The notes: generated by a model from the sequence alone, not told the origin. A DNA stretch of 39,847 nt from an uncultured Puniceicoccaceae bacterium (GCA_964650745.1 CAZYUX010000002.1:1-39847), one strand, 5' to 3'. Positions 1 to 39,847 are shown, counted from the stretch's first letter. A program made the numbers and translations.

Positions 1-803
1 TTTTTCTTTTTAATTGGAAATGGCGCCCCGATTTCAACCGCGGGGCTTTCGTTTTCCGAGAATGTTGCCATGAGGATATCTCCGCCGGGACGGGGTAAAA
101 TGGATTTCACTTCCTCGTCGCCGGAATTGAAGAGAGCCCGTCCGCGGCCTTTTTCGGCGGCCCGGTAGAGGATGCCGCCGGGATTGCTTCCGGCCAGCAG
201 CCGCTCTTCGGTGTCCCACGCCAGGGCGGTCAAGTGGGTCTGGCCGCAGGAGAACCATATTTCCGGTTCGGCGCCCAGCTGGTAATCGGGGGGGAGGCGG
301 TAGATGCGGGCGCTGGCGCCCGTGGCCGCGAAAAGGTTGCCCCGCGAATCGAAGACCATGTCCCAGATGTATTTATCCTCGGCGTCGAAAAACACTTCGG
401 CGCGCCCGTCCGGAGTCAGCCGGTATATTCTGCCTGAGGGTGAAGCTCCCGCGTAGAGCCGCCCCTTCGAGTCCGCCGCCAGAGCCCGGACCAGGACTTC
501 ATCGGGGTCGAAGAAAACTTCCGTTTTCGCTTCGGCGGAGACGCGCAGGATTTTGCCTTGGCTGCCAGTGCCCAGGTAAAGGAGGCCATCGGGAGCGGCT
601 GCCGCGCACCATACAACCGGCTCGTCCAGCGCCGCGTATTCCGTCAGCGAGGGCGCCAGACGCAGCACGCCCAAATGGTCCAGCGAAAGGTTTTCCGTTG
701 TTCCTTCCTTGAGGGTTCCATAGCCGGACAAGGAAAAGGACCGGGTTTTCGCGCCGCGGGCGGCGCAGGCGGCCATGAGAATTATCAGGAGCGCTTTTTT
801 CAT
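1..803 (-). CDS. secreted beta-propeller-like repeat protein, 5' part only (the gene runs off the left edge of the window)
   Basis: Absent from the ORF track because no stop lies in the window. I checked every minus-strand codon from the ATG at 803-801 down to position 3 and found no stop. It reads MKKALLIILMAACAARGAKT (signal peptide), followed by recurring motifs: LYLGTGSQGKILRV, GRIYRL, ARIYRL, GILYRA. Its ATG lies 1 nt from the stop of the upstream gene 805..2592. Confidence 0.6.
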   Translation of the reverse strand, partial: MKKALLIILMAACAARGAKTRSFSLSGYGTLKEGTTENLSLDHLGVLRLAPSLTEYAALDEPVVWCAAAAPDGLLYLGTGSQGKILRVSAEAKTEVFFDPDEVLVRALAADSKGRLYAGASPSGRIYRLTPDGRAEVFFDAEDKYIWDMVFDSRGNLFAATGASARIYRLPPDYQLGAEPEIWFSCGQTHLTALAWDTEERLLAGSNPGGILYRAAEKGRGRALFNSGDEEVKSILPRPGGDILMATFSENESPAVEIGAPFPIKKK

Positions 804-804
804 G

Positions 805-2592
805 TTATTCCAACGTGAGTGAAAGCCGCGCGGCGCCTTCGAATATGCCGCCGGCGGGAATAACGGTTTCCCAGAGAGTCGTCTCGGCCAGGCGCCGCCG
901 GTTGCGGAGGTTGCGGGGGCTGGTGTAGTGCGAAAGAACGGATGGAGGCAGCTGAGGCAGGTCCGCTCCTTCAACCAGAAGCCGGGGCGCTTTTTTCATA
1001 AGCTTGATGTAAATGGCATCGGGCGGGCGGCGGCGGCGCCATTGTTCGACGATTCCGGCCAGGGAACCGACAGGCTGGTCCGCCAGGGCGTCCGTTTCGC
1101 CGGCGGTGGCGGCGTCGGCCACTAAAATGGTGACTTCGTCTCCTTTGACAAGGGTTTCGGGCAGCGGAATCCGCACCCGCCGCGTGGTGGTTTTATCCTG
1201 GTAATGACGGAGGGCCAGGACGATTTCCGCGGTTTCGCCGGGGCGGGACCTCGGCGATTCGAGGCGGGCTTCCGCCAGCGCGCTCAATTGCCATTCGTGC
1301 CGCCTTTCGACCGTGAGGCGGATGCGGGTGACGCGGGGGCGGGCGAAAGGGTTGTCCGTGAGATCCAGCAGGTTTTCGTAAAAAGCGTGGGCTGCCGCGA
1401 TGGCTTCCGCCGGCCCCGCCGCGGTGTGGCGGACGGGAAGGGGTTCAAAACCTTCCACTTCCACCGCTCCGTCCACGAAAAAGGTTTGGCGTTCTCCAGC
1501 TTCCATGGTGGCCAGAAGGGTTTCGAGAAGAGCCATGCCGGCGAAGAGCGGGGAAATGCGGGGATGCTCGAAGAGCTCGCCCCGGTAGGTGCGGTTGTCT
1601 CCAGTAGCGGAAGTTGTGCGGATGGCGATCTCCGTCATGGGCGGGGAGCGGCCGACTTTGCCGCCGACAGCGGTCAGGCGGTCCTGGTAAAACCCGCCCG
1701 CCACCGGCCCGATGTTGGACAGCTTGAAAGAGAGGTTGAGCGCGCGCACGATGGTGACGATTTCCGCTCCGGCCATGGGGATGGCCACTTGGCCGTGCTG
1801 GAAAAGAGCATGGCCAAAAGCCAGCAGGGAGTCGCCCTCCCGGCAGGTCACGGTGCCGGTGGCGGCCACCGTGAAATCTCCGGTCATGAGAACGGCGGCC
1901 ACGGGGGCGCCGGGGGACAGATCAAACGTTTTTCCCGGGGCGGCGGTTCCCCCCGGCCCCTGGAGCAGGCTCAGCCCGAGCCGGCCGGTTTCCGGCTGAA
2001 ACGCCCGCCGCGTCTCATCTGAAAAGCCGGAAGCTATCAAGGGCGCGGGCAAAGGCTTGAGCAGGGGCTCGATTTGAGAGAGCCGCGGACCGCCGGCGGT
2101 CACCGCCCAGCCCCCTTCAGGCGGCTTTTTGCCAAACGGGCGTGCGCGCCGTGCCAGAGGGCGCTGGCCGGGAGGCTCGATGGGGTAATGGCGCAGCAGT
2201 TCAAGCATGTGTTCGATAGGCTGAACGCCTATGATGGTTTGTTCCTTGGCCCAGGCGAAGCCATAGGCATAAGCGCCCGCCAGCCGGCCGCCGAGGTAAA
2301 CAGGGCTGCCGCTCATGCCGCCGACGGGTCCGTTGCGGATGCTCTCCTGATCGAGCGCCCGGCAAATGATGACCGCCTGCCGCGGCCCTGCGAAGTTCTC
2401 CACGATCCCCAGCACTTCGAGGTCAAAAGACGTGATTTCAGTGCCTTTGACGGCGGTTTTCCAGACCCCTTTCATGCCCGGGCGGATTTCCTCCAATGGG
2501 ATGATTTCCGGCGGTTTCCGGGCGGCGGCGCCCCATGCCGCCCATCCGCCGAAAAACAATAACGGCAAAATCTGAAACAAACGCTGAATCAT
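805..2592 (-). CDS. secreted serine peptidase, S55 (SpoIVB-like) family
   Basis: 595-aa ORF with a hydrophobic N-terminus (LFQILPLLFFGGWAAWGAAA). The motif GPVGGMSGSPVYLGGRLAGAYAYGF matches the GMSGSP(I/V)..G.L.GA serine motif of SpoIVB-type peptidases. The family call is from memory of that motif. Confidence 0.65.
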   Translation of the reverse strand: MIQRLFQILPLLFFGGWAAWGAAARKPPEIIPLEEIRPGMKGVWKTAVKGTEITSFDLEVLGIVENFAGPRQAVIICRALDQESIRNGPVGGMSGSPVYLGGRLAGAYAYGFAWAKEQTIIGVQPIEHMLELLRHYPIEPPGQRPLARRARPFGKKPPEGGWAVTAGGPRLSQIEPLLKPLPAPLIASGFSDETRRAFQPETGRLGLSLLQGPGGTAAPGKTFDLSPGAPVAAVLMTGDFTVAATGTVTCREGDSLLAFGHALFQHGQVAIPMAGAEIVTIVRALNLSFKLSNIGPVAGGFYQDRLTAVGGKVGRSPPMTEIAIRTTSATGDNRTYRGELFEHPRISPLFAGMALLETLLATMEAGERQTFFVDGAVEVEGFEPLPVRHTAAGPAEAIAAAHAFYENLLDLTDNPFARPRVTRIRLTVERRHEWQLSALAEARLESPRSRPGETAEIVLALRHYQDKTTTRRVRIPLPETLVKGDEVTILVADAATAGETDALADQPVGSLAGIVEQWRRRRPPDAIYIKLMKKAPRLLVEGADLPQLPPSVLSHYTSPRNLRNRRRLAETTLWETVIPAGGIFEGAARLSLTLE

Positions 2593-2842
2593 TTCATTGC
2601 GCTGAACGCGAAGCCGAAAAAATGTTCACCAAGGGAAAGGTATGAGAATCTTTCCGCAAAGCGCAAGCGCGGAACCCGTCCGCCAGCCCGCGCTCATATC
2701 CGCCGCGTCCGGTCTTTCCGGAAAGCATTTTGCGGCCCCCGCGGGATTGAGGGAATTTGGGCTTTGACATTCGGAATCTAAAACATAACAAGCATCCCGC
2801 CGTTAACGGTAATATAACGGCGCAGTTTTTATCTTTCCCGGC

Positions 2843-4108
2843 ATGGCGAAAAACATCGGTTTCGTGTCCACCCGGTTCGCGGGCACCGACGGCGTTTCCC
2901 TCGAAAGCGCCAAGTGGGCGGAGGCGCTGTGGGACGACCGGCATGTCAGCTACTGGTACAGCGGGCGCAGCGACCGGCACCCCGGCATCAGCTATTGCGT
3001 GCCCGAGGCTTATTTCGGATATTCCGAGAACATGTGGCTGAACCGGCGGATATGGGGCCGCACCCGCCGCCCGCCGCTCGCCACCGAGCGCATCAAGGAT
3101 CTGGCGCAATACCTCAAGCGCACCCTTTACGATTTCGCGGAAAAACATCACATAGATGTCGTGGTGGCGGAAAACGCCCTGACGATTCCCATGCACGTGC
3201 CCCTGGCCGTTGCCCTGACGGAGTTCCTCGCCGAAACACAGATGCCCGCCATCGCCCATCACCACGACTTTTACTGGGAGCGAACGCGCTTCAGCATCGG
3301 AGCGGTGCAGGATTACCTCGACATGGCGTTCCCGCCGCGGCTGCCCAACATGCGTCACACGGTCATCAACCGGGCGGCGCAGGAACAGCTCTCCCTGCGC
3401 AAGGGAGTGGGCGCCAACCTCATTCCCAACGTGTTCAACTTCGACCGGCCCGCGCCTGCGCCGGACCATTATTCCCACGACGTGCGGGAACAAATCGGCT
3501 TGGCGCCGGACGACATCTTCATCCTCCAGCCCACGCGGATCGTTCCCCGCAAGGGGATCGAGCATGCCGTGCAGCTGGTCGGTATGCTGGCCCAGGGGGA
3601 TCCCCGCTACAAGCTGGTCATCTCCCACGAGGCGGGGGACGAGGGTTACGAATACATGCGGATGATCGAAGAAATGGCCCGGGAAGAAAAAGTGGACCTG
3701 CGTTTTATCTCATCGCGCATCGGTGAGGTGCGGCAGTACGATTCGCGGGGGCGCAAGATCTACACTCTGTGGGACCTGTATCCCCATGCCGATCTTGTCA
3801 CTTACCCGAGCAGTTACGAGGGTTTCGGCAACGCCCTCGTCGAGGCCATTTATTTCAAGCTCCCGGTGGTGGTCAACCGTTACAGCACCTTCGTCCAGGA
3901 TATCGAGCCTCGAGGTTTCCGGCTGATCGTGATTGACGGATTCGTCACTTATGAAGTGATCGAGCTGACCCGGCGCGTTCTCGAGGACCCGGCTTGCCGG
4001 GAAGAAATGGTGGAGCACAACTACAAGATCGCCCGCAATTTTTACAGTTACAATGTCCTGCGCCGAAGTTTGCGCTCGATTCTTAACAGCCTGAATGTCT
4101 GGGTCTGA
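2843..4108 (+). CDS. GT4-type (GT-B) glycosyltransferase, possibly a glucosylglycerate-type compatible-solute synthase
   Basis: 421-aa ORF. The N-terminus is IGFVSTRFAGTDGVSLESAKWAE, and the C-terminal EX7E-like region is YPSSYEGFGNALVEAIYFKLPVVV. Its stop overlaps the ATG of the next gene by 1 nt (TGATG). Confidence 0.8.
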   Translation: MAKNIGFVSTRFAGTDGVSLESAKWAEALWDDRHVSYWYSGRSDRHPGISYCVPEAYFGYSENMWLNRRIWGRTRRPPLATERIKDLAQYLKRTLYDFAEKHHIDVVVAENALTIPMHVPLAVALTEFLAETQMPAIAHHHDFYWERTRFSIGAVQDYLDMAFPPRLPNMRHTVINRAAQEQLSLRKGVGANLIPNVFNFDRPAPAPDHYSHDVREQIGLAPDDIFILQPTRIVPRKGIEHAVQLVGMLAQGDPRYKLVISHEAGDEGYEYMRMIEEMAREEKVDLRFISSRIGEVRQYDSRGRKIYTLWDLYPHADLVTYPSSYEGFGNALVEAIYFKLPVVVNRYSTFVQDIEPRGFRLIVIDGFVTYEVIELTRRVLEDPACREEMVEHNYKIARNFYSYNVLRRSLRSILNSLNVWV

Positions 4109-5850
4109 TGAAAATTATCCGCCAAACCCGCGTGGACCGCATCCGCCGCCGCCTCAAACGCCTTTACGGAGACCGGGCGGGGCTGCTGATGGAGCGCTTT
4201 TACATGATGATTGGCCGCTACGGCGTCGGTCTCAAGTCTCCCCGCCACCGCCGGCTGTGGTCCGAAAAAGACGCCGTGCTGATCACCTACGCGGACATGG
4301 TGCGGGCCGAAAATGAGAAGCCGCTGAAAGTCCTGCGGCGCTTTCTCAACACCCATTGCTCCGGCGCCTTCAGCGCCCTCCATATCCTGCCCTTTTTCCC
4401 CTGGTCATCCGATGACGGTTTTTCCGTCATTGACTACCGTGAAGTGAACCCGGCTTACGGATCATGGGAGGACGTGGAGGCCCTGGGAGAGGACTTCAGC
4501 CTGATGTTCGATCTGGTTCTCAACCATTGCTCGGCGCAAAGCGAATGGTTCCGCGACTTTGTGACGGGCATCGCCCCGGCCCGGTTCTATTTTATTCCGC
4601 TGGAACCTGAAACCGATCTCGCGCAAGTGACGCGGCCGAGGGCTTCGCCGCTGTTGACCAAAACCCAAACCCGGGACGGCGAAGCGTGGGTGTGGACGAC
4701 CTTCAGCGCCGACCAGGCGGACCTGAACTGGAAGAACCCCGACGTCCTGTTCGAATTTCTGGACATCCTGTTTCTCTACCTCTCGAAAGGCGCGCGCATT
4801 TTGCGCCTGGACGCCATCGCCTACTTGTGGAAGAACATAGGGACCAACTGCATCCACCAGCCGGAGTGCCATCAGGTTGTCCGGCTTTTCCGCGATGTTC
4901 TGGAAATCGTCGCCCCTTACACCCTTCTGCTGACCGAAACCAACGTTCCTCACAAGGAGAACATCAGCTATTTCGGCGACGGCAACGAGGCTCATATGGT
5001 GTATAATTTCACACTGCCGCCGCTGCTGCTCTACAGCTTGCTGCGGGGTGACGGCTCGGCGCTGACGGCCTGGGCCGGCAGCCTCGCTCCCCCCAAAAAA
5101 GGATGCGCTTTTTTGAACTTTACCGCCTCGCATGACGGTGTCGGCGTGCGGCCGCTTCAAAGCATCATCCCCTCCGAAGAAATAGACTGGCTGGCTGAAC
5201 AGACGCGGAAAAGAGGCGGGCGGGTGTCCATGAAGACCGACCCCGGCGGCTTGCAAAGCCCCTACGAGCTCAACATAACTTACTTCGATGCCCTTGGGGA
5301 TCCGGATCATCCCGAACTGGGGACGGCCCGTTTTCTGTGTTCACAGGCCATCATGCTGGCCCTGCAAGGCATCCCGGCGGTTTATTTCCATAGCCTGACC
5401 GCCACTCCCAACTGGGAGGAAGGCGTCCGCCACACCGGCCAAAACCGGGCCATCAACCGCCGCAAGTGGGAAAAAGAAGAGATCGAAACGTTGCTCAAAG
5501 ACAAAAATTCGGTTCCGGCCCGGATTTTTTCCGCCTGCTTGAGGATGCTCCGCCGCCGGGCAAAGCATCCCGCTTTCCATCCCGACGGGGCGCAGCAGGT
5601 TTACGATATCGGGCCGGAATTCTTCTGCTTCACCCGCACCTCGCCGGATGGGGAGGAAACCATCCTCTGCCTCTGCAACCTTACCGCTTCGGAACGCACC
5701 ATCCGCCGTTTTCCGGATATTCCCATGCTCCGGAAGGCCAAAGGCCTTTACGGTGTCATCAGCGCCAAAATCATCAGCGGCAACGTCAACAGCCTTACCC
5801 TTGCCCCCTATCAGGCCGTCTGGCTCCTGCCCATCAAAAAGCAGGGCTGA
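4108..5850 (+). CDS. GH13_18 sucrose-phosphorylase-family sugar phosphorylase
   Basis: 580-aa ORF with family hallmarks: LHILPFFPWSSDDGFSVIDYREVNP, DLVLNHCS, ILRLDAIAYLWK, LLTETNVPH and FTASHDGVGVRP. Confidence 0.85.
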   Translation: MKIIRQTRVDRIRRRLKRLYGDRAGLLMERFYMMIGRYGVGLKSPRHRRLWSEKDAVLITYADMVRAENEKPLKVLRRFLNTHCSGAFSALHILPFFPWSSDDGFSVIDYREVNPAYGSWEDVEALGEDFSLMFDLVLNHCSAQSEWFRDFVTGIAPARFYFIPLEPETDLAQVTRPRASPLLTKTQTRDGEAWVWTTFSADQADLNWKNPDVLFEFLDILFLYLSKGARILRLDAIAYLWKNIGTNCIHQPECHQVVRLFRDVLEIVAPYTLLLTETNVPHKENISYFGDGNEAHMVYNFTLPPLLLYSLLRGDGSALTAWAGSLAPPKKGCAFLNFTASHDGVGVRPLQSIIPSEEIDWLAEQTRKRGGRVSMKTDPGGLQSPYELNITYFDALGDPDHPELGTARFLCSQAIMLALQGIPAVYFHSLTATPNWEEGVRHTGQNRAINRRKWEKEEIETLLKDKNSVPARIFSACLRMLRRRAKHPAFHPDGAQQVYDIGPEFFCFTRTSPDGEETILCLCNLTASERTIRRFPDIPMLRKAKGLYGVISAKIISGNVNSLTLAPYQAVWLLPIKKQG

Positions 5851-5852
5851 TT

Positions 5853-6104
5853 TTAATTGGCGGCCGCGCTTACCGACACCCGGCGCCGGGCCGCGTCCCA
5901 CTCGACGGTCCCGTCCGCCAGCGCGAAAAGGGTGAAATCCCGGCCCATGCCCACATTGTCGCCGGGCCGGAAACGCGTCCCCCGCTGGCGCAAGAGGATG
6001 TTGCCGGCGCGGGCTTTCTGGCCTCCGTACATCTTGACGCCGAGGCGCTGGCTGTTGCTGTCACGCCCGTTTTTGCTGGTGCCTTGTCCTTTTTTATGAG
6101 CCAT
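5853..6104 (-). CDS. rpmA: 50S ribosomal protein L27
   Basis: [61 protein letters not shown] is a canonical L27 sequence. Confidence 0.95.
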
Positions 6105-6105
6105 T

Positions 6106-6429
6106 TCAGGCGCCCTCCGCGGTGATGGTTTTAATTTTGATGACGGACAATTCCTGCCGGTGCCCCTGAGTGCGGCGGTAGCCTTTGCGCCGCTTCTTCT
6201 TGAAGACCCGGATTTTCCGCCCGCGCTTGTTTTCCAGGATCTCGGCCTCGACGGCGGCCCCGGCCACCCAGGGAACGCCGAAACGGACCGACTCGCCCTC
6301 GCCGACCATCATGACTTCCTTGATCGTCAGGTTGTCTCCCGGTTTGGAATCGCGGAAGCGGTTCACCTCCAGCACGTCCCCCTCCCGCACGGTGAACTGC
6401 CGGCCTTGCGTCTGTATCGTCGCTTTCAT
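6106..6429 (-). CDS. rplU: 50S ribosomal protein L21
   Basis: Internal start [24 protein letters not shown]... inside track ORF 6106..6519, with cat at 6427-6429. At 107 aa the length fits L21, and it sits directly upstream of rpmA. Confidence 0.9.
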
Positions 6430-6588
6430 AGTAAAAGAAGCTGCCAGCAAAACATCCCGGAATTCAAAACGCAAGTCCTTTTCACCGCTCCCGCGCCGGC
6501 ATTTTTTTGCTCCTTGCACACCGGGGAAATATCAGCCAGCATCCGCCCTCCCGCTAAAATCAGACCTTCATCATTAATTCTCAACGGC

Positions 6589-8046
6589 ATGGCGCTCCGC
6601 CTTTACAACACTTTAAGCCGCGGGATACAACCGCTTCAGCCGGCGGCCGGGAAACCCCTCGGGATGTATTGCTGCGGGCCGACGGTTTACGGGCCGGCGC
6701 ATATCGGCAACTTCCGAACGTTCCTGCTCCAGGACGTCCTGCGGCGGGTCCTCGAGGTCTCCGGCGTGAAGGTCAAGCACGTGCGCAACATCACGGACGT
6801 GGACGACAAGACCATCCGCCAGTCCCAGGCCGGGGGTCTGCCGCTGAAGGAATTCACGCGGAAGTGGGAGAAAAAGTTCCGCGAAGACTGCGCGGCGTTG
6901 AACATGCTCGAGCCGCACATCGAGCCGCGCGCCACGGAACACATCGAAGAACAGACCGGGCTGGTGAAAAAACTCCTCGAAAACGGCAGGGCCTACCAGG
7001 GGCCGGACGGCTCGGTTTATTATAAAGTCAGCGCTTTCGAAAATTACGGAAAGCTCTCCAACCTCGACCGCGCGGCGTTGCGAACCCAAGCCGTGACCAG
7101 CGGCGAAGCCGCCAACCTCGCCGACGAATACGGCCGCGAGTCAGTGGCGGACTTCGCCCTGTGGAAAGCCCGCAAGCCGGAAGACGGTGATAATTACTGG
7201 CCCAGCCCCTGGGGCGAGGGCCGGCCCGGCTGGCACATCGAATGCTCCGCCATGAGCCAAAAATACCTCGGCGAGAATTTCGACCTGCACGGGGGGGGAG
7301 TGGACCTGTCTTTCCCCCATCACGAAAACGAAATCGCCCAAAGCGAAGGAGCCACCGGCCAGCCCTTCTGCCGCCACTGGTTCCACTGCGCCCACCTCAT
7401 GGTCGAAGGGCAAAAAATGAGCAAGAGCCTGGGCAACCTCTACACGCTCGGCGACATCCGCGCCCGCGGTTTCTCCCCGATGGCCCTGCGCTACGCCCTC
7501 CTCTCCGGCCACTACCGCCAGCCCCTCAACTTCACATGGAACGGCATGAAGGCCGCGCAAAGCGCCTTGCGAAAGCTGGAGAAAGCGGCCTGCATATTAT
7601 TAAAAAGAGCAGGGCTGGCTCCTGATGATTTTCACACTTATTGGCGGCAAGGCGGTTCTATTGACTGGAAACCCGCATGGGGCGCTTATTCCTTTCACTT
7701 GGCGGGAGAAGAGTTAGAGGATGATTTAAACATACCGGCCGGCTTGGGATTGCTTTTTGAACAATTCAACAATGAAGATCCGGCTGTTTGCCCAACAGAC
7801 AAAGAACTTGAAAGGGAGTTAATGTATTTTAGCGCCGTAATATATGCTTTGGGGCTGAAGCTCTTCACCCATGAGAAGAAACCGATGGAAGCTCCGAAGG
7901 AAGTAAAGACGCTGGCCAAGGAGCGTCAGGCGGCGCGGCAAGCCAGGGACTGGGCCGGGGCCGACGCCCTGCGCGATGAGATCAAAGCCAAAGGCTGGAA
8001 AATCATGGACCGCAAAGACGGCGCATTTGACCTGGAACCGCTGTAA
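6589..8046 (+). CDS. cysS: cysteine--tRNA ligase
   Basis: The start [10 protein letters not shown] (ATG 6589) is in frame with track ORF 6160..8046. It has the HIGN motif ([10 protein letters not shown]), KMSKS, and [17 protein letters not shown]. Confidence 0.95.
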
Positions 8047-8105
8047 CGCGGATTCGCCAAATTCCATGCGGCAAAAGGCATCCCGGCTGACCGGCGCTGC
8101 GCTGG

Positions 8106-8798
8106 CTAACATTTCAAGGCGCGGCACAGGGCGGCGCGGGCGAGGAGGCGGGTTGAATCGAGGACGGGCAGGGGGCAATCCTCCGGATCCACGATGAGGG
8201 GAATCTCCGTGCAGCCGAGGACGGCGGCGTCGCACCCGCACACTTTCATTTCCCTAATAACCCGGTTGAAATATTGCCGGGTTTCCTCTTTGAAAACAGC
8301 GTTGACCAGCTCATCGAAGATGAACGCATCAATGCGGCTGCGCTGTTCTTCGCCGGGGATTTTCCATGCCAGTCCGTATTTTTTCAAAGCATCGGGATAG
8401 ACCGGACCGGTCATGAGATACTTGGTGCCGAGGATGCCCAGACGGGTGTATCCGCGCCTTTGGGCTTCTTCCGCAACCGTTTCGGCGATGTGCAGCCAGG
8501 GAACAGGAGATTGCTTCGCCACGAGCGCAAACGCCTGGTGGATGGTGTTGTCCGGACAGACGGCGAAGTCCGCCCCTGCCCTGGCCACGATACGCGCCGA
8601 GGAGAGCATCAGCGCCGCCACATCCTCCCAGTTTCCCGCTTTGACAGGCGGCATATAATCGGCCAGGGGATGCGTGTGAAGGGAAATTTGCGGGTGGCGG
8701 TGTTCTCCCATCAATGCGGGCGCTTCCACGCAGATCGTGCGGTAGCAAAGGGCCGCCCCCTCCGCGCTGCATGCCACGATGCCAATGTGCAGGGACAT
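8106..8798 (-). CDS. aspartate/glutamate racemase family protein
   Basis: 230-aa ORF with IGIVACSAEGAALCY near the N-terminus and the second catalytic-Cys motif AVLGCTEIPLIV. Confidence 0.8.
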   Translation of the reverse strand: MSLHIGIVACSAEGAALCYRTICVEAPALMGEHRHPQISLHTHPLADYMPPVKAGNWEDVAALMLSSARIVARAGADFAVCPDNTIHQAFALVAKQSPVPWLHIAETVAEEAQRRGYTRLGILGTKYLMTGPVYPDALKKYGLAWKIPGEEQRSRIDAFIFDELVNAVFKEETRQYFNRVIREMKVCGCDAAVLGCTEIPLIVDPEDCPLPVLDSTRLLARAALCRALKC

Positions 8799-8925
8799 TT
8801 TTAGGGCGCACCCATAAATCAGGCTGCGGGGGGATACAAGGTTTTTTGGAGCTGATTCGAGCGGGCGGCGGACTGGCTGCGGGCGGGGGAAACAGGCTGG
8901 CGCGGCGGTTTCGCGGCTTTCCGCT

Positions 8926-9258
8926 TCATCCGATAAGTTTGTGTTTGGCTTCGTGGAGGGAGTAGAGTTTGAGGCGGAGGAAGTCGTCGTCGCGGTGACC
9001 GCAGGCTTGGTTTAACAGGGTGCGGATTTTGCGGTTGATGGTGATGGCCTTTTCTTCCCGGTTTTGGGCTTGGCGCGCCAGATCCCAAAGCAAATCGTCC
9101 AGCGTCTCGTTCATCTTCTTGATGACGCGGAAGCGGTCGAACACCAGGCAGGCTCCCGGCAGAAGGCATGATAGAGCAAACTCTTTGACATGCCCTTTTC
9201 TGCCCGGCATTCCAACGGCCCGGCAATCCTTTGCTATTTCACATACTGCTCCAAACAT
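8926..9258 (-). pseudogene. ISL3-family transposase remnant (5'-truncated and internally deleted)
   Basis: LVFDRFRVIKKMNETLDDL resembles the ISL3 (V/I)xDRFH(V/I)xK motif. The C-terminus INRKIRTLLNQACGHRDDDFLRLKLYSLHEAKHKLIG resembles the ISL3 C-terminus (NNKIKT..R.AYGFRD.EFF.LKI..HE..Y). Only 110 aa are present where about 400 are expected. Confidence 0.6.
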
Positions 9259-9412
9259 GCTTACCCCAAATTCCTTGTCCCTGCCCCCTCACACACAAAC
9301 TTCCCGGATGACCCAATATTTTTAGTGATAGGCAATTGCTTTTTCAGGGGGCGGGTATGGCGCGGCTCACTTGGGCACGTGTCGACTCGATTGTTGGGCA
9401 ATTCCAATCGTT

Positions 9413-10195
9413 TCAGCTGTGCGCCACAAAGACGGCGACCCCATGCCCGGAGTCGTCACGTTTCTCCCAGGTGAGAGCAACCTGCGGGAAGCCTGCCTCC
9501 CGCAGGAGCCGCTCTTCTGTCTCAGAACTGAGCGTGATGTCGTAATTCCATTCTGCTTTGCTGCCTCCAGGGAGCTTGGATATGTACTCCTCGTACCACC
9601 GGAGGACTCCCTTTTCACTCTTCGGGCTGGTTGACTGATCTCCCTCAATGTACCTCCCGGTCGATTTCAGGGCCGCCAGGATGTTCCGGTAGAGATCGCG
9701 CCTCTTGTCTGGTGCAACATGATGAACAGTGAGCGTCGCGATGACATAGTCGAACTCGTCGTCACCAAGCGGAAGATCAACGTACGACTTCTCGATCAGC
9801 TCGATCTGTGACACCTGCTTGCTGAACTTTCTCCGGAGTTCGGCAAGCATACCGGGCGCAAGGTCGATGCCCGTGATACGGGCATTGGGTGCCTTGGCAA
9901 AGATGTCTTCAAGCTCAAGTCCGGTGCCGCACCCCAGAACAAGGATGCGGATCCGTTCTTTTGTCTCCTGGACCTCTTCAGCCACGGCTCGATAGAGAGG
10001 GCGCTCTGCGTCTGTGCCGAAAACCTTGTCCCATACTTGGGCCGTGGAGCTGAAGAAATCACGCATCTCCTCGGTAGTTTGCAGCCATTCGGGGGCTCCT
10101 GCCATGAGCTCTGCCGGCACCTTGCGGACACCGCTCCGGATTCTTTCAAGTTCCTGTTTCGCGTCTTCGTTCATATCCTCTTTGCCCAACGTCAC
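9413..10195 (-). CDS. class I SAM-dependent methyltransferase
   Basis: 260-aa ORF with SAM-binding motif I, ILVLGCGTGLELEDIF, followed by ITGIDLAPGML. The GC content is visibly lower than in the flanks. Confidence 0.8.
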   Translation of the reverse strand: MTLGKEDMNEDAKQELERIRSGVRKVPAELMAGAPEWLQTTEEMRDFFSSTAQVWDKVFGTDAERPLYRAVAEEVQETKERIRILVLGCGTGLELEDIFAKAPNARITGIDLAPGMLAELRRKFSKQVSQIELIEKSYVDLPLGDDEFDYVIATLTVHHVAPDKRRDLYRNILAALKSTGRYIEGDQSTSPKSEKGVLRWYEEYISKLPGGSKAEWNYDITLSSETEERLLREAGFPQVALTWEKRDDSGHGVAVFVAHS

Positions 10196-10340
10196 CCCTC
10201 ACCGGACGGAGGAAGCCGCGCCGCCCTCATGGGAGGGGGTTTCCTGAACCCTTGCCCAGATCAGCCTTGACAATCCAAATCGCAACCCGAAACCGCCCGC
10301 CCATGGCGTCACGGTTTCACTCCGCCATTTACTGTCTCTG

Positions 10341-10724
10341 TCAGACGGCTTCGGCTTTGGGAATCTCAGCGGGAATTTCGACCTCGTGGGTGTTTTTGCG
10401 CTTCACTTTGCGCAGGCGCGAGCGGCGCCGCAGCATGCGGTCGAGTTTCTCCACCATATCATCCACGGATTTGTAGAGGTCGCCGGTTTCGGCCGTAGCG
10501 ACGAGGGGGGGACCGTTGATTTCGATATGGCCTTTGGCGATATATTCTTTCTGTTTGGTGATGTTGGAGTTGTATTCCAAGTCCACTTTAATTCGGAGGA
10601 TGTGACTTTCGTGGTGGAAGAGTTTTTCCACTTTTTCGGTTACGAGTGTTTTCAGGGCATCGGTGAGGTCGAGGTGGATGCCGGTGATGGTCACATCATG
10701 GTTGTTCCGATTTTCAGCAGTCAT
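10341..10724 (-). CDS. hpf: ribosome hibernation promoting factor (S30AE/RaiA family)
   Basis: Internal start MTAENRNNHDVTITGIHLDLTDALKTLVTEKVEKL (cat at 10722-10724), preceded by GAAAGGA as a ribosome-binding site. 127 aa. The rest of track ORF 10341..11075 is a spurious extension. Confidence 0.85.
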   Translation of the reverse strand: MTAENRNNHDVTITGIHLDLTDALKTLVTEKVEKLFHHESHILRIKVDLEYNSNITKQKEYIAKGHIEINGPPLVATAETGDLYKSVDDMVEKLDRMLRRRSRLRKVKRKNTHEVEIPAEIPKAEAV

Positions 10725-10794
10725 GGTTTTATCCTTTCTTTCTGGGTTGTCACCAAGTAGCATTGCGGCGCTTTCACATGAAAAAGAGCCAGCG

Positions 10795-11637
10795 ATGGAT
10801 TTCTTGAAAAAGAGTTTGGGCCGCTTTTCCGCGGTCATCGTCACGGGCGGTTCTTCCGGTATTGGACTGGAGTTTCTCAAAGTGCTGTCCACTATACTTC
10901 CAAAGGCTCTGTTTTGCAACCTTTCGCGGACGAAACCCGGGGATTGTGTTCCGGGCGGGCGTTTGCGGCACTTGCCGTGTGATTTATCGGACGGGGCTGA
11001 ATTGGCGGCCCGAGGGGAGCGGTTGCTCGATATGCTGGCCCGCGAGGGCGGCGCCGGGGAGATTTTGCTCATCAATAACAGCGGTTTCGGGTCTTACGGG
11101 CCTTTTCCGGCGCCCCGGCTGGAGCATCATTTGGAAATGGCCGATGTTAATATAAAGGCGCCGGTGCGCTTGACGGGTATGCTGATGCCCCTGTTGCTGG
11201 AGCGGGGCGGGACGGTGGTGAATGTGGCTTCGACGGCGGCCTTTCAGCCCACTCCTTATCTGGCCACCTATGGGGGCACGAAGGCGTTTTTGCTGCATTG
11301 GAGCCTTGCATTGGGGCAAGACTTGAAACGTTCTCGCGTCCGCGCTCTGGCGGTTTGTCCGGGGCCGACTTCGACCCGGTTTTTTGAGAGGGCGGGTTTC
11401 GCCGAGCGTCCCTGCACTGGCGGTTTGAGTCAGATGCCCGGGGAGGTTGTTTTCGAATCCTTGCGGGCGCTGGCCAAAGCTAAAAGCATGGTCATTTGCG
11501 GCCGGCGCAACCGTTTCCTGGCCGGTTTCAGTTCACTGTTTCCAAAGCCCGCGCAGGCGGTTCTCGCCGGGTGGATTTTGCGGAAAATGCGTCTGGAAAG
11601 ATTTCAGAAAGCTCCGGGCCGGTCATTCCATGAATGA
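10795..11637 (+). CDS. SDR family oxidoreductase
   Basis: Start MDFLKKSLGRFSAVIVTGGSSGIG (TGxxxGIG) and catalytic YGGTKAF (YxxxK). ATG 10795 is in frame with track ORF 10663..11637. Confidence 0.8.
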   Translation: MDFLKKSLGRFSAVIVTGGSSGIGLEFLKVLSTILPKALFCNLSRTKPGDCVPGGRLRHLPCDLSDGAELAARGERLLDMLAREGGAGEILLINNSGFGSYGPFPAPRLEHHLEMADVNIKAPVRLTGMLMPLLLERGGTVVNVASTAAFQPTPYLATYGGTKAFLLHWSLALGQDLKRSRVRALAVCPGPTSTRFFERAGFAERPCTGGLSQMPGEVVFESLRALAKAKSMVICGRRNRFLAGFSSLFPKPAQAVLAGWILRKMRLERFQKAPGRSFHE

Positions 11638-12421
11638 ATCGGCGGATTGCAGCGGTCCGGAGCCGCCTTTGATTGACCTTGATGAGCTGCGGCGGTGGAT
11701 ACTGCACGAGGATGAAGACTTGCTGGCGGTCAACAAGCCCGGCTGGGTGGTTTGCCATCCTTCGAAACGCGGTCCGCGGTCAAGCCTGGTCGGCGCCTGC
11801 CGGGAGTGCACCGGCCTGGGGACATTGCGGCTCATCAGCCGCCTGGACCGCGAAACCAGCGGGATCATCTTGCTGGCCAAGCACAAACAAGCCGCCAGCC
11901 TTTGCCAGACCGCCATCCAAAACCGGCAGGCTGAAAAGATTTACCACGCCATTTTGGAAGGCGAACTGCGCGGGGAGGCGCTCGTCAACAAGCCCCTCTC
12001 CCGCGACACACGCAGCCTGGTCTATAACAAGCAAGCCGCCGGGAAAAAACGGGGCGCCCAAACCGCCAAAACCAAGTTCCGCCCGCTCGTCCGGGGAGGC
12101 GGCTGGACCTTGGCGGAAGTCCGCCCCTTGACCGGCCGCAAGCACCAGATCCGCGCCCACGCCCGGTGGCTGGGCCATGCCGTGGCCGGGGACAAGGTTT
12201 ACGGGCCGGACGAGACTCTTTTTCTGGAATTCATCGAAAAAGGGTTCACGGAACGCCTGCGGGGCGCGCTGCCCATGCCCCGGCAGGCTCTCCACGCCGC
12301 CCGGCTGATTTTCCGCGCTCCCGGTTTCGGGCGGGCCTTCCGCGCCCCCATGCCCGGCGACATGCGGGAATTTTGCCGGAAGCGGCTGGGAATGCCGGAA
12401 AGCGAACTGGAGCGGCTCTGA
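11630..12421 (+). CDS. RluA-family pseudouridine synthase
   Basis: LLAVNKPGWVVCHPS, the catalytic motif SRLDRETSGIILLAK, and RPLTGRKHQIRAH. The ATG at 11630 overlaps the SDR stop by 8 nt. Start choice is uncertain. Confidence 0.8.
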   Translation: MNESADCSGPEPPLIDLDELRRWILHEDEDLLAVNKPGWVVCHPSKRGPRSSLVGACRECTGLGTLRLISRLDRETSGIILLAKHKQAASLCQTAIQNRQAEKIYHAILEGELRGEALVNKPLSRDTRSLVYNKQAAGKKRGAQTAKTKFRPLVRGGGWTLAEVRPLTGRKHQIRAHARWLGHAVAGDKVYGPDETLFLEFIEKGFTERLRGALPMPRQALHAARLIFRAPGFGRAFRAPMPGDMREFCRKRLGMPESELERL

Positions 12422-12480
12422 CCCGCCATTGCCGGCCCGAAACGGCGGAAGGCGGAAGAATCAAAAAAGTTTATCGGGTT

Positions 12481-13167
12481 TTATTTAGACTTATGGCGTT
12501 TGGCGTTTGCCTTTTTGGGCCGGGTTTCGGATGAGAGAGACGCCTGGAATTCCAGCCCGCTGACTTTTTCATAGAGCAGGCGGCTGACCCAAGCATCCGT
12601 GGCGGCGTAGCGCAGCTGGGCGCGGCTCAAATTGGGCAGGCTCCAGTTCGACACCTGCGGGCGCTTGGTAATGCGGATTTTCAGGAAAATCGCGGCCAGG
12701 TTCCGCAGCCCGGTGTTGACGATGCCGGCTTTTTGGGTGATTTCGGAAATTTCGGCGAACCCGGCCGGGAAAAAAGGCCTCCATTCTGTCAGCTTCCGCA
12801 TATCATCCTGCACGGCCACCCCCGCCTTGAGGATGTCCGGACTGGCCAAAAGACTGATTAAAGGCTCGGGCTTGCGCAAGCGCTGGATTTGAAACAGATA
12901 GACCGCTTCCGCTCCCGCCATCTGAATGAGGGCGGGAGGATAGCTCTGGCCCTTTCTGAAAGCGGGGCGGGTCTCGAGGTCGAAGCCCGCCAGGGTTTCG
13001 TTCGACAGCGCCCTCGCGGCGGCCGGCAGATCCTTGTCGCGCCGGATCAAATGTATAGGCCCCTTGTAGGACGCCAAGGGCAAGCGGTTGACTTCTTCTT
13101 TGCTGATGCTGGCGGGGAAAACATGATTCTGGTTTTGAACAGCGGAACGGTTTTTCTCAATTTTCAC
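12481..13167 (-). CDS. 3'-5' exonuclease domain protein (DEDDy, RNase D/WRN-like)
   Basis: LAGFDLETRP (ExoI), LKAGVAVQDDMRKL (ExoII) and LRYAATDAWVSRLLYEKV (ExoIII, YxxxD-type). Confidence 0.75.
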   Translation of the reverse strand: MKIEKNRSAVQNQNHVFPASISKEEVNRLPLASYKGPIHLIRRDKDLPAAARALSNETLAGFDLETRPAFRKGQSYPPALIQMAGAEAVYLFQIQRLRKPEPLISLLASPDILKAGVAVQDDMRKLTEWRPFFPAGFAEISEITQKAGIVNTGLRNLAAIFLKIRITKRPQVSNWSLPNLSRAQLRYAATDAWVSRLLYEKVSGLEFQASLSSETRPKKANAKRHKSK

Positions 13168-13429
13168 TTTCCGTCCCCATAAAAGACAGTTCCGTTGTTT
13201 GGCAACGGAAAACTGGCCCGGGATCCCGGATGGCTTGCAGCCGCGGGGCGTTTTGCCGCGCCGGGGGGCTGCGCGGTCTCAAAAAAGTTTGCGGAGCAAA
13301 AGTTATGGCTTGCCATTGTGTGTTTTTTTACTGATAACGTAAAATTAAGCTTTCGCAAAGAGCGGTTTTGCGTCCTCACGAAGCCGGAGCTTTGCAAGCA
13401 GAACGCCAACCATAGACGCGCATGACAAG

Positions 13430-13936
13430 ATGGCAAAGAAAGCTGCCAAGAACAAAGGAATCAGCCGGATCGACTCTGGTTCGACTCACGGATGGTTTGT
13501 CCGGGGCTACAAGAACGGAAAAATCTACTCGAAACTGTTCAGCGATCTGAAGTATAACGGAAAAAACAAAGCGCTTTCCATGGCCCGCGAATTCCGCGAC
13601 GGCCTCTATGAAGACCTGAAAAAAATTCCCTCCAAGCCCCGCGGCCGGCGGCTCGTTTTCCGGGACTCGCGCAACACGACTGGTGTTCTCGGTGTTTCCC
13701 GCACATCCAAGCGCAGCCCCGGCGGCGCCGTCAACGAATGCTACTCGGTCAGCTGGCGCCCGGAGCCCGGCGTGCAGAAATGCACGTCCTTCTCCATCCG
13801 GAAATACGGGGAAAAAAAAGCTTTTCAGCTGGCGGTGGCCCACCGGCGCAAGATGCTCAAGGAAATCTACGGCCCCGGGATTTTCCGCAAGCTGGCCGAC
13901 CGCCAAACCCGGCAGATGAAGAAAGAACGGCGGTGA
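13430..13936 (+). CDS. AP2-domain DNA-binding protein with two AP2-like repeats
   Basis: GISRIDSGSTHGWFVRGYKNGKIYSKLFSD..GKNKALSMAREFRD and GVLGVSR...YSVSWRPE..QKCTSFSIRKYGEKKAFQLAVAHRRKM both fit the bacterial AP2 pattern: a G(V/I)S strand, a W-containing strand, then a helix. Confidence 0.6.
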   Translation: MAKKAAKNKGISRIDSGSTHGWFVRGYKNGKIYSKLFSDLKYNGKNKALSMAREFRDGLYEDLKKIPSKPRGRRLVFRDSRNTTGVLGVSRTSKRSPGGAVNECYSVSWRPEPGVQKCTSFSIRKYGEKKAFQLAVAHRRKMLKEIYGPGIFRKLADRQTRQMKKERR

Positions 13937-14049
13937 TTTGGCCGGCGGTCCCGCCTTTAGGATGAGGCGGCGGTTGCCGCGCGGCCGTTTTTCTGCCCGC
14001 CGCGCGTTTGCTCTTGTCAAGGGCATGGCCCGTCTTCAAGCTGGAAGCC

Positions 14050-14346
14050 ATGCCTCAAAACCCGCCAATGGATATTGATTACGTGGCCCGGCTGGCCCGC
14101 GTCCGGCTGACGGACGAAGAGCGCCGGATCTTCGCGGCCCAGCTGGGCGATATCCTCAGTTATTTCCAGCGCATCAGAAGCGTGGACGTTTCCGGTGTCG
14201 AGCCAACGGCCCACACGTTCGGCGTTTTCAATGTCTGGGACGAGGACATGCCCCGGCCCGCCCTGCCGCCGGAAGAAGCCCTCCGCCATGCTCCCGCGCG
14301 GCGCGGTGACCAGTTTCTCGTGCCCAAAATCATCGAGGATGTGTGA
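14050..14346 (+). CDS. gatC: Asp-tRNA(Asn)/Glu-tRNA(Gln) amidotransferase subunit C
   Basis: DIDYVARLARVRLTDEERRIFAAQLGDILSYFQRIRSVDVSGVEPTAH is typical of GatC. ATG at 14050. Confidence 0.85.
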   Translation: MPQNPPMDIDYVARLARVRLTDEERRIFAAQLGDILSYFQRIRSVDVSGVEPTAHTFGVFNVWDEDMPRPALPPEEALRHAPARRGDQFLVPKIIEDV

Positions 14347-14384
14347 GGTTTCCTCTTCTTTTTTCGGCCTGCGGCGGTTTCTTG

Positions 14385-15782
14385 TTATAATATCTCCCGG
14401 AGGAAGGCCATACCTTCTTCTGAAGTGGTTATCGAGCCGTCAAGCTGGGCCTCGTAACAGCGGTCCAGAAGCGGCTTGAACTCCGGGCCGGGAGTCATGC
14501 CCAGCGCGATTAAGTGGCGGCCCCGGATGAGAGGCCGGGGAGCGGTGTCCTTGACGGCCAAAGCTTCCGCCCTTTCAAGGAGCCAGCGGCCTTCGGGAAA
14601 GCCTTCCGCTCTCCGTCCCGGCCGGCCCATCTGGTCGGCCCGGGCCACGCGCGCCAGGCGGTCAATACGGCCAGCCTTCCGCGCCAGCCGGCGCACGGCG
14701 GCGTCTCCGGCTTTGGCTTTGTAAAGCTCGAGCGGGCGCAAGTGGTGTTCGACCAGCGGCGTCACCGCGTCAATCAAATCCTGATGCCGGGTTAAACGGC
14801 GGAGAAAAGACGCGGCGGGAGCAACACCTTTTGCCTCGTGGCCGATCGAGCGGATGCGCTCGTCCTGATATAGCGTCGTGGCCGGTTTGCCGAAGTCGTG
14901 GCACAAAACCGCGAAGCCGGCGACCAAGTCCTCCCATTCGCAGCCCATGCGTTCGCGGGCGAAAGCGTCCAGGCAATGCAGAGTGTGAATCCAGACATCG
15001 CCTTCGGGATGCCATTGCGGGTCTTGCGGGCAGTCAATCAGCGCTTCCAGTTCCGGGTAATATTGCACCCAGCCGCAGTCCTTGAGGAAGGCCAGACCGA
15101 TGGACGGCTTCACGCCTTGCAGAAGCAGCTTTTTCCATTCTTCAAAGAGACGTTCCGGCGGCAAATTCTCCGGTGTGATTTCACGGCATAACGCCACTGT
15201 GGCGGAATCCACTGTCAGCTCGAACCGGGCGGCGAATTGCATGGCCCGCAGCACGCGCAGCGGGTCTTCGGAGAATTGGGCCCCAGCGTGGCGCAGCCGC
15301 TTTTCTTCGAGGTCGCGCCGGCCTTCGAAGGGATCTATCAGCTCGCCGGTGAGAGGACCCCAATAGATGGCGTTGATGGTGAAGTCGCGCCGGGCAGCCG
15401 CTTCTTCAATGGAGAGATTGGGATCGCCCGACACCGCGAAGCCTTTGTGGCCCGGCCCGGTCTTCGACTCCCGCCGCGGCAGGGAAACATCCATGCCGAA
15501 GTCAGTCAGTTTGAAAACGCCGAAGGCCCGCCCCACCGCCGCGACTTTGAAGCGTTGCGATAACAGTTTTCCCAGGGTTTCCGCGGGCACGCCGAAAACC
15601 TCCAGGTCAAGGTTGACCGGCGTCAATCCCAGCAGGGCGTCCCGCACCGCGCCCCCGACCAGCCATGCCCGCCCGCCGGCTTCGCGGACCAGCGCCGCGA
15701 TTTCCATAGCCGGGCCCAGCTCTTTTCCGGAAAAGGAGCCGGCGCTCACCCCGGCGAAGTTGGCTGTGTCTCCCCGCTTCAT
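14385..15782 (-). CDS. cca: CCA-adding tRNA nucleotidyltransferase with HD domain
   Basis: WLVGGAVRDALLG, DLEV, RRDFTINA and the HD motif LCHDFGKP. The true start may be the internal MEIAALV (about 15707). Confidence 0.85.
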   Translation of the reverse strand: MKRGDTANFAGVSAGSFSGKELGPAMEIAALVREAGGRAWLVGGAVRDALLGLTPVNLDLEVFGVPAETLGKLLSQRFKVAAVGRAFGVFKLTDFGMDVSLPRRESKTGPGHKGFAVSGDPNLSIEEAAARRDFTINAIYWGPLTGELIDPFEGRRDLEEKRLRHAGAQFSEDPLRVLRAMQFAARFELTVDSATVALCREITPENLPPERLFEEWKKLLLQGVKPSIGLAFLKDCGWVQYYPELEALIDCPQDPQWHPEGDVWIHTLHCLDAFARERMGCEWEDLVAGFAVLCHDFGKPATTLYQDERIRSIGHEAKGVAPAASFLRRLTRHQDLIDAVTPLVEHHLRPLELYKAKAGDAAVRRLARKAGRIDRLARVARADQMGRPGRRAEGFPEGRWLLERAEALAVKDTAPRPLIRGRHLIALGMTPGPEFKPLLDRCYEAQLDGSITTSEEGMAFLREIL

Positions 15783-15965
15783 TTCATCCTGATGATAGCC
15801 GCCATTCTGTTTGTCAGGCCAGCCAAAATTCCATCCGCTGAATCATGGACTCTTATTATGGCGGACCCCGCGGAGAAGCCGAACCTGCAACCAACGGATG
15901 ATTTGTCCGGAGGACTTGTAAAAAGCTTGCCTCGAAAAACGTTTATCCTTTTTAAGTGACAACTG

Positions 15966-16571
15966 ATGGCGAAAAACCGGGCGCGGACAGAAGCAAGAAT
16001 TCTGCAAGCGGCGAGGAGCCTGCTCGCTCATGGCGGATTCGCGGATTTCGGCATCAACGCCGTGTCCCAGCACGCGGCGGCGGACAAGGTCTTGATTTAC
16101 CGCTATTTTGGAGGTCTCGACGGCCTGCTGACAGCGGTGGCGGAAGAGGAGGAGTTTTTGCCGGAAGAGGAAGACTTCATCCGCCAGCACGGAACATCTC
16201 CATATGATTGGCTGGAAGGATTGCCAAAGGAGCTCGAAGCCCGGCCACTGACGCGCCAGTTGCTGCGCTGGAGCGCCGTTTATGCCGAGACGAAAAATGA
16301 CAACCCCCTGCTCCGCGCCTGCCGCCTGGCTTGGGAAGCGTTCATCAATGGACTCTTCGCGGCGCGTGGAACAGTCCAAGACAATGATTTCGAACACCTG
16401 GAGCGTCTCGCCCTGTGGGGAACGGTTTTGGCGGGTTCCGGCGTTCCGTCATCTGAAACGGCCGCTCCAATAATAAAGTCCCGGCAGCCAGCGCCTGCCC
16501 GCAAACCGCAGCCGCCGGAAAAGGCCGTTGTGGTGGAAGACGACGACGAACTGCCTGTCGAGCTGCTGTGA
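15966..16571 (+). CDS. TetR/AcrR family transcriptional regulator
   Basis: N-terminal HTH ARILQAARSLLAHGGFADFGINAVSQHAAADKVLIYRYFGGLDGLL. Confidence 0.85.
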   Translation: MAKNRARTEARILQAARSLLAHGGFADFGINAVSQHAAADKVLIYRYFGGLDGLLTAVAEEEEFLPEEEDFIRQHGTSPYDWLEGLPKELEARPLTRQLLRWSAVYAETKNDNPLLRACRLAWEAFINGLFAARGTVQDNDFEHLERLALWGTVLAGSGVPSSETAAPIIKSRQPAPARKPQPPEKAVVVEDDDELPVELL

Positions 16572-16581
16572 CATTCCGCGC

Positions 16582-16610
16582 TTGACAAAGCGGCACAGAC
16601 AGTCTGGAAT
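16582..16610 (+). promoter_or_regulatory. candidate sigma70-type promoter upstream of leuA
   Basis: TTGACA (16582-16587), a 17-nt spacer, then TGGAAT (16605-16610). Sequence match only. Confidence 0.3.
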
Positions 16611-16624
16611 GCCTTCATTCAAGA

Positions 16625-16684
16625 ATGAAAACTTGCAGGCCCAACGGTTTGGCGCTTTTGCCCGCGCCGCTGTTGCTCCCCTGA
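16625..16684 (+). promoter_or_regulatory. candidate Leu-rich leader peptide (19 codons) upstream of leuA
   Basis: ATG AAA ACT TGC AGG CCC AAC GGT TTG GCG CTT TTG CCC GCG CCG CTG TTG CTC CCC TGA translates to MKTCRPNGLALLPAPLLLP. Six of 19 codons are Leu, three of them consecutive at the end. A 9-bp bulged hairpin at 16673-16695 covers the last Leu codons and the stop. Confidence 0.3.
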
Positions 16685-16801
16685 GGGGGAGGCAAAGGTA
16701 ATCCATACGCATTTTTTTGGGCCGGCGCATGGCCCGCTTAACGCTTCGCCTGCCCATTTCCATCAGCCAGACCCAAAAGACTTCAACCGATTATTAATAA
16801 G

Positions 16802-18478
16802 ATGCAACATAAAAACATCACTAAATATCAGCCTTTCCCGGCGGTGGATTTGCCGGACCGCCAGTGGCCGAACCGGCGCGCCGAACGGGCGCCCGCATGG
16901 TGCAGCGTGGACCTGCGGGACGGCAACCAGGCCCTGTCCATCCCCATGAGCGTCGGGGACAAAACCCTCTTTTTCCAGACGCTGGCCGGTATCGGATTCG
17001 AGGAGATCGAGATCGGATTCCCCTCCGCTTCAGAGATCGAGTTCGATTTCGCCCGGCACTTGATCGAAAACAAATTGGTGCCGGAGAACGTGACCGTGCA
17101 AGTGCTGGTGCAGGCGCGCGAGCACTTGATCCGCCGCACTTACGAAGCCCTGCGCGGCTTCCCCCGCGCCATCGTGCATTTTTACAACTCGACCAATCCG
17201 CTCCAGCGGCGCGTCACCTTCGGCATGGAGAAAGAGGAAATCAAACAGATGGCCGTGGACGCCGCCAGGTTAATCAAAGAACTGGCCGCTACAATCCCCG
17301 AAACGGACGTTCGCTACCAGTATTCGCCGGAAAGTTTTTCGGACACCGAGATGGACTACGCTCTGGAGGTGTGCGAGGCGGTGATGGAAACCCTCGAACC
17401 CTCGCCCGAAAAACCCGTCATCCTGAACCTGCCCGTCACGGTCGAAATGACCACGCCAAATGTCCACGCCGACCAGATCGAGTGGTTTTGCCGCAATATG
17501 AAGGAACGCGACAAGGCTGTCATCAGCTTGCACGCCCACAACGACCGCGGCACTGGCGTGGCCGCCACCGAGCTGAGCCTGATGGCCGGCGCTCAGCGCG
17601 TCGAAGGCACCCTGTTCGGCAACGGCGAGCGCACCGGAAACGTGGACATCGTCACGCTGGCCTTGAACATGTATTCGCAGGGCGTGGACCCGGGACTGGA
17701 CTTCAGCGACCTCCCAAAAATCCGCAATATCTATGAGCGCTGCACGCGGATGACCGTGCACGACCGCCACCCTTACGCCGGGGACCTGGTCTTCACCGCC
17801 TTCTCCGGCTCCCATCAGGACGCCATCAAAAAAGGCATGGATAAGATGCAGGAAAAAAAAGACGGGCGCTGGGAAGTGCCCTACCTGCCCATTGATCCGG
17901 CCGACATCGGCCGCGCATACCAGGCCATCATCCGCATCAACAGCCAAAGCGGCAAAGGCGGCGTGGCCTACGTCCTGGACCGCGAATTCGGTTTCGACCT
18001 GCCAAAAAAAATGCGCCCCGAGTTCGGTGAAGTGGTCAACCGCATCGCCGACGAAGACGGCATTGAACTGACCCCGCAAGCCGTCCGGGATATATTCGGC
18101 CGGGAATACCTGAAGCGGGAGTCCCCCTTGCGCATCGCCGGGCACGAAATCGGCATGAAACCGGACGACCCCCATAAAGTGACCTGGAAAGGCGATGTGA
18201 TTTACAGGGGCGAACCCCGCTCCATCGAAGGCCACGGCAACGGCCCCATCGCGGCGTTCATTGACGCTCTGAAAGCCCAGGGCTGGAAAGATTTCCGCCT
18301 GCTCGACTTCCGCCAGCACGCCATCACCCAAGGCTCCGCCGCTGACGCCGCAGCCTACGTCCTCATCGAGCGCGCCGCCGACGCCCGGCCCTTCTGGGGC
18401 GCGGGAGTGGACTCGAACATCGAGATGGCCGGCCTCAAAGCCGTCCTCAGCGCCTTCAACCGCGCCCACGCCAAGTAG
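16802..18478 (+). CDS. leuA: 2-isopropylmalate synthase (long LeuA form)
   Basis: WCSVDLRDGNQAL, HAHNDRGTGVAATE and a C-terminal regulatory domain. 558 aa. Confidence 0.95.
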   Translation: MQHKNITKYQPFPAVDLPDRQWPNRRAERAPAWCSVDLRDGNQALSIPMSVGDKTLFFQTLAGIGFEEIEIGFPSASEIEFDFARHLIENKLVPENVTVQVLVQAREHLIRRTYEALRGFPRAIVHFYNSTNPLQRRVTFGMEKEEIKQMAVDAARLIKELAATIPETDVRYQYSPESFSDTEMDYALEVCEAVMETLEPSPEKPVILNLPVTVEMTTPNVHADQIEWFCRNMKERDKAVISLHAHNDRGTGVAATELSLMAGAQRVEGTLFGNGERTGNVDIVTLALNMYSQGVDPGLDFSDLPKIRNIYERCTRMTVHDRHPYAGDLVFTAFSGSHQDAIKKGMDKMQEKKDGRWEVPYLPIDPADIGRAYQAIIRINSQSGKGGVAYVLDREFGFDLPKKMRPEFGEVVNRIADEDGIELTPQAVRDIFGREYLKRESPLRIAGHEIGMKPDDPHKVTWKGDVIYRGEPRSIEGHGNGPIAAFIDALKAQGWKDFRLLDFRQHAITQGSAADAAAYVLIERAADARPFWGAGVDSNIEMAGLKAVLSAFNRAHAK

Positions 18479-18500
18479 AACTACCGGCCCGCCGCTTCTA

Positions 18501-18602
18501 AAGACCGCCGCGCGGGAAGGCAAGCTCAAACGCAAGGGCGAGGTGATTGCGAAGTTGCTGGAAGAGCACGTGGCGCTTAAAAAAATGCTTGGGGTCAGTT
18601 GA
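18501..18602 (+). pseudogene. possible fragment of a transposase N-terminal coiled-coil region
   Basis: KTAAREGKLKRKGEVIAKLLEEHVALKKMLGVS* resembles the leucine-zipper end of IS3-like OrfA or HTH-rve transposases. This is a short, low-information match. Confidence 0.25.
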
Positions 18603-18934
18603 AGAGGCCCTAGGTGGAGCCGGACCGAAGGACTTTAGTGATATGCCAGCCCAAACCCGCCCTCCGGACGGCCTCCCCCAAACACCAAAACCTGTCAAAC
18701 TATACCCGCCCCCTGAAAAAGGAATATCCTATCGCTTGATTTAACTCAATTAAAGCGATTTTGCGCTCTACGGCGCTGACATTTTTACCCCCTCGCCCAC
18801 GACTTTTCCGGATGAGCCTTTTTTTCTGAAATTTTCCGTTGACCCGCCGGAAGCTTGGCAACACTCCTGGAGCGGCGGCATGCTGCCGCGTGCCGCAACG
18901 GCCCGCTTCCTTTCAACCCTCTCACTTGCCAGCC

Positions 18935-19843
18935 ATGACCTTCCAGGAAATCAAAAACTCCCTCCCGCAAACCGCCCTCCGGGAAATCGAAGGCCTGCCC
19001 TTCCCTAAAATCCGCTCCGGAAAAGTCCGGGAGATTTTCGGTTGCGGAGAACACCTGCTGATTATCGCCACGGACCGCCTGTCAGCCTTCGACGTCATCC
19101 TGCCCGACGGCATCCCCGGCAAAGGGGTTATCCTGAACCAGCTCAGCCTGTATTGGTTCGCCAAAACGGAGGCGCTGGCCCGCAACCACTTGGCGGATAA
19201 CCATGGCCAGGCCGCGGCGGAAATGCTTAAAGACCGCCCGGAGATTATCCCCCGCGCCATGATCGTGAAGAAACTCGAGCCGCTGCCGGTCGAGGCCGTG
19301 GTGCGCGCTTATCTCTCCGGCAGCGGCTGGAAAGACTATCAGCAAACCGGCCGGCTCTTCGGGCAGGACGCCCCTCCCGGACTGGCCGAGAGCGCCCGCC
19401 TGCCCGCCCCCATGTTCACCCCCACCACCAAGGCCCAAACCGGCCACGACGAGCCGGTCTCCCTCGCACAGTGCGAAGAGATGCTGGGCAAGGATGTTTA
19501 CACGGAGGTTCTGCGCGTCAGCTTCGAGCTTTTCCGCATGGGAAGCGCGGCCGCCGCCAAGGCCGGCCTGATCCTGGCAGACACCAAATTCGAGTTCGGC
19601 CTCGACACGGATAAAAACCTCTACCTGATTGACGAAGTGCTCACCCCGGACTCCTCCCGCTACTGGCCCGTTGAAGATTACGAGCCGGGCCGCTCCCAGC
19701 ACGCCTTCGACAAACAATACGTGCGCGACTACCTCGAAACCCTCGACTGGGACAAAACACCGCCCGGCCCCCCGCTCCCCCCCGAAGTCATCCAAAACAC
19801 CCGGCAACGCTACCTCGCCGCCGCCGAAAAAATCATGGGCTGA
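18935..19843 (+). CDS. purC: phosphoribosylaminoimidazole-succinocarboxamide (SAICAR) synthase
   Basis: Start MTFQEIKNSL (ATG 18935, in frame with the track ORF), plus SGKVREIF, ATDRLSAFD and ILADTKFEFG. Confidence 0.95.
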   Translation: MTFQEIKNSLPQTALREIEGLPFPKIRSGKVREIFGCGEHLLIIATDRLSAFDVILPDGIPGKGVILNQLSLYWFAKTEALARNHLADNHGQAAAEMLKDRPEIIPRAMIVKKLEPLPVEAVVRAYLSGSGWKDYQQTGRLFGQDAPPGLAESARLPAPMFTPTTKAQTGHDEPVSLAQCEEMLGKDVYTEVLRVSFELFRMGSAAAAKAGLILADTKFEFGLDTDKNLYLIDEVLTPDSSRYWPVEDYEPGRSQHAFDKQYVRDYLETLDWDKTPPGPPLPPEVIQNTRQRYLAAAEKIMG

Positions 19844-19846
19844 TTT

Positions 19847-20131
19847 TTGGGACTGACCCGCATCCACTGGCTTTATCCCAACCTGGCCTGGCGCCTGGAT
19901 GATACCGAACGCCACGGCAAATGCCACGGCCTGCGCGCCATCCAGGACGCGGCTTCACGCTACAAGTTCCCTCCGCTGGCCGGACTCTTGTCCCGCGGCG
20001 AGAAAGTGGCGCAACACCTGGAAAAGCTCCTCGGGCAATACGGGACGCCGCTCTTCCTCAAGCAGGACAATGGTTCCATCGAGCACACCCAAGGGGACTA
20101 TCAGCGCCGCGTCCATGCGCGGTCATGCTAA
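19847..20131 (+). pseudogene. integrase-core (rve, DDE) transposase fragment
   Basis: YPNLAWRLDDTE (first D region), LRAIQDAASRY (second strand) and GTPLFLKQDNGS (xDNGSxF region). The HTH N-terminus and the third catalytic region are missing. Only 94 aa are present. Confidence 0.55.
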
Positions 20132-20198
20132 CAAATTGCAAGGACAGATTGACACAATTTGTCCTGTTAGGGCCTGACAGACCATTATCCCGCATCAG

Positions 20199-20447
20199 CT
20201 ACTCCTCTCCAAACATCCAGCCTGCAGTCACTTTCAAGGCTTTGGCCAAAACGGCTATCTCGTAGTCCATGACGTAGCGTTCCTGGTTCTCGATGCGGGA
20301 GATGGCGCTGCGGTCTATACTCACACCAAGGGCAGCCAGTCTTCCCGCTAAGTCCTGCTGTGAAACGGGCGGTTTTTGTGCCAGCCGGGCTTTCCGGACG
20401 CGTCCGCCGATGATGTTTTTCGAATATCCCGTCTTGGTCTTTTTCAT
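20199..20447 (-). CDS. XRE-family helix-turn-helix transcriptional regulator
   Basis: IGGRVRKARLAQKPPVSQQDLAGRLAALGVSIDRSAISRIENQERYVMDYEIAVLAKAL is a canonical Cro/C1 HTH. Confidence 0.85.
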   Translation of the reverse strand: MKKTKTGYSKNIIGGRVRKARLAQKPPVSQQDLAGRLAALGVSIDRSAISRIENQERYVMDYEIAVLAKALKVTAGWMFGEE

Positions 20448-20449
20448 CC

Positions 20450-20468
20450 GCGTGTGATTTACACACGC
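20450..20468. promoter_or_regulatory. palindromic operator-like site 1 (GCGTGTG-N5-CACACGC)
   Basis: Perfect 7-bp inverted repeat with a 5-nt spacer, ending 2 nt from the XRE start codon. Confidence 0.4.
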
Positions 20469-20496
20469 TTGACTTTAACAGCTCCCGCAGCTTCGA

Positions 20497-20515
20497 ATGT
20501 GTGACGTGCACACAT
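20497..20515. promoter_or_regulatory. palindromic operator-like site 2 (ATGTGTG-N5-CACACAT)
   Basis: Perfect 7-bp inverted repeat with a 5-nt spacer, sharing the core GTGTG-N5-CACAC with site 1. The two centres are 47 bp apart, in the divergent XRE/HAF intergenic region. Confidence 0.4.
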
Positions 20516-20574
20516 AACCATATGAACCGCGCACTCAAAACCTAAATAATATAACAAGAAAATGTAATATCACA

Positions 20575-21726
20575 ATGAAAACGATATATCTGATTAAATA
20601 TGCGTTATACGCGGCGGGCGCTTTTATAGCTTCCGCTTCCGGCCTGCACGGCCAGGCCAGCTTTACCGGCCTGGGCGATCTGCCCGGAGGTCTTTATTAC
20701 AGCGTCGCCAACGATATTTCCGCTGACGGCTCAACCGTCGTCGGCTGGAGCGAAACAGCCGACGGTGATGAAGCCTTCGTCTGGACAGAAGCAACAGGCA
20801 TTGTTGGGCTGGGAGACTTGCCCGGAGGCTCTATTTACAGCCGCGCGACCGCCGTGTCCTTTGACGGCTCCGTGATTGTAGGCAGAAGCGCCGCAACAAA
20901 CGGCACTGAAGCATTCAGATGGACTACATCGGGAGGTATGACCGGGCTGGGTGACTTGCCTGGAGCAACCTTCAGCAGCAGTTCATTCGGCGTATCGGCG
21001 GACGGATTGGTCGTTGTGGGCCAAAGCGAAAGCTTCAACGGCTATGAAGCTTGGCGATGGACTCAGGCTACCGGGATGGTTGGTTTGGGTGATTTGACGG
21101 GCGACGGATTCGAAAGCCACGCCTTGGATATTAATAGTGATGGCTCCGTGATCGTCGGTTATGGTTTTAGCGCCAATGGAAGAGAAGCTTTCCGCTGGAC
21201 TCAGGCTTTGGGGATGGTTGGCCTGGGAGATCTTCCAGGTGGAACTTTCAGCAGCAGTGCCTGGGAAGTTACACCTGACGGTACAATTATAGTTGGCACC
21301 GGAAATAGTGATAGCGGACAGGAGGCTATCCGCTGGACACAGGCTGGCGGCATGGTTGGTTTGGGTGATTTACCGGGAGGTTTGTATCAAAGCTCAGCTT
21401 TTGACGTGTCCGCTGACGGAACTTTCGTCGTGGGGAAAAGTAACACGGATAATGGCAATGAAGCCTTCCTCTGGGATGCCGTGAATGGAATGAGACTGCT
21501 TCAGGATGTGCTGGTCAACGATTATGGTCTGGATCTGACGGGCTGGACTTTAGGCAACGCCTTTGGCATTTCCGATGACGGAACGGTTATCACGGGTTGG
21601 GGCTTTAATCCAAGCGGGGATACGGAAGCCTGGCGGGCGGTGATCCCGGAGCCGGGCGGTTGCGCCGTTCTATTCGGTCTTTCCGTGCTGGTTTTGGCTT
21701 TGTCGAGGCGTAAAAAAAGCCATTAA
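20575..21726 (+). CDS. HAF-family extracellular repeat protein with PEP-CTERM sorting signal
   Basis: Signal peptide MKTIYLIKYALYAAGAFIASASG, then six 46-aa repeats of the form GLGDLPGGxxxSxAxxVSADGSxVVGxSxxxxGxEAFRWTxxxGMV, one degenerate seventh unit, and the C-terminus VIPEPGGCAVLFGLSVLVLALSRRKKSH. Confidence 0.8.
   Translation: MKTIYLIKYALYAAGAFIASASGLHGQASFTGLGDLPGGLYYSVANDISADGSTVVGWSETADGDEAFVWTEATGIVGLGDLPGGSIYSRATAVSFDGSVIVGRSAATNGTEAFRWTTSGGMTGLGDLPGATFSSSSFGVSADGLVVVGQSESFNGYEAWRWTQATGMVGLGDLTGDGFESHALDINSDGSVIVGYGFSANGREAFRWTQALGMVGLGDLPGGTFSSSAWEVTPDGTIIVGTGNSDSGQEAIRWTQAGGMVGLGDLPGGLYQSSAFDVSADGTFVVGKSNTDNGNEAFLWDAVNGMRLLQDVLVNDYGLDLTGWTLGNAFGISDDGTVITGWGFNPSGDTEAWRAVIPEPGGCAVLFGLSVLVLALSRRKKSH
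20668..21495 (+). repeat. six tandem 138-nt (46-codon) coding repeats
   Basis: Repeat units start at GGCCTGGGCGATCTGCCCGGAGGT (20668) and GGGCTGGGAGACTTGCCCGGAGGC (20806), then every 138 nt. They are diverged at the DNA level and conserved at the protein level. Confidence 0.9.
21643..21723 (+). other. PEP-CTERM sorting signal
   Basis: IPEP motif, a hydrophobic span (GGCAVLFGLSVLVLAL) and a basic tail (SRRKKSH). Confidence 0.75.
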
Positions 21727-21917
21727 TTTCGAACTCACTTTTTATTTTGACGTTTTGGCCGGTGAGCGCGCCGCTCCCGGCGGCCCGGCGGGGCTTTATC
21801 GCGTTGGATTTCCCTTTATTTGCAGCCGCCGGCGTCATGCGGAGATAAAAACCGGAAAATGCTTTAATCAATTTCGGAATCCAGGTTTAACTTCGATATT
21901 TTACTTAAACGGACGAA

Positions 21918-22337
21918 TTAAACGGGCGGAATCTCATCTTTCTTGAAAAAGCGTTGGATTTCCACCTCGGCGCTTTCCGGGCTGTCGGAGGCGTGGATGA
22001 AGTTCATCATCGAATCCGTCCCCCAGTCCCCGCGGATGGTGCCAGCCGGAGCCTGGTTCGAGTCGGTGGGGCCGGCGAGATGGCGCGCCCTGCGAATGAC
22101 GTTCCCGCCCTCGAGAATCAAGATGAGGACGGGGCGCGACATCATGAATTCCATGAGTTTCGGATAGACCGGCAACTCCTGGATGTGGGCGTAATGGATG
22201 TCGAGGACGGCCCGGTCCAGCGCCGCCATTTTGCATGCGGCGATATTGAAGCCCGCTTCCTCGAAGCGGGTCAGCACGGCTCCGGCTTTGCGTTTGTTGA
22301 AGCAGTCCGGTTTGAGGATGACGAGCGTTCTTTCCAT
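21918..22337 (-). CDS. ndk: nucleoside-diphosphate kinase
   Basis: MERTLVILKPD, GPTDSNQAPAGTIRGDWG, and the active-site His in NFIHASDS. Confidence 0.95.
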   Translation of the reverse strand: MERTLVILKPDCFNKRKAGAVLTRFEEAGFNIAACKMAALDRAVLDIHYAHIQELPVYPKLMEFMMSRPVLILILEGGNVIRRARHLAGPTDSNQAPAGTIRGDWGTDSMMNFIHASDSPESAEVEIQRFFKKDEIPPV

Positions 22338-22413
22338 CCCTTTTCATTTGGCGCGTTTCAGCCTGCATGCCAAGCTTCAATTGCGGGCGGAGGGGCTTGT
22401 TTTTGCGCCGCTC

Positions 22414-22938
22414 TCACTTCCGGTAGGGATACAGGAGGCTGGCGGATCGTTTGTCGAGAGCGTCCGGAGCGGCGATGCGGAAGGAGTCGCCGGAGAGGTC
22501 CCGGATGACGAGGCTGCCGTCGTCCAGCTCGCGGGGCCAGTCGTCGAGTTTGATCAGGAAGGTGCGGGGTCCCTGGCGGGTGCGGACTTTCCAGACCCGC
22601 AGCTCGAAGTCGCGCTCGATGTTATCGATGGCAAGGATGTCAAAGGTGAAGCGGGCGTTTTTGAGCGCGGTTTCGACGGCCTGGCGGGATGTTTCGTCCA
22701 GGTCTTCCAGGTTTTGGATGAGGGCCAGCTCGTTACCCTTGTCGTCACGCACGGAGAGGAACCTGCGGGGATAACTCCAGGGGAAACAAGGCCGGATGGC
22801 GGCGGGGATGTCCCCGGTTCGTTGTGACATGAGCAGGCGCCCGTCCTCTCCGCTCCGGATAACTGGAGCGGGGCCGGGGGTTTCCGCTGGGGTTTTCGGC
22901 CGGGCCGGTTTCATGTTTTTCCCTCTTTTGACGGGCAA
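22414..22938 (-). CDS. DUF1854 domain protein
   Basis: IRPCFPWSYP..FLSVRDDKGNELALIQNLEDLDETSRQAVETALKNARFTFDILAIDNIE..FELRVWKVRTRQGPRTFLIK..D..R.L.DGSLVIRDLSGDSFRI..PDALDKRSASLL fits my recollection of the DUF1854 pattern. It starts 2 nt after the ABC gene stop. Confidence 0.7.
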   Translation of the reverse strand: MPVKRGKNMKPARPKTPAETPGPAPVIRSGEDGRLLMSQRTGDIPAAIRPCFPWSYPRRFLSVRDDKGNELALIQNLEDLDETSRQAVETALKNARFTFDILAIDNIERDFELRVWKVRTRQGPRTFLIKLDDWPRELDDGSLVIRDLSGDSFRIAAPDALDKRSASLLYPYRK

Positions 22939-22940
22939 AT

Positions 22941-25244
22941 TTAAATGGCGCGCATTTCGTGGAGTTCGCGCTGCATGCGGTAGAGTTTTTCATACAGGCC
23001 GCTGGGTTTTTTCAGCAGTTCCTCGTGAGAGCCGCTCTCGGCCATCTTGCCTTCCTTGAGGACAAAGAGACGGTGGGCGCGGCGCAAGGTCGAGAGCCGG
23101 TGGGCGATGGCGATGACGGTGCGTCCCGAAATCAGCCGCTCGATGGCTTCCTGGATTTTGCGCTCGGTCTCGGTGTCCACGCTGCTGGTGGCCTCGTCGA
23201 GGACGAGGATGCGGGGATTGTGGAGGATGGCGCGGGCGATGGAGACGCGCTGGCGCTCGCCGCCGGAAAGGGTGTGGCCGCGTTCGCCGACGATGGTGTC
23301 GTAACCGTTGGGCAGCTTGCAGATGAAGTCATGGGCGTTGGCCGCCTTGGCCGCCGCGATGACTTCCCCGGCGTCCGTTTCCCGGCAGGCGTAGCATATG
23401 TTTTCCAGGATGCTGCCGTGGAAAAGGTAGGGCTCCTGCATGACGATGCCGATCTGGCGCCGGTAGTGCCCCAGGTCGAGGTCCTGGATGTTGACGCCGT
23501 CAATGCGGATGGCGCCGGTTGACACGTCGAAGAACCGGGCGATCAGGTTGATGACCGTCGTTTTGCCGGCGCCGGAAGGGCCGACCAGGCCGATCATCTC
23601 CCCTGGCTCGACATCGAAGGAGATGCCTTTGAGAATCTGGCGCACCGGGTCGTAGCCGAAGGTGACCTCCTCGAAAGTGATGCGTCCGCGCAGCGGCTCG
23701 AGTTTTTTTGCCGCGCGGGGCGTGGTGATTTCCGGTTCCGTGTCGAGCACTTCGAAGACACGGTGGGCCGAGCTGAGAGAGCGGTTGATCATGCGGGTGA
23801 GGAAGCCGAACGCTTCAATGGGCCCGATAAAACGCCCCATGTAGAGCAAAAACGAGACAAAGACGCCGGGAGCCAATGTCACTTGGCCGTCCGGCCCGGC
23901 GCCCAGCATCCTCGGCAAGCCGAAGAGCCAGACCAGAATCGTCATGATTCCCAGCGTCAAGGTAATGAAGGGCCAGCGTGTGGACCAGACCTTGTTGATG
24001 TGGACAGCCTCGTCCGTCACCGAAACGTTGCGCTCGTCGAAACGGCGGCACTCATAATTTTCCTGGTTGAAGGCTTTGACGACGCGGATGCCGGGAATAG
24101 TGTCTGAAAGCACCGCTGTCATATTTGACCACTTTTGCCAGACGCGCATGAAAATGGCGTGCAACCGGCGGCCCATGACATAGATGAAGAAGAACACCAA
24201 GGGCATGGGCAGAACCAGAATGAGCCCCAGCCGCCAGTCGAGGGCGATCAGAACCGCCGACAACCCGATGACCATGAGGAGGGACAGCGTCAGCTCCGTC
24301 ACGCCGAAGGCGATGAAGTCCCAGATGCGGTCGGTGTCAGAGCTGACACGGGTGATGAGGCCGCCCGTCTGGTGGTTGGAGAAATAATTGACGCTTAGTT
24401 TCTGGAGGTGTTCGTAGATGTTGCGGCGGAGGTCGCGGGCCACGTATTCGCCGACGGTGGTGGTCGTGCGCAGGCGCACCCAGAGGAAAAAGGTCTGGGC
24501 CAGAAAAGCCGCCACGATGACCGCGAGGATGCCCAGCGCCGTGCGGTAAGCGGTTTGCGGTTCCACGGCGCCTTTTTTCAGCGGCATGACCACTTCGTCA
24601 ATCAGCAGGCCGGTGAGGTAAGGGGGCGCGAGGCTGACGGCCGTCAGGAGAGCGGCGGCGAGGATGCCGAACGTGAACTGTTTCCGGTAGGGCTTCAGAT
24701 AAGAGAGAAGCCGCCAGACGATTGCCATTTTGTCCTTGGTGACGGAGGACTGGGCCTTGCGGATGGAACTGGCCATGTTTTCCGCGTAGATGGCGTCGGC
24801 CTGGTCTTCGGGCACGCGCAAGGCATTGCCCTCCGTTTGCTGGCGCAGGATGAAGAGAATCGGTCCCATGGCGGCCTGCTGGCGGAAAGAATACCGCAGG
24901 ACAGCCAGGGCGGGCTGATCCGGCTGGCCCATTAGCAGCACCGTGGCGCAGCTGATGGAAGGGATTTCCCGCACGTGTTTGATCTTCGTCCGCGCAATGG
25001 TTTGAACTTCGCCAAACCTTCCATCCGCGTTCTCCTCGAGCAGGCCAACCTGTTCCGGGCCCAAGGCAAGCCAGACGCGGGCCAGGCGCATCGAGTCATC
25101 CAAGTCGGCCAAAGCATAGAGCTGCACGGGCCGGCCTTGCCAGGCGGCTTCGAAACGTTCCCGCGCGGCCGCCGGCATCGCCTCCGGCTGATCGCCGTAA
25201 CGGCCGATAATGCGGCGGTTGCGCTCTGTGGCGGATGTTTTCAT
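22941..25244 (-). CDS. ABC exporter, fused permease/ATPase with a roughly 170-aa N-terminal cytoplasmic extension
   Basis: Walker A GPSGAGKTT, signature LSGGERQR and Walker B ILVLDEATS. The six-TM exporter domain starts near WRLLSYLKPYRKQF. The extra N-terminal domain is MKTSATERNRRIIGRYGD...SVTKDK. Confidence 0.9.
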   Translation of the reverse strand: MKTSATERNRRIIGRYGDQPEAMPAAARERFEAAWQGRPVQLYALADLDDSMRLARVWLALGPEQVGLLEENADGRFGEVQTIARTKIKHVREIPSISCATVLLMGQPDQPALAVLRYSFRQQAAMGPILFILRQQTEGNALRVPEDQADAIYAENMASSIRKAQSSVTKDKMAIVWRLLSYLKPYRKQFTFGILAAALLTAVSLAPPYLTGLLIDEVVMPLKKGAVEPQTAYRTALGILAVIVAAFLAQTFFLWVRLRTTTTVGEYVARDLRRNIYEHLQKLSVNYFSNHQTGGLITRVSSDTDRIWDFIAFGVTELTLSLLMVIGLSAVLIALDWRLGLILVLPMPLVFFFIYVMGRRLHAIFMRVWQKWSNMTAVLSDTIPGIRVVKAFNQENYECRRFDERNVSVTDEAVHINKVWSTRWPFITLTLGIMTILVWLFGLPRMLGAGPDGQVTLAPGVFVSFLLYMGRFIGPIEAFGFLTRMINRSLSSAHRVFEVLDTEPEITTPRAAKKLEPLRGRITFEEVTFGYDPVRQILKGISFDVEPGEMIGLVGPSGAGKTTVINLIARFFDVSTGAIRIDGVNIQDLDLGHYRRQIGIVMQEPYLFHGSILENICYACRETDAGEVIAAAKAANAHDFICKLPNGYDTIVGERGHTLSGGERQRVSIARAILHNPRILVLDEATSSVDTETERKIQEAIERLISGRTVIAIAHRLSTLRRAHRLFVLKEGKMAESGSHEELLKKPSGLYEKLYRMQRELHEMRAI

Positions 25245-25575
25245 GAGAGCGTTCGCGGGAGAGGGAAAAAAGGAAAAGGCAGGCGGGAGCGGGTGACGAA
25301 AGACGTTCGGGATGTCAAAGATGCGGGAGATTGGCGCCGTCTTGCTTTGGGAGGAAGGGGAATGGGAACTCCCGCCTTTGCTCTAATTCCGGCGGCGCGC
25401 GCGTGAAAAAACCGCCATGAGGCGGAAACTGGGCTTGGCAAAGCAAGCCGCGCCGCGGCTCCATCCCGTTCAGGGCCGGCAAAGGGTATGGTTAATCATG
25501 CAACCTCCTGGTTAAGCGGAAGCTTGTCAGGAAGAACCGTCCGGACCCGGATGGCAAGTATTAATTTTCACTTTT

Positions 25576-25604
25576 CCCGCCCGCGCGGCTGCAACCGCGG
25601 CGGG
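25576..25604 (+). terminator. GC-rich hairpin followed by AGTTTGTT (terminator-like, with no upstream ORF)
   Basis: CCCGCC(cgc)GCGG-ctgcaa-CCGCGGCGGG forms a 10-bp stem with a 3-nt bulge. A second small hairpin, CCGC-cagg-GCGG, followed by GGTGTTTTT lies 10 nt downstream. Confidence 0.25.
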
Positions 25605-25680
25605 AGTTTGTTCCGCCAGGGCGGGGTGTTTTTCATGATTTCAAACTTGCCGCGCCAGCCTTGCTTTTTTTTCTTGGTCT

Positions 25681-26349
25681 ATGCGCGCGGATTTGGGCAA
25701 TGGGTTTCGAAGCCGGTCATGGGGAAAAAAACTGGCGGCGGCGGGCGTTTTCATCAGTTTGGTTTTCGGTTCATCCGCGCAAACGGACTGGAGCGCCGGG
25801 CCTTCCGCCGGGGCATTTTCCTGGGCCCATTTGCGGTCCGCGCGGAATCTGAAAATGCCGGTTTTCAATGAGCAGGGCATCCCCTGGGCCATCATCGAGG
25901 TTGAAAAAATCGCCAAGACCTGCCGGCGGCTGGGGCCTTTCAGCATTCGGGTAATGCCCCGGCGGGAGGTGTCCGGGCTGTTTTTATCCGTCAACACAAG
26001 CCTCGCGGATCCCGCTTTTTTGCGCGGCGCTCTCGATGAGTGGACCCTGCGGGCGCTCCAGTTGAGGCTCGAATTCAAAGAGGCCGCAATTCATTTGACC
26101 GGCGGAGAGATCCCTTTCGTTATAAATGCGGACGAGATGCGCCCGGCGCCGGGCGGAAAACTTTTCTTTCGCGGCCGTGTGTCCGGGAAGCTCGGCGGCC
26201 GGCCCTTCGTGTCAGACAAGGCGCTTTGGCGCTTTGATGACAAAGACGGGAGCGTGCGCCTCATCTTATCCGGCCGGGCGCCGTTGCCGCTTTCATTGAC
26301 TTGGAAAAATCAAGAAAAATCCAAATCAGCAAACGAATCAACACCATGA
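25681..26349 (+). CDS. hypothetical secreted protein
   Basis: 222-aa ORF with the signal-like segment KKLAAAGVFISLVFGSSAQT. Its stop overlaps the next gene's ATG (ATGA at 26346-26349). I recognised no family. Confidence 0.55.
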   Translation: MRADLGNGFRSRSWGKKLAAAGVFISLVFGSSAQTDWSAGPSAGAFSWAHLRSARNLKMPVFNEQGIPWAIIEVEKIAKTCRRLGPFSIRVMPRREVSGLFLSVNTSLADPAFLRGALDEWTLRALQLRLEFKEAAIHLTGGEIPFVINADEMRPAPGGKLFFRGRVSGKLGGRPFVSDKALWRFDDKDGSVRLILSGRAPLPLSLTWKNQEKSKSANESTP

Positions 26350-27686
26350 GAAAAATTATCCTTGCCGTTCTGATGCTTGCGGGGAGCGCCGCCGCCCAGG
26401 AGGAGTTAATCAACACCGGCCGCGAGGCCCTGGCCAGCCAGGACCTGCAAGCCGCCGATGCCGCTTTCAGGGACGCCGCCGCCGCGTTCCCGGAACACCC
26501 CGAATCCAACGTCCTGTATGGCGTCACCCGCCTGCTGGTTTTGGCTGAGACCGAAGAATTCCGGAACCAGTTTTTCGCGATGGGCGCTTCATCCGTGTCG
26601 GAGAGCCTCTACAACTTTGACATTGTATTTCCGTACGCGGAGCAGGCCGGCGGGGACATGGACATTCTTTTCGACGAAGATTACAACACCTCCGCCGCCA
26701 AAGATTACATCACAAACACGCTGCTGCCCGAAATCGCCGCCGCCGGGTCCAATTTAGCTGTGGCCGGGGAGGGTTTTGCCCTCGATCTGAGCGCGGCGGA
26801 AACCGGAGACACCGGCGTTACCGTGGATTACGGGGACATCCTGGTGCTGCGCGCCCTGATGAAAGCGGCCTGTTTTTACATCCATTTTCTCGAAGGTTTC
26901 GGCACGGATGTGAACCTTTTCGAAATCATGCAAATGAACAGCCTGCCGGAAATTCTGGAAGCGTTTCCAAATCTGATGCAAAGCAGCCCGCGGCATTCCT
27001 GGGCGGAGGCGGAGACGGCTTTGCGCGGAGCCATCGCCCTTTACGGGGAAGCTTCACCCATCCTCCGGGGCCGCGCGGGCGAGCCGCGCCTCTTTACCCT
27101 CGCGCCCGAAGACTTGGAAGGGGAAGCCGAACTGCGGGAAAGCCTGGAACATATCCTCGGCGCTCTCGACGGGCCGGTTCTGGCGGGAGACGGCGACATT
27201 GCCGTCCACTTCGGCCCCGTGTTTGACGGCGCCGTGAATCCGCGCGCGCTGCTTCCGGAGTTCTCGGGCGAATCAAAAGCCGTGGCGGGGACTGTGCCGG
27301 ATCCAACCTTTGGCGGTCTATTGCCCGGCATGACTCAAGGCAAAATCGAAGACTGGCTGTTCGAAAACGGTTTAAGCGCGGGATTCCTGGCCGGTTACGA
27401 AGCGGCTGACGGGCTTCTCCACGCCCGCCCTTTCGGCTACTTCAGCTACGTTGGTTCTTTCCTTTATCACTACGAGCATGGCTGGCTTTACCCGTATCCC
27501 ATGCAGTCGGACATATGGATGTGGGACTATGGAATGCGCGCTTGGCTCTGGACCTCGAGCCGTTGTTATCCCAGCCTTTTTTATTTCAGCGGGGGCGAGT
27601 CGGCCTGGCTCTTTTACTATCAGGGCAGCGCCCGGCCGCGCTGGTTCTTGAATTATGACACCGGCAAACTGGAGGCGCACTGGTAA
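26346..27686 (+). CDS. hypothetical secreted protein with an aromatic-rich C-terminal module
   Basis: Start MRKIILAVLMLAGSAAAQEE (signal peptide), in frame with track ORF 26301..27686. The C-terminus is FGYFSYVGSFLYHYEHGWLYPYP...IWMWDYGMRAWLWTSSRCYPSLFYFSGGESAWLFYYQG. Confidence 0.7.
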   Translation: MRKIILAVLMLAGSAAAQEELINTGREALASQDLQAADAAFRDAAAAFPEHPESNVLYGVTRLLVLAETEEFRNQFFAMGASSVSESLYNFDIVFPYAEQAGGDMDILFDEDYNTSAAKDYITNTLLPEIAAAGSNLAVAGEGFALDLSAAETGDTGVTVDYGDILVLRALMKAACFYIHFLEGFGTDVNLFEIMQMNSLPEILEAFPNLMQSSPRHSWAEAETALRGAIALYGEASPILRGRAGEPRLFTLAPEDLEGEAELRESLEHILGALDGPVLAGDGDIAVHFGPVFDGAVNPRALLPEFSGESKAVAGTVPDPTFGGLLPGMTQGKIEDWLFENGLSAGFLAGYEAADGLLHARPFGYFSYVGSFLYHYEHGWLYPYPMQSDIWMWDYGMRAWLWTSSRCYPSLFYFSGGESAWLFYYQGSARPRWFLNYDTGKLEAHW

Positions 27687-27698
27687 TCTGCGCATTAT

Positions 27699-28469
27699 AT
27701 GATGAAAGCGGCGCTTGTCACTGGAGGGACACGGGGCATCGGGCAGGGCATCGCCCGGTGTCTGGCCCGCGAAGGTTTCGATCTCGCCCTCAACGGGATC
27801 CGGGAAGAGGCCGCCGCGGCGGACGCGCTTGAGGAATTGCGTCATCTTGGAGGAAGGGTGATTTATTGCCGGGGCGATGTTTCCCGGGCGGCGGACTGCC
27901 GGGCTGTTGTTGAAAAAGTCCGCGGGTGTTACGGGCGGCTCCACGTTCTGGTCAACAACGCCGGTGTGGCGCCGCGCGAGCGTGTGGATGTTCTGGACAC
28001 AACGGAGGAGAGTTTTGGCCGGGTCATCGCGGTCAACCTCAAAGGCGCGTTTTTCCTCTCCCAGATGGCGGCGCGGTGGATGCTCGAACAGAAGGAGGCG
28101 GATCCGGGCTTCAGCGGGTGCATCATCAATATCGGCTCGGTCTCCGCCGTCACGGCATCCGTCAACCGCGCCGAATACTGCGTCGCCAAAGCCGGGTTGG
28201 GGATGGTCACGAAGCTTTTTGCCGCCCGCCTTGGCGCGTCCGGCATCCCGGTCTATGAAATCCGCCCCGGCATCATCAAGACCGATATGACCGCGGGCGC
28301 CGCCGGGAAATACGATCAGCTCATAGCCGGCGGCCTTTGTGTCCAGCCCCGCTGGGGAATGCCCGAGGACGTGGGCAGGGCCGCGGCCGCCCTCGCCCGC
28401 GGCGATTTCCCTTACTCCACCGGCCAGGTCATCCGCGTGGATGGCGGCCTCACGCTTCAGCGGCTTTGA
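27699..28469 (+). CDS. SDR family oxidoreductase (FabG-like 3-oxoacyl reductase type)
   Basis: ALVTGGTRGIGQGIA, NNAG, and catalytic S...YCVAKAG (YxxxK). Confidence 0.85.
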   Translation: MMKAALVTGGTRGIGQGIARCLAREGFDLALNGIREEAAAADALEELRHLGGRVIYCRGDVSRAADCRAVVEKVRGCYGRLHVLVNNAGVAPRERVDVLDTTEESFGRVIAVNLKGAFFLSQMAARWMLEQKEADPGFSGCIINIGSVSAVTASVNRAEYCVAKAGLGMVTKLFAARLGASGIPVYEIRPGIIKTDMTAGAAGKYDQLIAGGLCVQPRWGMPEDVGRAAAALARGDFPYSTGQVIRVDGGLTLQRL

Positions 28470-28554
28470 AGAGTTGTCTTTTCAGCCGCGGCTGAAAATG
28501 CGGGAAAACGGTCCGGCGGCGGCACGGCTTCCGGGATGCCGGTGTTTTTCAATG

Positions 28555-29757
28555 CTAATCTTCCGGGGGTTCGCCATGGGGCGCCATTTTAACGAGCCGA
28601 GGGTGGAAACAGCCGAGGATTTCAACCAAATCTTCCTGGGCGCGCATCACCTCGTCAATATCTTTGTAAACCATGGGGACTTCATCCAGCCCGGCGCTCA
28701 TGAGGGTGACGCGCCGCCGGCGCAGAAGCCCGCGGACATCGCTCCAGCGGAAGGTTTTCATGGCTTTCTTGCGGCTCATGACGCGCCCGGCGCCGTGGGA
28801 AGCGGACTTCAGAGAATCGGGGTTTCCTTTGCCCTTGATGACGTAAGCGGGGGAAGCCATGGAGCCGGGGATGATGCCCAAGGCCCCCGCGTCCGCCGGT
28901 GTGGCGCCTTTGCGGTGGACCACGACTTCGCGGTTCCGGTGACGCTCGACCCACGCGAAATTGTGGTGGTTTTCGATATCGAGAAGCACTTGCGCCCCGA
29001 GATGGCGCGCGATATGCTGATGGATAAGGAAGTGGTTGGCGGCCGCGTAGGCGCCCATGAGCCGCATCGCCTCCCAATACTCCCGTCCGGACGCGCTCTT
29101 CATATCGAGCCAGGCCAAATGAGCAAACTCCTTGGGCAGGCCCTTGTGTTTTTGACGGGCCGCTTTGCTGTAGTGATTGCAGACCAGCGCCCCGGTGCCG
29201 CGGCTGCCGCTGTGGCTGAGCAACGCCAGATAAGCCCCCGGATCGAGTCCCAGTTCTTTTTTTTCAACGGTGAACTCGCCGAACTCGGCGAAATGGTTGC
29301 CGCTGCCGCTGGTGCCGAGCTGGGACCATGCCTTGTCCTTGTGCCGCCGGGTGACGGGCGACACCGACCAGTCGCGGTCCATGACGCCATGTTGCCGGCG
29401 CTTTTTGAAACTTGCCCCGATGCCGAACCGGGTTTCGGTCTCGATGGCCTTGCGCAGCCGGTCTTCCTCCTTGTCCAACGTGGTCACTGGCAAATCGAGG
29501 ACGGTCATCTTCATCCGGCAGGCAATGTCCACCCCCACGGCGTAAGGGATAACCACCCCGTCCGTGGCCAAGACGCCGCCGATGGGCAGCCCGTAACCCT
29601 GGTGGGCGTCAGCCATCAAAGCCCCCGCGACCGAGACCGGCAGCCGGACGGCGTTGCGCATCTGCCCGAGCGCCCCCGCCTCGTGCCCTTCGCCCCATTC
29701 CCGCCAGGGCGCCGGCTCTTCCCGGACGGTGTTGTTCGCTGCTTTTGAATCATTCAT
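28555..29757 (-). CDS. rtcB: RNA 3'-phosphate ligase RtcB
   Basis: MADAHQGYGLPIGGV, GVDIACRM, GTSGSGNHFAEF, SHSGSRGTG, HHNFAW, HRKGATPA and SHGAGRVMSR are the canonical RtcB metal- and GMP-binding motifs. Confidence 0.95.
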   Translation of the reverse strand: MNDSKAANNTVREEPAPWREWGEGHEAGALGQMRNAVRLPVSVAGALMADAHQGYGLPIGGVLATDGVVIPYAVGVDIACRMKMTVLDLPVTTLDKEEDRLRKAIETETRFGIGASFKKRRQHGVMDRDWSVSPVTRRHKDKAWSQLGTSGSGNHFAEFGEFTVEKKELGLDPGAYLALLSHSGSRGTGALVCNHYSKAARQKHKGLPKEFAHLAWLDMKSASGREYWEAMRLMGAYAAANHFLIHQHIARHLGAQVLLDIENHHNFAWVERHRNREVVVHRKGATPADAGALGIIPGSMASPAYVIKGKGNPDSLKSASHGAGRVMSRKKAMKTFRWSDVRGLLRRRRVTLMSAGLDEVPMVYKDIDEVMRAQEDLVEILGCFHPRLVKMAPHGEPPED

Positions 29758-29823
29758 TAGGAAAAGAAGAATATACCCCAGTTACTTTTCTTCATGAACA
29801 TTGGAGGATAAGTCCAAGTGATT

Positions 29824-30204
29824 TTATTCCGGAAGTGCCAAAGCGGAGGAAGCGGCCAATTGCTGGGCCATTAATTTCCGTCCGGATTTTTCCGGGGGCC
29901 AGCCAATTATATTTGCATGACGAGCCGGAGGCTCATCCGGAGTCACCTCCAGTTGTTTTTTTCTTACTTCTGACGCTATGATATCGCCCCGGCCGTGAAG
30001 CGTTTGGCTTCTTGTCCTTTCAATTTTCCGGCCGACAATCCAGATATCGCATTCCGCCAACTCCTCTATGCGAAAAACGGAGGTTTTCCCTTCCTGATTC
30101 GGCAAAAACGCTTCCGCTTTCACCCGGTTGTTTTCGCGGCTTAAATGCCGGGAGGAATAAATAAACCTGGTAATCGGCTCCCGATCCTGAACCGGACTCG
30201 CCAT
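29824..30204 (-). CDS. hypothetical protein (126 aa), third gene of the low-GC cassette
   Basis: An ORF in low-GC DNA. Its ATG follows the upstream stop as TGA-TAG-ATG. Conserved-looking segments are VKAEAFLPNQEGKTSVFRIEEL and PPARHANIIGWPPEKSGRKLMAQQLA. I recognised no family. Confidence 0.6.
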   Translation of the reverse strand: MASPVQDREPITRFIYSSRHLSRENNRVKAEAFLPNQEGKTSVFRIEELAECDIWIVGRKIERTRSQTLHGRGDIIASEVRKKQLEVTPDEPPARHANIIGWPPEKSGRKLMAQQLAASSALALPE

Positions 30205-30207
30205 CTA

Positions 30208-30705
30208 TCAATACCGCTGTTCCAGCCGGTTAAGGTTATCGAAAATAACCTTCGGGATTTGATCTTTGAATATCTCAACACCGTGAGTTTTGTTTGGGCC
30301 GAAGATACCGGCATAACTCAATTCCCCATTGGTTCCCACACTAATAGAAAACACCCGGTCCGTTGCTTTAAACCATTCGAATGAAATTTCTCCATCCGGG
30401 TCGGCGGACACTTCGGGCATTTGCAAGCCGGGTTGAAATAATTCGAGGAAGTTAACCGCTTTGGATACACTCTCTTCAAGCACCGCTGTTGCGCCATACC
30501 CGTCCCAGCCTTCGTGTTGACACTCATGCAGGATTTCTTCTAATGATTTCAAAACCGTCTCTTTTGCTGGACCAGTTGAAAGGGGTTGATTTAGCTCTTC
30601 TTCGTAACGCGAAGCATCGTTTTTTAGAATCTCTGCCTCCTTGCCTACTTCTTGACTCGAATAAAAAAGCCAGGAAGGTAACGTTGATGAGCACGTATAG
30701 GTCAT
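30208..30705 (-). CDS. hypothetical protein (165 aa), second gene of the low-GC cassette
   Basis: ATGA start/stop overlap with the upstream gene (30702-30705). It contains GWDGYGATAVLEESVSKAVNFLELF...PEVSADPDGEISFEWF. I recognised no family. Confidence 0.65.
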   Translation of the reverse strand: MTYTCSSTLPSWLFYSSQEVGKEAEILKNDASRYEEELNQPLSTGPAKETVLKSLEEILHECQHEGWDGYGATAVLEESVSKAVNFLELFQPGLQMPEVSADPDGEISFEWFKATDRVFSISVGTNGELSYAGIFGPNKTHGVEIFKDQIPKVIFDNLNRLEQRY

Positions 30706-31445
30706 ACGTATAATTGAATAGTTTTGTCTGTTAGACTTCTAAAGAAGATATCATTCTTCATTTTCCTCAATTTGTCAAACCTTTCAAGAATATCATCAGC
30801 GGGTAAACCGTCTGGGGATGCCTCAAAGACATCAATGTCAAAAATAACCGGCAACTTGTCTTCTCTCCACGGCTCAATTTTCTGGATGATAATGGCTTGA
30901 AGGTTTTGTTTCTCATCCCGCAGAACCATGCGGGAAAAATATTCAGGCATCAGCTCCGGCAGACCATCCGGAACATCTGGTGGTTTGCTAAAGTATTCGG
31001 AAAACGCAACATGAGGTCCGGGCAAATGAAGTTTGTTAACATAACGGGTAGCTATCCGTGTGATTTCTTGCTGTGGAACTGTTTCCAAGTAGATGTTCCA
31101 CAATCTTGATGCTTCCTCAAACACATCTTTCCAGGAAGTATATGGCTTCAGCCGGTTAAAAGTGAATCCATCACGGCGGAATTGGGCGATTTTCTTTTTG
31201 TCGTCTGATCGGAAAAAATATCCTTGAATATCTTCTTTAAAGGCAACTGATTTTGCCGCTTGGCCGGGTCTAAATGAAAAAGCATAATCCGATTGTTTGC
31301 GTTCCTCGATTTTCGGGTAATCGCGCTGCAGAGATCCGTGTAATTTCTTAAAAACTGACACATCGAAATCCCCGGGCAATTGAACCCGGAAATCAATAAT
31401 GGCTTCAGTGATGGGAGCTTTTTTTAAATGCCGTTGGTCTGCCAT
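30702..31445 (-). CDS. TIGR04255-like uncharacterised protein (247 aa), first gene of the low-GC cassette
   Basis: The N-terminus LKKAPITEAIIDFRVQLP, the central ITRIATRYVNKLHLP, and VIFDIDVF with a C-terminal DIFFRSLTDKTIQLY match my recollection of the TIGR04255 signature (P(L/I)xEAxxExRF ... RxGxRYxN ... DxD). The assignment is from memory and not searched. Confidence 0.6.
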   Translation of the reverse strand: MADQRHLKKAPITEAIIDFRVQLPGDFDVSVFKKLHGSLQRDYPKIEERKQSDYAFSFRPGQAAKSVAFKEDIQGYFFRSDDKKKIAQFRRDGFTFNRLKPYTSWKDVFEEASRLWNIYLETVPQQEITRIATRYVNKLHLPGPHVAFSEYFSKPPDVPDGLPELMPEYFSRMVLRDEKQNLQAIIIQKIEPWREDKLPVIFDIDVFEASPDGLPADDILERFDKLRKMKNDIFFRSLTDKTIQLYV

Positions 31446-31711
31446 ATTCTTTCCGAGATTCGAATGGTCGGGAAAGTTCTTCTAAAACTCAAGGGAAAAG
31501 AATTTATGGTTCTTCGCGGATTATTGCGGGCGGAGATCGCGTTTGCCGCAATGAAAGAGGATGGCGGCGCGATAGCGTCCTATGCCCGCCGGGGCGTTTC
31601 CAGCCCCGGCAGCTTCGCGTAATGCTCGTTGATGTTTTCCATCCTTCATCAGAAGACTTTTCCCTCGCCGCCGCCAGCCCTTTCCGCAAACTTCCGCGAA
31701 TAACCAAACTC

Positions 31712-32221
31712 ATGATTTCTGAAGAAAAGGATCCGCCGGCCGCCGCCGGGCACCTTCTGATTGACGGTTTCAACATCATCCACGCCTGGCCGGAGCTGCG
31801 GGATATGCTCGGCAGAAGCCCGGCGGCGGCCCGCGCGCGCCTTGGGGAAATCGTCCGCGTCATTCACGATTTCACGGGAATCCGCGCCACGGTGGTTTTT
31901 GACGGCCGGGGCGAGGAAATCGAAATCGAACGGCCCGGCGAAGAGCCAACTTTTTCTTTTCTCTACACCCCCGCTTCGGCCGCGGCGGACAGCGTCATCG
32001 AGCAGCTGACGGCGAAAGCGCAACACCCCGGCGCGGTCATCGTCGCCAGCGCGGACAACCCGCTGCGCCAGACCGTGCTGGCAATGGGGGCGCAGGTTAT
32101 ATCCCCGCCGGATTTGGCGGCCTGGGCGCGAACATGCCGCCAGCGCCAAAGCGCGCGCCTGAAGCATTTAAGCAAACAGGTTGACAGGCAGTGGCGGCGG
32201 CGGGAAAATCCGCCCCCGTGA
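31712..32221 (+). CDS. NYN-domain RNase, YacP/Rae1-like
   Basis: HLLIDGFNIIHAWPELRDML, VVFDGRG and VASADNPLRQTVLAMGAQVISPPDL fit the YacP-type NYN/PIN fold. Start MISEEKD is at 31712, inside track ORF 31622..32221. Confidence 0.75.
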   Translation: MISEEKDPPAAAGHLLIDGFNIIHAWPELRDMLGRSPAAARARLGEIVRVIHDFTGIRATVVFDGRGEEIEIERPGEEPTFSFLYTPASAAADSVIEQLTAKAQHPGAVIVASADNPLRQTVLAMGAQVISPPDLAAWARTCRQRQSARLKHLSKQVDRQWRRRENPPP

Positions 32222-33414
32222 AAAGACCCGCGGCCGCGGAACTCCAGGGACTATACGGGCCGGTGACGGTTTCCGAGACGCTGCTGCAAAAGATCTGGCA
32301 GCGCCAGGATTTCTCGCGGGAGGAATTGACGACGCAAAACGGGGAAAGCTTGCGGGTGCTTTCCCCCGGCCGGTGGAACCGCCTGGAAGGGCCGGACTTT
32401 CTTGGCGCGGAGATGGAAATCGCCGGCCGCCGCCTGCGGGGCGACGTCGAAATCCATTTCCGCCAGCGTGACTGGCGGGATCACGGCCATCACCGCAATC
32501 CGCTTTACGGCAACGTGATCCTGCACACACTCCTCTTCGAACCGGCAGTCAAAACCTCCGCCGCCCGGCGGGCGGACGGGCATGCGCCCGCCACCTTCGT
32601 GCTGCTCCCCTGGCTGCGGCAGGACCTGGAGGAATACCTCATGGAGGAAACGCTCTTTGCCCTGGGCCGGCAACAGGAAGCCGAATGCCTGCGGCCGCTG
32701 TGCGGGAAGCCCCTGGAAGAATGCCGGCAGATTTTCCGCCGCAACGCCCAATGCCGCTGGGAGCAAAAAAGACGACATGCCAAAACCCGTCTGGAAAAAT
32801 TCGGATGGGAGGAGGCCTGCCACCAGTGCTTTCTCGAAGTCCTCGGAAGCCGCCGCAACCGCGCTCCGATGAGCCGTCTGGCGGCCGGTTTTCCCTTGCG
32901 GCGGATGCGCGGCGGCGCGCGGGACGCCCGTTATTATTTCGAACAGGAGCAAGGCCGGTGGCGGCTGCGCGGGGTTCGCCCCGCCAGCCATCCTCTGCGC
33001 CGTCTGGGCCAGTACCTCGAACTGCTTGAACACCGCCCCGCATGGCCGCAAGCGCTGGCGGACTGGCAAAAAATCCTTCCGCACGGCCAGCCGGAAAAGG
33101 AAAACACGGCGGCATTCCGGCGCCGCGCCGCCCTGAAGTCATGCCGGAATCAGTTAGCCAATGAAGTCCTGGCCGGCTGTTTTCCCGGCGCCCGGCTGGA
33201 CACCCTGGCGGCGGATGCCCTTCTGCCTTTGCTGGCGGCCGGCCATGACACGGATCTGTTCGCCTGCTGGTTCCACTGGTACGGGGGCGATTTTCCCGCC
33301 GCCCTTGGCCGGTTCCTGGCCGGGGCGGGCATCCGCAAGCCGCCCCGCCACCCCGCCTGCAACGGCTCCAACCAGGGGGCGCTCCATTTTTTCTTTCAGC
33401 AAGGACTCACTTGA
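32191..33414 (+). CDS. DUF2851 family protein
   Basis: SETLLQKIWQRQDFSREELTTQNGESLRVLSPGRWNRLEGPDFLGAEMEIAGRRLRGDVEIHFRQRDWRDHGHHRNPLYGNVILHTL fits the DUF2851 N-terminal signature. An alternative start is the GTG at 32218, which forms a GTGA overlap with the NYN gene stop. Confidence 0.7.
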   Translation: MAAAGKSAPVKRPAAAELQGLYGPVTVSETLLQKIWQRQDFSREELTTQNGESLRVLSPGRWNRLEGPDFLGAEMEIAGRRLRGDVEIHFRQRDWRDHGHHRNPLYGNVILHTLLFEPAVKTSAARRADGHAPATFVLLPWLRQDLEEYLMEETLFALGRQQEAECLRPLCGKPLEECRQIFRRNAQCRWEQKRRHAKTRLEKFGWEEACHQCFLEVLGSRRNRAPMSRLAAGFPLRRMRGGARDARYYFEQEQGRWRLRGVRPASHPLRRLGQYLELLEHRPAWPQALADWQKILPHGQPEKENTAAFRRRAALKSCRNQLANEVLAGCFPGARLDTLAADALLPLLAAGHDTDLFACWFHWYGGDFPAALGRFLAGAGIRKPPRHPACNGSNQGALHFFFQQGLT

Positions 33415-33521
33415 CAACCGCGCCGGGAAGGTTTTTGTTAACACGATTCAACACCGTCTCTGTTCCAACAGAGTGGGCCGGCGCCCGCTCTTTTTTTTCC
33501 ATCTTTCCGACATAGAAAAAA

Positions 33522-34769
33522 ATGAGCAACGAAATTCTCTCCGTCCTCGAATACATGGAGAAAGAGAAAGGGATCTCGCGCGACGACATGATTTCCGCCA
33601 TCGTCACGGCTATCCGCAACGCCTCCCAAAAAGGCGTCAACGCCGGCCAGGAACTGAAAATTGAAATCAACCCCAAAACCGGCGCCCTGCGCGCCTGGAC
33701 CGTTTATCAGGTCGTGGATTCAGTGAGCGACCACAAGACGGAAATCCACCTCGAAAAAGCCCGGCATCTGGATCCGGAAGCCGAATTGGGCGGGCACATC
33801 CTCAAGGAAATAGAACCCGCCTACCTGGGCCGCATCGCCGCCCAAACCGCCCGCCAGGCCATCATGCAGCGCGTCCGCCAGTTTGAAAAAGAACGCATCT
33901 ACGACGATTACAAGGACATGGTGGGGGACATCGTATCAGGCATCGTGCGCCGCAGGGAAAGAGGCGACCTGATCGTGGACCTGGGCAAAGCCGAGGCCAT
34001 GCTGCCCCATCGTGAGCGCGTGCCCGGCGAAGACTACAGCCCGGGCGAACGCATCCGCTGCCTGCTCCTCAATATCGAGCCTTCCAACCGCGGGCCGGAA
34101 CTCATCCTCAGCCGCGCCGCCGTCAAGTTTGTCCGCCGCCTCTTTGAACTGGAAGTCACGGAAATCGCTGACGGCACCGTAACCCTCGAGGCCATCTCGC
34201 GCGAGCCAGGCTACCGCACAAAAATCGCGGTGGACAGCACCGACCCGAAAGTGGACCCCGTGGGCGCCTGCGTGGGCGCGCGCGGCGCCCGCGTCAAAAG
34301 CATCGTGCGCGAGCTGGGAGGAGAGAAAATAGACATCATCCGCTACTACACGGACCCCCTGAAGATGCTGGAAGAAGCCATCAAGCCGGCCGTGCCGCGC
34401 AACGTCCAAGTGGATGAAGCCAGCCGGCGCATGTCCTTTGAAGTCACCGAGGAAGACCTCTCGATCGCCATCGGGCGCCGGGGCCAGAACGCCCGGCTGA
34501 CATCCCGCCTGCTGGGCTGGAAACTGGACATCGCCAAACAGCAAAAAGCCGAAGTGGGATTCGAGGAAAGGCTGCAGCAAGCGATCGCCGGCTGGCGCGG
34601 TGTTGCCGGCATTTCCACCGCCGCGGCCCAAAAACTGGTGGCCAACGGCATCGTCAGCCCCGAAGCCTTTGAAGGCGTGGAAGTGGAGGACTTGATCGCC
34701 ATGGGATTCACGGAAACCGAAGCCCGCGAAGCCCACGCCACTGTCAGCCGCCACCGGAGCGCCTCCTAA
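33522..34769 (+). CDS. nusA: transcription termination/antitermination factor NusA
   Basis: [31 protein letters not shown], an S1 domain ([18 protein letters not shown]), KH domains ([26 protein letters not shown]; [11 protein letters not shown]) and one C-terminal HhH-like repeat. Confidence 0.95.
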
Positions 34770-34796
34770 CCCCCGGACCTTTCAGCCGCTTCATTT

Positions 34797-37160
34797 ATGA
34801 GCGTTAGAATCTACGACCTTTCCAAAAAGATCAAAAAGACGAACCAGGAGCTGATCCAACTCCTGCGGAAGCGCGGCTATGAAGTCAAAAGCGCCTCGAG
34901 CACAATTGACAACATCTCCGCGGATGCGCTGATTACAGAATTTGGAGGGAAAACCGAGGCGCCGCAGCCACCCCAACCTGAATCCGCTCCTCCCCAACCG
35001 GAAAAACCGGCCGAACCCGCGCCCGCCAAACGCCCCAAAGTATTCGCCCTGCCGCCGGGCGCCATTGTCAAAACCCCGGAGGAAGTCGCAAAAGAAAGAG
35101 AAGCCAAAGCCGAAGCCCAGCGCCGCCCCATAATTATGCCGGGCATGCCTCCAGCGCCGCCGCCGCCCAAACCGCCCCGCCCTCCGGCGCCACATCCGCC
35201 CAAAAAAGAAAAGCCTCCGCCACCGCCTCCGCCGCCGCCAGCGGAAGAACCGGAAGTCAAACTGCCGGAGCCCGGGGAAGACAAGCGCCCTCAGACTCCC
35301 GTGCTGCCGCGGCCGTCTCCGCCTCCGGTTCATCCCGCCGCCAGGCCCGCGGCGGAGAAACCGGAACCCGCCGGGCCGCCCCGGCCACTGCAAATAAAAC
35401 CCCCCATCGTGGTGCGCGACTTTGCCGCCCTTCTCGGCATGAAGCCCTTCCAGCTCATCTCCGAGCTGATGGAAATGAATATTTTCGCCTCGATGAACCA
35501 AGTCATCGAGGAGCCGGTGGCTTCCCGCATCGCGCAAAACCACGGCTGCCAACTCGAAGTCCGCCACAGGGGAGAGACCGCTCCGGAAAAGAAAAAAGAG
35601 CAAGAGAAACCGGCGGTGGACGAAAGCCGGCTGCTCGAACCCCGCCCCCCCGTCGTCTGCATCCTTGGCCACGTGGACCATGGGAAAACCACGCTGCTCG
35701 ACACTATCCGCAAAACCAATGTAGCCGAAGGGGAAGCCGGCGGCATCACCCAGCACATCGGCGCTTACCAAATCGAGCACAATGGCCAGGCCATTACATT
35801 CATTGACACCCCCGGCCACGCCGCCTTCGCCAACATGCGCGCCCGCGGCGCCCACCTTACCGACATCGCCGTGCTCGTGGTGGCGGCGGATGACGGGTTC
35901 ATGCCCCAAACGGACGAAGCCCTGCGCTTCATCCGCTCCGCCAAAGTGCCCGTCGTGGTGGCCATTAATAAAATTGACGCCAAAGGCGCCAATGTGGACC
36001 GGGTCAAACAACAGATGCAGGAACGCCAAATCGCCTCCGAAGACTGGGGCGGCGAAGTGCTGGCCGCGGCCATATCCGCCCTCAAAGACGAAAACATCAC
36101 CGGACTGCTCGACAACATCCTGCTCCAGGCCGAGATTATGGAAACCCTCAAAGCCAACCCCCACTGTCCGGCCGAAGGGGTGGTCATCGAGGCGCAAAAA
36201 GAAGCGGGGCGCGGCTCGACGGCCACCGTCATCGTCCAGAAAGGCACCCTCAAACCGGGTTCGGTCATTGTGTCGGGACAAGCCTGCTGCAAAGTGCGCG
36301 CCATTACCGCCCCTCAAGGGCAGACCGTTAAAACAGCCCGCCCGTCCTTCCCCGCCAAGCTGGCCGGCTGGTCCGAGCCGCCCGCGGCCGGAGCGCCTTT
36401 CCTCGCCTGCAAAAACGAAAAACAAGCCCGGCGGCTGGCTGATGAAGAAGCCCTGCGGCGCAAACGCGAAGGCCAAATCTCCGAAGAAAAAGAAGAACCC
36501 GCCGCCTCCGTGGAAACCCTCTTCGCCGCCATCGCCCGGAAGGAAGTGAAAGTCTTCCGCGTCGTCGTCAAATCCGACGTGTTTGGCACTGCCGAAGCCC
36601 TCGCCATCAGCCTCGAGCAAATTCAAAGCGAAAGAATCCAGATCGAAGTCGTCCACACAGGTGTCGGCATGATCACAAAAAACGATGTCCTGATGGCCGA
36701 TGCCGCCAGCGCCGCAATTGTCGGCTTCAACGTCGGCCTCGAGCCAGGTGTGCCCGCTTTCGCCAAGCACCACGGCATCACCATCTATCAAAACAACATC
36801 ATTTACGAGCTGATTGACACGGTCAAAGAAGCCATGGCGGACCAGCTCGAGCCGGAAGTGCGGGAAAACAAGCTCGGCGCGGCTGAAGTCCGCCAGGTCT
36901 TTCCCGTGGCGAAAGGCAACTTCGCCGCCGGCTGCATGGTCACCGAGGGCCGCATCCTGCGCGATGCCGCCGCCCGTCTGCGCCGCGGCGGCGAAGTCGT
37001 CCACGAAAGCAGAATCAGCGCTCTCAAGCGCTTCAAGGATGACGCCAGCGAGGTGCGGGCCGGCTACGAATGCGGCGTCGTTCTCGAGGGCGCCGGCACT
37101 TACCGGGAAGGCGACACCATCGAGTGCTTCGAAATCGCCAAACTTAAACCCAAACTGTAA
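34797..37160 (+). CDS. infB: translation initiation factor IF-2
   Basis: [20 protein letters not shown] and NKIDA. The N-terminal linker is Pro-rich. It lies directly downstream of nusA. Confidence 0.95.
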
Positions 37161-37182
37161 CCTGTCAGGGCCCCGGGCCGTG

Positions 37183-37201
37183 CCCGCGGCCTTCCCGCGG
37201 G
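37183..37201. terminator. GC hairpin between the convergent genes infB and mttB-like
   Basis: CCCGCGG-ccttc-CCGCGGG forms a 7-bp stem with a 5-nt loop. There is no clear U tract on either side. Confidence 0.35.
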
Positions 37202-37208
37202 AGGCTCC

Positions 37209-38639
37209 TTACTTCTGGAGGCGGGCGGCGGCGAGGATGCGGGTGACTTCTTGATCGAGGTCATCGGGCAGGAGCTTCTCCTCGTAGGTGTCCAGTAATT
37301 CGTCCACGCGGGCGGGCAGTTTCGAGGCGAGGTCCGGGCGCCCCGCATTCTCCCACGCGGGCCAAAAGGAACGGTCGAGCAATTGAGGCATCCAGAGCTC
37401 CTCGCGGAAGTGCTCGGCGGTGTGTGTGTGGTCAATGAACGTTCCGCCGGGGCTTACTTCGTCAATAACATCGAGGGCAAGTTTTTCGTCATTTACCGTG
37501 ATGCCGACCAAGATATGCTCGATGTATTCAATCACCTCATGCTGGAACACCAGCATCTCGAGGCTCGAAGCCTGGTCCACTCCGGCGATGCCCATGTGCC
37601 CGAAGATATCGGAGCCGGCCAAGGCGCCCATGAGGAGGGTTGCGGCAATCTCGAGGCCGGCCTGGGCGTCCGCGCCCTTGCTGTCGGTCAGACCGGTGTT
37701 GGTGTAAACAGGAAGCCCGTAATATTTGCCCATCTGGGTCATGGCCGCGGCCATCAGGCCCTGCTCCGGCCCGGCGAAAATCATCTGGGTGGTTCGCATG
37801 TCGAAGGCGTGGGGAATGCCGCCGAAACAGACCGGAGTGCCAGCGCGGATTAACTGGACGGCGCAGATTCCGGCAAGGATTTCCGCCGTTTCCTGGACCA
37901 CGGTTCCCGCCAGCGTGCCGGGGGCGCTCAAGCCCGTCTGGGCCATGGGGCCGATGGAGACCGGCAGCGGCGCCCGCGCGGTCTCGAAAAGCAAATCAAT
38001 CCCCCGTGTGTCGAACCGCAGCGGGCTGATCGGCTCAAGGAAGGGATAGGTGATGGGAAATTTGGCCAGGTCTTCCATGGAGCCGGCAGCGGCGCTGAAC
38101 ATTTCCATGAGGAACTTGGCGCTGGAACGGTCATAAAACCAGAACGTGAAGGGTTTGTCCGTGGCCCGCAGAAGCGCCGCCGCGACTTCGACGCAACGGC
38201 AAGCCGCATCCACCTCATGCGGGTCGGACATCGCGCCCACGATGTTCAACCGCGGCAGCACATCGCCCAGCTTGGCGGCGGCGGTGACGTCATCGAGGCA
38301 TGCAAACCGGCGCCGGCCGCCCCGCTCCAGCCAATGGGCCTCTCCGGCGATGGAGTTGTAGTTGCGCCGCCCCTGGCCGAAGGCGGCGGTCCGGTTGCGG
38401 TTCCGCCCGTGGAGCGTGTAAGATTTGCCCGCCTGCCCCAGGCACTCGTCAGCCAGCCGCGCGGAAATCCGCACCCGGCCCCGGGCCTCGTCCACCTTGG
38501 CTCCCGCTCTGGCGAACAGCCGCAGCATTTCCTCGTGGGGAACGAGCACCCCCGCGCGCTCCAAAACCGCTTTCGCCGCCCGGTCAATCCGGATAATTTC
38601 GTCCTGTGACAAAACGCCTATTCTCATGACAACATCCAT
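37209..38639 (-). CDS. MttB-superfamily (trimethylamine methyltransferase-like) protein, non-pyrrolysine type
   Basis: 476 uninterrupted codons with LSQDEIIRIDRAAKAVLERAGV at the N-terminus, plus GPMAQTGLSAPGTLAGT and MGKYYGLPVYTNTG...DAQAG. This fits the COG5598 fold family. There is no in-frame TAG. Confidence 0.85.
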   Translation of the reverse strand: MDVVMRIGVLSQDEIIRIDRAAKAVLERAGVLVPHEEMLRLFARAGAKVDEARGRVRISARLADECLGQAGKSYTLHGRNRNRTAAFGQGRRNYNSIAGEAHWLERGGRRRFACLDDVTAAAKLGDVLPRLNIVGAMSDPHEVDAACRCVEVAAALLRATDKPFTFWFYDRSSAKFLMEMFSAAAGSMEDLAKFPITYPFLEPISPLRFDTRGIDLLFETARAPLPVSIGPMAQTGLSAPGTLAGTVVQETAEILAGICAVQLIRAGTPVCFGGIPHAFDMRTTQMIFAGPEQGLMAAAMTQMGKYYGLPVYTNTGLTDSKGADAQAGLEIAATLLMGALAGSDIFGHMGIAGVDQASSLEMLVFQHEVIEYIEHILVGITVNDEKLALDVIDEVSPGGTFIDHTHTAEHFREELWMPQLLDRSFWPAWENAGRPDLASKLPARVDELLDTYEEKLLPDDLDQEVTRILAAARLQK

Positions 38640-38643
38640 TTAA

Positions 38644-38658
38644 GGAAGCTCTGAAAAA
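38644..38658 (+). repeat. IS5 left terminal inverted repeat
   Basis: GGAAGCTCTGAAAAA. Confidence 0.9.
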
Positions 38659-38694
38659 GGCCCGGAAGGGGCAATTGTTTTTTTTATTGGATAA

Positions 38695-38723
38695 TTGACA
38701 TAATATAGAATATGTAGTAATAT
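38695..38723 (+). promoter_or_regulatory. sigma70-type promoter of the IS5 transposase
   Basis: TTGACA (38695-38700), a 17-nt AT-rich spacer, then TAATAT (38718-38723), 7 nt before the transposase ATG. Confidence 0.55.
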
Positions 38724-38729
38724 AATATT

Positions 38730-39680
38730 ATGCAAACAAGCTTCCTCTCCCTCGCCACCCACCGCAAGCAACCGCGCGCCGAGCGCTTCCTGGACGAAAT
38801 GGACCAAGTCGTGCCCTGGAAGGAGCTCTGCGCCATCATCGCGCCGCATTACCGGCCGGGCAAGACGGGGCGCAAGCCCTACCCGCTGGAGATGATGCTG
38901 CGGGCGCACTGCCTGCAGCAGTGGTATGACTTGAGCGACCCGAGGGCCGAGCAAGAGATCGCGGACCGCATGAGCTTCCAGCGCTTCCTGAGGCTCGACC
39001 CCTTGTGCCAGCGCATCCCCGACGAGACGACGATCCTGAACTTCCGCCGGCTGCTGGAGGACAAACGCCTGGCCCCGGCGATCTTCGGGCGCGTCAACGC
39101 GCTCCTGGAGGACAGGGGGCTGATGATGAGGCAGGGCACGATCGTGGACGCCACGCTCGTCGCCGGCCCCGCCAGCACCAAGAACAAGAGCAAGGCGCGC
39201 GACCCCGAAATGAGCTCGACGAAGAAGGGTGAGAACTGGCACTTCGGCATCAAGGCGCACATCGGCGTGGACGCCCGTAGCGGCCTGGCGCACAGCGTCG
39301 AGGTCACCACGGCCAGCGTCCACGACCGCGAGGTCCTGGACAAGCTCCAGCACGGCCAGGAGCGGGCGCTCTTCGGCGACAAAGGCTATTACGACGAAAA
39401 GGCCAAGCGCAAAGCGCGCGCTGAAGGCGTCTTCTGGGGCGTGCTCGACAAGGCCAAACGCGGCCCGCGCGGGGCGCTTTCTCCCAAACAAAAGCGGCGC
39501 AACCGGCGCAAATCCTCGGTGCGGGCCAAAGTCGAGTTCCCCTTCCGCGTGATTAAACGCCAATGGGGCCACGTCAAAACCCGCTACCGCGGGCTGGCCA
39601 AGAACGCCGCGCAATTCATCACGCTCTTCGCCCTGTCCAACCTCTACATGGCGCGCAAAAAAATCCTTTGCCCGGCCTGA
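38730..39680 (+). CDS. IS5-family DDE transposase
   Basis: Near-colinear with E. coli IS5 InsH: RKPYPLEMMLRAHCLQQWYDLSD, IPDETTILNFRRLLE, GTIVDATLV..P.STKNK...RDPEM..TKKG..WHFG.KAHIGVD..SGL.HS, VEFPFRVIKRQWGHVKTRYRGLAKN. Confidence 0.95.
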   Translation: MQTSFLSLATHRKQPRAERFLDEMDQVVPWKELCAIIAPHYRPGKTGRKPYPLEMMLRAHCLQQWYDLSDPRAEQEIADRMSFQRFLRLDPLCQRIPDETTILNFRRLLEDKRLAPAIFGRVNALLEDRGLMMRQGTIVDATLVAGPASTKNKSKARDPEMSSTKKGENWHFGIKAHIGVDARSGLAHSVEVTTASVHDREVLDKLQHGQERALFGDKGYYDEKAKRKARAEGVFWGVLDKAKRGPRGALSPKQKRRNRRKSSVRAKVEFPFRVIKRQWGHVKTRYRGLAKNAAQFITLFALSNLYMARKKILCPA

Positions 39681-39831
39681 CCCGTGCCGCGCTATGGCCA
39701 CAAAGGCCACAAATGATAAAACACCATCAAATAAACATCCGGCATTGGCCTAAAAAACCGCTTCTCCTCCCGGTTTCCGCGCAACCTTGACAAAAACTCC
39801 GCCCCAAGGACAATCCCCCGCCACAGACTCT

Positions 39832-39846
39832 TTTTTCAGAGCTTCC
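39832..39846 (-). repeat. IS5 right terminal inverted repeat
   Basis: The plus strand reads TTTTTCAGAGCTTCC, the reverse complement of the left inverted repeat. Confidence 0.9.
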
Positions 39847-39847
39847 T

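What the first reader, a model, noticed from the sequence alone, without database searches (positions are those of the whole stretch)
29758..31500. Low-GC cassette of three translationally coupled genes (TIGR04255-like plus two unknowns) between rtcB and a NYN RNase gene
**Composition, seen in the sequence.** There is a sharp compositional break. Hand counts of five 60-nt lines inside 29.9-31.2 kb give 30-48% G+C, against 70% for a line in the adjacent rtcB.

**Gene arrangement, seen in the sequence.** The low-GC block holds exactly three minus-strand ORFs packed head to tail.
- 30702..31445 is 247 aa.
- 30208..30705 is 165 aa. Its start forms an ATGA start/stop overlap with the gene upstream.
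- 29824..30204 is 126 aa. The junction reads TGA-TAG-ATG, a double stop followed immediately by the start.
- The cassette ends 66 nt upstream of rtcB on the same strand, and it is divergent from a YacP/Rae1-like NYN RNase gene.

**Families.** The first protein looks like the uncharacterised TIGR04255 family. I cannot place the other two in any family. The 165-aa protein has a WDGYGA...PDGEISFEWF pattern, and the 126-aa protein has SVFR...RHANIIGWP.

**Inference.** This looks like a horizontally acquired three-component module of unknown function. Its size, tight coupling, foreign composition and position beside RNA-repair and RNA-cleavage genes resemble anti-phage or toxin-antitoxin-like cassettes. 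rtcB here has no rtcA, rtcR or archease partner in the window, so a functional link (RNA damage by the cassette, repair by RtcB) is conceivable but unproven.
Basis: partly seen in the sequence, partly recalled or inferred. Interest (0 to 1): 0.75.

Follow-up and report, generated by a model that had tools for sequence, protein, structure and literature searches.

The report
Mobile three-gene TIGR04255 toxin-antitoxin-like cassette
This is a real, horizontally acquired three-gene cassette from a large, unstudied family that moves between many bacterial phyla, plasmids and prophages and looks like a toxin-antitoxin or anti-phage module; its position next to the RNA ligase gene rtcB appears to be accidental.

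Summary
**Observation: confirmed.**
- Three minus-strand genes lie head to tail: A 30702-31445, B 30208-30705 and C 29824-30204.
- They sit in a sharp low-GC block. Their GC3 is 0.41-0.53, against 0.71-0.78 in the neighbouring genes.
- A is a full-length TIGR04255 protein. B and C match no Pfam or NCBIfam family.

**The triplet is a conserved, self-contained unit.**
- Of 90 loci that encode an A relative, 76 have B and 72 have C directly downstream. They come from at least 15 phyla.
- A and B overlap by 4 nt in 65 of 67 non-redundant loci.
- The cassette is poorer in GC than its flanks in 59 of 59 loci.
- The flanking genes are unrelated from locus to locus.
- Copies occur on IMG/VR viral contigs and in one unverified phage record. 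More distant TIGR04255 cassettes occur on plasmids.

**TIGR04255 also heads other cassettes.** In these the two downstream genes are swapped as a pair:
- an unknown protein plus DUF7689, which carries Cys/His motifs;
- an unknown protein plus a zeta-toxin/AAA_33 kinase.

**The individual proteins.**
- C folds confidently (pLDDT 97) and has an invariant Arg-Ser-His trio. Its only structural resemblance is weak, to the NAD-dependent enzyme Tpt1/KptA.
- The core of B matches PADLOC's untested candidate PDC-M32A in 42 of 61 family members.

**Best reading.** This is a tripartite toxin-antitoxin or abortive-infection module: C is the effector, B its cognate partner and A a shared third component.

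**The proposed RtcB link is not supported.** None of the 89 related loci has rtcB nearby.

The parts
30702..31445 (-). Gene A: a 247-aa TIGR04255-family protein, the conserved first gene of the cassette.
   Evidence: The ORF is. NCBIfam TIGR04255 gives 1.1e-39, 136.7 bits against a cut-off of 30, over nearly the full model. More than 720 homologue clusters were found. Invariant residues include E14, D18, Q88, R134, N137, D203, K230 and N231.
30208..30705 (-). Gene B: a 165-aa protein, proposed as the cognate neutraliser or adaptor. It has a variable N-terminus and a conserved WDGYGA...DPDGEISFEW core.
   Evidence: The ORF is and the alignments. The AF2 model has pLDDT 83: a disordered N-terminus, three helices, a five-strand beta meander and a final helix. 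Neither PDB nor Pfam gives a match. PADLOC PDC-M32A is hit by 42 of 61 family members, best E 1.8e-6; the window protein scores E 0.0064 over residues 64-128.
29824..30204 (-). Gene C: a 126-aa protein, the proposed effector or toxin. It is a compact alpha/beta domain with invariant R13, S42 and H96.
   Evidence: The ORF is. The AF2 model has pLDDT 97.1 and pTM 0.89. R13, S42 and H96 are invariant in 44 sequences that include distant subtypes. The best structural hits are Tpt1/KptA, but they are weak: E 0.21, prob 0.82, TM 0.48. The family has 3478 clusters at 50% identity.
30702..30705 (-). ATGA overlap between A's stop and B's start, implying translational coupling.
   Evidence: Read. The same 4-nt overlap occurs in 65 of 67 non-redundant related loci.
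30202..30210 (-). B/C junction, reading TGA-TAG-ATG.
   Evidence: Read. In related loci where the C ORF starts after B's stop, the gap is 0-22 nt.
29725..31500 (.). Low-GC block of about 1.78 kb, taken to be the inserted segment. It runs from about codon 11 of rtcB to about 55 nt upstream of A.
   Evidence: The 100-nt GC profile and GC3 values are. rtcB relatives mostly align only from about residue 12 onward. The exact rtcB-side edge is my own count on the sequence.
31446..31621 (.). Intergenic region of 176 nt between A and the divergent NYN gene. The cassette promoter is presumed to lie here, but none was identified.
   Evidence: The consensus scan found no sigma-70-like site in this interval. 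The assignment is an inference from gene layout only.
29758..29823 (-). Spacer of 66 nt between C and rtcB.
   Evidence: No minus-strand terminator-like site was found here, so read-through into rtcB is possible. This was not tested.

Best explanation
**What it is.** The block is a horizontally acquired, self-contained three-gene conflict module, that is, a tripartite toxin-antitoxin or abortive-infection-type cassette. It belongs to a large, uncharacterised family whose hallmark is a TIGR04255 protein encoded first and translationally coupled to a two-gene payload.

**Proposed roles (inferred, not shown).**
- C is the effector or toxin. It is a small enzyme-like alpha/beta domain with an invariant Arg-Ser-His trio, possibly acting on a nucleotide or NAD.
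- B is its cognate binding partner, acting as neutraliser or adaptor. B changes whenever the third gene changes.
- A is the common third component, shared by cassettes with different payloads. It may be a sensor, a stabiliser or a regulator that decides when the effector is released.

**Relation to rtcB.** The cassette landed just upstream of rtcB by chance and is not functionally tied to it.

**Shown.** Gene structure, foreign composition, conserved triplet, sporadic spread, payload swapping and the family assignments.

**Inferred.** Which protein is the toxin, the role of A, and any defence phenotype.
For: 1. **The triplet is conserved as a unit.** Of 90 loci with A, 76 have B and 72 have C immediately downstream. 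The 4-nt A/B overlap occurs in 65 of 67 loci, and pairwise identity matrices correlate (A-B 0.73, A-C 0.50, B-C 0.54). Four look-ups that started from B or C homologues also found the ~250 aa and ~165-180 aa genes upstream. In two further look-ups one gene was not called, but there is room for it.
2. **It is mobile.** The hosts are MAGs from at least 15 phyla. The cassette is poorer in GC than its flanks in 59 of 59 loci, by 7.6 points on average and 15 points here. The immediate neighbours are heterogeneous: 148 Pfam families among 114 flanking proteins, with integrase and ResIII each seen three times. Copies lie on six IMG/VR viral contigs, in an unverified Ralstonia P2-like phage record, and beside a terminase gene. 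More distant TIGR04255 cassettes lie on three plasmids.
3. **The payload is swapped.** The same first gene heads cassettes whose second and third genes are replaced together. One pair is B' plus DUF7689, with conserved YNC[IF]AW, PTHAARQ and DIEH motifs. Another, on a Vibrio plasmid, is a 179-aa unknown plus a Zeta_toxin/AAA_33 kinase. A third, on a Crinalium plasmid, is two other unknowns. A bona fide TA toxin family in the third position argues that the third gene is the toxic effector and the second its partner.
4. **There is a link to a defence candidate.** 42 of 61 B members hit PADLOC PDC-M32A. 7 and 3 of the 77 A/C-type proteins hit two PDC-M32B models. PDC-M32 is a two-gene candidate found embedded in BREX, DISARM or type I RM systems (bioRxiv 10.1101/2024.01.29.577857). 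By my reading of the ORFs, DUF7689-type cassettes sit next to restriction-modification-like genes in L088 and L089.
5. **C looks like an enzyme.** The model has pLDDT 97. R13, S42 and H96 are invariant across 44 sequences and lie on strands 1, 2 and 5 of the model.
Against: - There is no experimental evidence of toxicity, neutralisation or phage defence for any member.
- A, and the window's own C, hit no PADLOC model. The window's B hits PDC-M32A only weakly and partially: 13.6 bits over 65 of 375 positions.
- Most cassettes sit among housekeeping genes rather than in defence islands.
- B and C have no significant structural match to any known toxin or antitoxin.
- At 247 aa and with many invariant polar residues, A could itself be an enzyme or the effector.
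- Standalone B-core proteins occur in phage contigs without A or C, so the B domain is not exclusive to this system.
Confidence: 0.55

Rival explanations
1. **C is a minimal ADP-ribosyltransferase-fold, NAD-dependent enzyme related to Tpt1/KptA.** The cassette would then ADP-ribosylate or otherwise modify RNA, DNA or a protein target. This refines the best explanation by giving C a specific chemistry; it is not exclusive of it. In its strong form it revives the RNA-damage / RtcB-repair idea.
For: - The only coherent group among the Foldseek PDB hits is Tpt1/KptA from three archaea: 9ldi (E 0.21, prob 0.82, TMq 0.48), then 9ld4, 8tfi and 8tg3.
- The three invariant polar residues R13, S42 and H96 sit on strands 1, 2 and 5 of the model. 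From my own knowledge of the ART superfamily, those are the strands that carry the ART signature residues.
- One weak hit for B is TriTu, the immunity protein of the ART toxin TreTu (7zhm_C, prob 0.33).
Against: - No Foldseek hit reaches E <= 0.001, and TM-scores are 0.40-0.48 with rmsd 4.4-5.9 A.
- A profile-profile comparison of the C family with a Tpt1 alignment gives probability 0.1%.
- Neither the Tpt1 H-H signature nor the catalytic Glu of R-S-E ARTs is present.
- Pfam finds no ART, RES or DarT domain in 40 members.
- rtcB is absent from all other loci.
Confidence: 0.25
2. **The cassette is functionally coupled to rtcB.** Cassette proteins would damage or process RNA and RtcB would reseal it, so the four genes would form one RNA-repair or stress operon.
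For: - The four genes are on the same strand.
- The gap is 66 nt and no terminator-like site was detected between C and rtcB.
- The low-GC block runs into the first ~11 codons of rtcB, so rtcB may now be transcribed from the cassette.
- C bears a weak resemblance to the RNA enzyme Tpt1.
Against: - None of the 89 related loci has rtcB, NYN or DUF2851 within the flanks held, up to 6 kb a side.
- None of 80 loci with rtcB relatives (up to 72% identity) has A, B, C or the NYN gene nearby.
- The cassette's codon usage is foreign to rtcB: GC3 0.41-0.53 against 0.78.
Confidence: 0.04
3. **The cassette is not a conflict system.** It would be a small mobile accessory operon with a physiological role, such as a stress-response enzyme complex or a regulator, in which A is the enzyme and B and C are accessory subunits.
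For: - A has many invariant charged and polar residues, as an enzyme would.
- Most insertions are solitary and lie among housekeeping genes.
- A and C score nothing in PADLOC for the window proteins.
- No toxin or antitoxin fold was recognised.
Against: - The second and third genes are swapped as pairs behind the same A, and one swap brings in a zeta toxin. That is typical of conflict systems and hard to reconcile with a fixed enzyme complex.
- The cassette is consistently poorer in GC than its host.
- It occurs on viral contigs and related cassettes occur on plasmids.
- B is similar to a candidate found embedded in defence systems.
Confidence: 0.15

Closest known systems
TIGR04255 family (NCBIfam 'sporadTIGR04255'; uncharacterised)
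   Same: Protein A is a full-length member, scoring 136.7 bits against a cut-off of 30. Sources name its homologues 'TIGR04255 family protein'.
   Different: The family name carries no function. No paper in the searchable library mentions it. Its regular pairing with two downstream genes, and the swapping of those genes, is not described in the papers I could search.
PADLOC phage defence candidate PDC-M32 (two genes, M32A and M32B; predicted by 'guilt-by-embedding', untested; bioRxiv 10.1101/2024.01.29.577857)
   Same: The conserved core of B (WDGYGA...DPDGE..FEW) matches positions 269-333 of the 375-position M32A model in 42 of 61 members, best E 1.8e-6. 7 and 3 of the 77 A/C-type proteins match two M32B models, best E 3.7e-5. 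Both are small mobile cassettes.
   Different: - PDC-M32 has two genes, with a 375-position first-gene model. Here there are three genes.
- The match covers only about 65 positions.
- The window's A and C do not hit any PDC-M32 model, and B hits only at E 0.0064.
- The tool does not say which members hit M32B.
- PDC-M32 has no demonstrated function.
Omega-epsilon-zeta and other tripartite type II toxin-antitoxin systems (first gene accessory, second antitoxin, third toxin)
   Same: - It is a three-gene, tightly coupled, mobile cassette.
- In a sister cassette on a Vibrio plasmid the third gene is a Zeta_toxin/AAA_33 kinase placed behind TIGR04255 and an unknown second gene. That is the same gene order as omega-epsilon-zeta. 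The order in omega-epsilon-zeta is from my own knowledge.
   Different: - The window's C is not a zeta toxin and B is not an epsilon antitoxin; neither has a Pfam hit.
- A is 247 aa with no detectable DNA-binding domain, unlike the small ribbon-helix-helix omega repressor (the latter from my own knowledge).
- No toxicity has been shown.
Toxin-antitoxin-chaperone (TAC) systems, in which a conserved SecB-like third component serves different TA pairs (PMC5105189, PMC6377645)
   Same: The logic is the same: one conserved accessory protein is associated with several unrelated toxin/partner pairs.
   Different: A has no SecB or other Pfam domain. It is encoded first. No chaperone-addiction element has been identified. 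The analogy is functional only.
Tpt1/KptA RNA 2'-phosphotransferase (ADP-ribosyltransferase fold)
   Same: It gives the best, though weak, structural resemblance to C. C also has three invariant polar residues on strands 1, 2 and 5.
   Different: - C has 126 aa against about 180 aa and lacks the N-terminal RNA-binding lobe.
- hhalign gives probability 0.1%.
- The conserved trio is R-S-H, not the Tpt1 histidines.

Membership tests
TIGR04255 (NCBIfam) | Whole-protein HMM score above the curated cut-off of 30 bits. | tested here: met
   Protein A scores 136.7 bits, E 1.1e-39.
TIGR04255 (NCBIfam) | Full-length match to the ~252-position model. | tested here: met
   Residues 7-244 align to model positions 2-249 of 252.
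PADLOC PDC-M32 (candidate defence system) | A protein that matches the M32A model over its length. | tested here: not met
   The window's B matches only positions 269-333 of 375, at 13.6 bits and E 0.0064. Across the family, 42 of 61 members hit this region, best E 1.8e-6. This is shared-domain homology, not membership.
PADLOC PDC-M32 (candidate defence system) | A partner protein that matches the M32B model. | tested here: inconclusive
   The window's A and C give no PADLOC hit at E <= 1. 7 and 3 of the 77 related A/C-type proteins hit M32B models, but the tool does not say which ones.
PADLOC PDC-M32 (candidate defence system) | Two-gene cassette architecture (FAM_01821>>FAM_00608). | tested here: not met
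   The window and 72 related loci have three genes. PDC-M32 is listed as a two-family cassette.
Zeta-toxin type II TA (omega-epsilon-zeta / PezAT) | A toxin with the Zeta_toxin P-loop kinase domain (PF06414). | tested here: not met
   C has no such Pfam hit, and neither do 40 family members. Only the sister cassette on plasmid CP063527 has one, at 3.1e-12.
Tpt1/KptA, ADP-ribosyltransferase fold | Significant structural similarity to solved Tpt1/KptA structures. | tested here: inconclusive
   The best hit has E 0.21, prob 0.82 and TMq 0.48. No hit reaches E <= 0.001.
Tpt1/KptA, ADP-ribosyltransferase fold | Sequence-profile similarity, including the conserved YHGT and VHLS histidine motifs. | tested here: not met
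   hhalign of the C family against a 4-sequence Tpt1 alignment gives probability 0.1%. The invariant residues of C are R13, S42 and H96.
Tpt1/KptA, ADP-ribosyltransferase fold | NAD+-dependent transfer activity. | not testable with these tools
   This needs a biochemical assay.
Toxin-antitoxin systems in general | One product is toxic and a co-encoded product neutralises it. | not testable with these tools
   This needs expression and rescue assays. Only the architecture, the mobility and a zeta-toxin sister cassette are shown.
Anti-phage defence systems in general | Enrichment next to known defence genes, or embedding within them. | tested here: inconclusive
   Among 114 immediate neighbours only a few are defence-like: ResIII 3, type IIG RM 2, mad8 3 and integrase 3. 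No background rate was computed. Some loci sit next to a PLD/DUF87 operon or, by my reading of ORFs, next to RM-like genes.
TAC (SecB-like chaperone TA systems) | A SecB-like chaperone component. | tested here: not met
   None of the three proteins has a Pfam hit to SecB or any other family.

The most novel reading that the evidence does not exclude
TIGR04255 proteins are a previously unrecognised 'universal third component', a sensor or stabiliser that plugs into many unrelated effector/partner pairs. Pairs seen here include the C family, the DUF7689 Cys/His hydrolase-like proteins and zeta-toxin kinases. Together they would define a new and very widespread class of modular tripartite toxin-antitoxin or abortive-infection systems. 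Within it, C would be a new minimal enzyme class with an Arg-Ser-His active site, possibly a stripped-down ADP-ribosyltransferase-like fold. The phage-encoded standalone B-core proteins would be counter-defence decoys.
Probability: 0.25. Interest if true: 0.8.

Novelty: new variant of a known kind. Interest (0 to 1): 0.6.

Why it matters
**Scale.** If the reading is right, this window carries one member of a very large, unstudied family of modular three-gene conflict systems. The C family alone has 3478 clusters at 50% identity. More than 535 A-encoding stretches were found among one-genome-per-species contigs. The hosts span at least 15 phyla.

**What it would explain.**
- It would give a function to TIGR04255, a family known only by its number.
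- It would add two new protein families, B and C, and would place DUF7689 in a context.
- It would offer a testable case of one conserved component serving interchangeable toxin/partner pairs.

**For the annotation of this genome.** The block should be treated as an inserted mobile module. rtcB should not be read as part of an RNA-damage/repair pair with it.

Tried and rejected
1. **RtcB/NYN functional link: rejected.** Searching the flanks of 89 related loci for rtcB, NYN and DUF2851 found nothing. Scanning 80 metagenomic loci with rtcB relatives for the cassette or the NYN gene also found nothing.
2. **Empty-site test: not possible.** The closest rtcB relatives are only about 70% identical and not syntenic. 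The exact-protein look-up for A returned no record.
3. **Known-family searches for B and C: nothing.** This covers Pfam, NCBIfam and PHROGs on the window proteins. It also covers Pfam on 40 C and 61 B family members, and sequence profiles against PDB.
4. **Fold searches: no hit at E <= 0.001.** C was searched against PDB and BFVD, and B against PDB.
5. **Tpt1 homology for C by profile-profile comparison: rejected at sequence level,** with probability 0.1%.
6. **Internal duplication in A: not supported.** hhalign of the N-terminal half against the C-terminal half gives probability 1.2%.
7. **Insertion scars and integration sites: nothing convincing.**
   - No flanking direct or inverted repeats stand out.
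   - There are no tRNA genes or Rfam families in the window.
   - There is no consensus promoter upstream of A, and no terminator between C and rtcB.
8. **Literature: nothing on function.**
   - No paper mentions TIGR04255, IPR026349, PF24738 or DUF7689.
   - PDC-M32 appears only as a PADLOC hit in one prophage survey.
   - It is also listed as a candidate in the supplement of the preprint that defined the candidates.
9. **Finding a full PDC-M32 locus, to decide which protein matches M32B: failed.** The proteobacterial-type B and C have no plasmid hits, and only the Ralstonia record among phages.
10. **One literature search on tripartite TA/chaperone systems** gave background only.
Full report
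**1.

The window has three minus-strand ORFs at the stated coordinates:
- A, 30702..31445, 247 aa;
- B, 30208..30705, 165 aa;
- C, 29824..30204, 126 aa.

The junctions can be read directly. A's TGA stop overlaps B's ATG as ATGA. B's TGA stop is followed by TAG and then by C's ATG. C ends 66 nt before rtcB (28555..29757; Pfam RtcB 8.7e-85). A is divergent from a NYN_YacP gene (31622..32221; 2.9e-25), which in turn overlaps a DUF2851 gene.

The compositional break is strong.
- The 400-nt windows covering 30001-31600 are 0.425-0.472 G+C, on a background of about 0.60.
- The cassette is 0.454 overall. Same-length windows average 0.597 (sd 0.034), and the lowest such window clear of the cassette is 0.527.
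- GC3 is 0.41, 0.45 and 0.53 for A, B and C, against 0.71-0.78 for five neighbouring genes.
- In 100-nt windows the low-GC stretch runs from 29701 to 31500. I place its rtcB-side edge at about 29725.
- It therefore includes roughly the first 11 codons of rtcB. rtcB relatives mostly align only from about residue 12. Together these suggest that the insertion supplied a new 5' end for rtcB. This is an inference.

**2. Family assignments**

- A is a full-length TIGR04255 protein (NCBIfam 136.7 bits, cut-off 30). It has no Pfam domain.
- B and C match nothing in Pfam, NCBIfam or PHROGs. Scanning 61 B and 40 C relatives one by one against Pfam also gave nothing.
- Sequence profiles of A, B and C find no solved structure.
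- No paper in the searchable library mentions TIGR04255, its InterPro number or DUF7689.

**3. The triplet is a conserved, self-contained, mobile unit**

*Co-occurrence.* The word-indexed homologue search found more than 720 clusters for A but only 16 for B and 20 for C. That gap is a sensitivity effect.
- Contigs carrying homologues show the same 247 + 165 + 125-135 aa arrangement. In three further look-ups one of the genes was not called.
The best 80 are all MAGs.
- Those MAGs include Verrucomicrobiota, Chloroflexota, Cloacimonadota, Desulfobacterota, Acidobacteriota, Planctomycetota and Gemmatimonadota. They also include Nitrospirota, Gammaproteobacteria, Dadabacteria, Methylomirabilota, Spirochaetota, Paceibacterota and others.
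- In the 90 loci held at that point, iterated HMM searches find A in all, B directly downstream in 76 and C after B in 72. Most of the exceptions are truncated contigs or the alternative cassettes described in section 4.
- A full-database profile search shows the C family has 3478 clusters at 50% identity with E <= 0.001. All of the top 150 are single-domain proteins of 114-174 aa.

*Coupling and co-inheritance.* The 4-nt A/B overlap is present in 65 of 67 non-redundant loci. Pairwise identities of the three proteins are correlated (0.73, 0.50, 0.54), so they travel together.

*Mobility.*
- The cassette is poorer in GC than its flanks in 59 of 59 loci. The mean difference is 7.6 points; in the window it is 15 points.
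- Immediate neighbours share nothing: 148 Pfam families among 114 flanking proteins. The most frequent are ResIII, HATPase_c and phage integrase, at three each.
- None of the 89 related loci has rtcB, NYN or DUF2851 nearby.

*Mobile-element contexts.*
- One copy lies beside a phage terminase gene.
- Six IMG/VR viral contigs carry A and B. C was detected in three of them, and a divergent C-like ORF follows B in the other three.
- A record deposited as an unverified Ralstonia P2-like phage carries a divergent copy.
  - Its B is recognised by the B profile at 8e-9.
  - Its third gene aligns weakly with C (hhalign E 0.0016, probability 16%), but it keeps the invariant residues.
- Two loci, L004 and L170, share the downstream genes but differ upstream. 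One of them carries a PLD/DUF87 operon, which suggests a variable hotspot.

**4. TIGR04255 heads other cassettes with swapped payloads**

- In about ten loci A is followed, again with overlapping or abutting ORFs, by a different ~145-aa protein (B') and then by a DUF7689 protein (Pfam 1e-36 to 1e-45). The DUF7689 proteins have conserved YNC[IF]AW, PTHAARQ and DIEH motifs, which look like a Cys/His hydrolase signature.
- By my reading of the ORFs, these cassettes sit next to restriction-modification-like genes in L088 and L089.
- On Vibrio plasmid CP063527, TIGR04255 is followed by a 179-aa unknown and then by a protein annotated as zeta toxin. Pfam confirms it: Zeta_toxin 3.1e-12 and AAA_33 1.7e-12.
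- A Crinalium plasmid and a Thermus megaplasmid carry further variants.
- The B and C profiles do not recognise any of these alternative partners. So the second and third genes change together while A stays.
- This is the main argument that genes 2 and 3 form a cognate effector/partner pair and that A is a shared third component. A bona fide toxin family in position 3 is the main argument that position 3 holds the toxic effector.

**5. What the proteins look like**

*C.*
- It folds with very high confidence (pLDDT 97.1, pTM 0.89) into a compact alpha/beta domain with six strands.
- R13, S42 and H96 are invariant in 44 sequences that include the distant proteobacterial and phage-type subtypes. 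They lie on strands 1, 2 and 5.
- No PDB or BFVD hit reaches E 0.001.
- The only coherent group among the weak PDB hits is the NAD-dependent RNA 2'-phosphotransferase Tpt1/KptA. The best hit has E 0.21, prob 0.82 and TM 0.48.
- A profile-profile comparison with a Tpt1 alignment, built from E. coli KptA and three PDB sequences, gives probability 0.1%.
- The ADP-ribosyltransferase-like reading is therefore a lead, not a finding.

*B.*
- It has a disordered N-terminus, three helices, a five-strand meander and a C-terminal helix (pLDDT 83). It has no significant structural neighbour.
- Its conserved core (WDGYGA...DPDGE..FEW) matches positions 269-333 of PADLOC model PDC-M32A in 42 of 61 members, best E 1.8e-6.
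- 7 and 3 of the 77 A/C-type proteins hit two PDC-M32B models. The tool does not say which proteins those were.
- PDC-M32 is a two-gene, untested candidate. It was predicted because it occurs embedded in BREX, DISARM or type I RM systems (bioRxiv 10.1101/2024.01.29.577857). It has been reported once as a PADLOC hit in a Sinorhizobium prophage (PMC12429752).
- The B core also occurs as small standalone proteins in viral contigs, with no A or C nearby.

It has many invariant polar residues and no detectable internal repeat.

**6. Interpretation**

The best-supported reading is a horizontally acquired tripartite conflict module of the toxin-antitoxin or abortive-infection kind. In it C is the effector, B is its cognate partner and A is a common sensor, stabiliser or regulator.

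*Shown:*
- the gene structure;
- the foreign composition;
- the conserved triplet;
- the broad sporadic distribution;
- the payload swapping;
- the similarity of the B core to PDC-M32A.

*Inferred:* which protein is toxic, what A does, and any defence phenotype.

*Evidence against.*
- Most copies are solitary and lie among housekeeping genes.
- The window's A and C hit no PADLOC model.
- No recognised toxin or antitoxin fold appears.

At most, rtcB may now be co-transcribed with the cassette, because no terminator-like site separates them.

**7. Novelty**

- No component other than the name 'TIGR04255' is described in the papers I could search.
- The nearest catalogued object is an untested PADLOC candidate that shares one domain.
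- I rate the cassette a new variant of a known kind (tripartite TA or defence cassettes). It is of moderate to good interest for three reasons: the size of the family, the interchangeable payloads, and the confident new fold of C with its invariant Arg-Ser-His trio.

**8. Limits**

- All homologues are from metagenomes or unstudied strains.
- There is no close relative for an empty-site comparison.
- There is no model for A.
- No background was computed for the defence association.
- The E-values for the PADLOC matches are modest.

Noticed in passing
window 29725-29757 (first ~11 codons of rtcB) and spacer 29758-29823: The low-GC block runs into the 5' end of rtcB. The 100-nt window 29701-29800 is 0.48 G+C, against 0.74 for the window before it. 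rtcB relatives mostly align only from about residue 12. The insertion may therefore have given rtcB a new start codon and upstream region, and no terminator-like site separates C from rtcB.
   Followed up: partly
L058, L060, L067, L069, L070, L077, L082, L088, L089, L053 (for example L077 5980-7596): There is an alternative three-gene cassette: TIGR04255, then a ~145-aa helical-looking protein (conserved HPAYQQIIGMG...HWFWAL...ITGEDPV), then DUF7689 with conserved YNCIAW / PTHAARQ / DIEH motifs. These look like a Cys/His hydrolase signature. By my reading of the ORFs, it sits next to restriction-modification-like genes in L088 and L089.
   Followed up: partly
L173 (Vibrio parahaemolyticus plasmid CP063527.1) 158-2105: TIGR04255 is followed by a 179-aa unknown protein and then a zeta-toxin/AAA_33 kinase. 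This is a third type of payload behind the same first gene.
   Followed up: partly
L185 3965-4342; L187 3968-4279; L190 4103-4483; L192-L198: Small standalone proteins carrying the B core (WDG[YH]GA...PDG..FEW) occur in IMG/VR viral contigs among small phage genes, with no A or C nearby. They could be phage-encoded mimics of B, or simply members of a broader phage domain family.
   Followed up: partly
L004 vs L170 (shared DAGK_cat / GreA / CPSase side, different upstream side): Two related genomes carry the A-B-C cassette at the same place but with different cargo upstream. L170 has a PLDc_2 and DUF87 operon there. This suggests a variable, island-like hotspot.
   Followed up: no
window 31622-32221 and 32191-33414: The NYN_YacP gene and the DUF2851 gene overlap by 31 nt on the plus strand and look like a pair. 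Neither has an NCBIfam hit.
   Followed up: no
window 28339-29748 (+): A 469-aa ORF lies antisense to rtcB. It is most likely a spurious long ORF of the kind common in GC-rich DNA.
   Followed up: no
window 7601-8000, 10401-10800, 20401-20800, 21201-22000: There are other, milder GC dips (0.50-0.525) elsewhere in the window. They might mark further foreign or unusual segments.
   Followed up: no
L175 2317-3442 (Ralstonia record ON170239.1): By eye, ORFs just downstream of the divergent A-B-C copy look like PAAR and DUF4123 type VI secretion accessory genes. The record is marked UNVERIFIED_ORG, so it may include host DNA, and its 'phage' context should be treated with caution.
   Followed up: no
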